A stretch of DNA of 64,000 nt from Octopus sinensis (GCF_006345805.1 NC_043000.1:147498001-147562000), one strand, 5' to 3'. Positions 1-64,000 are shown, counted from the stretch's first letter. The notes: generated by a model from the letters alone, not told the origin. A program made the numbers and translations.

Positions 1-33
1 CATAGAGAAGTGCTTCGGCCGTTGGAGGACACC
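1..33 (-). CDS. NDUFS7: NDUFS7 last coding exon, partial (GCPPTAEALLY...), continues beyond window start
   Basis: tttccag|GG TGT CCT CCA ACG GCC GAA GCA CTT CTC TAT G completes the PGCPP motif (fourth Fe-S Cys) in phase with exon 5. Confidence 0.95.
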
Positions 34-3000
34 CTGGAAATATTAAAATACAAAATAGCTAATTAATAGATATACATTTTCTGTGTAAAATGACGCACAC
101 TAAAAATGCACGTAATTGTAGAATAATATAATGAATAAAATAACGGGTATTTAAACCAATGCTTAAATTAGTACACATTACGTAAAGTGCGTGGGTGTGA
201 ATATGCTACATTGGTTAAATGTAGAATTTTCAAAAAAAAAAAGAGTTAAAAGTATTCCATATATGAAGTAAAAATATATATTTCTGGCAAATTTTTAAAA
301 TACCTTACGTAATTTACTTTTAATTTGACATGAGTGCCTGGCAAAATAAATAAATAAATTAAATTAACGTAAAATTATAAAAGTTCCTATCGATTAATCT
401 AAAAGCAATTTATATTTCAAAGATAGAAATAACTTGTTTTAGACAGCACCATTTAGATATACATAAACCGGTAAAGATATTTGCTACTTAGTTTATAATA
501 CAAAGGACACTGATTATAATAATGTTATGTAACTGACTAAGAAGCTACAGTATGAATTTTGTACAAAAGCATAAGTCCGTAACTTATATAATACGTTAAA
601 TTCTAAAAGAAGGAAAATAAGCATTAACACTTCCACCTAAAATATGTTTATTATTGCTAAAGAATGATAGATTGAATAACCACCGCGCGAGATTATTCGT
701 TCGGTAATGATGAGTCAGCAAGAAATAAACCGCGACGCAGTTTTCATTTAACAGCACCAGCAAAAAAAAAAAAACAGGATGTGTATGTGTATATATATAT
801 AGTTATACAGGTGTTAACATATGTTACAGGTTAAAGACAATCACAAGTTTTATTTGATTGCTTATACATTATATTTCTTTTCTGGGCCCCTTTTCTTACT
901 TATAACACATCATGATTTCTTATAGAAAGTGATCTTAGCGAGAAGGCTGGAAAGGAATCGGGAAATGCGAGAAGGAAGAACACAAGAAAAAAAACCCCAG
1001 ACTGCTATTAGACCAAACGTACAATAAACATGATGCCATTATTGCATATATTAACCTACTTAAAAACGCTACGACTTATCTCCCTTGAATAGGCCATTTT
1101 TTTTATTTGTGTCTTGGTCTTCTTCCCGGATTTACAAATGGGTCAAAGATGGCGACGATAAAGTGCAGGAAACCAATAGTTAATGAAATGATACCAAAGT
1201 CTAACTCGCTTCTACTAAATAATTTCTATTTCTCTTACCATTAAAAAAAATAAAGTATTATTCATAAAGAATTGATAACGTATTTAAATTATAGGTTTCC
1301 TGATGTTGAAATGTAATGTTCATTTCCCAAAACGTAAACCTGGAAGTGTACACTATTTCTGTGTTCACCTATCGGTGTTCACAGTTCGCTTGTGCATATA
1401 TTAAAAATTGAAAAAAAAAAATCACAACTCATTTCAACAAAATCAATATTATTCATTGATTATTTCTATTTAAAATCGACATGGTTTGGTTTATTAGCAC
1501 TAGGTGCATCTTACAAGATTTTTAACTGGTTGTTAACCGATTGCTAACAACCTAGCGACATAGCTTTTCTTTTTCTTTTTTTTTTTGTCAATTGGAGAAA
1601 CCATGTATAGTTTATTGTAAACTGATTTTTTAGTTGAGATTCGATTTTTATTACTAATGAAAGTAAAATAAAATTAAAAAAAAGATTGAAAAGTTAAATT
1701 TACTCAATCAAATTTTGAGTAAATTCTTAGTCAAATGTATTTTTTTATCTGTCCATATGTTATATTAATATTTATCAAAGGGAATATGAAACCAGCTGAA
1801 TTGCAAAACGAAATGTTGAGCTAGAAATTTATTCCTCTGAGGTCAATAAAAATAATTCTACTCCACCCCCATCTTAAATGTATAGTCTTATTCTAAAGTA
1901 AGAAATAATATATTAATTACGTTTATAAAGATGGTGAACTGGAACAAATAAAATAACGCACAGACATTTGGAGGAGTTATAAAATAAAGAACTGGAGTAT
2001 GCATACCAAATATCCCCTAACACTTTAGATGTTACTGCTTGTAATTTCACTTTCTTTTCTAATTCTCCAGTGTCAACATGTATCATAAAACACATGACAG
2101 TAAATTTGTAACCATGTGCCAATCAATGTAAGCAATTCTGTTGAATGCATTACACACACACATTGCAAATTAAAAGATTACTATTTTCAATTATGACTAC
2201 ATGCATAACGAAATTCAACATGAGATAGTCAACAAATTCTTCAGTGAAATTCATGTCACAAAACTTACTGTCACAGAATGTCTATCTAAAATGAACATCA
2301 GTAGTACTTTGTTGGTTTACTGTAATAGGAGAGTTGTTGGTATCTTGAGCCAGTCCTGCAGGTGAGGAATGTTTTGCTATGAATTCTTTGTCTAAAGCAG
2401 TGTTACCCAAAATTTTTTTTCAAACTCCCACTAAAACACTTGCATACCTAACACAACCTTATGTAACATAAGTAGTGGATGTAATTAAACTTGAAATTGA
2501 TGTATTGTTCACTGCACTCTTCATAGTTCTTAATGTGTCCCTAGAGTGCAGTATAACTCTTGGGAGTCATTGGGTTAGAGAAAAACAAAAGGTTGTAAGG
2601 GATTTATGGAAGTGAGATTGTTTCATTATGGAAAGCACACCTCATTCATAAACAACAGCTTTACTGAAAAGAAGTTTAGAAACAAACTCTTCAGGAAGGT
2701 TCTCTAGTGCTGGTAAAACTCTTTGATCCACTCCTCATGCATATATTCTTTTACTGGCATCAGTCATTAGACTGCAACCATGCTCTGACATAACCACCAA
2801 AGGTTTTGTAGATCATATTGACCCTAGCGCTTATTTCAGTCTGATACTTTTTTTCTTTTATCATTTCTGCTTGTTGAACTAGGTTAGAGACATTAAGAGA
2901 TAACATGTTTTTGTGAATATAAAGTACACCTTCCTCCTAATTGTTTTAACATCCACTTCTCATGCTTGTTGGAATTCGTTGAGGCAGACATTTTTGTACA

Positions 3001-5001
3001 ATTTGGATGTCCTCACTTGTTTCCAAGCAAGGCCCTATTTCCCCATAACTTGACATGTTTCCAGGACAACTGGAAGTAAACAACACTTCTTGTGTGGCAG
3101 TGATGCTAGTTTACAAGTATTGCACAATGTCAAAATAAGATGCAAACACACACTCACACATATGTATATATGTGTGTGTATATATATATGTATAGATAAC
3201 AGATTTCTTTCAGTTTCTGCCTACTAAATCCACACACAAAGCTTTGGTCAGCCAGCCCAGGACTATATTAAAAGACAAAGCATGCTCAAGGTGCTCTGCA
3301 GGGGACTGAACTTGAAACCATGTGGCTAAGAAGTGAACTTGTCAACCACACAGCTAAGCTCACAACTATATACATATACACTATTTCACAAGCAACATCA
3401 TTGCCCGTGTGTGTGTATTATCTATGTATGTTTAAATGAATGAATGACTGGCTGTCCTGTGTTTTAAAGACTTGTAACATAAAAAATCCCTTTCTTGAAA
3501 GACACATAAGAGTTGGAGAAATGAAAAGAAGAGCAACTGATACTGAAATCTTGCCTCATATGCATAGCTTCATCTAACCCATGCAACCAAAGAAAAACAA
3601 ATTTTAACCCAAAGAATGAATGTGTATATAATAGACTTGGGAAAACTAGGAAGTCAGAAAAGAAAGACCATTGTGAAAATAATTTATATAATTCAAAATC
3701 TTTTTCACTCTCACTCTCTGTATATATATAGGAAAGGCATTCAACTGTAGAATATCTGCCTCAATGAATTTTGTATGCAAGCATAAAAAGCAGACATTAA
3801 AACAAAACTACACACACACATACAAGTGAGACAGACTGCTGAAAAACACTGACTTGTTGAATATGAAACATAAAAAAATATATTTTTAGAAATTGAGATA
3901 ACAGCTCTTTATGTTTCATACTTAATCTATATACACCATTGATAGACATGATGCTCTGGTTTTTGTCTGAGAGAAACACCTTTTCATAAACATGTGCTAG
4001 AAACATTATATATATATACATATCACCGTGATCGACCAGGCTATCAGATGTTGCTACACATCGCTGGTCACAATGTGCTTCGCATTGTTTTAGCCTTCAA
4101 ATGATGCCACCCCGCTGGCTAAGCGAGCAGGCCATATATATATATATACTGGACTACAATGAATATCATTCCAGTAGCAACCCATGTGAATGCCAGACGT
4201 GTTTTCTCTTCCTTGAGCCTTGTAATAATGTACTCCAGTTGGTCGTATGCCGAAGCAAACTCTATCATGGCTGGAATGATGTTCATGTTATTCCAACATA
4301 TATTGTATATCTAACACAGAATGACCAGCAAGAGATTTTCTCTGACAGAGTCCACAGTATCAAGCCCATCAATGGTGTATGAATATTGTTGTTAGTAGTC
4401 CATCAATGTCTGACAATGACAAAGTCTGTGTCCTCAGCGAATGGAGCACATGTGACACTGCAGTCCAAAGCTGGAAACACACAGGCACCCATAGATGTCA
4501 CAATGATAGTCTGTTGACTATAGATGGCTATTTTAATTTGATGCTGTTTCAATCGTATAGACTAAGCCTGAGATATTGTATTTTATTATTAGAAATGAAA
4601 TGTTGTATCTACAGTGTTTAACAGGGATGGGCGACATTTTTCTAAAATACAAAGAACAATGTCATTATTAAACAGAGGAAATGAATGTGCAAGAATGTAG
4701 GACAAGATAGATTTTACTCAAGAAACTGATTTCTAAAAAATATTGAGATTTAAATAATTATTAGTATGCTTCTTTTCTTTTCCCATTAAACTGCAGCCAT
4801 GCTGTGGCACCAGCTTCAGTTTTTTTTTTAAATAGATTATTGCAACCCCAATCCTTATTTCAGTTTAGTATTTATTTTATTGATTCACCAAATTACTATT
4901 TTGACATGACTGGCTATTTGCAAGCAACAATCTGTGGTGTCAAACACAAACAAGGACAAAGAGCATCCTCTCCACATACTATATGCTTCTGTGATTTCTG
5001 T

Positions 5002-5212
5002 TACTCTTTTACTCTTTTACTTGTTTCAGTCATTTGACTGCGGCCATGCTGGAGCACCGCCTTTAGTCGAGCAAATTGACCCCGGGACTTATTCTTTGTA
5101 AGCCTAGTACTTATTCTATCGGTCTCTTTTGCCGAACCGCTAAGTGACGGGGACGTAAACACACCAGCATCGGTTGTCAAGCAATGCTAGGGGGACAAAC
5201 ACAGACACACAA

Positions 5213-5257
<45 letters not shown>

Positions 5258-5441
5258 TATATATATACATATATACGACAGGCTTCTTTCAGTTTCCGTT
5301 TACCAAATCCACTCACAAGGCATTGGTCGGCCCGGGGCTATAGCAGAAGACACTTGCCCAAGATGCCACGCAGTGGGACTGAACCCGGAACCATGTGGTT
5401 GGTTAGCAAGCTACTTACCACACAGCCACTCCTGCGCCCTA
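5002..5441 (-). mobile_element. tRNA-derived octopus-type SINE, near full length
   Basis: Head ggcgcaggagtggctgtgtggtaag...GGTTCAGTCCC, internal (TA/TG)n, tail ...gaaacaagtaaaagag. Near-identical copies elsewhere in the window. Confidence 0.85.
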
Positions 5442-6030
5442 TGTTGACATGACTGGCTATTTGCAAGCAACAATCTGTAGTGTCAAACACAAACATGGAC
5501 AAAGAGCAACCCCTCTACATACAATATGCTTGTGTGATTTCTGTCTATCAAATTCAATTCACAAAGTATTATTGGTCAACCTAAGGCTATAGTAAAAGCC
5601 ACTTACCCAAAGCATCAGACAGTGGAAATGAACCTGGTACTATATTGTTGCAAAGAGAACTTCCTAACTACAGCTACATCTGTGCCTATGAATGGTTTTA
5701 TTTGTTTGTTTATTTTCCTTCTATTTTTAAATAAATGTCTAGAACATTGACATTAAATACAGAAAACAGATCTGACACGAAATAAATTATCTTGAACATT
5801 TTAAATATAGAACTTAAAAGTTAAAACAAAAGATACACAGAATACATAACAATGTATCTAAAAACAATGAGTTAAATGAAACTTGAAAATATTTTGCTTT
5901 TCATAACAAAACAAGTTACTATTGTTTTTAGCTCTCATTTGGATAGTATAACATTATCAAAGAGGTTAAATAACTTGTACACACTGGCTACATCCAAATT
6001 ACTCCCTTCCTAAATCATTTCATAAAAACA

Positions 6031-6335
6031 ATCATCATCATCATTGTTCGACCGTGGTCGAGACAATGGAATTTACTATGTTACGCCAGACTTCACGGTC
6101 CATCACAGCATTACGGAGGTCCTGTTGCTGGATGCCTGTATCCCTGGAGATTACATCAGGGTAGGAGAGTGTGCGCCCTCTGGTATTGCGAGTAGATGGC
6201 TTCCAGAAGAGAAGAGTAGAAATTACTTCTTTTTCAGCTCTACAACAATGTCCAGCAAACTGGACTCTCCTACCTTTCACAAGAGATGACACAGGTGGTA
6301 GTTTCCCATATATTTGCATATATTTCCCATATATT
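6031..6335 (-). mobile_element. 3' end of an RTE-group non-LTR retrotransposon with (TGA)n tail
   Basis: ORF end RRVQFAGHCCR...RGRTLSYPDVISRD...MDREVWR resembles the RTE C-terminal region. The stop codon runs into the tgatgatga tail. Confidence 0.75.
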
Positions 6336-7306
6336 AACTGTGTTCCATGGTCCATCCTATTTTCAGCATCTTACACTAATTTTTTGTTAACATGGTAGTA
6401 CTCCAGCATGGCATAGATGTGTAGATGAAACCAGATCAGCATATACCAGAGGCTACTTTGAAATAATAAATTTCTTCTAGCTTTTGTGTATATTTCACTA
6501 TGCCTTTCCTTTGAGCATTTATCCATGCCCTCCCTCTTTCTCTCTCTCACACACACTAACACAAATATCATCATCATCGTTTAACGTCCACTTTCCATGC
6601 TGGCAAGGGCTGGATGGTTTGACCAAGGTCTGGAGAGCCAGTAGCTGGACCAGGCTCCAATCTGATCTGGCAATGTTTCTACAGCTGGATGTCCTTCCTA
6701 ACACCAACCACTTCGAAAGTGTAGTGGGTGCTTTTTATGTGCCACTGGCACGGGATCCAGTCAGGGAGTACTGGCATCGGCCACGTTTGGATGGTGCTTT
6801 TTACATGCCACCAGCACGGGAGCCAGTCAGGTGGCACTGGCCACAGCTACGATATTGGTTTTACTTGACTTAACAGGTCTTCTCAAGCATATCATATCGC
6901 CTGATGCATCAGGGGTACTCTTAACTGGGCTGGATCTCACTTTAGTTGCTGGGTCTTCTCAATCACAGCATATCTCCAAAGGTCTTGGTCTCCTGTCATT
7001 GCCTCTGTGAGGCTTAATGTGTGTGTGTGTGTCATCATCATCATCGTTTAATGTCCGCTTTCCATGCTAGCATGGGCTGGACGATTTGACTAAGGGCTGG
7101 CGAACCAGATGGCTGCACCAGGCCTCAATCTTGATCTGGCAGAGTTTCTACAGCTTGATGCCCTTCCTAATGCCAACCACTCCGAGAGTGTAATGGGTGC
7201 TTTTACGTGCCACTGGCATGGAGTATAGTCAGGCGGTACTGGCAATGACCTTGCTCGAATGTTTTTACACATGCCACCGGCATAAGTGCCAGTAAAGCGA
7301 TAGGCA

Positions 7307-7663
7307 CTCCGTCGAGGGTCCCAGTTGATCTGATCAATGGAACAGCCTGCTTGTGAAATTAACATGTGAGTGGCTGAGCACTTCACAGACACGTGTACCC
7401 TTAACATAGTTCTCTGGGAGATTCAGCGTGACACAGAGTGTGACAAGGCTGGCCCTTTAAAATACAGGTACAACTGAAAGAGGAAGAAAGAGTGAGAGAA
7501 AGTTGTGGTGAAAGAATACAGCTGGGTTCACCGCCACCCTTTGCCGGAGTCTCATGAAGATTTAGGTGTTTTCACCCAATAAACGCAACACCCGGTCTGG
7601 GAATCAAAACCTCAATCCTATGACTGTGAGTCCACTGCCCTAACCAATGGGCCACTGCAACTC
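7307..7663 (-). mobile_element. Second tRNA-derived SINE family (related copy at ~47420-47728)
   Basis: Minus-strand head tggcccattggttagggcagtggactc...gttttgattcccagaccggg with A/B-box-like motifs. Shares agagtgagagaaagttgtgg...gccggag...tttaggtgttt with the 47.5 kb copy. Confidence 0.65.
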
Positions 7664-7923
7664 CATATATACATGCATCATACAAATTTCAAAAACTAAT
7701 ATGTAACAATGAGCTATATCAGAAAGAAAATATACAATAAAAATAGCAAAAAAGTTGTTCTTACAATGATAGAACAAGAGCTGTTGTTTAAAATAGAAGT
7801 CACAGAGTGACTGCTACGATATTGAATTAACTACTCTGGCAAAAATAAACACACAAACTTAAGACTATTTCTATACAAAACACAGGGTTAACTAGACTTG
7901 ATTTTTTATTTCTGAGTGTGTGC

Positions 7924-9525
7924 TATTAGATTTGAAAACCTGATCAAATTATATCATGATATTACAAGAAAATTATTATAGAAGAAAAATTACCGTCACT
8001 GGAATGTGTGCAGCACTCATGTAGTACACCCAGAATATGGACTGCATATATGAGCCATTATGTATTAAGAGACTGAGGTAAATGATATGTTCCATTACTG
8101 TAACTTTTGTCGTTGTCATGCCAAAATGTTTAAGATGAGGTATTTAGCAACACTGATGGAATAATTCATTGTATTGCTAACCTTATCTTAAAAAAAAAAA
8201 AAGACATTTTGTAAAACATTATTTTAAACAATTTCAACTACTTTTGTAACCGATTGTCTAATGTGCTTGGAACAAGTCTAACACTCATGCAAGGAATAGC
8301 AGCCAAATGTCCATTAAATTGCACTTTACTAGCTTAAAAAAAAAGAAAGATGCTATGGATAATAGTCCACAGCTTGAAAATTTTGAAGACATGAATGATG
8401 GTCATAAGTGGAATACCTTTGAGGGGAAGACCTAGAAAGACGTGGGACAAAGTGGGGAGAAAGCTCTTCAGATGCTGGGCCTAACTGAGGAAATGACAAA
8501 GGACCAGGAGTTGTGTTTTGCTGTGCTTGAGAAGATTCATCAAGCTAAGAAAAATTATGGTCATACATACAGTACGGTGCCATGCAAAATGCACTCATGC
8601 CAGGGCCATGTAAGACACACTTGTGCCAGAGCTGGCGGCACGTAAAAAGTACCCAGCACACTCTGTAAAGTGGTTGGTGTTAGGAAGGGCATCCAGCTGG
8701 AGAAACCACACCAAAACAGACAATTGGAGTCTGGAACCTTCCCCAGCTGGTTAGCTTCAGTCAAACCATCCAACCCATGCCTTCATGGAAAACGGACATT
8801 AAACAATAACGATGATGATGATAGGGCTGTTCACAGGCTAAACAGGACTGGAATAAAGGATTGTGTGTAGTACTTGTTTGCAATATGGAAAAGAGCATTG
8901 TAGCTCTACATGCTATAAAGATTTGTGGGTTTACTCTAAGTTCATAAATGGGTAAATTAAGAACATATTTATGAATTTATCCCAGCCCAAATCTGTGTTG
9001 TTTAACCTGTGAAAACTGCCTTAAGATCAAAGGTGTTCCAGTAATGACCATCATCCATGTCTTCTGAATTTTCAAGCAGGGGAATATTATCCATAACGTC
9101 TTCTTTTTTTTATAAGCTAGTAGGGTGTAATTTGATGGACATTTGGCTGCTATTCCTTACATAAATGTTAGACCTGTCCCAAGCATATTAGGTAGTCAGT
9201 GACAAAAGTGGCTGAAATTGTTTAAAATAATGTTTTACAAATGTTTTCTTTTTTTTAAGATAAGGTTAGCAGTGCAATGAATTCTTCCGTCAGTGTTGCT
9301 AAATAACTCATCCTAAAAATTTTGGCACAACAATGACAAATGTTACAGTAATGGAACATATCATTTACCTCAGTCTCTTAATACATAATGGCTTATATAT
9401 GCAGTCCATATTCTGGGTGTGCTACATGAGTGCTGCACACATTCCAATGAGGGTAATGTTTCTTCTGTAACAATTTTCTTCTTGTAATATAATGGTATAA
9501 TCTGGTCAGGTTTCCAAATCTAATA
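7924..9525. repeat. Diverged ~500 bp inverted duplication (7924-8422 / 9027-9525)
   Basis: For example, cagaatatggactgcatatatgagccattatgtattaagagactgaggtaaatgatatgttccattactgtaac matches its reverse complement at ~9342-9414. Confidence 0.9.
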
Positions 9526-10444
9526 ATTATTAGCCACCTTGAGCTCCTAATAACAAATGGAAACTGTTTAAAATGGATTTTATATATAAAAAAGAGGTTA
9601 ACAGGCTCAAAAATGTTTACATCAATTTCATTGTCAGTGCTATGTAGGTTAATATACTATGGATTATTGCACAAAAATGTACCGTTCATAAATGTTTGTG
9701 ATTTATCAATTAAATTTATAACTATATTCTTATGGTCTTTCCTTCCTTCTTTTCTTCATCATCATTTTAAATATCTATTTTTCCATAACTGCATGGGTCA
9801 TACGAGAGTATGTTGGAACAGAGTTTTCTATGGCTAGATGACCTCCCTGTTGCCAATCTCCACTTGTTCCCAAGTAAGGTGCTAACATCCCAATCTAATG
9901 AACAACGTGGACAGGTTTATGGGGACAACTGGAGACAAACAACACCGTATGGATAACATTTCAAGACATGTCAAGAAATCCGGACATGTTTTTGCAGTAA
10001 ACTGCAAACAAATACTATCATAGCTATTGCTTACAACCAGCGAGTGAAACATATATGTAGTCAAGGAAAATACAAACTCTCTCACACACACACAAAGTGG
10101 TCTTCTTCAATTTCTACCTACCAAATCCACTCACAAGACTTAGGCTGGTGTGGTATTACAGTCAAAAACACTTGACCAAAGTTGCCATTTAGTGGGATTG
10201 AATTTGAAACCATGTCATTGCAAAGTGAACTTCTTAACCACACAGCTTTCTTCCACTAATGTTATACTTGTAAAATTTTAACTTAAGATGAAGCATCTAA
10301 AATATTATACTTTATCAACATAGTTTTAGCCTGTATAATGCTGTCAAGAGGTTCTGAAGATTGAAAACCTAAGATATTGATAATCAGTTGCAAGATAACA
10401 GGTTTGTATCACACCACAATTAGACTTGACTCTTACTGTCTCAT

Positions 10445-10985
10445 TCCACACAGTAACGTGCAACCAAAAGAATACCCTCCATCAGGCATTTGCCATATCC
10501 TGAACGCCTTGCTTCCCTGGGCATGGACACATTGAAGCTCCGACGTCTGGCAGCTGACTTGGCAGACACCCATAAAATTATCAACCATCGCACAAACAAT
10601 AACTCTGAGCACCTCTTCAAACTCCACCCATCTAACACCCGTGGACATATTTACAAAGTAAGAAAACAGCACAGCTCCCATGACTTCAGGAAACATTTTT
10701 TCACGCTGAGAGTTGCTGAAGCATGGAACAAACTGCCGGCATCAGTTGTTAGTTGTCGGAGCACTGCATCCTTCAAAACTTCCATGCTTCCTGAGATTCG
10801 CCAACACTACACTTGATTTTCTCCCCTCCATACACACACAAGCATGTATCTGACTCATACACTGTTCACTTTCCAGACATTTCTACATTACTGCATGTAC
10901 TTTATATGCACTTTCTGACAAGTTGTGGTGCACCTGAGCACTGTATACAATAATTTCATTATTATTATTATTATTATTATTATTT
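10445..10985 (+). mobile_element. 3' end of a CR1-clade LINE with (ATT)n tail
   Basis: PYPERLASLGMDTLKLRRLAADL...TRGH.YK...RKHFFTLRVAEAWNKLP is the typical CR1 ORF2 C-terminus. Confidence 0.85.
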
Positions 10986-11340
10986 TAACTATAAATAAGG
11001 AACATGTGAAGCACAGGATGGAGGTAGGGACTCCATGGATGAGTGTTACAATTTTGGGTAATAGATTATTATTATTAGAGCTGGTAATAAAATAAAGTAC
11101 TAATTAAGTACAGGGATCCATGTAATTGTTCATATCCCCGCCTCCCTAAAATTGTTGACCTGGTGCCAAAATTTGAAACAGATACTATTATCTTTTATAA
11201 ATATAATTATTATTATTATTCATGTGTAGGTGGGTTACTATGCTTTTCTTGCTTTATTATATCTTTTATAATTATATCTGTTTTTATATAATCATTTATT
11301 TTGTGTAATTATATTGTATAACATTTTAATGTGTTAATCG

Positions 11341-12097
11341 TCATTATCATCATAATCGTCGTTTAATGCCTGCTTTCCATGCTGGCATGGGTTGGACGGT
11401 TTAACTGAGGGCTGGTAAACCAGAAGGCTGCACCAGGCTCCAATCTGATCTAGCAAAGTTTCTACAGCTGGATGCCCTTCCTAATGCCAACCACTCCAAG
11501 AGTGTGTTGTGGGTGCTTTTTATGTACCACCAGCACAAGGGCCAGTCAGGCGGTACTGGCATCAACCACGTTTCAATGGTGTTTTTCTACGTACCACCAG
11601 CATGGGACCAGTCAGGCGGCATTAGCACTGACCATGCTCAAATGGTGCTTTTCACATGCCACTGGCAGGAGAGCCAGTCAGGCGGCACTGGCATTGACCA
11701 CGCTCGAATGGTGATTTTTACATACCACTGGGATGGGTACCAATTAGGCAGTACTGTCATTGGCCAAGACAATGACTTCACTTGACTCAACAGGTCTTTG
11801 CAAACACAGTCTATTGCCCAATGGTTGAAGGGTACTCTTAAATGGGTTGGTTATGCTGCACTGGCATAGGCCACAGTTACAGTCTCACTTGGCTTGCCAA
11901 GTCTTCTCAAGCACAGTATATCTCCAAAAGTCTCGGTCATTTGTCATCGCCTCCATGAGGCCCAACATTCGAATGTTGTGCTTCACCACCTCATCTCAGG
12001 TCTTCCTGAGTCTACCTCTTCCAAGATTCCCTCTATTGCTAGGGTGTGACAACTTTTTCCCACAGCTGTCCTCATCCATACGCAACACATGACCAAT
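11341..12097 (-). mobile_element. 5'-truncated RTE LINE: ORF C-terminus, 3'UTR with ~63 bp repeats, (GAT)n tail
   Basis: Minus strand GHVLRMDEDSC...GRGRLRKT..VVKHNIRMLGLMEAMTNDRDFWRYTVLEKT followed by the aggaagggcatccagctgtagaaac 3'UTR. Shorter copies of this 3' end lie at ~6567, 7033, 8423, 23177, 28420, 30370, 33648, 34283, 44641, 45494, 48108, 49588, 53553 and 54104. Confidence 0.8.
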
Positions 12098-12283
12098 ATA
12101 TATATATTGAGCATCATGTGGCTTTCCTTTTATTTTCATATAACATTATTTTGTTTATCCTTAAATATTTTATAACACCTTTATTTTGCTTTCTTTTTAT
12201 TGTATATATGAATGGGCCCAGGTAATAACAATAAAAAATTATTATTATTATTATATACAAATGCTAATATATATATATATATG

Positions 12284-12321
<38 letters not shown>

Positions 12322-12554
12322 AATATATATACAGAGAGAGAGAGAGAGATTAACTCTACAGTAAGGTGTTGATTCTTACTTGTAACCACTTCGTCTTACA
12401 ACATAGCTAATACACTTAGAAAAGGCATGAACATTGCAGTTGCCATCTACTCTGTTTTTAGAAATTGTAGATTTCAAGACTACCAAGCTTCCTTAGAGAC
12501 ACACCTGAAAAATATGCACTGAGATAGATTTGATAAATATTATTTGTATCTTAC

Positions 12555-12690
12555 CTGGAACATATATATCAACAGGTATCACTCGATCACATCCACGGAC
12601 AACAGCATATGAATAGTGGTAGTAACCACCTCCATTAGCACAACTCCCCATTGATATTACCCAGCGAGGTTCTGGCATCTGATCGTAAAC
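12555..12690 (-). CDS. NDUFS7: NDUFS7 coding exon 5 ([45 protein letters not shown]+G)
   Basis: tttttgacag acceptor and CAG|GTAAG donor, 136 nt. MGSCANGGG motif of NuoB/PSST. Confidence 0.98.
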
Positions 12691-14153
12691 CTGTCAAAAA
12701 TAAAGTGTACAGAAATATCTGGCATTTTTTTAAGCTCCCAAAAATGTTCAAAATTATTTATTTCTTTAAAGGCAAATAATTTGAATAATTTTTATTTTCT
12801 TGTAAGAGCTGGGGACATAGATCTACTCATCTACCTTATACTATATAAATGTATTTGTTGCTGTGTAGCTTAATTTGACCATCAACAGAATGCTGGTCAG
12901 GTATCTAGGTTTCTTCTACAGGCACCCACCCCACAAAAAAAAAAAGAAGAATCAACAGATGTATCATATACTGGACGTAGATCAGTTTTGTCATACACTA
13001 GTTTAGGTAAAATCAAATCTATTTTTAAACTCAGATGATTCAACTAGAAAGTGAATATTAAAAGCTAGTTACTCATAACTATGTTTCAATAAATCTCTGT
13101 CATCATTATTTCAATATATGTTCATCCATATTGAAAAACATTTCTGCATATCTGTAATACAAGTTTCTCCATTCATCTTTCTTGATCAAATGTCAATTCA
13201 TCTGTAAATTCCAATCATTAAGGATCTAACTTAATTGATTTTTTTTCCTTAGCTTTTATTAGGTACAACTAAAACACTGTTTTCTGATTTTTTCATCTGT
13301 GGCACTACTGCTACTTCGGAATAGTATGAATATTATCACAATACACTCCTCTCCCTGAAGTCAATAAAGCTGATCATCTTTTGATTTCCTTCATTTAAAG
13401 CCAAACCATTTACTGCCACACTTGTGTACATATCAAATATTTTAAAGAAAAGAATCTGTTCCACATATCTAGAACCCCGAAGAACATTCTTTACACCAAT
13501 TAAATGTAAATAAAGGCAAACAGAAGAAACAATAATTCATATTTTTATGTCAGCCTAGACTCAATATACCAGAGCATGTCAAACTGTAGTTATTTATTAT
13601 AAGTGAACTTGCAAAGGGGAATGTGCTGAGATGAAGTTAGGAGTGGTAATGAAAGATAAAACATTGTTTACGGGAAAGAGCTATGTTATCTGTCAGAAAT
13701 TGGAGAGCTCTTAAAAGTCTTTATTTTCCATATATATGTAACACATCTAATCAAAACTAATAATGTCATTAACCTCAAATCTGTCTGAAAAATTACTAAT
13801 GCTAAAGAGAGTTGGCAGACATCCAATGATACATATTGATTTGGACAACGAAATATGATAATTTTGAAAGTAAAAACAATATATATGAATTTTTATAGCA
13901 ACTACTGTTCTTATAATTAGTTAAATGTAATTTATGCGAGAGAGCGAGAGCATTTGAAATGAAATAGAGATTATATACTGGATTCAAATAAATGCAATAT
14001 ATATATCCTCTCTTAAGAAAAGTTGAATACCTAAAAAATGAATTATTCAAGGTATCAAACTTGCTGAATAAATGGTAAGTTTCATATAGACTCTTATTTA
14101 TTTCTTTTCAAGAGAAATGGAAGAAATAAATGCATAAATGTAGAAACTCTTTA

Positions 14154-14339
<186 letters not shown>

Positions 14340-16219
14340 CTATGAAAACAGCAAAAAGTTTAGTAAATGAAAGTCATCCAAAACTTTGAAGGAAAACAAA
14401 AGATCAAAATATCATTTAAAAATTGTAAATTTTATCATACAGAAATGAAATCTTTATCATCACCATCACTGTTTTAAAACCTGGGAATCCATACTCGAAA
14501 AGTTTAAATGGGTTTGTAAAACAATCTTTCACTTGAGACTCATTGTTCTAACGTCTGATTTAACTATTTCATGCACCCTGTACACTAAATCCCCCAATAA
14601 GACAGCTTTCAATCCTGACAGCATATTTGATCCACAAAGTGTTTGTGTCATTTATCCCCTTTTTCCACATAAAGCCTTCTCAATGCTTGCTAGAAAACAG
14701 ACTGCAAGACCTTAGCTAAAATCTTCCATAGGTCAAGGAATCAAAGATACAGTTATTTTTGCGAATATCTCACAAAATATAGTTCATCTGGATTTAAATG
14801 CTATTATTAACTTAAACTACATCATACCAGCTTAATTCTGTAACAAAACGATACTGTGGAACCTGAGTAAACTTGTGATAGTTTGCATCTGCAGATGTGA
14901 TAGTTGTGATAGTTTGCATCTGCAGATGCTAAAACAAACATTTCAAAATGAGAATGTGTCAGTCTGTTGTAAGAAAAAGAGGTCTAATATTTTAAGAAGG
15001 GCCTTTCACCAGATGAGTAAAAATGTGACTGCCAATACTAAATTATATATAGAGAGCACATACACAACTCTATTAAATTTAATATTGGCTATAGTAATTA
15101 CATTTCCATTCATCAGACTTATTTTCTACTCATGACAAACTATGTAGGGGTGATTGATGTATTAAAAGTAATATAGGTGGTGCAAGAGAGAATGTGTTGG
15201 CTGGCAGTGCAGCATGTTGAAGTTAGAGTGTATTGGATAAGGAGATAATGTACTAATGCAGCTATGTACATGTGTGTGTAGTACATCTAGTAAAAGTGAG
15301 CAGTGATGAGTATATTGTGGTCAGTACAGGTGGTGAGGAGAGAAAAGATGATGGGCTAAGATGGGGAGATAATTATGAGCAATAGGTGGCAAGAATACAA
15401 GGTGAGGGGGCAGCAAATGTAGGCCTGGCAGAGTACAAATATTGTAGCCTCTAACATCACCCTTTAGTTAGGATATGTGTTGCTGTATTGTTCTGCAGCA
15501 GCATGTATAGCCAGTCAGTATGATCCTTTGTCATTTTCTCTATGAGATACAGCATCTCTAGGTCAGCCTTTACCATTTTACCCCATGTTTTTCTCACCAC
15601 CCTTCTTATACGGGTTCCATTAACATGGAATGCACAACCTCTCTATGCAGTCATCATTATTACTCAATACATGCTCATACCATCACAACTTTCTCTCTTG
15701 TAATAACATATCCCCAATTACAATTCAATGCCATTGTCCAAAGGTGGACATCTCGAGGATTTGCTAGCAGTTGTTTGCAAATGTTCACAAATCATTGAGC
15801 CTGGTCATCAGTCAGTTCAGGAGGAACTTTTTGGCAGCATCTGTTCACAAGACCAAGCTTACAGAGGTGTTGACTGATGGTGCTTTGTGAAGGACCAAGT
15901 TCTGCCAACAATATAAGAGTGCTTATGCTTTGCTGTTGTTCAAGCAAGGACTCATTTTCTACAACAGAAGATTTCCCTGACCTCGGATTGTTTTCTAGGA
16001 AGATGTCATCTTCCTTGAAACATCTGAATCAATTTTGTGCCACACAAATCAGGTACAGTTGCCGAGCCTTCAACATCATTAATTTCCTTTGCTGTTGCCC
16101 TTGCTCTCAGTCCATTTTTTCCCATTGGTGCTGTAAAATGGCTCTAATTGTAACTTTTTCTCAGCTCATTAACAAAGCAGTACAATAAAGAAGAAACAAT
16201 GTTTATATGTTATATATGA

Positions 16220-17066
16220 AAATGAATAAACTACACAGCAATGATTAGACAAGTTGTACTAAATTAACGTTAAAATATGTTTGTGACATATTTTAGCTTC
16301 TAAAGGTAAATTCATTGCAGTTACTATGAGAAAAAAAAATCTCACTTATGGTAAAAGGTAAAAACAGTATATTTGCTTATTGTCTCCCACTGGCAGACTC
16401 CAAGACATGTTTCTGGCTTCTTAGCCTTCCTTAGTAGGAAATACTGTAGAGAGACAACCCTGGACAGATTCTAAAGCTGTAGCCTCATCTTAGAACAGTC
16501 ACCTTTGCAATCATGTACTTTCAGGTTCAGTTTCACTGTGTTGCATCTTGGACAAGAGTCTTCTACCATAGTTCTGAGCTGACAAAAGATTTGTGAGTGA
16601 ATTTGATTCACACACACACACACACACATGGGCGTGTGTAAGCATTTGAAATGGTGTATATGCATGTGTGTGTCTTTCAATTTGAAGGACAAGGGGAAAT
16701 ATTATTTTGCTTGGAAAGAGGTAGAGGTTGGCAACAAAATAAGGCATCCAACTGTACAACACCTGTCTCACCAAATTTTTGTCTGACCCATGCAAACATG
16801 GAAAAGTTGAGGTTAAAACAATAATGATGACAATACACTTTTAACCCTGTAATTAATTCTGTACAGTGAACAAATGAATAAACTACACAGCAATGATTAG
16901 ACAAGTTGTACTAAATTAACGTTAAAATATGTTTGTGACATATTTTAGCTTCTAAAGGTAAATTCATTGCAGTTACTATGAGAAAAAAAAATCTCACTTA
17001 TGGTAAAAGGTAAAAACAGTATATTTGCTTATTGTCTCCCACTGGCAGACTCCAAGACATGTTTCT
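16220..17066. repeat. Identical 195 bp direct repeat (16220-16414 / 16872-17066)
   Basis: Read directly; no mismatches seen. Confidence 0.9.
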
Positions 17067-18065
17067 AGGGAAAATAATTCTATTCATCAAGCCACAGCAA
17101 CATATTTATAAAATTAAGTGAAATGCTGTTGTTGAGTCTTTTGGCAACATAATATCAATATGTGGTTGTAACACCAAAATACATTTTGCAAGCTATGCAA
17201 TGACAACACTGCAAAATGTTTTATGGACTGCTGGCTCAGTCATATAAGGTCAAAAAGAATCCACCACAGAACTTGCTGAAGGTTGCATAGAGCTATGGCA
17301 AATAAATGAACTATATTGTACAGCTGTAATAATAAATATTAGGCATTTTAAAATTAATATATTAAATGGAATATCACAAAATATGCTTGCCAAGTGGTTC
17401 AATATATGAAAGCCTTTTTAGGTCACTTTCTTTGAAAGCAAGTAAAATTATAGCAGTTTTAATGAATATACAAATAGCTTGGACCATCCTTGAGAGCCAT
17501 TTTAACTGGGGTCCAGTATTGTATGTATTTTGGGATCGTGCATAGATTCAGTTACATAGGGTTAACATATTTGTAGTGTAAAAATTGGTAGGCAAACTGC
17601 AATGTTGTGATAAGGTATGAATATTTAATTGACAATAAGTGATTTGGTCAACAGCAAATATTTTCCTAGTTATTTGCTGACAGTAAGTCTATATAGATTT
17701 ATTAGTGTGTGAGTGAATGTAAACATTATTTTAGTATTTCAAGCTATTTTTTTATACTATGAGTGGTATGGGTTTCTTTTCTCCCTTATTAAAGCTACCT
17801 ACTTATCAGTAAAGTAGGAATGGAGCCTATTGTCAACTAGAGATATGTATGAAGTGAGTGCTAACACACTTGATGTAGTGAGTAGGATAACTTCATAAAT
17901 AAGTGTATGCTTATGTGTCACAAACCATTCAATTCTGAAACCTGACACACTGTTTTAAAACAAACAAGTCACACATGGATGTAAGTACACTTTTGCAAAG
18001 GGAGATCAATGGCACTTTGAAAATAGTTATAAAAATTATTCAAAGATTTCTTTAAAAATATCAAA

Positions 18066-18234
18066 ATAGGCGTAGGAGTGGCTATGTGGTAAGTGCTTGC
18101 TTACCAACCACATGGTTCTGGGTTCAGTCCCACTGCGTGGCACCTTGGGCAAGTGTCTTCTACTATAGCCTTGGGTCGACCAAAGCCTTGTGAGTGGATT
18201 TGGTAGATGGAAACTGAAAGAAGCCCGTTCCATA

Positions 18235-18279
<45 letters not shown>

Positions 18280-18500
18280 ATATGTTTGTGTCTGTGATTG
18301 TCCCCCCAACATCGCTTGACAACCGATGCTGGTGTGTTTACGTCCCTGTAACTTAGCAGTTCGGCAAAAGAGACCGATAGAATAAGTACTAGGCTTACAA
18401 AGAATAAGTCCTGGGGTTGATTTGTTTGACTAAAGGCAGTGCTCCAGCATGGCCGCAGTCAAATGACTGAAACAAGTAAAAGAAAAAGAAAGAAAGAAAG
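18066..18500 (+). mobile_element. Same tRNA-SINE family, full length
   Basis: Colinear with the reverse complement of 5002-5441. Confidence 0.85.
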
Positions 18501-19456
18501 AATCTATCTATTTCATAGATGGTATTGAATATGCAAGATCTCTTCTGGAAAACTGCTAAGTGTCATAGTAAGGATGCATTTTTTTTTAATGAAGCAATTC
18601 TTTTTACAGCTGGATGTTCTTTGTAGTATTAACCACACAATTGCGATGTCAACACAGAACCAATTGTATGGAACCTGTTGCTAGTCAGGTAAAAATGATG
18701 CATGCATATTAGTGTAGCTAGCTTGACCAGAAGCTATTGTAATGTTTGAACACAGACATTTATGGGGCTTCACTAAAATTAAATACTGTAAAAAAAAATT
18801 TAAATACTAATAAAAAAATTCCTTATTTAGATAAATAAATATAGGACACTGACTAAAAATCAGGTGGCTATTATCAACAAAATAAACTGTTGAAAAATCA
18901 AAAAAAAAAAGGGGTATGAAATTAAAGTACTGTGTTACTGTTGACAAAGCCAGGAAATTAACCCACAGCCATTATGCTGTATCCTCAGGCAAGGTACGTT
19001 ACTCTGCTTACATAAATCATGTAAATAGAAACCATGTTTAGTTAGTTGAAAGAGATCTAAGTTAAGGTGGTGACTAACATTGATATACAAATATTAAAAT
19101 TTGTAAGAGAGGGAGAGAGAGAAACACTCAACCCACACTAATACAGATGCCAATCTCATGGGTAATGAAAGGGATAAGTAATATTCTATAAGCATATCAG
19201 GTGAGACTGGGAGACTGCTGATAACATCATCCTGATTCAAGAGAAGATAAATTTCAGTAGTTACCTGTTGCTTTCTGGGACATATGAGCTCTGTACTGCA
19301 AGCTGGTGACAGGTTTATTGATTATAGACTCTACTGTTTACAACAGTCAAACTGCCCTTCACTTCCTTCTTGTGCCAAAGAAAGCTCCATGCCAGTCATG
19401 GGTAAACTGTGGACCACAAGACTCTCTGAATGGGATGCCTAACAAAAAAATTGCCT

Positions 19457-19686
19457 TTAACCCTTTAGCATTTAAACAGGCCATACCCAGCCTGAATATT
19501 CTACTTATTTTAAGTTCAAACCAGCTAGATCCGACCTCTCACACCTCCTCTACAATGTCATTCTAAAAAGTAAACAATCACATCATTTGAAATCATGATG
19601 CTACAAATTAATACACGATTAATTCAATGCAAGGTGAATAAATAAGCATAACATTTCATAAAGTAATTGGGATGCTAAAGGGTTAG
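19457..19686. mobile_element. piggyBac-like MITE, same family as 32749-32974
   Basis: TTAA-ccctttagcat ... atgctaaaggg-TTAG. Internal sequence resembles the reverse complement of the other copy. Confidence 0.7.
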
Positions 19687-22600
19687 TTTTTTTTATAGCG
19701 CAGCACACCTGAAATGAGCCTCGTCTCACGTAGCCTGCTTCTTGAGAAAGGTCGCCCATGTCTGCTCTACTCAGTTATTTGATCTGCTAGAAATAACAGC
19801 CAAATCCCTTTCAAGTCACATTGGATAATGTTGTCCTGGATATTGAAAAAGATTAGATGATCACAAATGAAATGTCTTTGATTATATTTTGTTTGATCAG
19901 AGCTTAGTTGGTTCAAACAACAACCTAATTACAATTAGGTGGAATGAATTGGTGATGGATACAAACTGTTCACAATTTGTTAGGCAATCTTGCTCCCTTG
20001 TAAATCTTGTAAATCTTGCTCCCTTGTAAATCTTGATGAACAAATTAATAGCTCAATAGCTATATCATAATAATTGCTTAAAAGGGAAATGCCTGGGTTG
20101 CATGACTACACCACTGACCCAAAGGTTTTGTGTTCATATCCAAAAACAAGCATTTTGGTTTCAAATAAAAAGTATATTTTTTAGGGGTCAAATCCAAGAA
20201 ATCCTTGAATAAAAATAAAAATGCATAACTTGCATTACTCAACCCATGAAAAACTTAAGCTGTTGAGTATTTGACGTTAAGAATGAAATTCAATGACAAA
20301 AGATTCATTCTACTATGAAATAACTGAGGCTTTCATCTTAGGCTATGGAGCATTAAGTACATGTGAGCAGGATGTGGAGTTTTTAATGGCTCAAGTCAGA
20401 AGTGCAAGAGCAAAGAACCTGATAACTTTTCAACTAGCTGTAATTATACAGTACTTTTTCCCACCTCACTACTTCACAATTTTATTATCTCATTTCCATT
20501 CTTACATCAACAGAAATACAAGTTTTGCTCTTACTAAATAGTTCTTTCCTGTTGCTATAGTTTGTACTCTATGTTCGTTGTGGTTAGTGCTGTTTTAAAA
20601 AGGCTTCATATGGGAGAGAAAAAAACAGCAACCACATAGCCTAAAATATTAATGCACGCAGTGTCTTACATGGGAATAATATGTGACAGAGAAAATTAAA
20701 TCGTGTGATTAAGAAGTTACTCCCATAACTATTTAGACCATATTTGTCATAGATCTAAGATAATGATTAAAATGGGATGGCTCTTGGGCATATGAACTGA
20801 AGATCAGACTTGATACATTGTGCTGATAAGTAATAAATCAAAAAGTAATTATAAGTCTGTATGATGACTTCTAGAAAAAGATGAAACTTATGACTCATGG
20901 AGAGGAAGATCTACAGATACATAGGAAATAAGTTTTTTAAAATGCCCTGGAGGCTTTTGAGAGGTAGTGGATAATTTCTGCTACAAGCACCAGTGGTGCT
21001 GGTGCTGTGTAAAATGCACCTAGTACACTCTGCTAGAAAACAGAATGCAAGACCTTACCTAAAATCCATCTACCAAATTCACTCGCAAGGCACTAGTATA
21101 CCTAGTGCTATAGCAAAAAACACGTGTGTGTGTGTGTATGTGTACCATCATCCAGTGCTTCAAATCTGGGTTTTGTTCCCGTTAATAGGGGTGGCTGGAT
21201 CTACCTCAATGTCAAAGCAACTGAAGTAGGCAGGTGCAGCCCATCTCAACCTTTGGGCTGGCTAGTGCCCATTCTCCCTTGCCATCATGAGGCTTTTTTG
21301 GGAGCTGGTTTTCTACGGGGAGCATGCCCTTGCTTACCCCTAACCTCAGTTTCTAGACATGAGTGGTCCTGAGACCAAGGCCTCTACCAGGAAGGCAAGG
21401 ATGCTACTCCCTGAGTATATATCTATAATACATGATGGGTCTCTTTTTTTCAGTTTCTGTCTATCAAATCCACTCAAAAGGCTTTGGTTGACCCAGAGCT
21501 ATAGCAGAAGACATTGCCCAAGGTACCATGCAGCGGAACTGAACCTGAGATCACATAGTTGTGAAGCAAGCTTCTCAAACTTAACAACAATGCAAATGAA
21601 AAGAATGCATTCACCTTTGATGTTAACTGAGATTGGCATAATCCAGAATAATGTCCAGTGCTCTGAGTTGCAATATAAAAGTTTCACGATATTTTATATC
21701 TGCTTTCCAGAGTCACTATAATCCAAATCAGTTCTTATTGAGAGTTACTGCCCCTCTAAATAGGTTGGAGAACTATGCCTCATCTTTGGCATGATTTCTA
21801 TTGCTGGATGCACTTGCTATCATCAACCAGTTTACAGAGAGTGCTGGGTGTATTTTATTGTGGGACCATCACTAGAAAGTGTCCTATTCTCAACAAGACT
21901 AAAGGATCCTCTTGCTCCTATGTTGTTTCCACTCAATTGTCAACTACTTTACACCATGAACAAATGAATTTGTCTTGTACCTTATGATATTAAAGAATCC
22001 TTAGTAGTGTAAGATGTGCTGAAGGCAACATGACTAACGTGAATAGAAGACACAGCCAAAACAGAAGAACCTGCAAGGGTGGATGAAAGAAGTAAGGGTA
22101 TGCCCAGAATAGAGTGATGGATATATCAAAGGTGAACAATAGTAAGAGTGAGTAAAGGATGTCAATAACAAGTGACAGAAAGAAGAAGACAAAGTGATGA
22201 CTGGCAGTACAGAATTTACAATAGCATATTGAGAACAAACAGACCCAATACTATTCTTATATATAGACTTCGTGATGAGTGAGAATAACAAGAATGGTGA
22301 AGAGAGGAGACTGGATATAAGTAAGTCCAATACCATCCTTCATCACAAGGATGGTATGGTACAGTGATGAAAGTGAAAGTGAGTATTAGAAAAATGAGTG
22401 TCTGACAAGAACAATAATAACTGGGTTACACAGGGAGTATTGTAGAGGGAGTAGAAAAGATCCACAGCAATTCTTAGTTCCACCAGTAGCATAATATAGT
22501 GAACAGGAGAGGGTGAGTGATAGAGATGAGAGAGTATCAAAGAGGCAGGCTAGAAAGTAGATGTAGATTTGACAGAAAATATATATTATGTGTCCCAGTA

Positions 22601-23459
22601 TTAATCACTACTACCATTTTCAACACCTTATTCATCATGCTTGCACAAGTGGTTGGGTCTCCTCCAGTACTGTATGTTGTCAAACATGGGCTTTTGTCAT
22701 CCTCTCTGTGTGATACACATTTCAAGACCACTTAGTCTCAAGTGTTTCTCAGCTTCTCCCTTCCCTAGGGTTCATTCACTTTGTGTGTGATACTTTTTTT
22801 TAAACAACTGTCACCCTCCATCACAAGTCTGTACCAGTGACATCTCTCTTACGCACTAAATATGATTACTTTTATTCCAGTTTTTCACTTCATTTGTATA
22901 CTGCCATACATGCACTCTCACTTTAGTCACTCAATAGAGCATGCTTGCTTCATTTCCCTTTAGTTTTTACAAATCAGCTATACTCAAGTTTCATATCTTG
23001 TTATCATTCAGTATCATACTTTGCATACAAGCATCATACAATCTGCCCTTCACTCTGAAAGTGAGAAACCCTTTGTTACTAGCAAAGGTAACTCCTTGAA
23101 CTTTTTGAACCTGTTCTTCCTCTGGCTTCTATGCTTTCAAAACATGCCCCTCATTACAAATCGGGTCACCTATGTAATCATCATCATCATCGTTTAATGT
23201 CCATTTTCCGCGCTAGCACGGGTTGGACGGTTTGACTGGGGTCTGGGAAGCCAGGGGCTGCACCAGGCTCCAGTCTGATCTGGCAGAGTTTCTACAGCTG
23301 GATGCCCTTCCTAACACCAACCACTCTGCGAGTGTAGTGGGTGCTTTTTACGTGCCACCTGCACAGGTGCCAGGGGGGGTCCGGCATCGGCCACGATCGG
23401 TTGGAGCTTTTAACGTGCCACCGGCACAGAAGCCAGCCAAGCTAGCTATAAACTATTAA

Positions 23460-23950
23460 GTTGTCATCTGAATATTTAAGAAAATTTACTGTGTGTGCAC
23501 CTGGTACATACTGCTCCTGTACACCTGCTGCACATGAGGTCTGCCTACTCTGTAAGTCTGACATTTTGTGCATCGTTTATACTGTGTACATCATATGAAA
23601 TTCTTGCCTACACCTTTTATAGGCATTGAGCATGACAAATTCCCTGACAGGAAATGGTCATGCATAATGCAGAGACCTGTCTTCTTGGTATTTACTAATA
23701 TTTCAGCCATCACTGAATTTTCACTAAGGATTCTCAATTCTAGGTTTTGCTTTCAGGTCCTGAATTTATCTAAATCTACTACAGATTCAGTTGTAAGAAC
23801 TAAGTCATCAGTATATAGGTGTTCCTACTAACAGCTGATTTTAAACCCATTTGTTGTAACTTGGAGGACTATAATGAACAGAGGGGGACTGTGAATTGAT
23901 CCTGGCTGACCCCTGCCTGCACACTAAATTTCTGAGCATAGCTTGTATTG
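23460..23950 (-). mobile_element. Decayed RTE RT fragment
   Basis: Minus strand QGSIHSPLLFIIVLQ and LYTDDLVL motifs. Confidence 0.65.
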
Positions 23951-24129
23951 CCTGTGGAACCCTTCAAAGACCTTATTGTCAGGTATAGGAGTCTACTTAT
24001 AACTAATTCTTTAATTTCTCATAGTGAGACGATTTCAGGAATAAATCATACAAATCCAAAATACACTTCATCTAGGCCCTCACATATCTACCCCTCACCT
24101 CCAAGCCTATCCTATATTTCTCTTCATCA

Positions 24130-24923
24130 TTACAGAGTGTACAGTGTGCATTTTTTATAAAGCCACCACTTTTGACACAACTAAAGGGACTTCAGAACCC
24201 CATGTCTCTCCTTGTTCACCAGTCTTTACAGGGTGAGAAACATGAGTGAACAAGGCTTCATCCAGCCCAAGCCCTCACATATTCTCACTACCTCCAGAGT
24301 TCCTCAAGAGCATGCCTCAACATCTTTGCCATCATCATCATCATCTCTCTTTAACTTACTCTCTAACTCACTCTCCTTTCTTTCCCAGCAGGAGTATTCA
24401 TGTATCTACATTACAAAACACCTCTCTGTCTTCTTTCATCTGTAATCTCTCAAATGGCACAAAACTACACCTGCTTTCCATTTGCCATGCCACCACCCTT
24501 CTCAATCAACTTCTCTGACCCATCTCATCTATGAATAGCTGGCTACATTGGATCACTTGTATCTAGCTCACTCTACCCTCCTCTTTTGTACTGCCTGTCA
24601 TCACTCCATGTCAATCTGTCTGCTGGCATACTCACATTTCTATTTTCTCAGACATCCTGAGCCTCTGTCATTACTCTACTGTCTGAGTACCAGACCTCTG
24701 ACATCTCCCTGTCATCTTAGTCATGTTGCCTTGTAAATATATACTTATTTCAAAATACCAGGTACTTGTCGTTTATTTCCCCATCACCATCATGCCTTGT
24801 TCACTCATGTTTCTCACCCTGTAAAGACAGTGGTGAACAAGGAGAGACATGGGGTTCTGAAGTCCCTTTAGCTGTGTCAAAAGTGGTGGCTTTATAAAAA
24901 TATGCACACTGTACACTCTGTAA
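24130..24923. repeat. ~128 bp inverted repeat (24130-24256 / 24794-24923)
   Basis: tacagagtgtacagtgtgca...catgagtgaacaaggc is mirrored with a few mismatches. Confidence 0.9.
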
Positions 24924-25192
24924 AGAATATTTTGTGAGGACCCTTTTAGTTTTGGCATGTACCCAACACCTTTCTAGTAAGAAAAAAAAAAAAATCAGCA
25001 CATTCTGTAAAATTGTTGATATTAAGAAGGGCATCCAAGCATGGAAACTGAGCAAAAAATAATATGTGAGCAAGATGAAGGGTCCACACCTGTTTAGTTG
25101 AGCATACCCCTTGAATATATGCTGATTCTGACAACAATGATCCATACAATCCATGCCAACATGGAAAATGGACATAAAGCAATGATTATTAT

Positions 25193-25516
25193 ATAGGTGT
25201 GGCTGTGTGGTAAGAAGCTTGCTTTACAACCACATGGTTCCAGGTTCAGTCCCACTGCGTAGCACCTTGGGCAAGTGTCTTCTACTATAGTCTTGGGCTG
25301 CCCAAAGCCTTGTGAGTAGATTTGGTAGACGGAAACTGAAAGAAGCCTATCGTATATATATATATATATATCTTCTTTTATATGTTTTAGCCCTGAGGCT
25401 GTGGCCATGCTGGGGTACATATATATATTATTTTGTGCCTGTGATTCTTTGACTAAAACCATTTAAAGTGGTGCTCCAGCATGGCCACAGTCAAATGACT
25501 GAAACAAGTAAAAGAA
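25193..25516 (+). mobile_element. Same tRNA-SINE family, internally rearranged copy
   Basis: Head and 3' tail match the family; middle is replaced. Confidence 0.7.
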
Positions 25517-25847
25517 TATATATATTTATATATCTGTCTCCCACCCATTGCTTGGCAACAGGTATTGGTTTGTTTACATCCCTTTAACTTAGTAGTTCAG
25601 CAAAAGAGAATGACAGAATAAGTACCAGGCATAAAAAAAAATATTGTCGCTGATTTGTTTGACTGAACCCTACAAAGTGATGCCCCAGTATGGTTGCAGT
25701 CCAATCACTGGAACTGGTAAAAGACAAGATGTGTGTGTGTGTGTATGCAAATATATAGCACATGAACATGAAGTATACCAACTGAAAAGATAATGTTTAC
25801 TGTGAGAGATAGAGAGAGAGAGAGAAGTAAAAAGGAATATTTCTTAC

Positions 25848-25989
25848 TTTTCGGCCCCAATTCAAAAGATCGTCTAATCTAGCAAGGACATAGTCAACTT
25901 TATCAACGGGGTTCTGAAAGGGAGATACAGTCTGACGTTTTGCTGGTGCCGGTGCCGGAACTGTACTTTGCTGGCAAGAAGGCACCAAA
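25848..25989 (-). CDS. NDUFS7: NDUFS7 coding exon 3 (..LVPSCQQSTVPAPAPAKRQTVSPFQNPVDKVDYVLARLDDLLNWGRK)
   Basis: ctcttacag acceptor and AAA|GTAAG donor, 142 nt. YVLARLDDLLNWGRK is the conserved start of the PSST domain. Confidence 0.95.
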
Positions 25990-27549
25990 CTGTAAGAGAT
26001 AAATATACAAAAATAAATAAAAAATTATTTTCTGTGTATTAATCTTCATAGGAAATAAATTAATGACAATGCTTAATTCAAATAAATATTCTAAGGATCT
26101 AAATTTGAATCAAGTAATTCACACAAACAACAATGATTATTGAATGCCAATCAATTTGCAGAGCTCTGGGTGCATTTTATGTAACACTGGTACTAAAGTG
26201 GTTACACCCCATACCACCACAAGACTAAAGAGTGCTCTCAACTTCGACAAAATGAAAGAATCTTCTCTTTGCTGCATTGTTTCCATTTGTTTGTTTGCTT
26301 CTTTCCTTCACAATTGGCTGAATAGAAAAGGACATTCAATCACATCACAGGTAGCAGGGTCCCTAGTTAGTTAGTTAATTTTTGGCTCAAAAGCAAAAAA
26401 GGAAGGCCATGTAGGGGGACATGTAGTTATGTACAGGGTGGTGTTAATGTAAAGAGTTCAGGCCACTTGAGGTCAAGGGAGACTTTGAACAAAGTCCCTA
26501 CTACCCTGTTCAGTTTGGTTTTAACACTCCTTTCTTCTTACTTCTAACAGAATAATAAGTGGTTTAATGTTGGGATGGGGCTATTTAGCTATCTGGAGAT
26601 TAATACTACTAGATATAATGGTTGGTTTTCTTCTAAAAGAACAGCATGCTTTCATAGTGAGATAGCCCAGTAGCCCAACTATCATGGGTCATATCAGCAA
26701 ACAGCTGACGTTTCCATGGTACAATGTGGAATGCTAGGAACTTTCAATAGTTAGCCTAGTATCCCCTCTTATGGAGGTGGTGGGGCTTGCTTCGATATAA
26801 TAGATTTTCAGTACATCATCATCATTTAATGCTTGTTTTCTATGCTGGCATCAGTTGGATGGTTTGACAGATGGTGAACCAGAGGACTGCACCAAGCTCT
26901 ACTGTTTGCTCTAGCATGATTTATACAGCTGCCCTTCCTCATCTATATTTCTATATTGGCACCAGTTAATAAGTCTACAGCACTATATAATGCCACTTGT
27001 TTTGATCATTTCATCCATGGGGTCAAATATTTTGATACGTGATTCACAACTCTGAACTAAAACCAGCTCATTTATTCAGATCATCAAAAATTCATTGTTT
27101 AGATTATTTTAATTATCTTAAGATCATTATAACTCTTTTTTAAAATTTGGTTTTAGAGGTCTGCTCTATGGCATCTTCCAATGTGTTTCATCTTATTCAT
27201 ATGGCCAATCTTTTTGGATCTGATTTCATCACTCCTCCCAGCTACGGGTAGTTTTCACCATCAAACTCTTCACCCACCAAATATAAACTGATTTGCTTAT
27301 CTCTCCTACATATACACCACATAGTCAACACAATAAAGGTCTTCTGTGGAAATTACAAAACACTGTAATAAAACACTACAGTATTTTCAGTGCAATCTAT
27401 TAGATCAAATTTATCTGAGTCTGAGTAAATTTAAACTCAATCAATGATAACACAGTATTTAGCCTCCATTCTCTAGAGTAGGATCTTAACAGTAGGACAG
27501 ATATGTTGGGTACAAATACCACTATATGCAGCCCATAATGAATTTAGAA

Positions 27550-27755
27550 GGTGGTGAGATGGCAGAAATGTTAGCATGCTGGTCAAAATGTTTAGTGGTA
27601 TTTCATCTGTCTTTATATCAAATTCTGCCAAGGTCAACTTTGCCTTTCATCCTTTCAGGGTCGATAAATTAAGTACCAGTTGCATACTGGAGTCGATCTA
27701 ATCAACTGATCACATCCCCCAAAATTTCGGGCCTTGTGCCTAGAGTAGAAAAGAA
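27550..27755 (+). mobile_element. Third SINE family (aggtcaactttgcctttcatcctttc...gataaattaagtaccag core); inverted relatives at ~29943-30140 and ~37248-37396
   Basis: The shared core is seen in three dispersed places. Confidence 0.6.
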
Positions 27756-29291
27756 TGAATTCAGAAATTATATTTTTTTTATAAGAAAACTAATGGATAA
27801 ATACATTGAAATTGAAGTGTGGGATGTATGATTTATACGAGTGCAGAATCAAAATTCCTTTTTCATCTATCCATAATACCCAGGTTATCTTACAATCTAC
27901 TGAGGCAAACAGTTGATTTGCTTCCATGTACAATATGGCTGTTGACACAATGTGTGCAAACCTGTGCTAAGGTGCCCCAGCATGGTTGCGGCCTTCGGCT
28001 AAAACATTTTTAAAGATTTAAGGATTTATAAATATGATATACATTCATACAGCAACAATCTTAATGAAAGTAATCAGTATTTGATGTAATGGATCTAGTT
28101 ACTCTGATGCTTGCCTTTTATTGCATCTCCTGGAAAAGGATTTTACCTGAAATTTCATGGTGCAAATAAGAAATGATTTGCCTATGCTATTTTTAAGAAC
28201 CTTGGTTGATTGGTTCCTTTCCACAAACGGCAGCCTAACTTTAGCTTTCTCATATTTAGATTGGTAAGTGAAGAAATATTGCACTCTGAAATAATGTTCA
28301 TGGAGTCCTACAGTATTCCATAAATAAATATTCCTGAACACAGGGAAATAAATCCCACCAAAATTGTGATGAAGTAAGACCTGTCTTTAGACAAAGTAAA
28401 TAAACTTTAGGTCTTCAGCTCATCATCATCATCATCCTCATCATTTAGCATCCACTTTCCATGCTAGCATGGGTTGGACGGTTCAACTGGGGTCTGTGAA
28501 GCCGGAAGGCTGCATCAGGCCCAGTCAGATCTGGCAGTGTTTCTACAGCTGGATGCCCTTCCTAATGCCAACCACTCCATGAGTGTAGTGGGTGCTTTTT
28601 ACGTGCCACCCACACAGGTGCCAGACGGAGCTGGCAAACGGCCACGAACGGATGGTGCTTTTACGTGCCACCGGCACGGGGGAAGCTATTTAAAAAAAAA
28701 TTCAGATGAATCAGAAAAAGTCACTATCCTGAATGCCAGCTTCCAAAATTTATCTGCAATTGGATATATATCCAGTTTAAAGCCATTCACCATTCCATTA
28801 AAGAAGATAGTATATTTGCAGTGGTTTCCAAAGCGAAAGATATTGCCAAGACTTTGACTATCTTTGATTGGTTATCACAACTGGAACACCAGTTTAAACA
28901 GTCTGATAACCAGTAAACAAAGTGAAGGCTTCTGAAGAGCAGTCAACATTTCATAACTGGAACAATGGAAATGATGAATTATTAATATCAGTAAAAGCAT
29001 ATGACAAACAACTTGAATCTTCTAATGGTAATATAACATTCTAACAACAAAGTAAACATGACCCAAAACACAACAGAATTTGTAATGGAGGTTTATTTGC
29101 AGGCTGTCAAGCACTTAAAAATATTTACCTTTTAGTGACCGAGACTACTGGAGGTGGTGAAATTAGAGGACAAGACAAAAAGAGTGACAGTATCATTGCT
29201 CACATAATGATGTTCTACATTCATTTTTCCCATGTTACCATGAGTTGGTGAGGTTTACAATACATCAGTCTTTAATGTGAGATAAATTAAA

Positions 29292-29613
29292 GAATAAGGG
29301 TAAAGATCCCCTTCAGTCATGAATGACCATGGGATTGAATCTAGAAAGTACCCCTGCAAGGCACAAGTCCAAACAAGATTGTTCATGGAAGGCCAGCAGT
29401 CGCCCATGCATACTAGCCTCCCCTCTTCACGCCACTGATGATATCCAAGAGAAAGGCAAAGGCTGATACAGCTTGGCACCTGTGACACTGCAACTCATTT
29501 CTACAGCTGCGTGAACTGGAGCGACATGAAATAAAGCGTCTTGCTCAAGAACACAGCACACAGCCCAGTCCAGGAATCAAACTCACAACCTCATGGTTGT
29601 GAGCCTGACACTC
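29292..29613 (-). mobile_element. tRNA-headed SINE (another family)
   Basis: Minus-strand head tagagtgtcaggctcacaaccatgaggttgtgagtttgattcctggac...tgtgttcttgagcaagacgcttta. Confidence 0.6.
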
Positions 29614-30191
29614 TATAATGAAATTGGAAAGTTAAAGGAACAGTAATTTAGTATTTAAACAATCAGAATCATGATACTTAATCATAAGTGAATCTGATTA
29701 TTTATTTTGTTGCATCCATGAATTGATTCTACAATTATAAGCATGTCAATTTACCTAATTTGGAATAGTTATAAACCTTTACAAGACATATTGGTTATTA
29801 TAAGCAAAAACGGTTGTTATAAGTTTCATATTCCAAAATGAAACATTTTGTAGATTTATTCAATCAGTTCTAATTCAAAAATTTTGAATTAAAAATAGGA
29901 AAACCTGATAGAAAAAAAACCCCAGAATTTCTATATAGATATTGGTTTCAAATTTTGGCACAAGGCCAGTAATTTCAGGGAAGGGGGTAAGTCGATTATA
30001 TGAACCCTAGTGTTCAACTGGTACTTATTTTATCGAGCAATGAAGGATGAGAAGCAAAGTTGACTCAAAGCATGAAGACAGACAAAATGCCACTCAGCAT
30101 TTTGCTCAGCATGCTAATGATTCTGCCAGTTTGCTGCCTTAATTTCAATATAAATAGTGAAAACACTCCAACAAATGTTAAAAAAAGTTAC

Positions 30192-30309
30192 CTTAAATTA
30201 TCTCTTTTCTGTTCTTCACTCTTTTGCATTAAAAGTCTACATTGACTAAGTAGTGGCGACCTTCTTGTTGATAATGCAAGGCGGTTAAAACACCCGCCTA
30301 GTTTCAAAA
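30192..30309 (-). CDS. NDUFS7: NDUFS7 coding exon 2 (mitochondrial presequence; VLKLGGCFNRLALSTRRSPLLSQCRLLMQKSEEQKRDNL)
   Basis: Polypyrimidine tract ttttcttctttctctttttag acceptor and AAG|GTAAC donor. Phase 1 in and phase 2 out fit exons 1 and 3. R/L/S-rich like a transit peptide. A second in-frame AG 12 nt downstream would start the exon at 30297. Confidence 0.75.
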
Positions 30310-32748
30310 CTAAAAAGAGAAAGAAGAAAAATATCATGAAAATTACAGCAAAAAAAAAAAAAAACTCTGCATCATCATCGTTTAACATCTGTTCTCCATG
30401 CTAGCATGGGTTGGACGGTTCGACCGGGGATCTGGGAAGCCAGAAGGCTGCACCAGGCTCCAGTCTTATCTGGCAATGTTTCTACAGCTGGATGCCCTTC
30501 CTAACGCCAACCACTCCATCATAATCATTGTTGTAACGACTACTTTTCAGTGTTTACATGGGTCAGACGGGATTGATTGAGGCAAATTTTCTATTACTGG
30601 ATACCCTTCCTGTAGCCAACCCTTACTGGTTTCCAAGTAAGGTAATATCTTCATATAGTCTGACAAGTTTTTTTTTTTACAGAAAATTGGAAATGAACAG
30701 CATTATTTTATATGATGGTGATGCCCATTTACAACCATCATGTGGTGTCTATTCAAGAGAACACACCCCTTTACATGTACACACATACATAAATATTTAC
30801 ACAAAAGGCTTCTTTCAGTTTCCATCTACCAAATCCACTAACAGAGCTTTGGTCAGCCCCAGGTTATTAGAAATACTTTTCCAAGGTGCCATGCAGTGAG
30901 ACTGGACCCAAGTTTCTCAACCACATAGCCATGCTTACACCCATATAATTTTTAATGTCAGAGTTACACAAGTTTGCAACTGAGTACATGTTTAATTGTC
31001 CCTAATTTCACTATTTAGTATCAATCATGTGGTCAGCCTCTACTTCTGCTACACTCCTAACCTACCACCTTATGACACATTTTCACTCAATGTTTATCAT
31101 CTATAACATTATAAAATGACTACTGGCTTAGTCACTTTCCTACATGACTTGATATTCAGCTATTCATTTTCCAATAATCTTTCACTCAACTTTTCTTGTA
31201 AATTCACAGTAGACATACAATTGCATATACTCAGCTCGTTTCTCAACCCCTCCTAAACTCAACATATATATTTCTCTGTTACACAGTACCAAACTTATTG
31301 AGCAAGTTTCATACCATCTAGCTTTTGCATTAGTAAAGTATCTAAGTATGCGTATATACATGTAAATTATTTAGCACAAAGAACAACTCCAAATTTCTTC
31401 TATCATGGGTTGTTGTCACCAAGCCTCAGAGCAGCATTGATTCACCTGACCTTTGATCAAAGGCATTCCAGCTATGACCATTACATCTTGATTTTTCACA
31501 CAGTGTATTGAGGACTATGTTATCCAAAATGTGTTCCTTCTCTTTCAAGATAGTATTTCTTGCAGGTTGCATGATGGTATATTGTAGCTGTTATATTTTA
31601 ACTATGCTTCACCTAACTCAAGCTTCCTTAGAATCCATCAGATTACAGAATGTGATACCCTATTAAAGACATTTCCTTGTAGATAAATGTGAAGTTTGTT
31701 TTAGGCTAAGAGCTATGTTTCTTCACAAGAAATTCTGACTTCACATCCAAGAACAAACCCCAAATCTAGTCAATTTAAAGTTAACTCTAGCATATACTAA
31801 CACTGTCATCACTCACATACATTCAAGATATATGAATTACTAAAAGCATATTCATGATGCACAAAGACTTTGAAATACAGGCTTAGGTTCAGATTAATTT
31901 CTTCATTTGCAATAAAATACCAGTCTGTCACAGCACAGGAAACATTTCCAGAAACTATTTTTGCTATTGGAAACTGATAGTGATTTTCTTATTCAAAAAT
32001 GCAAATCATCTTTTATAAACCAATGAAAGTTTTGCTGTACATAGTGTCTTTTGGGTGTTCTAAGACTGTCACTATAAATACATCAGCAGCAAAAAATTCA
32101 ATAATTGATTGTTGTAGCATTTGTTGGCTAAACCAGCTTCAAAGTCAACAACATAAGAAAAAAAAAAAAAAGACTATGCCATTCTAGAAAAACATTACCA
32201 AATGTTTTTCTCCAAAACTACAGACTGTGACAATCTGAGTTCATGTAAGACAATATAAAATGATAAGTTAAGAACATCTATATAAAAGAATCTTCTACAG
32301 AAATCTGATACTATAAAATGCTTCCTTTTCTTTTAGGAATTGTACTATAATGTTCACTAGATTGAATATTTATATCATGCACAAATGGTTGACAAAATTT
32401 CGCCAGTTTTCTTCCCTCCTTAATCTTTTCCTTTTCCTCTTGTATTCTCTGCAAAAATCAGAAAAAATGTTTTCTGTTGTAAAAACCAACATTCACAATG
32501 ATACCTTAAGTTTCTTCTATAGGATCCATGCCCAAATTCCAGTTGAATATAATTGGACATTTGATAATAATGGTTCATTTGCTGTGCTTCAAAGAATTTG
32601 AAGTACTTTAAAATATTGATGACAGTAGTCACCTTTAAAGGTATGTTTCTAATAGCAAGAAAGTGCTGTTATTTGTGTGTAAAAAGCATTTCTGTAATAT
32701 TCAAGAAAAAAAACAATAACAAAAAAAACAGGTAACATGAAACATAAA

Positions 32749-32974
32749 TTAACCCTTTAGTGTTCAGATTACTCTGTTAAATGTAATATTTTTTTACTCA
32801 AATAAATTTTAATTAATTCTGCATTATCTTATAGCTTTTGAGGTTTCAGTGATGTGATTGTTTATTTTTAGAATGTCAATGTAGGTTAGGTGTGAGAGGC
32901 TAGATATCACCATTTGAATATAAAACATAGAATATTTGGGCCGGATATGGCCGGTTTAAACACTAAAGGGTTAA
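32749..32974. mobile_element. piggyBac-like MITE (TTAA target, CCCTTTAG termini)
   Basis: TTAA-ccctttagtgtt ... aacactaaaggg-TTAA. An inverted sister copy lies at 19457-19686. Confidence 0.8.
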
Positions 32975-35900
32975 GTGGGAGGCTGAATATATGTAAGTTT
33001 TATGGATGCTGGAGAGAAATGAGGCTTGGTGTACTTGTACTATTAGCATGTATGAAAGAAAGAGCACAAGTGAACTGAGAGATGATGCATGCAGGAAAAA
33101 AAAACTGCACTGTGTAGAGAGGTGATGTTTAGGAGTGGTAACAGATGGAGAAATAAATGCCTTATGCTCTTGGAAGAGGGAAGAAACCCATGGAAAAGGA
33201 TGAGTAAGTAAAATGTGGCAAAAATGAAGTCAGATATCAGGATGTTGGTCCTCACGGCTGAAATGGTAAAAAGATCAACATCAATGAAAATAAGATATTG
33301 TACAATGCTGCAGTTTCAATCTCAAAGAATTTCAGGAACTTGCCTTTCAACCACTTCTTTCTGTCAGCACTTCACCCCACCACTTTTTAAAAATATTTTT
33401 TACTGTATTTACACAATTAGATTTGTGCTATTTCAACTGATTGCAACAATTTTATATAAACTAAACAGTGAGAGAGATTTTTTGCATCTAAAAATATTTA
33501 TTTCAAGAAGAAAAAAATCTCCACAAAGGATGTCAGAAAACACAGAACAATGCCATAATATATGCTCTGTTTATCCTGTTAACTGCATCTTTGTAATGTG
33601 TTACAAATGGATTATGTAGTTACCAAGAGCATGACAGACAAATGACTTATCATCATCATCATTTAACGTCCATTTTCCATGCTAGCATGGGTTGGACGGT
33701 TCGACCGGGGTCTGGTAAGCCATGGAGGCTGCACCAGGCTCCAGTCTGATTTGGCAGTGTTTCTACAGCTGGATGCCCTTCCTAACGCCAACCACTCTGT
33801 GAGTGTAGTAGGTGTTTTTTACATGCCACCAGAACAGGAGCCAGCGCAGGGTGGAAAACGGCCACGATCGGTTGGTGCTTTTACATGTCGCCGACACGGA
33901 CGCCAGTCAGGCGACGCTAGTAACTGCTACGCTCAAACGGTGCTTTTACGTGACACCAGCACTGATGTCTTTACAATTACCATTTGAATTTGTTATCCAG
34001 AAATCCTTAACCAGTAATTTGAAAATAGCATAAAGAAAGCAAGTAATCAACAGGAGGTGCAAAATTATGTAAAAAGCTATAACAACTTCAAGCCCAGGTA
34101 GAAGAAATTAAATAAATTGGATCTGTTTAGCAAAGATCAACTGTGGCTGTGTGATAAAAAGTTCACTTCTCAACTACATGGCATCTTCGACAAGTATGTT
34201 CTACTATAGCTTCGGACTGACCAAAGCCTTGTGTATGGATTTGGTAGATGGAAACTAAAAGAAGCCCACTGTGTGTATGTGTATCATCATCATCATCATC
34301 ATCGTTTAACGTCCGCTTTCCATGCTAGCATGGGTTGGACGGTTCAACTGGGGTCTGGCAAGCTCGAAGGCTGCACCAGGCCCAGTCTGATCTGGCAGTG
34401 TTTCTATACATACATATATATTTGTGTGTGTGTGTTGAACCCCACCACTGCTGGACACCTGGTGTTGGGGTGTTCACATTCCTATAACTTAGCAGTTCAG
34501 CAAAAGAGACTGATATAATAAGTAACAAGCTTTAAAAAATAAGTACTGGGATTGATTCCTACGACAAATTCTTCAAGGTGGTGCCCCAGAATGGCTGCAG
34601 TATAATGACTCAAACAAGTAAAAAAACAAAAGAAGCATTTGTAGCGGTTTGGAGGGTTTTAAGCACTCATTGTTCAAGACTAGAAAGGGTGAGGTATAAG
34701 GTTGTTTTTGTCATTGGTCAGAGATTGTGTTTTTTGTGCTGTTAAAGGAGATGAAATTGTTATGTTCCTATCGGAGACTGCTTTCCACATATCTGTTTAT
34801 GGAGGCAGTGCAATTTGACATGTGGTGTTTAGGTAATATGAGGGTAATACAGATGGTTTGGGAAGAGTGAGTGTTGTTAGAGATTACAATAGGTTGTAAT
34901 GTACAGGAAAGAGAGATCAAATCCTGAATGCATTAGAGTTGATAGACTATGTATCAGGGAGCCCTGTCAGTACACCACAACATCACAGTTTGACAGAAAT
35001 GTTTTCAATTCAAGAGACAGATAAAACTTGGCAATGAGACTGTTTTGTGCCAGACATGATCAATATTTTGCTGATGTCAAGTGCAACAGCAGTGCTTTTA
35101 TAAGTTTCTAAAATATGGGTTTATGTAAACTGTACTGAAGGCTGATATGAGAGAAATTTAGGAGACTGGAGGTTACATAACTATTGTTCTCATCAATTTT
35201 AAGATGTGGAAAGTGAGAGTGACAGGCTGATAATTGACAGGGACAGAGTCTTCCTTGTTTGATGATGGGATATTTTATAACATGTTTCCAAAAATCAGGA
35301 TAGATTCCTGAATAGAGAGTAGCTTTGAAGCAGGACTACGGATCCTTAGTGTTAAACACCTAACCATTTGGTTAGTAATGATTCTTAGTAATGTTTGGGT
35401 TTAAGTTCAGAAATTCTTCCAAAACCTGCTCTTTTTAAAAATCCTATAGTCAATTTTATACGGAAAAAATCAAATACACTGCTCATTCGTTCTCACAATT
35501 ATCTTCAACTGAGTAAGTAGCTTGGCATCTCAAAACTTATTTTCAAAACAATTCTCGTTTGAATTTGGCTAACATGCAGCAGAGAAATTGTCAAGATTTC
35601 ATCGGAGGTGTGAAGGCAACAAGTGTCCTTTTTCTCTGAAAGTTATGAGGAAACAAAGTCGATGAGGTTGGAGCACAGTTGTATAGGTATGCCGCAATTG
35701 ACACTGGTGCAATGAAAAGCCAAGATGACCTTTAAAAGATTTGAACTTTGCAGAATGATTTACCAAACTAGTAACAAATGAAGTATATAAATTCGACATT
35801 CTATTGTTATAACTGTCCTTGATGTATCTAAATATATTGCCACTGACGAGGTACAGGTGAAAATATTTGTAGGAGATGAGGTAGGTATAATCGATTAAAT

Positions 35901-36491
35901 ATATTTTATCAGAACAATGAGAGGCAAAGTAAATACAAGCAGTATTCAAATTCAGCATGTGCAGAGAATATTTAAAACTGAAAAACATTCAAGTAGGAGC
36001 TAATTCGTTAGCTAAAACGTTACTAATTAAATGCTTTAACAAATGCTTTAACGAAGTCGTGGTTATACTAAATGTAAATAACATCGCATCGAGGAAAAAA
36101 AGTTTATCAAAACAATGTCATTAGAGATTGTGATGCCATGCTTTAAAAAATTCCAAAATTGGAATCAATTTATAAATTTCAAATATGATTTTACCGAACA
36201 TGAATACATGAATACTCGCTGTATCTATTGCAGAGTTACATAAACTTGATCGCAACCAAACTGTGAAGTCGTTTCAATAACATTTGCATTATAAACGCAC
36301 TTTTTTCAATGACGTTCGTGTACACAGATATTATTTTATGTAACGAAATAAGCTAAAAGCGGTCAGGAAAAAAAAAATTTTGCATTAACATAAGTGAGTG
36401 TACGTTTGGCAAGTTCGATGAATTATCGATGAAATAGGGAAAAAATCGGAGGCAATTAAAGGTGATGAATTAAATGCGAGGAGAGACTCAC

Positions 36492-36507
36492 CTCTGACGG
36501 TCGCCAT
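36492..36507 (-). CDS. NDUFS7: NDUFS7 coding exon 1 (MATVR + 1 nt)
   Basis: Minus strand reads caagATG GCG ACC GTC AGA G|GTGAGT. Strong donor, 16 coding nt (phase 1), in a CpG-rich region, and joins exon 2 in frame. Confidence 0.85.
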
Positions 36508-36580
36508 CTTGCCCTTGCACTAATCTCCAGAACGAGGCACTTCCGGTAAAAGAAAAAAGTATTGGGTCTAAAATGGCGGA
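36500..36580. promoter_or_regulatory. Compact bidirectional promoter: YY1/TISU-like CAAGATGGCGAC (-), ETS/GABP-type CACTTCCGG (36538-36546), YY1-like AAAATGGCGG (+)
   Basis: Motifs read directly. The surrounding ~36.0-36.8 kb is visibly CpG-enriched relative to the CpG-poor introns. Confidence 0.7.
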
Positions 36581-36596
36581 CGCGCAAGACTTGAAG
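36573..36596 (+). CDS. Putative first coding exon of an unidentified divergent gene (MADAQDLK)
   Basis: aaaATG GCG GAC GCG CAA GAC TTG AAG|GTTTGT, with good Kozak/YY1 context and a plausible donor. Downstream exons not securely identified. Confidence 0.5.
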
Positions 36597-38091
36597 GTTT
36601 GTGATGATTTTTCTTTTACGCTTCTCTACATGTTTTCTTTCCTGTTAGCTTTGAATGAAAAGCGTGTTTGCAATGTTCGTTCCTTTCGCTCGATCTCTGA
36701 ACGTTTTCGTCGGTTATCGTTTCTCCACGGCGCTGGACCCCCACAAAGAAAGTGTTGTATGTATGTATGTATTCATTAGTCGTGGTGGTGTTAGTAATAG
36801 TAGTAGTAATAGTAGTAGTAGTAGTAGTAGCCAGTGTTAAGTTAAGCTTTGGCAAAAAAAAAAAAAATATATATATATAAAAACAACAAAACAGCACTTT
36901 TTTTTAAAAAACTAACAAACAAACAATCGAACAGGTTTTTTTTTTATCATAGGACAGCTTTAAGTACACTGTTGTTGGTTTACTTTCACAATTACTGTCA
37001 CTAAAAACAACTCCTGACTCTTCTGCTTTCATTGTTATTATTAATAATGGTACTAATAGTAGTAGTGGTAGTTGTAATTTTAGTACTAGTACCACTAGCA
37101 TAGGTAGATGGTGATACAGGCGTACATACATACATACTTAGGTACGTACGTACGTACACACATTGTAATGACATGGTTTGATATATATATATCTATACAG
37201 CATGAATATTATTGTATATTTATACAACATGGAATATAATGGTATATATTTCTTTACTGCCCACAAGGGGCTAAACACAGAGAGGGGACAAACAAGGACA
37301 GACATAGGTATTAAGTCGATTACATCGACCCCCCAGTGCGTTACTGGTACTTAATTTATCGACCCCCCTGAAAGGATGAAAGGGCAAAGTCGACCTCATA
37401 ATGGTATAGAAACTGCTTTGGTAGTTAACACCACCACAACCCCTTAACCCCATAAAGTTAATGTTTGTCCTTACTCAAGCCTTTTTTTTTCTCTCTCCCC
37501 CTCATTTACTGTTATACAATTTCTTCCACCACCACCACCACCAACGTGCACACACGGATCCTATATTAGCAATTTATCAATAACACTTGGAAATTCTACC
37601 ACTGAAAAGTGCTATTTGAGTGTCTTCTCTCTCTTCCCATATATATATATAAAATCAATCAATCTATCTATCAGGCACATAGCCATACATGCTATTATTT
37701 CTACATGTGTATTACTCTCTCTCCCCTCTTATTTAAGCTTGTCTTTAACTATCAATTTAAAGATCTTCCCTATCTATTGTCTCTTGTGTTGGCTTCGAGT
37801 AGGTAGGTTATCATTTTATTTTTATCTCTTGTTTTGTTTTTAGTCCAACGTCTTAAAACTAAATGGAAATCAATGTTCGTACTCCCTCGTGGATTACGTA
37901 TATGTCCTTTACTGTTCACTAGTTAATTATATAACCCACCACACGCTTGCTTGTTAACCGTGAGAGTGTGTGATCATGCCTAGTTAACATGTACGTCTGT
38001 AGTACACTAGTTTCTTTTCTTCTCTTCTTTTTATTTATTTTTCTTTTTTTACTACAAGAGAGAAGCGCCCGGTACATTGCTGTTCCGTCAG

Positions 38092-38127
<36 letters not shown>

Positions 38128-38669
38128 CCACTCTTTCATTCCTTTTCTCTCTCTCTCTATCGCTTCTCTCTCTCTCTCTCTCTGCTTCTCCCAAACCAAA
38201 CCGCTTACTGCTTGACAGGTGGACTACTTGCTGGTTGAATTGATTGCTTGCTTGCCTGCTGTTTGAGCAAGCAATTCTGGGTTGCTAGCTTCGCAACAAG
38301 CTCTCTCGCTTGCTTGCTTGCTTGCCTGCTCTTATAAGCTTTTCCCAGCTAACTTAATTGTTGGCTGTCTTTTATAATTTTCGCTACTCTACGCTTTTTC
38401 TACTCCTCCTTTCCTCTTATCTCATACTTTCTTTCTTTCCATCCTGTACGGTTTTTTTTTAATAATTATTATTGTCATCGCTTTGGTTTATTAAACCACA
38501 GGAATACAATATACAATTATATTGCTATTATTATTATGAGCTAAATAAAAAAAAAAAACGATACAATGTTTACTTATACATACCGTTTTTTTTATTATTT
38601 TTTACTGAAGATGTATAAATATTGCATTATACATTTTGTAGATGAAATATTTTTCTGACTAAGTATAGG

Positions 38670-38714
38670 TATGTATATGTGTGTGTATATATATATATAT
38701 ATATAATATATATA

Positions 38715-38768
<54 letters not shown>

Positions 38769-38870
38769 TATATATGTGTATGTATATATATATATATGTG
38801 TGTATATATATATAGTATATATATATATGTGTGTGTATATATATATGTGTGGTGTATATATATATATATA

Positions 38871-38928
<58 letters not shown>

Positions 38929-38944
38929 GTGTGTGTATATATAT

Positions 38945-38987
<43 letters not shown>

Positions 38988-39509
38988 TATGTATATATAT
39001 ATGTATATGTGTGTGTATATATATATATATATGTGTGTGTGTATGTATATATATATATATATATATATGTGTGTTATGTATATATATATGTGTGTGTGTA
39101 TATATATATATATGTGTGTGTGTATGTATATATGTGTGTATATATATATATATGTGTGTGTATGTATATATATATGTGTGGTATGTATATATATATGTGT
39201 GTATGTATATATATATATGTGTGTATGTATATATATATATGTGTGTATGTATATATATATATATGTGTGTATGTATATATATATATGTGTATGTATATAT
39301 ATATATGTGTATGTATATATATATGTGTGTATGTATATATATATGTGTGTATGTATATATATATATGTGTGTATGTATATATATATGTGTGTATGTATAT
39401 ATATATATGTATGTATATGTATATATATATGTGTGTATGTATATATATATATGTGTGTATGTATATATATATATATATGTGTGTATGTATATATATATAT
39501 ATGTGTGTG

Positions 39510-39552
<43 letters not shown>

Positions 39553-39622
39553 AGGTATATATATATATATGTATGTATATATATATATATGTATATATAT
39601 ATATTTATATGTATGTGTGTGT
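38670..39622. repeat. ~950 bp compound (TA)n/(TG)n microsatellite
   Basis: Directly visible. Confidence 0.97.
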
Positions 39623-40792
39623 AAGATATTTTGGTGTGGAGGGATTTAACAGCCACTCAAACGGTTTGTAGATAATGTTGACATAGATTCTCACTTTCAT
39701 CTTATTATTACCTTGTCGCTTGTATTGGCGATAAATACGCTTCTTGCAATTTCCAATCATTAAAATCGAAATCAATTTATTTGGCTGACCTTCTTCCATT
39801 CGCTTTCTTCTATTTTCCCACTTGACAGTGTTTTTATTTTGTTTTGTCCTGTTACTTTCGGTTTCTTAAAAAAAACCTTTGTGAAGTGAGAAGAAAAAAT
39901 AGAACAAAAACAGATCTAGTTCCAGTAATTTTCGACATAGGTGATTGATCACACTATATGTTATTCGCATTATAAAACAACACTCCACTTTATACTAGAC
40001 ATTATACTTTTTTTAATTTTTATTCTTGTTAAAATTATACAGACTTTTTTTTGGTTAACTTTTTTTTTTTAATCTGATGATGATGAGACATCGATATAAA
40101 ATTATAATTGTTGTTAGCTGAACTTTGATTACTCTCTTTTTTGTTTGTTTTTGTTGTTTTTTTCCGTCTCTGTGACGACTGCTAGTACTAAATGATCAAT
40201 CAAGTGATCGTGATATGTTTGTCGATTAATAATATTTTCATTGAAGTTGCATACCGAGCAGGATATATGAATCGCTTCATTGAATAATTGTCATCAATTA
40301 TGACATTATCTGTTAACGTTACGTACCTTGATACCTGTTGTTTATAGTGTTCCTTAAGTTTTTTAAAAATTATTTTAAAGTAAATTAAGGCGGGTTTGAT
40401 GTCGTCACAGTACATCGCTTCTGATCATTATGCTTTACATTGGTTGGTCATGGATATTGTTTTGCGATTAGCTTTATATAAAAGACAATCCTTTCATTTT
40501 GTCGCAGACATCAATATCAGTTAAGTGATTAAAAAAACAAAAGCAAATCAAAACAACTTTCGAGACTCACGCTCTCTCCCTTATTCTTGGATGAGGCAGA
40601 GGAAGCTAGGATAGGGGGAAAAAAAGTACTATTTTCTTAATGTGATTGGGTACTTAAATATTTGCATTGTTGTAGTGTTTTTGTAAAACAGAAACAAAAA
40701 TATTAAAATAATAATAATGTCATTGTTTAAGATTTGACCCAATTTGTGTGAAGCAATTTTTATTAGTCTGACTGCTGTCTCTCTCTTCACAT

Positions 40793-40825
<33 letters not shown>

Positions 40826-41959
40826 AACATGTGTACATCTAAAATAAAACTGAACTTCAAAAAAAAAAATATTAGTTATAGAAAGGTTGCTTGAATATCT
40901 GTTTTTAAGAAAAAAGATCTAGGTTGTAAATTGCTGAATCAGTGTTTTTCGACCTTCCCAAGAGACAAGCAATTAATGTAGATTGTATTCCAGTTTCTGA
41001 ATTCATAACTGGTCGAAGATGAGTTGATTGGTTGAGGAATAAGTATATTCCACTGTTGTGACAAATTGAGTTAGCAGGACTTATCATAGACTGTTGTTCT
41101 CTCCCTATGGATTGTTAATGTAATTAACCACTCTTAGGCTCTATCTCTAATTGTAAAATGCGCATTCTTTTCCACTGAGTTATGTAACTTATGCAGCCTT
41201 AATCTTTTCTTTCTGTCTAGAACACACCATCTAATGTGCCATTGCTAAAGAATGTTCATGATATTAAGCTTTCTTTTTGATTTTTGTTTATAATCAGAAT
41301 TTTTATTTTATTAGCTCTTGCACAATTTTAGAAACTTTTTTCCTGCTTCTAAAGTTATCAGGCATTATATGCCAAACATTAATTTTGAGGACAATTTTTT
41401 TTTTGTTTAAAGCAAATGTTCATTTATTAAATGTTCTGAAGAGGAGAGCACAGATGCTTAAGTCAATGGGCTCTCATGACTAACTGAAATATCAGTATGA
41501 CTCCAGTTCTACATTGTGTCAGTGGCTAAAACACTTAAATCCATTGGTCAACTAAGTCACAGAGTGGGATACTTCATTTTTGTAACAGCTACTCTGTAAA
41601 TTTGTCAGATGATTTCTAAGCTTGCAGTATTGACTTTGAGTTTTTCAACTGCAAAAATTATCTGTAAATAGGCTGGCATCCTTCCAAGGGAGATTTGTGT
41701 CTCAACTGCTTAATGCCACAAACCAGACATGAGCACCAATCTAGTGAACCAAAAAGATATGTTAAAGGACAAATAGGCAATATCTGATGAAACCATTTTT
41801 TTCTATGTAATCAGCAAAATGAAATATCTTTCTTTAATGTCAATGAACTGTTATGAAGCCCAATATACTAAAGAGAAAAAGTTGGGTTCATTGAAAGTTA
41901 TTTTATGATAACACAAAAGTACAAATATTTTTTTTTTTCATATAATATCACAAAGTTCA

Positions 41960-43747
41960 TTTGAGGAGAAAAATGTGTCCGCATGGATGATGGTTCAATT
42001 TCATTTAATGATTTTGCAAAGAAAGAGGCTTGGAAATGCTATTATGAGAGGCTGCTAAATGTGGAGAATAAACGGTAGGTGGAGAGTCTGCCAAACATTG
42101 ACCCAAATGAGGGGCCAGCTATCTGAATCAACAGTAGCTTGCTAGATAATGCAATTAAGGATATGAAAATAGAGAAAGCTCCTGGCCCATCAGGAATCAC
42201 CACTGAGATGCTTAAAATATCTGGCAGAGTAGGATATAGCCTAGTCACCTGTATGGTTAATCAGATTGTCCATGAGGGAGTCATACCCAATGATTGGTGT
42301 TGCTGCATTTATAGTCAACTGCTACAAAGGCAAAGGTGATGCCTTAGACAGAAATAATTACAGAGGCATCAAATGCTGGACCAGGTGATGGAAGTCAAAG
42401 AAATGGTCATAGCTCAATTAATCAGGAAGAGAGTTAGTGTAGATGAGATGCAGTTCGGATTTGTGCCAGGCAGGAGCACAACTGATGCTATGTTTCTGGT
42501 AAGGCAAATGCAGGAGAAATATTAAGCCAAAAATAAACTCTGTACTTGGCTTTTGCTGACATGGAGAAAGCCTTTGACAGAGTCCCCTGCTCCCTTATCT
42601 AGTGGTCAGAGTGATAGCTAGGGATAGATGAGTGGTTGGTGAGAGCAGTACAAGCCATGTACAGATAGGAGTCCACCAAGGTTCAGTTCTCAGCCACCTC
42701 CTGTTTATCTTAGTCCTCCAGGCCTTAACAGAGAAATTCAAGACTGGCTGTCTCTGAGAGCTTCTCTATGCTGATGACCTTGTTCTTATAGCTGAATCAC
42801 TACCTAACCTATAGAAGAAATTTCAGGTGTGGAAACAAGGTCTGGAATCTTAGAGCTTTAGGGTTAATTTAGCAAAAACCAAAATCCTAGTAAGTAAGAA
42901 AACTGACAAATCACAAGTCCCTTCTGGGAGATGGCCCTGCTTGATATGTAAGAAGGGTGTTGGTAGAAACTCCATGTGTTGTACCCAGTGCAAGCTTTGG
43001 ACACAAAATGTGCAGCTGTATCACAGGAAGGTTAATGGATAAATATAGTCTTTGTATGTGGCAAATGTACAGGTAGAGTAAGCACTAAAAATACACAGTG
43101 GGGGAAGGAATTCTGAAAGTGTAGTTACTAAGATAAGAATAGGCTGGGTGAAGTTCAGAGAGCCTCTACCTTTGGTGGTAACTAAGGGCCTCTCCCTCAG
43201 TGAAAGGCTGACTGTGTTACATAGCAGTGAAACATGGGCTTTGACTACAGAGGACTTGCGAAGGCTTCAAAAAATGAAGTTAGTATGCTTTGCTGGATGG
43301 GTAATGTCAGTGAGCATACACAACAAAGTGTAACTGATTTAAAAGGAAAACTGTGAATAAGAGGTACCAGGTGTTGTGTGCAAGAGAGAAGACTGTGCTG
43401 TGTATGGGTGAGTACAGCTGCATAAAGAAGTGCTGAGCTCTAATTGTGGAAGGTACCTGTGGAAGGAGTAGACCCAGGAAGATGTGGGATAAAGTGGTGA
43501 GAAAGGATCTTTTAGATGCTGAGCCTCACTGAGGAAATGACAAGGGACTGGAAGATGTGGCGGTTTGCTGTACTTAAGACATGTCAAGCTAAGTAAAATC
43601 GCTGTCTTCCACACATACAGGTGTTCGGAGGAGCATTCGGCTGTAGAAACCATATCACAACAGGCAGTTGGAGTCTGGGCAACTCCCTGCTAGCCAGCTC
43701 CATGCCAGTATGGAGAGTGGGCATTAAACGATGATGATGATGATGAT
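41960..43747 (+). mobile_element. Degenerate RTE LINE (reverse transcriptase pseudogene) with (GAT)n tail
   Basis: KAPGPSGITTEMLK, NYRGI, MQFGFVPGRSTTDA, FADMEKAFDRV, HQGSVLS and LLYADDL motifs, broken by stops and frameshifts. Confidence 0.9.
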
Positions 43748-46568
43748 GTAATCAATGTCTTTACTATGTCATACATTGGAATTAAATTTAGTACTCTACC
43801 TTATTCCCTCAATTATGCTGCTTTCAAAAACAGTTTCATTTGTAGACAAACTTTCTAACATAAGCTGTTTTATGCCTCATTGTTAGTGTTGTTTGATCAA
43901 GAAACTTAAGCACATACAAATACAAAAGATAGCTATTACTTTTATTGTCTTAGATAGAGATACACAAGTGACACACTGTCTTCACACTTTCTTATTTCTC
44001 ACAAGATTTCCATATGATTAGAGCACATTACTCCAAAATTTTTGTATGAGTTATTTTTCAACTTCTGAGATAAAATTATTATTTGCATATTCTAATCATA
44101 AGAAAAAATCTATAACTTCAATGTATTTATCTATAATCATTATTACCATGCTATAAAAAGGAGTCTTAAACTATGTTAAATTTAGATTTTGTTTAAATCA
44201 AATTGTTAATCTTCTTGAACATATATTTCAGGTTATTAATTTAAGATTTTGTTACTATTTTTGTTTGAGGTTGTGTAAATATAGTACATCTATATAGCTA
44301 ACAAATATAGAATTTATTTTACTAAGGTCACTTTTGCTTTTAGTATGGATATCTGATGAGAAATTATACATTTTTGATAAGTACTACTAAATTTAGATAT
44401 ATATTATTAGTTTTCTTTTAAATTAGTCCAAGTCAGAATAGACAACTAGGAATGATTAATGAATTTGAAATGTAATTTGAACAGGACGAACACATTTGAT
44501 GTTTACATTACTGGTTGCCACTCTTTAGATTTAAAAAAAATTTTCATGTGTGTGGTTGGTTCTTCCAATGGATTCATTATTGTAGAACTCTTGCTAATCT
44601 CACATTTGCCAAAACTTTGAAAAAATTTAAGCAGGTTCCTTCCGTGCCGGTGGCACGTTAAAAGCTCCAACCGATCGTGGCCGATGCCAGACCCCCCTGG
44701 CACCTGTGCAGGTGTGGCACATAAAAAGCATCCACTACACTCGCGGAGTGGTTGGCGTTAGGAAGGGCATCCAGCTGTAGAAACTCTGCCAGATCAGACT
44801 GGAGCCTGGTGCAGCCCCTGGCTTCCCAGACCCCGGTCGAACCATCCAACCCATGCTGGCGCGGAAAACGGACGTTAAACGATGATGATGATGATATTGT
44901 TATAATTATTAAGTCAAGTGAAAGAAATGGGGTTAATCCTTCAGAAGTAAGCACTTTCATAGTTAACCAGGAAATAATTTGAACTCTTAACTGAAAGTTG
45001 TCAAGTAGCTTATATGTAAATTATCGATGTATGACTGAAATCTTATAGAACTTTTACAGCCTCTCACTTTGACGGTAAATTTTTTACAACATTTTGCTTT
45101 TATTTCATTTCATAAAAAAACACCTGTTTTAGTGACAAACACTGCTTAATTACCTTCTTCTGAAAAAAACTTTTAGTATTATTTGAGTGATCATATATTT
45201 TTATTGGTTGATCTACTGAAAAAAAATCCAAGTTAATAGTATGTAATGGTAACCAATTTAGTTGTTGATAGTATGGAAAAGATTGGTGAAACTAGTATTG
45301 ATAGTAATTTTTTGAAGTAAAGGTGGCAAAGATAGCCAAGACAGTAAAGTACTGAGCCTGATTTTACTTTTTATATTTCCAGAGTTGATATTTTACCAGT
45401 TATAGATTGCCCTTAAGTCAATCAAATATGTTTTTCAGCTACAAACAAGTAGCCTTGTTAGGAAAATATGTATTCTGTTTTGATATTAGAAAAAAGCACC
45501 AACTGATCGTGGCCGATGCCAGACCCCTCTGGCACCTGTGCAGGTGGCACGTAAAAAGCACCCACTACACTCGCGGAGTGGTTGGCGTTAGGAAGGGCAT
45601 CCAGCTGTAGAAACACTGCCAGATCAGACTGGAGTCTGGAGCAGCCCCTGGCTCCCCAGACCCCGGTCGAACCGTCCAACCCGTGCTAGCGCGGAAAACG
45701 GACGTTAAACGATGATGATGATGAATTCACATTTGTTTAAGTAAAAATAGTTACCACTCTTAATCACAAGTCAGTGGTTGACAAAATGAAGAATATCCAG
45801 TTTTGAAAGTAATTTCTCTAACATGTAAATACTGAAATGTTTTAAAATCCATTCTATTCGTGCTAGATGAAAGTTAGGCAGGAGTTTGAAGGATTTCATT
45901 AAAAAAAGAAAAATGAAAAAACATCTTATGAAAATATTTATAACTTTTGAGAAAGAATCTACCTGGCTTGCTTAGTATCTTAGGATCCAGTGTTCAAATT
46001 ATTCTGAGGTCAACTTTGCCTTTAATCTCTTTGTTATTAATAAAATATATTTATAAAACAATGGTATAATTAAGTGTACACTGTCTTTAAAAAACATTTT
46101 TTAATTTCTTGGTGGAAAAGAACCAGTAAATCAAGTGTAAGAATTGTATAAGAATAAACTATGAGAGTTATATGATATAATGCTTTTGATTCTTCATTGG
46201 AGCTATTTTACTTTACATGGTCTATTGATACTTTTGTGGGTGACATGAATGCTAAATAGTATAGGTCATTTCTGTACCTGTGTGTGTGTGTATGTGTGAC
46301 CTAGCTGTTACAGTGTTGCATTCACATTCACGAGATTGTGGGTTTCATTCTTAGGCCTAGTAGTGCATTGTGTTTTTGAGTGAAACACGTCATTTCATGT
46401 TGCTCACTTTGACATCTGACTTGTGGTACCCTGTATACCTGTACAGGCAATGTCAATTTGATGAGGAGAGTGAGAGGTTATATGCAACAGAAACTATAAA
46501 CAAATCACTTGTGTAGGTTGTTTAGTAAGAAATTGCAGAACCATCTTTCTCAAACTCGAGAGAACACC

Positions 46569-46632
<64 letters not shown>

Positions 46633-47103
46633 ACACACACACATATACATACAGCCACTCATAAAAAGCAAAATCATCAAAGTCATATATTAATTGTTTG
46701 TGGGATTTTCCAGTCATAGAAGCTTTGTGCAGTGCATATGTATAAGCAAACCAGTTAGAAACACAGGGTTACATAAATCAGCCACTGAAATCTTTTCTCT
46801 GCATTAATTCAGTACATGTGTGTGAATCAATCATTATATACTAACAGAAGACTATGTCTTCTATTATTTTGCCTGCATTTTCATCATTGCTAAATTTACC
46901 ATCATGCTAAAAGCATCATCAGCAAATTCATCCTCATGCTTTTATCTGGTGGACAATTACATCAAAAAAACATGGTAGTTTTATTTGTAGGTTTGATATG
47001 TCATATTTAATTATATCATTGGTGGTTAGAGTATGTAAATTTGGAATATTTGGAATGTATGTGTGCATTTTTCACTGAAAAACTAAATATTGGTATGGTA
47101 ATG

Positions 47104-47283
47104 ATTTACATGTGACAGATATTTGTTCTCATCTTGTTTGTTGTTAACACAACGTTTCAGCTGATATACTCTCCAGCCTTCATCAGGTGTCTTAGGGAAA
47201 TTTCGAACCTGAGTTCTCATTATTATTATTATTATTCATGTCACTGCCTGGAATCGAACTCGGAATCTTGGGGTTAGTACCCG
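47104..47283 (-). mobile_element. 5'-truncated tRNA-derived SINE: tRNA 3' half, (AAT)n linker, hammerhead-containing tail
   Basis: Minus strand cgggtactaaccccaagattccgaGTTCGATTCCaggcagtgac (B-box at ~47250-47260), then (AAT)n, then the hammerhead motif. Confidence 0.7.
47146..47191 (-). ncRNA. Minimal type I hammerhead ribozyme motif within a tRNA-headed SINE
   Basis: Minus strand: gacac CTGATGA a ggctg-gagagtatat-cagct GAAA cg TT gtgtt. Stem I gacac/gtgtt, stem II ggctg/cagct, palindromic AACGTT stem III, GUU cleavage triplet. Confidence 0.75.
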
Positions 47284-48547
47284 AAGGAGATATTTGGAAA
47301 GTGTTGTATTACTCTTGAATACTATCTTGTGGTATTCACAGAAATCTATGTGATCCAAGAGATGGAGAGATGACAGAGGCTCAGGATGTGTGAGAGAAAA
47401 GAAACAGGAGTATACTATCATCATTCCCATGTTATTGTTTGTTCCTTCTTGAGCCATGCCTGACTCATAAGGGCCGGTTTCGTTGATATATAGGTTCCCC
47501 ACCTGGACAGGATGTCAGTCCATTGCAGGTGAACTGCTTGATGCAGGAGGAAAGAGTGAGAGAAAGTTGTGGAGAAAGAGTCAGCAGAAGTTTACCATTA
47601 CCTTCTGCCGGAGCTGCGTGGAGTTTAGGTGTTTCACTCATAAACACATACATCACCCGGTCTGAGATTCAAACCCACAATCCCTCGATCATGAGTCCAC
47701 TGCTCTAACCACTAGGCCATGTGCCTCCATTCTCATGTTACTCTGTGATGTAAGGTGATGACAAACCATATAGCTGGGAAGGGCAAAGGTAGAGTGAAGT
47801 AGGCACAAATGGTCCAATATGGTCACCTATACTTAGGTTACAAGATGGGTGGGTGGAGTCAAGTGGTGAGTGGTGATGGAGAATGGGATGTTGGGTGAGG
47901 GTCAGACTACGTGTAACAACATTCCACAGTTTCCCTCCATATTTAGAGGTTGGCATTTTATGCAGCATGTGACCATACCAGCACAGTCTTCTTTCTTGCA
48001 CTACATGTGATGCCTCTTATACCCAATTTTTCTCTCAAAACATGTACACTTTCTCATACAAATGATATAGATGTTCAAGGGGTAAGATGCTATCAAAGAC
48101 ATTGCGCAGCACACGCTGTAAAGTGGTTGATGTTAGGAATGGCACCCAACCATAAAAACCATGCCAGATCAGACTGGATGGTGCAGCTCTGGTCAAACCA
48201 CCCAACCTATGCCAGCATGGAAAACAGACGATGAATGATGATGATGATGATATATATCGTTGCTATTATGCAAAAGTGTTGCAAGTTTAAGACGTTGCTT
48301 TTTCAGAAAATGAAAAAGTTTCACCTTTCCATAGCAAAACCGTTTTTGCTACACTTTGAAAATTTTTGATACCTCAGCATCTGAAACAGCTGGAGATACG
48401 ATAGTTTGACCAAAAGAACCGGCTATTGCAAGCAAAAGTGAATATTGAAAAAAATGCATTTGGCCAAATTTAGACATATGACAGTTTAACAATATATATA
48501 TATATATATATATATAAGCGAGAAAGAAGCAACAAGAATGGATAGGT

Positions 48548-48638
48548 TTTTAGTACGATCGTTTCATACAAGGACAGGTTTTATTAAAAGTTGCAAAGAT
48601 TACAGCATATAAACGAGTCCCGTACTCATCAGCTAAAA
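48548..48638 (-). ncRNA. Mirror copy of the same hammerhead motif in the left arm of the palindrome
   Basis: Reverse complement of 49042-49132. Confidence 0.78.
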
Positions 48639-49041
48639 TACATGTAAGTTCTCTAGACATCCTAGTGTTTGAGGCTATACTCATGAAGTAATGTAGATAA
48701 TTAAACAGATTTCTAAAGTTCATTAAAGTTCTTTAAAGATGATGTATAGTCTTATCACAGAATTTTAAAAAAGTTTTGATAGCATCACAGAGAAGGTGAC
48801 CTAATCCATATGAATTTCCATAGATATGATGTGAGTATATAATCCCTCATCATATCTATGGAAATTCATATGGATTAGGTCACCTTCTCTGTGATGCTAT
48901 CAAAACTTTTTTTTAAAATTCTGTGATAAGACTATACATCATCTTAAAGAACTTTAATGAACTTTAGAAATCTGTTTAATTATCTACATTACTTCATGAG
49001 TATAGCCTCAAACACTAGGATGTCTAGAGAACTTACATGTA

Positions 49042-49132
49042 TTTTAGCTGATGAGTACGGGACTCGTTTATATGCTGTAATCTTTGCAACTTTTAATAAA
49101 ACCTGTCCTTGTATGAAACGATCGTACTAAAA
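49042..49132 (+). ncRNA. Type I hammerhead ribozyme motif (Penelope-like-element type)
   Basis: Stem I ttttag/ctaaaa; core CTGATGA (49048-49054); stem II gtacgggac/gtccttgtat with long loop; GAAA (49115-49118); palindromic stem III aCGATCGt; NUH triplet GTA (49124-49126). Confidence 0.8.
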
Positions 49133-49278
49133 ACCTATCCATTCTTGTTGCTTCTTTCTCGCTTATAATCACCCCACATTACTGTATTGTTAAATCAGTA
49201 TAGTTTTTTTGGTGCATCTAAGTTAGGTACCATATTCAAGTAAATTTTTAAATTAACTTGAATCTTTATTGCTATTTG

Positions 49279-49302
<24 letters not shown>

Positions 49303-49309
<7 letters not shown>

Positions 49310-49529
49310 AGCGGGACCAGCCATCTGAATGTGGCTAGGGACAGGGCGGGGTGGTGGGGGTGTTACTGATGCATTTAGCCCCAGGCGACTGTCTATAGTC
49401 GCCTGGGGCTAAATGCATCAGTAACACCCCCACCACCCCGCCCTGTCCCTAGCCACATTCAGATGGCTGGTCCCGCTTATATTACAGAGCAGTTACTGTT
49501 TATACCTCGCTTAGAGATTTATTATTGTT
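49303..49529 (+). mobile_element. Fold-back element 2: 88 bp inverted arms (49303-49390 / 49397-49484), 6 nt loop, ~45 nt tail
   Basis: GC-rich perfect palindrome embedded in (TA)n. Same architecture as element 1. Confidence 0.7.
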
Positions 49530-49557
49530 ATATATATATATATATATAAGAAAAGAA

Positions 49558-49588
<31 letters not shown>

Positions 49589-49987
49589 GGCATTAGGAAA
49601 GGCATCAAGCTGTAGGAAGCATGTCAAATCAGATTGGAACCTGGTGCAGCCCACCCGCTGGCTGACCAGTTCCAGTCGAACTGTTTAACCCATGCCAGCA
49701 TGGAAAGCAGACATTAAATGATGATGATATATATACATACATGCATATGTACAGGCACACACACATGCTTAGCAATACATACCTGTATATATACAAATAT
49801 ACATAACAATTTTAGCATCCATCTTGGCCTGGCCAGTGGGCAAGCAAGTCTTCTACACTGTGCTGCCAGTCAATACTGTTCTTCATCTCCCTAAGGAGTT
49901 TTAGCTCTATCTTTACCACTTCGTTCCTAGTTGTTTTTGGTTTCCATCTTCAACAGGCTCCATATGGGTTTGTGTGTGTATGTGTGA

Positions 49988-50672
49988 ATCATCATCATCA
50001 TCATCATCGTTTAACGTCCGCTTTCCATGCTAGCATGGGTTGGACGGTTCAACTGGGGTCTGGGGAGCCCGAAGGCTGCACCAGGCCAGTCAGATCTGGC
50101 AGTGTTTCTACAGCTGGATGCCCTTCCTAACGCCAACCACTCCGAGAGTGTAGTGGGTAATTTTATGTGCCACCGACACAGGTGCCAGACGAGGCTGGCG
50201 AACGGCCACGCTCGGATGGTGTTTTTTATGTGCCACCGACACAGGTGCCAGACGAGGCTGGCGAACGGCCACACTCGGATGGTGTTTTTTATGTGCCACC
50301 GACACAGGTGCCAGACGAGGCTGGCAGACGGCCACGCTCGGATGGTGTTTTTTATGTGCCACCGACACAGGTGCCAGACGAGGCTGGCGAACGGCCACGA
50401 TCGGATGGTGTTTGTTACGTGCCCACAGCACGGACGCCAGTCGATGCGGTACTGGCTACGGCCATGTTCGGATGGTTTTCTTATGTGCCACCGGCACTGA
50501 TACCACAAAGATACAAATTCCATTGATGTTCATCTATTTTGATTTGGTTTTTGGTTTTCACTTGCCTCAACAGGTCTTCACAAGTGTCACAAGAAGGAAG
50601 GTATGCACAGGTGGACTGACTACGTCCCAGGTAGGGGCCACGGGTTATGGCCTCACTAGTCTTGCCGGGTCT
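49988..50672 (-). mobile_element. RTE 3' end with an expanded 63 bp tandem array (50161-50495)
   Basis: Four near-identical 63 bp units plus about two diverged ones; (GAT)n tail at 49988-50010. Confidence 0.8.
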
Positions 50673-50982
50673 TTAAATGTGAATATTGACATCCCGTCAC
50701 TTTACTTGTCACTGCTGCTACTAAGATGTTTGTGTTCTTTATTGACATTATGATTGCTCACTACATTTAAAGACCTGTCGTATAAAAAAGTCCCTTACTT
50801 GTAAAACAACATTTCAAAAATGTAACTGTTCAGAACATGCTAACATAGAAAATAAATATGCTGTAAAGAATGGATGGAGCCCTCTATCTCTTATTATTTC
50901 ACACACACTGTATCTTTATCTTGCTTCAGTGTATTTTACTAATTGAAATAAAGATAGTATCTAAAGCTAAAGTCAATAATTA

Positions 50983-51381
50983 TACTCTTTTACTTGTTTC
51001 AGTCATTTGACTGCGGCCATGCTGGAGCACCGCCTTTAGTCGATCAAATCGACCCCGGGACTTATTCTTTGTAAGCCCAGTACTTATTCTATCGGTCTCT
51101 TTTGCCGAACCGCTAAGTGACGGGGACGTAAACACACCAGCATCAGTTGTCAAGCAATGCTAGGGGGACAAACACAGACACACAAACCCACACACACACA
51201 CATATATATATATACATATATACGACAGGCTTCTTTCAGTTTCCGTCTACCAAATCCACTCACAAGGCATTGGTCGGCCTGGGGCTATAGCAGAAGACAC
51301 TTGCCCAAGATGCCACGCAGTGGGACTGAACCCGGAACTATGTGGTTGGTTAGCAAGCTACTTACCACACAGCCACTCCTA
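50983..51381 (-). mobile_element. Same tRNA-SINE family
   Basis: Nearly identical to 5002-5441. Confidence 0.85.
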
Positions 51382-51457
51382 TAGCATAAGTTTTCAATTA
51401 CACTGTATCAAAAAATTTATTTTAGTACATTATTTTGTTTGTTTATGTCTGTGTGTG

Positions 51458-51496
<39 letters not shown>

Positions 51497-51724
51497 TTAT
51501 GTGAATTATTTATTTGTATTTTCAATTTCATATGATATTTTTAAACAGCCACTTAAGCAACCAGGAAAGGATATTTGAGGTGTCATTCAACATAAAAAAC
51601 AATGACAGATATCTGAAATAAATACTGAAAACATGCATAGACATGAATTTTGTTAACAAAGAGATTGCATATTTATTTATAACACAAGTATGGGTTTGTG
51701 TGATTAAGAAGTTTAGTTTTCAGT

Positions 51725-53255
51725 TACCGTAAAAACCCATGTAATTTACACACTTTGTTTTCGCAAAAACAAAAATAAACTTTAGCGGGGGCATAAATTA
51801 CATGAGATCTTTTCCAGAATGTTTTCAGAAATTTTTTTGTTGAAAAATGACGTACAATACATAAACATTCGTACAGGAAATAGACTCATTTAATGTCAGA
51901 ATAGGTTTTTACAGAAAAAATATAATAATGAAGTTGACTTTTATTTATGCTGGACAGTATAATGCATACTTTTTCTGTACAAATTTACTTAAACCATTAA
52001 ATGGTTAATTACTTTTTGAAGTTTGACGTTCATGCTGGTAATCACGAGTTTGTACCTATCGCAATGGAGCCCAACAGTTTCCTTAAATAGATCAGTTTTT
52101 CTCTGCTTAAGAAGTCTAGCTTACATTTGCCTCCAAGAAGCTATTCCTCGCTTTCTCCGCGTTAGGGCAATGAAAATCATCACTGCTAACATTGCCGCTA
52201 CCAGTTCTTACTGCATCTAACACCAACGAAAACATCATATAATTCATCCTTGCACATATAAACTCACTAAGTGAATATGACTTAGTGTTCTTAGAGAAAC
52301 CTTCAGTTACCTTATACTATGTTTAATGCCGTTTCACATTCATGTTGAATTATGCAGCAATCTTATGTTCTCTGCATAGAACACTTTTAATGTATGTATT
52401 ACCAGTTCTATTGGTATAGTAGATTTTTGCTATTCTTGTTTATGTCTCCTCACAAGTCGCTTCTTAAATTTTGCACCTCTCTTGTTTAATAAACACTCAG
52501 TTAAACTTGCAAAGCTGTTTATTTTCTCCTTTCGATTTTTAATGTTTATTTTAGTGGGTTACCAAACTATCAGTTTGGTCTCCCAACTAAGACAGTAATG
52601 ACTAATTTTAAAGTTTGTTTGACATTTTATAAGTATAAAAAGGATTAAAATTTCAATACTCTGTATCAAAGGTTCCGACAGGAATAGGCAGAAAATCAGA
52701 GCTTGTGACAAGAAGACACTTTCGACCAATCAGAATTCTGTTTACATAATCAGTTTGATCAGTCACCTTCCTCTGTCAGTTGAGTAAAGTGTCATCCAAG
52801 CTGATGTTTATTGGTAATTAAACTTATTTTGCAACACTTGTGCATACTTATCAGCTTATATTATTATATTATCAACAACTTTTTCTGTGATTGTGATTTG
52901 AGAAGACATATAGAAGTATGCTAAAGATCTGACATAATCTCTTGTGGGCAAGAAATGTGAAATAAAGTTTGTTATAAACAACACAAACACTTCGTAATTT
53001 AATAGCTTTCAATGTGATACCTGTTGAACAGAAATCATTTTTATCTAATGAAAATTTAATAAAATCTTATCATGAGTAAGTGAAATTATACTAAATACAA
53101 CTAAATTGAAAACCTTTGCCCCCTGGCCATATCGCCAATTCTGAAAACTTGGGTGCGAATTTTACATGAGTAGAAGGTTTTTTTTAACAATTTTTATCCT
53201 GAAAATCACCTGCATAAATTACACAGGTGCACAAATTACATGGGTTTTTACGGTA
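51725..53255. mobile_element. Non-autonomous TA-flanked DNA transposon (Tc1/mariner-pogo type), 21 bp perfect TIRs
   Basis: TA-ccgtaaaaacccatgtaattt ... aaattacatgggtttttacgg-TA. It splits an older SINE head. Confidence 0.8.
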
Positions 53256-55830
53256 TGTAGATTTAAGTTCAAACTCACAGTGTAATAGTTTTGCAAGTGT
53301 CTTCTAATAGAATGTTAGGCCAACCAAAGCCTAGTAAGTGAATTTGAGGCAGAAACTGAAAGAATGCCATTGTATGTCTGTGTGTGATTGTGTGCGCATG
53401 CACATTTATATGAGTGAGTTGTATTTCCCTCATGTTTGTGTTTGGCTCACAGATTGTAAACAAGAGCTTCACTAATTTTGGATACAGTCTATAATAGCAC
53501 CCAACAATGTCATTTGCTTGCATTTCACCCTAAAAACCATGTCCTGGCTTCTTCATCATCATCATCATCATCATCGTTTAACGTCCATTTTCCATGCTAG
53601 CATGGGTTGGATGGTTCAACTGGGGTCTGGGAAGCCAGGAGGCTGCGCCAGGCCCAGTCTGATCTGGCAGTGTTTCTACAGCTGGATGCCCTTCCTAACG
53701 CCAACTAATCCATGAGTGTAGTGGGTGCTTTTTATGTGTCACCTGCACAAGTGCCAGACGAGGTTGGCAAATGGCCACGATCGGATGGTGCTTTTTACGT
53801 GCCACCGGCACGGGGGCCAGACGAGGCTGGCAATGGCCACATGTTGCATAATCTTTATAAATGAATGGTCCATGCATTGGATGTTATTTGTTTCCAGTTC
53901 AAAACATGTCTGGGCTGTTTGAAGTTTGATAGACTCAGAAATTTGGAAATGTGGAATTGGCAACCTGAAGGGTATCTGGCATTAGAAAAACCTGTCCCAG
54001 CAAACTCTTATCTGACACATGCAAGTTTAAAAAAGTAGATGTTAAAATTATATATGTACAAGTACATGCACACACAATTTTTTTTATACATATACACGTA
54101 TAATATACTCTGTAAGGTGATTGGTGTTAAGTAGGGCATCCACCATAAAAACCATGCCAAAACAGACTGAAGCCTGGTGCAATCTTTTGGCTTGTCAGCT
54201 CCTGTCAAATTGTCCAGCCCATGCCAGCATGGAAAACGGATGTTAAATGATGATGATGATGATGATGAATATAGATGTAAAGATATATGGCCTAGTGGTT
54301 AGGGGGTTGCACTTACAATTACAAGATTGTGTTTTTGATTCCCAGACAGGCAATATGTTGTGTTCTTGAGCAAAACACTTCATTTCACATTGCTCAACTC
54401 CGCATACCTATAAGTGTGTAATCCTGCAATGGACTGATGTTCCATTGTGAGGGAATGCTAGCTTGTCCAGTGGGGTAGCATCATTTGAAAACTACATGTA
54501 TGTGAGGAAGCATATTGTGACCAGTGGTGTATAACCTCATCTGATAGTCTGGTAAATACAGTAATAACATTTATGTATATTTTATATCTCATGCACTCTT
54601 TTTCCCAAAGTTACTTTCAATATGGAAGGAAGGTGGTAGTAGAGAGCATTATCAAGTAGCTAGAAGAGAAACTGTCAGGTAAACTTTAAGTAGGTAAGAA
54701 GGTGGGAAAACAGAGATTTGCACATATTCTGTGGCATGAGGATCAAAGGCAAAAGGTGTTCAGGATTGAAAGACAGTGTGTTAGAGAGAACAGTGATGTC
54801 ATTGGAGAGAAGTGTATATGAAAATGATAGAGGCACACTTGCCATTGCCATTGATGTCAAGAAAGTAGCTGTTGAATGTGGAGAATGCTTTGGATAAAAA
54901 GGGGTTACCTAAGCTGACCCTACAAAGCAATTTAGTACATGTAGATAGGCAAAGCTCTTGGCATATTCAGGGCTAGTTACTAAAATGCTCGAAACATCTG
55001 GTGAGGCAGGATACATGATAACCACCTGAATAGTTAATCAAGTAATACAGGAACATGTCAACACTATCATTATAAACTGCTGCAAGAGGTAAAGAAATGC
55101 TTTTGAGTGACACTTGGAATGAATCTCTTTATACAAGCAAAATATACAGAACTTTCAGGCATTTAAAGCTATAATATACTCAGAAAGATAAAAGAATACT
55201 TTTAATAACATACCTTCTTGTCTTTCCTGCTCTTTAACCTACACTTAGATATTTCATAAAACTGCACTACCTAGAATAAACAATAGTTGCTCTCAATCAA
55301 CATTTCCTCTAATTTTTTGCTTCTGTATGCAGAAATTTGATTGTGAACAAATTCTGTCTTTCTTTGCAAAGTATGTATACATCCATACAAATAACTATCA
55401 CTTAAATTTTTTCATTTAAAAAAGTTCAGTTTCGTTTTGAAAACCTTGTATGAGCACATTTTCCCCTTTTCCCAGTTGTAAAATATGCTTATATACAAGA
55501 TGGAACACTGCTCTTAATCCCATAGACTTCATTTGCATTACTTTTCATATGTATTTAGATACATACATGTTACTTGAACCATTCATACCCCAGAGAATAT
55601 TTGTAATCTAAACTTACACTAAGAGTACATGTAGGTGTGTTTGAGTGTGAGTGGAAGTATGAGAGAGAGAACATGAGTATATTTATATGGCAGAAATTGT
55701 CATGAATACATACTGCACTGCACTCTCTTTCCCAAAGTTACTTTCAATCGTTTTTTTTTTTTATTTTGTATTAGTACTATCGTACAAATTAGTCTGCTTT
55801 TTAAAAAAATTATCTTTTATTATAGTATCA

Positions 55831-57021
55831 TACAAGGGTTGGCTGAAAAAGTTCATAGGCTGACCAAGATACTCTCATGGAATGTGACTAAATGAGGTTT
55901 ATTTTTCAACATAGTGCTCCTTGTGGTCCACACACTTCTTCCAGTGGTGTTGCAGTGCTTGGATCCCATTGGTGAAGAAACTTTTATCCTGTTGGTCAAA
56001 AAAAGTCATCAATGGCAAATATGACATCATCACTGTGACAGTGGTTCCCAGCCGAGTGTTTTTTCATGTTAGGGAACAGATGATAGTCAGATGGGACCAA
56101 ATCAGGAGAAAAAGGAGGGTGACCAAGGTCTTGGGTGCTAGAGCATTTTCCTGATGAAACAAGACACCTTTTTATCAGTTATCCTGGGAATTTGGTTTTC
56201 ATAACCTTTCATAACTGCCTCAGCAAGTTGGCACAGTCTCCATTAATGGTGTGGCCCTTTTGAAGATAGTCAATAAACACAGTACCTTTTAAATCTCTCA
56301 AAATTGAGGTCATCACTTTCCCTGCAAATGAAATGATTTGAGTTTTCTTTGGAGCAGCTGGTGGGGGGGGGGGTGCTTCCACTTCATGAATTGTCTCTTT
56401 GTTTCTGGTTCAAAGTGATGAACCCAACATTCATCCTAAATTAAAAAACATTAAAAATAAATAGCTGGACCTGCCTCAAACAATATCAGATTTTTCCATG
56501 ATGTGTGCCTAGTGTGCTTTTGATCAGGTGTCAGAAGACTTGCACCCACCAAGCAGAAACCTGTATCATGCCATGTTCATTGTGCAGAATATTCTCAACT
56601 CTCCCACAGGATATGCTAATAGCATTGACCATTTAATTTATAGTCAATCGCTTGTCATCCGTTTGCTTGTGGTGAACATGATCAGTGTTTTACTTAGTGG
56701 TTGCAGGGTGTCCAGACCTTGGGTCATCTTTAAACCCCATTCCTTATGTAGCAACCATGTCATCATGAAAGTGCTTGGGAGCTAAACCCTTTTTCTGCAG
56801 GTAACTTGATAACACCACAATGCCGGATTTTTTTTTCCCATTTTCAAGAGAAATTGCTACTACTTACTTTTAAAGCCTTCTCTGAACAGTCAGATGTCAG
56901 TTTACCTAGAAAGAAACTATTCACTTATTGATAAGAAGATTTGGAGTTAATGCCTGCAAGATTTCTTTTTTAGCATCACTCCTTCATAGTTACCCTATGA
57001 ATTTTTCAGCCCACCTTTGTA
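55831..57021 (-). mobile_element. Mariner DNA transposon, decayed, TA-flanked with ~27 bp TIRs
   Basis: TA-caagggttggctgaaaaagttcatagg ... cctatgaatttttcagcccacctttg-TA. Transposase remnant GIQALQHHWKKCVD on the minus strand. Confidence 0.8.
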
Positions 57022-57220
57022 TCAAAATCATGTCTTTTATATTCTTCTATTTCCTAAAACAAGCTTCATAAATATTAAGCTCAGTTCTTAATACTAAAAG
57101 CAGATGCAAAACAATGATAATGAATCTTGCTATTTTTAAATAACAGTGTTATTAACTAGGCATGGAAAATTTATTACTATAGCTGAATCTTCAACTACGC
57201 ATACAAACACAAACACATTC

Positions 57221-57620
57221 TCTTTACTCTTTTACTTGTTTCAGTCATTTGACTGCGGCCATGCTGGAGCACCGCCTTTAATCGAGCAACTCGACCCCGG
57301 GACTTATTCTTTTGTAAGCCCAGTACTTATTCTATCGGTCTCTTTTGCCGAACCGCTAAGTAACGGGGACAAACACACCAGCATCGGTTGTCAAGCAATG
57401 CTAGGGGGACAAACACAGACACACAAACACACACACGCATATATATACATATATACGATGGGCTTCTTTCAGTTTCCGTCTACCAAATCCACTCACAAGG
57501 CTTTGGTCGGCCCGAGGCTATAGTAGAAGACACTTGCCCAAGGTGCCATGCAGTGGGACTGAACCCAGAACCATGTGGTTGGTAAAGAAGCTACTTACCA
57601 CACAGCCACTCCTGCGCCTA
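57221..57620 (-). mobile_element. Same tRNA-SINE family
   Basis: Nearly identical to 5002-5441. Confidence 0.85.
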
Positions 57621-57624
57621 TTCC

Positions 57625-57658
<34 letters not shown>

Positions 57659-58393
57659 TAATTTATATATTTCTATTTCATTGTTATTTCCGAAATAAGT
57701 AACCCCTTTTACTTTGCAAATAAGTATCCGCATCTACATTAATGTCTTGATTACTATTGTTTTATTACAAGGCCGATATATAACAGTAATTGATAATGTT
57801 ATTTTAATGCTTAGCAACCTTGAGAGAAATAAATATATATCTGTAATTACTCTCTCTTTTACTTGTTTCAGTCATTTGACTGTGGCCATGCTGGAGCACC
57901 ACCTTTATTAATTCAGTTATTTTAAAAAATATTTTATCATTTACTCTACTGGTCTGCATAGAGTCTTTTTGATAGTTGTGGCTTACATTATTTTGGGAAA
58001 ATGACAAAAACTATATATATAAATGGCAAAATGTCTGTCTGTGTGTGTGTGTGTGTGTGTCCTTTATACAAATCCACAATTTTTCAGTTAGAGGGCTCAC
58101 ACTTTCTATGGTCATTCAAAACCGCCCAAGGGTGGTCGTCCACATCTTTACATTTCCCCAGTCACCCTGCAAAGCCATTAAAAAATCAGTAGAAGTGACT
58201 TTTTTGTGAATTTTCTATCCAAAAGCCAATCAAAATGCCTGAAACGTGATACGCCAATTGAATGCCAGCTAGCTGTATGTGATTGGTCGGAGATTTGGAC
58301 AGTATTCGCGTGTATGTGCGCACGCATTCAGCTGTATATGCATGCACTAGCACTATGATCCGGCGTTGCCAGGTCATAGTGCTAGTGTATATG

Positions 58394-58436
<43 letters not shown>

Positions 58437-58636
58437 GAGTGAGTGGACAAACAAAAGAAGGACGCTCAGCCAGTTTATTGGGAGTTACATGTATGGATCA
58501 AAACAGTTTGATTCAAATTCATTGGTACTCTTGAGTTTCAAGTGTGATGCTAGTCATCAGGAAAGGGCTGATGACTAGCATCACGCTTGAAACTCAAGAG
58601 TACCAACAAATTTGAATCAAACTGTTTGGATCCATA
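58437..58636 (-). mobile_element. Fold-back element 3: 69 bp arms (58492-58560 / 58568-58636), 7 nt loop, tail 58437-58491
   Basis: About 4 mismatches between arms. (TA)n on both sides. Hammerhead core sits at the arm start, and the tail contains AATAAA on the minus strand. Confidence 0.7.
58566..58606 (+). ncRNA. Degenerate or truncated hammerhead motif (mirrored on the - strand at ~58522-58560)
   Basis: CTGATGA c tagc-atcac-gctt GAAA ctc-aa-gag TA cc. Core and stem III intact; stem II closing pair mismatched; stem I cut short by the hairpin loop. Confidence 0.55.
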
Positions 58637-59272
58637 TATATATGTATATATATTTATATAAACAAACAATCCTCACATTACAGAATCTTGTGCTTATGGA
58701 AATTGTACAATATGACCACAAGTTTTGTGATACACTCTGTAATTTCACTCTTACAAGAACTTGGGTAACTTTTTATAAATTAAAAAATGTAACCATGACA
58801 TTTCAGTGTATATTTTCTTGGATCACAATAATGAATATCTGTCTATCTCTGTTATATATATATATAAACTTCTTTCTATATATATCTCACTATGCAATTA
58901 CCATTATCAAAAACCAATACCATTCTAACACCATCATTTGAATAACCAACTGGCAATAATATTCTCACCATGATATCAGTGTCTATAGCTACATATGCTT
59001 TATATCAACACAATAGTGTGTGTGGAGTTTTGCTGACTCAAATCAGAGATGCAAGGAGTGAAATGTCCATAAATCTGGTAACCCTTCAACTCTATGTAAC
59101 CATACGGTACTTCCTCCGACCTCCCTCTTTTACTTATTCATCTTATTTCTATTCTTACATCCATAGAAATAGAGTAATTTCTTGCTCTTTCAAAGCAATT
59201 CTCTCCTGATGTTATTATTTTTGCTACATATTTGTTGATTGCCACCGCTGGTGGATATATCTATAATTTAAG

Positions 59273-59700
59273 ATGTCTGGAAAGAAGATACCAAGTGGAA
59301 CTGAAGGCAGTAGTGTGTTAAAGAAATGCAAAAGAATTACATTGATATTAAACTTGAGGTTTTAAAAAGGCTCAATGCTGGGGAGAAAATCAGCCCCAAA
59401 ACATCCAGAATCACCTTAGCAGTGTACAAAACATCCAGAATAATCTTAGCCATTGTCTCCAAAGTGTAGTCAGGAGGGTTATAAAAGCTGAGAAAATCTT
59501 TGTGGACATCTTGGTTTTTCAGAAACATAAAGACCATAACTGATTCTTGTTCCAGGCCAAAGCAATCACATATAACATCAATAAACATGGAATCTTCAAC
59601 TATTTTTCTGATCTCATGCTGGGTGTTACAAGCATATTCCTCCAGGATTTCATTTTGTATGGTTTCAGATAGGAAATTAACTCATCGTTTAAGCTGCTGA
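59273..59700. pseudogene. Adjacent transposase fragments: Tigger/pogo HTH (+, ~59273-59395) and hAT/ZMYM1-like (-, ~59430-59700)
   Basis: Plus strand KRIT/IDIKLEVLKRLNAGEK (frameshifted). Minus strand DVHKDFLSFYNPPDYTLETMAKIILDVL resembles the hAT segment EEFLGF...DTTGETIA. Confidence 0.5.
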
Positions 59701-59847
59701 CTTATTTCTGCACTGTATTCTTCAGCAAGTTCTAACTTTCTCTTCAAAGATTGAACTAGTAACTTCTTTTGATCTTTTACTAAGGATATTTCTTGATCCT
59801 TCAACAATGGAACTGCGAACGGCTATTATCTTTCACTAAAGATTGCC

Positions 59848-60077
59848 TTAACCCTTTCATTACTGTATTTATTTTGAGATGTTCTGTCTTTTTTTCAATT
59901 GATTTTAAATATAACAAAGAATTTAGTAAAATAACTTAGTTATCATTAAGCTAGTGTTAGGAACATAAATTATGACTAAGGTTAAGTGGAAGATTTTAAT
60001 TCAAAACTTCTGAAAACAAGACATTTGTACTACAGAGTCAGAGGCGGTTTCAGCCGGGTTGGTAACGAAAAGGTTAA
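59848..60077. mobile_element. piggyBac-like MITE, second family
   Basis: TTAA-ccctttcattac ... gtaacgaaaagg-TTAA. Confidence 0.65.
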
Positions 60078-60387
60078 TTCTCTCATCATGAAAGTGCTAA
60101 CTGCTATTACCTTTCACTAAGTATGTACTTTAATTAATCAATGAACTGGTAACTACTAATATTGTTTATTAAAGATATTCCTTAATTCTTTCTCTCCAAA
60201 GACAGAATAGTTGGCTTACATGGAAAATTTAGGCTCAATGATATCTGATCCACATGCTCAGCTATTCTAGAAATAACTGTAAGAAACTTTATGTATTATT
60301 TCTTAATCCCTTGTTCACTATAACTACACTGCAATTATGTTGAATTATAAATTACATGTTTTATTTGTTGATCTCTCTTTCTAATAT

Positions 60388-61400
60388 ATCAAGTCATCCC
60401 ATAAGTAATGTCTGAATTTTGGGTATGGGGGGAGAGTGATCTAATCTTACATTTTATTTAAATTTAATCCTATTTATAATAGCAGTTCGCAGTTCATTAT
60501 CAAAGACTTCTTTCCATCATCAGTTTTTTTAATTCCATTAGTAAAAAGCTTCTCTGGTTTTGATGAGAAGAGTGATCAGTTTCAACCTCTTTGGGGTTTT
60601 TGAGTACTAATTCATCAGAATGATGTTTTCTGATGTAATTTTTGCAGTGTGGAGCCTTGCATTATCATGATGAACCACCACTCCCCTACGGTTTGCCAAA
60701 GCAGGCCTTTTTTTTTTATTCAAAGCAGCATTCAAATGCTCCAGTTATTGGCAATAGGTGTGAGCAGTAATTGTTTTTTTTTAGTTGGTTGCAGCTTAAA
60801 GTAGATCACTCCAATGCAATCTCACCAAATAGAAAGAAGAACCTTTTTTGCAAGGCAGTCCCTTTTGGGTTGTGGTTCAGCCTGTTCTCCATTGCCTGTG
60901 TCGCTTAACATTTTCATAAAAAATCCATTTTTCATCATCACCAGTCACTAATCTGTTCGAAAATGGTGAGATACATTCATGAGGGTGACGAGACGAGCAA
61001 ATGTCCACTCATGATTTTCGGTTGGTATGTCTCCGTTCATGGGGAACCCCTTTTCCAAGTTGGGCATCTTTCCAAGCTGTTGAAGATGGCGATAAATAGT
61101 CGAATGGCTTGAATTGAGCTTGCTTGCCAGTTCTTTAACTGACACAACGTTATTCTTCTCAAGCTCTGACAAAAGAAGCTATTGATCAAATTCAACAGAG
61201 CATCTTGTTCGTGACCTCTCTCTTCAGCTGAAATCACTGTTTTTGAACTTTTCAAACTATCTTCTGCAACTTCTTTTGTTCAAGCACTCTTACTCACAAA
61301 CAGAATGGATATTTTGAGTTGCTTCTGCTGCACTGTTTCCCTTTTAAAACTCACAAAGCATAAATGTGCTTTAAATGCTCCTTCGATACATCCATTTCTG
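60388..61400 (-). mobile_element. Mariner transposase remnant
   Basis: HTH ...VKELASKLNSSHSTIYRHLQQLGK, RLVTGD(D)EKWIFYEN and VHHDNARLH motifs. Confidence 0.8.
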
Positions 61401-61559
61401 ACAAGGTTAATATTAGTAATTACTTCAGTTCTTTTGTCATGAAGGTTTGTGAATTCATCCTATGTCTGCATTTAGATGTCAGTTTAGTGATGTGGCTAAT
61501 GAAAGATGCATCATTTCACATGATTACTCTTAAGTCCCATATGTCATTAGCGCTCTGAA

Positions 61560-63600
61560 TCATTCTGGTGTCAAATATTGTGATTTGTATGTATTCCCTC
61601 TGTAACAAAGAACCTGAAATTTTGATGTATTAAATTTCATATTGTTTTAATCCACCCATTGATAAATGAGGTTTAGCTCATTTTGGAGTGTGACAGCATC
61701 TTCTGGGTTCGGATAGTCATTGATATTTTACATCATCAGCAAAGCTCATTAGTTTGGATGTGTGCACTTGTGATAGATCAATGATAAATAATAATAGTCC
61801 TAGAACTTCTCCCTGAGGGATATCACTTATTACAGGTGACTTTGCAGGCAGAAAGCCATTTGCAGAAACAGATTGGCTCCTACCATGTCAGAAGTCAAAG
61901 AGCCATCCTCTGAAGTTTTCTGTTTTACCAAGATCCCTCAACTTATGACAGATGATTCCATGAACAATCTTGTTAAACACTTAACAAAATCAAAGTATAT
62001 ACAGTTAGTGTCCTTTCCTCTCAAGAGATTATTAAGAATAGTGTTATGGTGTTGTTATAGTCACGAAAGACAACTTCGTCCAGTCCAAAGACCATGCTAT
62101 ATGTCATCTATGAGGTTGTTTTCCTCAAGGTATGTAATTATTCTATTTTGGACAATGTGTTTGTTAATTCTAGATGCGTGGGATGTGAGAAAATAGGTTT
62201 GTAATTTTTAGCTTCTGCCCTGTTACCCTTCTTTGTGTATAGGTGTTAGTATTGTCTTTCAGTAGTTTACCGGTATCTAGTGACTTTTGAAATAGTATAT
62301 CTAATGGCTTCACAAGGCTATTTTTGCACGTTTTTAGCAGTATGAATCTAGGTCATTAACTGTAAGTATATCATCTATAATATTGTTAATTTTCAGATAT
62401 GTCTGCAGTTAAGTCATAAGGATCAAAGAATTCAATTGGCTCATAATGTCAACTCAAGAATGTGCATATTTGTGATGGATCATTTGTATATGATCCATTT
62501 TGATCCGTTAGAGAACCAATCTGAGTTTGTCTAGCTAATTTTTCTTTAGCAAAGTGGAAAAAGAACTAGAAATAGATTTTATATTTTACACTGCTTTGAT
62601 GTTTCTTTTTCATGACACAGTTTTAGGTGCAATTTGGTGTTGTTTCCCCCCCCCCTTAATTGCATCTGTTGAGAGAGTTTAGTTTTTTTAGTTGTTTTGT
62701 AGGTTTGGTTCTGTTACACATCAGTGTCTGTCTATCTCGTGGAATCAAGTGTTTGCAAGAATAGGCGAGTTTATATGGGGCATGCTTCAACAGATCCTAA
62801 TTAACTCTTCATACAGAAACTTCAGTTCCTTGTTAACATTGAGGTTCCCAATGTCCGAAGAACAGCTTATTTTGAGGATTTCACTTTGTTTCCTTCCACT
62901 TGGCCTTCCTGAAATTCAAGTTCATGTGGAGTGGGTTGTGTTTGATGTTATTTGTGTGTGTTGCCCTCTTTGATAATTGAATAATGTTGTGGTTGGAAAT
63001 AGCTGTGGGAATGACCTGAACATTGCGAATGAAATCTGTATTGGTGGTAAAGACTAGGTTGAGTATTTATTTCCCCTAGTTGGACGGGTAATCATTTGTT
63101 GCATGAGAGAGTCTTTAGTGGTGTCAAGTTGTTTAATTTCAGGTTGGATATAGCCCTCTGGTCAGCTGAGAGTAGGAAGATTAAAATCCCCTGCTAAAAG
63201 TACATTGGCCTGTGTGCTGGGCTCATTTGGGATTTGACTTATGAGCAACAAAGCATCTTTGCAGGGATCTCCCTAGTTAGCTTTGTCAGCAAGACAGTAA
63301 GTTAGTTAGTTAGTTAATACCTATGATCAAGATGAGGTCAATCACATGGATTATTAGTGTATCTTGCCCTATGTTGGAGTGAGAGAGGAGGACATTTGTT
63401 GCCAGGTCTTCTTAGATAAACATCATTATTTCTCTTTGTTTCCATATTCTGTAGTCAGTTCTGAGTAGTACATAACCTGACGTTTGTACATATGTACTTC
63501 CACATCCAATATGTCTGGGGTCAAGGACGCTTCACTTAGTGCTACACATATTGTCCTTTGTCACTGTACAAGGTCTCTCTCGTTGTTCAAAGTCTATAAG
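61560..63600 (-). mobile_element. Highly decayed CR1-like LINE ORF2 (APE endonuclease + RT)
   Basis: Minus-strand remnants VLLAGDFNLP (~63200), KGNRAEAKNYKPI (~62210), YFDFVK (~61990), VISDIPQG (~61820) and SFADDVKI (~61740). Confidence 0.75.
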
Positions 63601-64000
63601 ATATGATACTTTTGTTTTATTTGTGATGTGTGGAAGACCTTGTACATTTTGCATTATTATTGAGTTGAGTTTATCAGTTAACGACAGCAGTGGTGTGGTT
63701 GTGCACTACGATAATAGCAGTGATTGGTGCTGTCTGAGAGCTAGGAGTTTTTTTTCTTGTTTTGGGAGGAGTTGTTGTCTGGAGTTGGTATGGTTGCACT
63801 ATTAATATGATTATAGTTATATTGTTTGCGGCCGTTGATTTTACTATTGTACCCAGTTGATATCTGGGTGGGTTTCTGGGTTTCGATGACAGTCTGAACC
63901 AACGCTACCACCGGAAGGGATGTTTCTCTTGTGGATTTGGTGGTGGTTTGGTGTCATACTTTTACTAGTTTATCGAGTCCCAGGAAGATAAGTTAAGAGA

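Follow-up and report, generated by a model that had tools for sequence, protein, structure and literature searches.

Hairpin-shaped inserts in TA repeats of Octopus sinensis, likely 5'-truncated insertions of three Penelope-like families

The window analysed here, a stretch of 64,000 nucleotides from Octopus sinensis, is confirmed to contain three hairpin-shaped inserts (E1, E2 and E3), each of them consisting of a short piece and, abutting it head to head, a tail-less inverted copy of the same piece. They are very probably dead, 5'-truncated insertions of three families of Penelope-like elements (PLEs), each placed separately in TA repeats, and are most likely the ordinary debris of the published PLE pattern, not a new system. 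The original prediction had taken them for a distinct family or 'hairpin retro-system', a view that is not sustained, since the parent families are not palindromic, the junctions vary and the architecture is the published default of PLEs.

Anatomy of the hairpins and their parent families

A scan of the whole window for hairpins (loop of 3-30 nt, simple repeats masked, score of at least 14) returned E1, E2 and E3 and nothing else, with ungapped scores of 82, 65 and 53, the best score in 10 block shuffles being 13. The architecture predicted for all three, with arms, a short loop, a one-sided tail and (TA)n, was thus borne out in each of them (Table 1). The arms of E1 (319 nt, loop of 16 nt) show no substitutions and 3 gap letters, all in homopolymer runs; those of E2 (88 nt, loop of 6 nt) are complementary at 88 of 88 positions, and those of E3 (67 nt) differ at four. 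The inverted copy lies head to head at the 5' end in all three cases, the orientation of E1 and E3 being set by hammerhead and tail, and the tail is found at one end only. As the tail of E3 lies on the left, this element is on the minus strand. No tandem array was found at the three loci.

Table 1. Positions of the three hairpins, their parts and the adjoining TA runs in the window
Feature	Position	Strand	Remark
(TA)n target run left of E1	48492..48516	.	last 4 nt overlap arm end
E1 inverted copy, without tail	48513..48831	-	homopolymer lengths are variant forms present in 4/4 public runs
E1 hammerhead, mirror copy in inverted arm	48548..48638	-	core at 48632
E1 loop	48832..48847	+	family's own sequence at 5' truncation point of direct copy; family match begins at 48830 (2-nt overlap with inverted arm)
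E1 direct arm, 3' end of high-copy family	48848..49167	+	49167 is family-wide terminus
E1 type I hammerhead motif, predicted	49042..49132	+	core 49048-49054 and 49115-49118
E1 one-sided tail, 111 nt	49168..49278	+	family sequence, covered in 4/4 public runs
(TA)n run common to E1 and E2	49279..49304	.	
E2 inverted arm	49303..49390	-	49318-49388 matches second high-copy family; outer 15 nt barely match
E2 loop	49391..49396	+	two X1 contigs match from 49391
E2 direct arm	49397..49484	+	without hammerhead motif
E2 one-sided tail, 44 nt	49485..49528	+	
(TA)n run right of E2	49529..49548	.	
(TA)n run left of E3	58398..58436	.	
E3 one-sided tail, 57 nt	58437..58493	-	AATAAA hexamer on minus strand
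E3 direct arm	58494..58560	-	starts exactly at first hammerhead core base; 5' strand of stem I missing, stem II weakened
E3 loop, 7 nt	58561..58567	.	
E3 inverted arm	58568..58634	+	hammerhead core better preserved here
(TA)n run right of E3	58634..58643	.	

All six hairpin ends adjoin a run of (TA)5 or longer, whereas positions no more than 10 nt from such a run make up 3.2% of the window, which agrees with the predicted priming in (TA)n. The three elements are mutually unrelated, as had been claimed, the longest identical match between them within the window being at most 11 letters, and no further copies of any of them were found elsewhere in the window. By eye, remnants of TA-target DNA transposons seem common in the window.

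The families behind E1 and E2 were surveyed in four public runs (X1, X3, X8 and X9) from three organisms and four studies, X3 and X9 coming from a different organism from X1 and X8. Both hairpins belong to abundant, non-palindromic families; in X1, 3514 contigs match a 651-base stretch. The E1 family thins toward its 5' end, its summed depth rising from 6e4 at 48834-48855 to 1.0-1.5e6 at 48988-49163, and in three of the four runs (X3, X8 and X9) it continues upstream of 48830, non-palindromically and with differing letters, for 21-50 nt only. At the other end, 19 contigs of X1 and 2 of X9 carry (TA)n directly after 49167, a tail-less terminus that coincides with the end point of the inverted arm. 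The E2 family continues beyond 49388 in X3, X8 and X9 and forms 6 other fold-back joints in X1, at 6 different places, with short spacers (~19-49 nt) and a depth of 11-33 each, every joint being a single contig with 20-36 letters on its short side. Separately, the letters before 49391 in two X1 contigs could, by eye, form a 6-bp natural stem around the E2 loop. As the families are non-palindromic and the junctions lie at differing places, it was deduced that each insertion forms its hairpin afresh and that the hairpin does not replicate as a unit; it likely marks the end of the process and does not itself spread as an element. The families of E1-E3 may already be catalogued in Dfam/Repbase.

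Hammerhead motifs and coding potential

The prediction of hammerhead cores in two of the elements holds fully for E1 and only in part for E3. E1 carries a complete type I motif, with a stem I of 6 bp, a stem II of 7 bp with a long extension and a stem III formed by an 8-nt palindrome; the cut is predicted after 49126, the motif ends 35 nt before the tail boundary, and it is mirrored in the inverted arm. No motif with a stem I of at least 4 bp occurred in 40 shuffles of the window. In E3 both core boxes are present, with stems I, II and III of 2, 3 and 4 bp in the inverted arm, and the tail-bearing arm fails the descriptor, its stem I being cut off by the junction. Since weak motifs arise by chance at a rate of 0.18 (stem I of at least 2 bp) to 0.8 (no stem I required) per shuffled window, this truncated core is not significant alone. 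Neither arm of E2 has a hammerhead motif.

The Rfam search that had been proposed as a check gave 43 matches at E <=1, none of which is a hammerhead. E1 is missed by Rfam and by standard descriptors because the 59 nt between its core boxes are too long a spacing, which suggests that motifs with such a stem II region are undercounted. A miRNA identity of the hairpins was rejected, the Rfam miRNA matches falling below gathering scores and reflecting a generic hairpin likeness. Stem III pairing is kept in variants of the E1 family, where 49123 C>T gives a G-U pair; a two-sided change in stem III was seen by eye in one loose end of X3.

Processing of the RNA by the ribozyme, also part of the original prediction, finds no support. 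Both arms of E1 extend across the predicted cut site, so that the template was uncut; in the E1 hairpin transcript all 11 core positions examined are predicted to be buried (unpaired probability at most 0.003), and ribozyme mutants of PAc (Poseidon, Anolis), the one PLE reconstituted in vitro, inserted normally (PMC11167929). The hammerhead has no demonstrated part in making the hairpin.

In line with the original prediction, no RT or GIY-YIG ORF was found in the stubs. The window has 67 stop-to-stop frames of 90 or more residues, and a Pfam scan of 4 of these and 2 E1 peptides matched 0 of 6. A 32-residue open frame at the 5' end of E1 was considered as the end of an ORF and rejected as unproven. 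It had 1 match among 1.84 billion proteins, a repetitive protein without real likeness, a second protein search scored 0 of 17 candidates, and an Atlas search gave a best score of 0.80 and no RT or GIY-YIG link; by eye, the upstream letters of X8 and X9 differ from the frame, those of X9 introducing a stop. Among searches with short motifs, an 18-nt motif of E1 gave 13 loci in metagenome contigs, all dismissed as chance (at most 22 aligned letters), while a motif of E1 gave 0 in viral contigs and a motif of E2 gave 0 in prokaryote genomes. The consensus 3' ends of Octopus Naiad elements show no resemblance to E1-E3.

As no link to an RT/GIY-YIG gene was obtained, the PLE membership proposed earlier stands on anatomy, namely truncation, inverted copy, tail, hammerhead and (TA)n. 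Against it are the tails of 44-111 nt, compared with the 30-40 nt usually quoted for PLEs (PMC8557442), and E2, which has no hammerhead and whose last 15 nt barely match its family. Since E2 in this respect resembles Naiad-type PLEs, which are described as being without a hammerhead in the same source, it is assigned on architecture only. Mobilisation in trans, as had been assumed, would be possible for a non-autonomous RNA and is not needed, because autonomous copies truncated at the 5' end leave identical stubs.

Formation of the hairpins and rival explanations

According to the published PLE mechanism, the GIY-YIG nuclease would nick a (TA)n run and the RT would copy the element RNA from the outer, tail-including start. 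Copying halts early, 140-450 nt in, which for the E1 family is shown by the coverage gradient. The new cDNA end may then snap back at a weak natural stem-loop, held by a few paired bases, and be extended on itself; such self-extension of one cDNA would leave a loop of element sequence and two arms from one molecule. The second strand would halt at the TATA-like tail boundary, where a family-wide terminus is seen, possibly because this boundary pairs with the other (TA)n end, and repair would yield the double strand. Lying 30-35 nt upstream of the tail boundary, the hammerhead would be copied as a passenger. The snap-back stem modelled at E1 is a weak one of 4 bp and -1.3 kcal/mol that lies 2 nt away from the register observed; at E2 none is predicted to form from the window letters. 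Of the family's variable positions 14 were compared, and the two E1 arms agree at every one, sharing X1-minority letters at 48934, 49012 and 49082. Fold-back copying, as originally proposed, is probably right. A single active master copy, or homogenisation at a later time, could also account for identical arms.

A variant within this explanation, not additional to it, keeps the PLE origin and changes the route of inversion, with head-to-head joining of the products of two separate primings, or else with self-priming on an antisense template, as proposed in PMC3846280; we regard it as a possibility, on the doubtful side. In its two-priming form each nicked target strand would prime once, one from the RT start that includes the tail and the other from the start that leaves it out. 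A pair of RT starts, one on each side of the tail, would explain the tail-less end directly, and in the account of PAc in PMC11167929 both strands are cut and extended, two such starts are described and a dimer is predicted; the E3 loop may also belong to the inverted copy, where it supplies 2 bp of stem I. Independent cDNAs, however, would not be expected to have end points only 6-16 nt apart or to share every variant letter, as the E1 arms do, and the spacers of the other 6 E2-family joints are short as well. It is very improbable that a non-autonomous hairpin element spreads as a palindrome, its RNA being processed by the hammerhead. Such an element would account for the same architecture occurring three times in 10 kb, the missing coding link and the great abundance of the families; however, the family contigs are non-palindromic and continue beyond the loop, and the junctions vary. 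In a hairpin transcript the core of the ribozyme is predicted to be inaccessible, the cut site lies within both arms of E1, and E2 is without a ribozyme and E3 without stem I. For E1 and E2 this explanation is already largely refuted.

Fold-back artefacts of reads or assembly, which we consider extremely unlikely, would fit E1 arms that differ by homopolymer gaps alone and E2 arms that are identical; among the matches listed (32 of 3760 pieces) no contig crosses the loop of E1 or of E2 at this locus with 31 letters to either side, and complex PLE insertions are known to trouble assemblies (PMC8557442). An artefact would also copy tail and flank, however, whereas the inverted arms omit the tail and stop at a terminus seen in other runs; moreover, the E3 arms differ at 4 of 67 positions and other E2-family fold-back joints exist in public contigs. 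Long inverted arms, TA flanks and the apparent frequency of TA-target transposon remnants would also suit a DNA-level origin, whether a MITE or foldback transposon in TA sites or a repair-made inverted duplication at TA breaks. The one-sided tail, the 5' coverage gradient, the 3' hammerhead and the variable junctions are nevertheless retroelement traits, and a repair-made duplication would not stop at a family-wide terminus, so that such an origin is highly unlikely; a MITE or foldback identity was rejected on the one-sided tail, the non-palindromic family contigs and the variable junctions.

Wider meaning and comparison with known systems

It seems improbable that Penelope fold-back stubs are a major source of the long and nearly perfect dsRNA reported from octopus and that E1-family RNA is A-to-I edited, with ADAR as an off-switch of the ribozyme. 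A>G accounts for 13 of the 23 changes listed in X3 and X9, the figure for X1 and X8 being 2 of 16 (Fisher p 0.008, the sites not being independent), in a comparison that crosses organisms without a same-organism DNA control. The sites include hammerhead stem I (49046) and core position 15.1 (49118), and at 5 of those in X3/X9 no G at all occurs in X1, at depths of 4e5-1e6. Against editing, the changes are confined to the sense strand, whereas editing of a hairpin RNA would be expected to leave T>C changes besides A>G; the 5'-neighbour bias is not significant (T in 4/7 vs 50/134 in the background). X3 and X9 are only possibly RNA, neither being on record as such, and none of the 20 listed runs sharing E1 words (5 with fewer than half the words) is on record as RNA. 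The high depth of X9 downstream of ~49095 is contig depth and is not taken as evidence of expression. A literature search found no paper joining hammerhead ribozyme, A-to-I editing, Penelope and ADAR.

A large proportion of loci that can give rise to long perfect dsRNA is described for octopus (PMC5625713), which palindromes of the E1-E3 type could help explain. PMC8557442 lists the way in which PLEs make their inverted structures among the open tasks, and a genome-wide test of snap-back against two primers would find good material in very abundant families whose junctions are short and variable. As a kind the finding matters little, being a described footprint of Penelope-like insertion, and its use is modest.

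Among known systems, non-LTR retrozymes (as presented in PMC7229834 and bioRxiv 10.64898/2026.07.22.740005) are likewise non-coding, with a type I hammerhead and a link to PLEs; they are, however, head-to-tail tandem repeats, whereas E1-E3 are head-to-head pairs, and this identity was rejected as head-to-tail tandem units with complete hammerheads are absent at the three loci. The metazoan PLE hammerheads of PMC4209133, where opposite-strand motif pairs 100-700 bp apart are already noted, share with E1 the type I form, a palindromic stem III suited to dimers and a large stem II, although the core-box spacing of E1 exceeds the standard descriptors. PAc shares two RT starts bounding the tail, an AT-rich target cut on both strands in vitro and an uncut RNA template (PMC11167929); its hammerhead overlaps the ORF start, whereas the core ATG of E1 opens 8 codons only.

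In the supplement of PMC8557442, 26 of 27 families of the Hydra clade prefer (TA)n. The clade includes an Octopus family, Hydra-1_Obim, and the Repbase entry Penelope-13_HM, which has an inverted, 5'-truncated copy attached to it, with hammerheads on both of its strands. To judge by eye, the clade has its hammerhead ~20-40 nt upstream of a TATA-like site (5 consensus ends), and the E3 core resembles it in the extra bases flanking stem II and a 4-bp stem III; the hammerhead of Hydra-1_Obim, however, is unlike those of E1 and E3. Short motifs of E1-E3 were not found in this supplement, whose sequences are line-wrapped, so that matches can be missed. The closest overall likeness is to endonuclease-positive PLE insertions, described in PMC8557442 with 5' truncation, an adjacent inverted 5'-truncated copy, a one-sided tail, a (TA)n bias and a near-3' hammerhead, and whose head-to-head palindromic junctions are read as self-priming in PMC3846280. 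Although E1-E3 differ from these in being too short for any ORF, in tail length and in the hammerhead-free E2, they share the head-to-head junction, the short spacer, the one-sided tail, the strong 5' truncation, in E1 the near-3' hammerhead, and the siting in (TA)n, which masks target-site duplications.

Hairpin architecture and hammerhead motifs

The three-hairpin architecture claimed in the original prediction was borne out, arms, loops, one-sided tails and TA ends all measuring as described. In the masked window, the fold-back inserts E1, E2 and E3 were the only close hairpins scoring at least 14, with scores of 53-82, whereas 10 shuffles gave 13 at most. All six of their ends touch (TA) runs, which together with 10 nt margins make up 3.2% of the window. 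The inserts are mutually unrelated in sequence, and no further copy of any of them was found within the 64-kb window. The tail of E3 is on the left and the element is therefore on the minus strand. A common 8-letter motif, CGCTTATA, at the tail boundaries of E1 and E2 gives a mild hint, at sequence level, of related machinery. Since E1 and E2 lie on one (TA) run, the later of the two probably entered a run that the earlier one had left; nesting of this kind, if true, would turn TA runs into hot spots that renew themselves. E3 is located in the TA run ending the element directly to its left, which we take to resemble a non-autonomous Helitron.

The surrounding DNA is AT-rich, repeat-rich eukaryote sequence (GC 0.25-0.43 per 2 kb), whose 67 listed long frames are mostly repeats and microsatellites and whose short interspersed repeats presumably resemble octopus SINEs; looking for SINE motifs in the literature gave no match. 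No hairpin element was found at the long (TA)/(TG) microsatellite.

Features of the window, with coordinates
Feature	Coordinates	Strand	Description
E1	48513-49278		arms 48513-48831 and 48848-49167, 0 substitutions, 3 gap letters; 16-nt loop; 111-nt tail
E2	49303-49528		88-nt arms, complementary throughout; 6-nt loop; 44-nt tail
E3	58437-58634	minus	arms 67 nt, 4 differences; loop 7; tail 57
(TA) run common to E1 and E2	49279-49304
E1 hammerhead	49042-49132		type I; 6-bp stem I; 7-bp stem II with a long extension (boxes 59 nt apart); stem III 8-nt palindrome, predicted self-duplex -10 kcal/mol; predicted cut after 49126
Further hammerhead	47090-47300, core at 47186	minus	minimal type I; stem I 5 bp, II 6 bp, III 4-nt palindrome; single in window
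Element left of E3	58011-58390		TA-rich start, (TG)n; 3' imperfect hairpin 58342-58390, 82% over 49 nt, CTAGT-like letters at end
(TA)/(TG) microsatellite	38686-39614		929 nt, 465 units at 84%
Older inverted pair	7953-8422 / 9027-9493		~470 nt, 84-90%, separated by 604 nt; SINE-like repeat in spacer; ends without TA runs
Further inverted pairs	24130-24256 / 24794-24923; 51725-51747 / 53233-53255		possible terminal repeats from derivatives of DNA transposons
Decayed stretches	55835-57020; 59250-59700		presumed mariner-type and pogo-type transposon remnants; no Pfam match in 59340-59681, the single frame scanned
Frames	6041-6370; 10457-10816		presumed resemblance to C-terminal ends of LINE proteins; no Pfam match

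Hammerheads had been claimed in two of the elements. The motif of E1 is complete, and none like it occurred in 40 shuffles; E3 has both core boxes, ~30 nt from the tail boundary, but stem I has been removed by the junction, and motifs as loose as this arise 0.18-0.8 times per shuffled window. No hammerhead was found in E2, and Rfam detected none of these hammerheads. As a lone monomer, the E1 ribozyme fold reaches -10.0 (stems I and II) vs -14.3 for an alternative. This lower stability agrees with PMC4209133, whose PLE (Penelope-like element) motifs have weak activity and depend on dimers. The further hammerhead, overlooked in the original prediction, stands at the end of an apparent SINE-type repeat with neither fold-back nor TA flank; a possible SINE with a Penelope-type 3' end is of interest.

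E1 and E2 families in public contigs

The E1 sequence is present in 20 of the 24 listed public runs (10 studies, 8 organisms), and at least half of its words were found in 15 of those 20. Four runs (X1, X3, X8 and X9), all contig sets, were compared on 48790-49440. This stretch takes in the E1 loop together with its direct arm and tail; of E2 it includes the inverted arm, the loop and 44 nt of the direct arm. In X1, 3514 contigs matched, and summed depth, which does not equal copy number, climbed from 6 × 10⁴ near the E1 loop to 1.0-1.5 × 10⁶ over the hammerhead, single junction contigs having 11-33; the E1 family is therefore highly abundant, with coverage falling off towards its 5' end. Contigs of X3, X8 and X9 (three studies) match from 48830 and run upstream with different letters for 21-50 nt, so that the family is non-palindromic and the loop is its own sequence; two letters at the E1 junction are compatible with both arm and family. 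Directly after 49167, the endpoint of the E1 inverted arm, 19 contigs in X1 and 2 in X9 enter (TA)n, and the tail-less end is thus a family rule. For the region 49165-49264, contigs of X3 and X9 extend 40 and 145 letters beyond 49264, indicating longer tails or downstream sequence in other copies. At each of 14 variable positions the two E1 arms have identical letters, which at three of these sites are in the minority in X1.

The E2 family matches 49318-49388 and extends beyond 49388 in X3, X8 and X9, by up to 255 letters. X1 holds six other joints at six different positions (one contig each, short side 20-36 letters), which we read as fold-backs at other loci with spacers of ~19-49 nt. No E1-family fold-back joint was seen among the joints listed, and no contig spanning the E1 or E2 loop of this very locus among the 32 of 3760 pieces listed.

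A>G accounts for 13 of 23 listed changes in X3 and X9 vs 2 of 16 in X1 and X8 (p 0.008), the former pair being a different organism and not recorded as RNA. The A>G changes in X3/X9 include 49046 (stem I) and 49118 (core position 15.1). In octopus, the share of loci with the capacity for long perfect dsRNA is reported to be unusually high, and heavy editing of Penelope is reported for lizard (PMC5625713). Given the different organism and the one-stranded changes, however, possible editing of E1-family RNA may be regarded as a lead only. A limited literature search found no publication joining hammerhead ribozyme, A-to-I editing, Penelope and ADAR.

Proposed routes of insertion

The observations are consistent with a PLE enzyme inserting the elements by way of a fold-back step: E1-E3 show a TA-flanked position, head-to-head geometry and a one-sided tail, the E1 family thins out in the 5' direction, the E1 loop is family sequence and the tail-less end family-wide, E2-family junctions vary, and the E1 arms agree at all 14 variable positions. 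A GIY-YIG domain would nick (TA)n, priming would occur at the outer start and copying would stop early; snap-back and self-copying would follow, and pairing of TA letters would capture the second end. In predicted folding the stems for snap-back are weak, which keeps in play a two-primer route or antisense self-priming, either of which may have operated instead. The former is suggested by PAc, the Poseidon PLE of Anolis reconstituted in vitro, with activity on both strands and two RT starts (PMC11167929), and the latter by PMC3846280. Of the whole, we give the snap-back route slightly over half.

Ribozyme processing of the RNA, which the original prediction had included, is not needed: the predicted cut site lies within both arms of E1, insertion by PAc proceeds even when the ribozyme is inactive (PMC11167929), and the core is predicted to be buried in the full E1 transcript (fold -569 kcal/mol), where 11 core positions are each unpaired with probability ≤0.003.

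Comparison with known systems

Retrozymes are head-to-tail arrays (PMC7229834; bioRxiv 10.64898/2026.07.22.740005), and E1-E3 do not fit them. PLE insertions are described as truncated at the 5' end, where an inverted and likewise 5'-truncated copy adjoins; a tail of 30-40 bp occurs at one end, the terminal repeat holds hammerheads, and (TA)n is targeted (PMC8557442). In the available part of its supplement, 26 of the 27 families in a Hydra table have (TA)n. This table also lists an Octopus family, as well as Penelope-13_HM, to which an inverted copy is attached and in which both strands bear a hammerhead. None of the E1-E3 motifs searched for matched a consensus listed there, although by eye the E3 core resembles the Hydra-form hammerhead. 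Hammerhead pairs on opposite strands, 100-700 bp apart, have already been noted (PMC4209133). For cephalopods, 235 hammerheads were counted in giant squid (PMC6962438), and Octopus vulgaris has 31 recently active Penelope-like families according to PMC13282606, which in the available main text makes no mention of hammerheads.

In all structural traits examined, E1-E3 behave as PLE insertions do; protein and Pfam searches gave no link to an enzyme gene, and E2 lacks the hammerhead feature of PLEs. They are real, well preserved and of a known kind, probably the standard Penelope-like footprint of families that are uncatalogued or simply unexamined.
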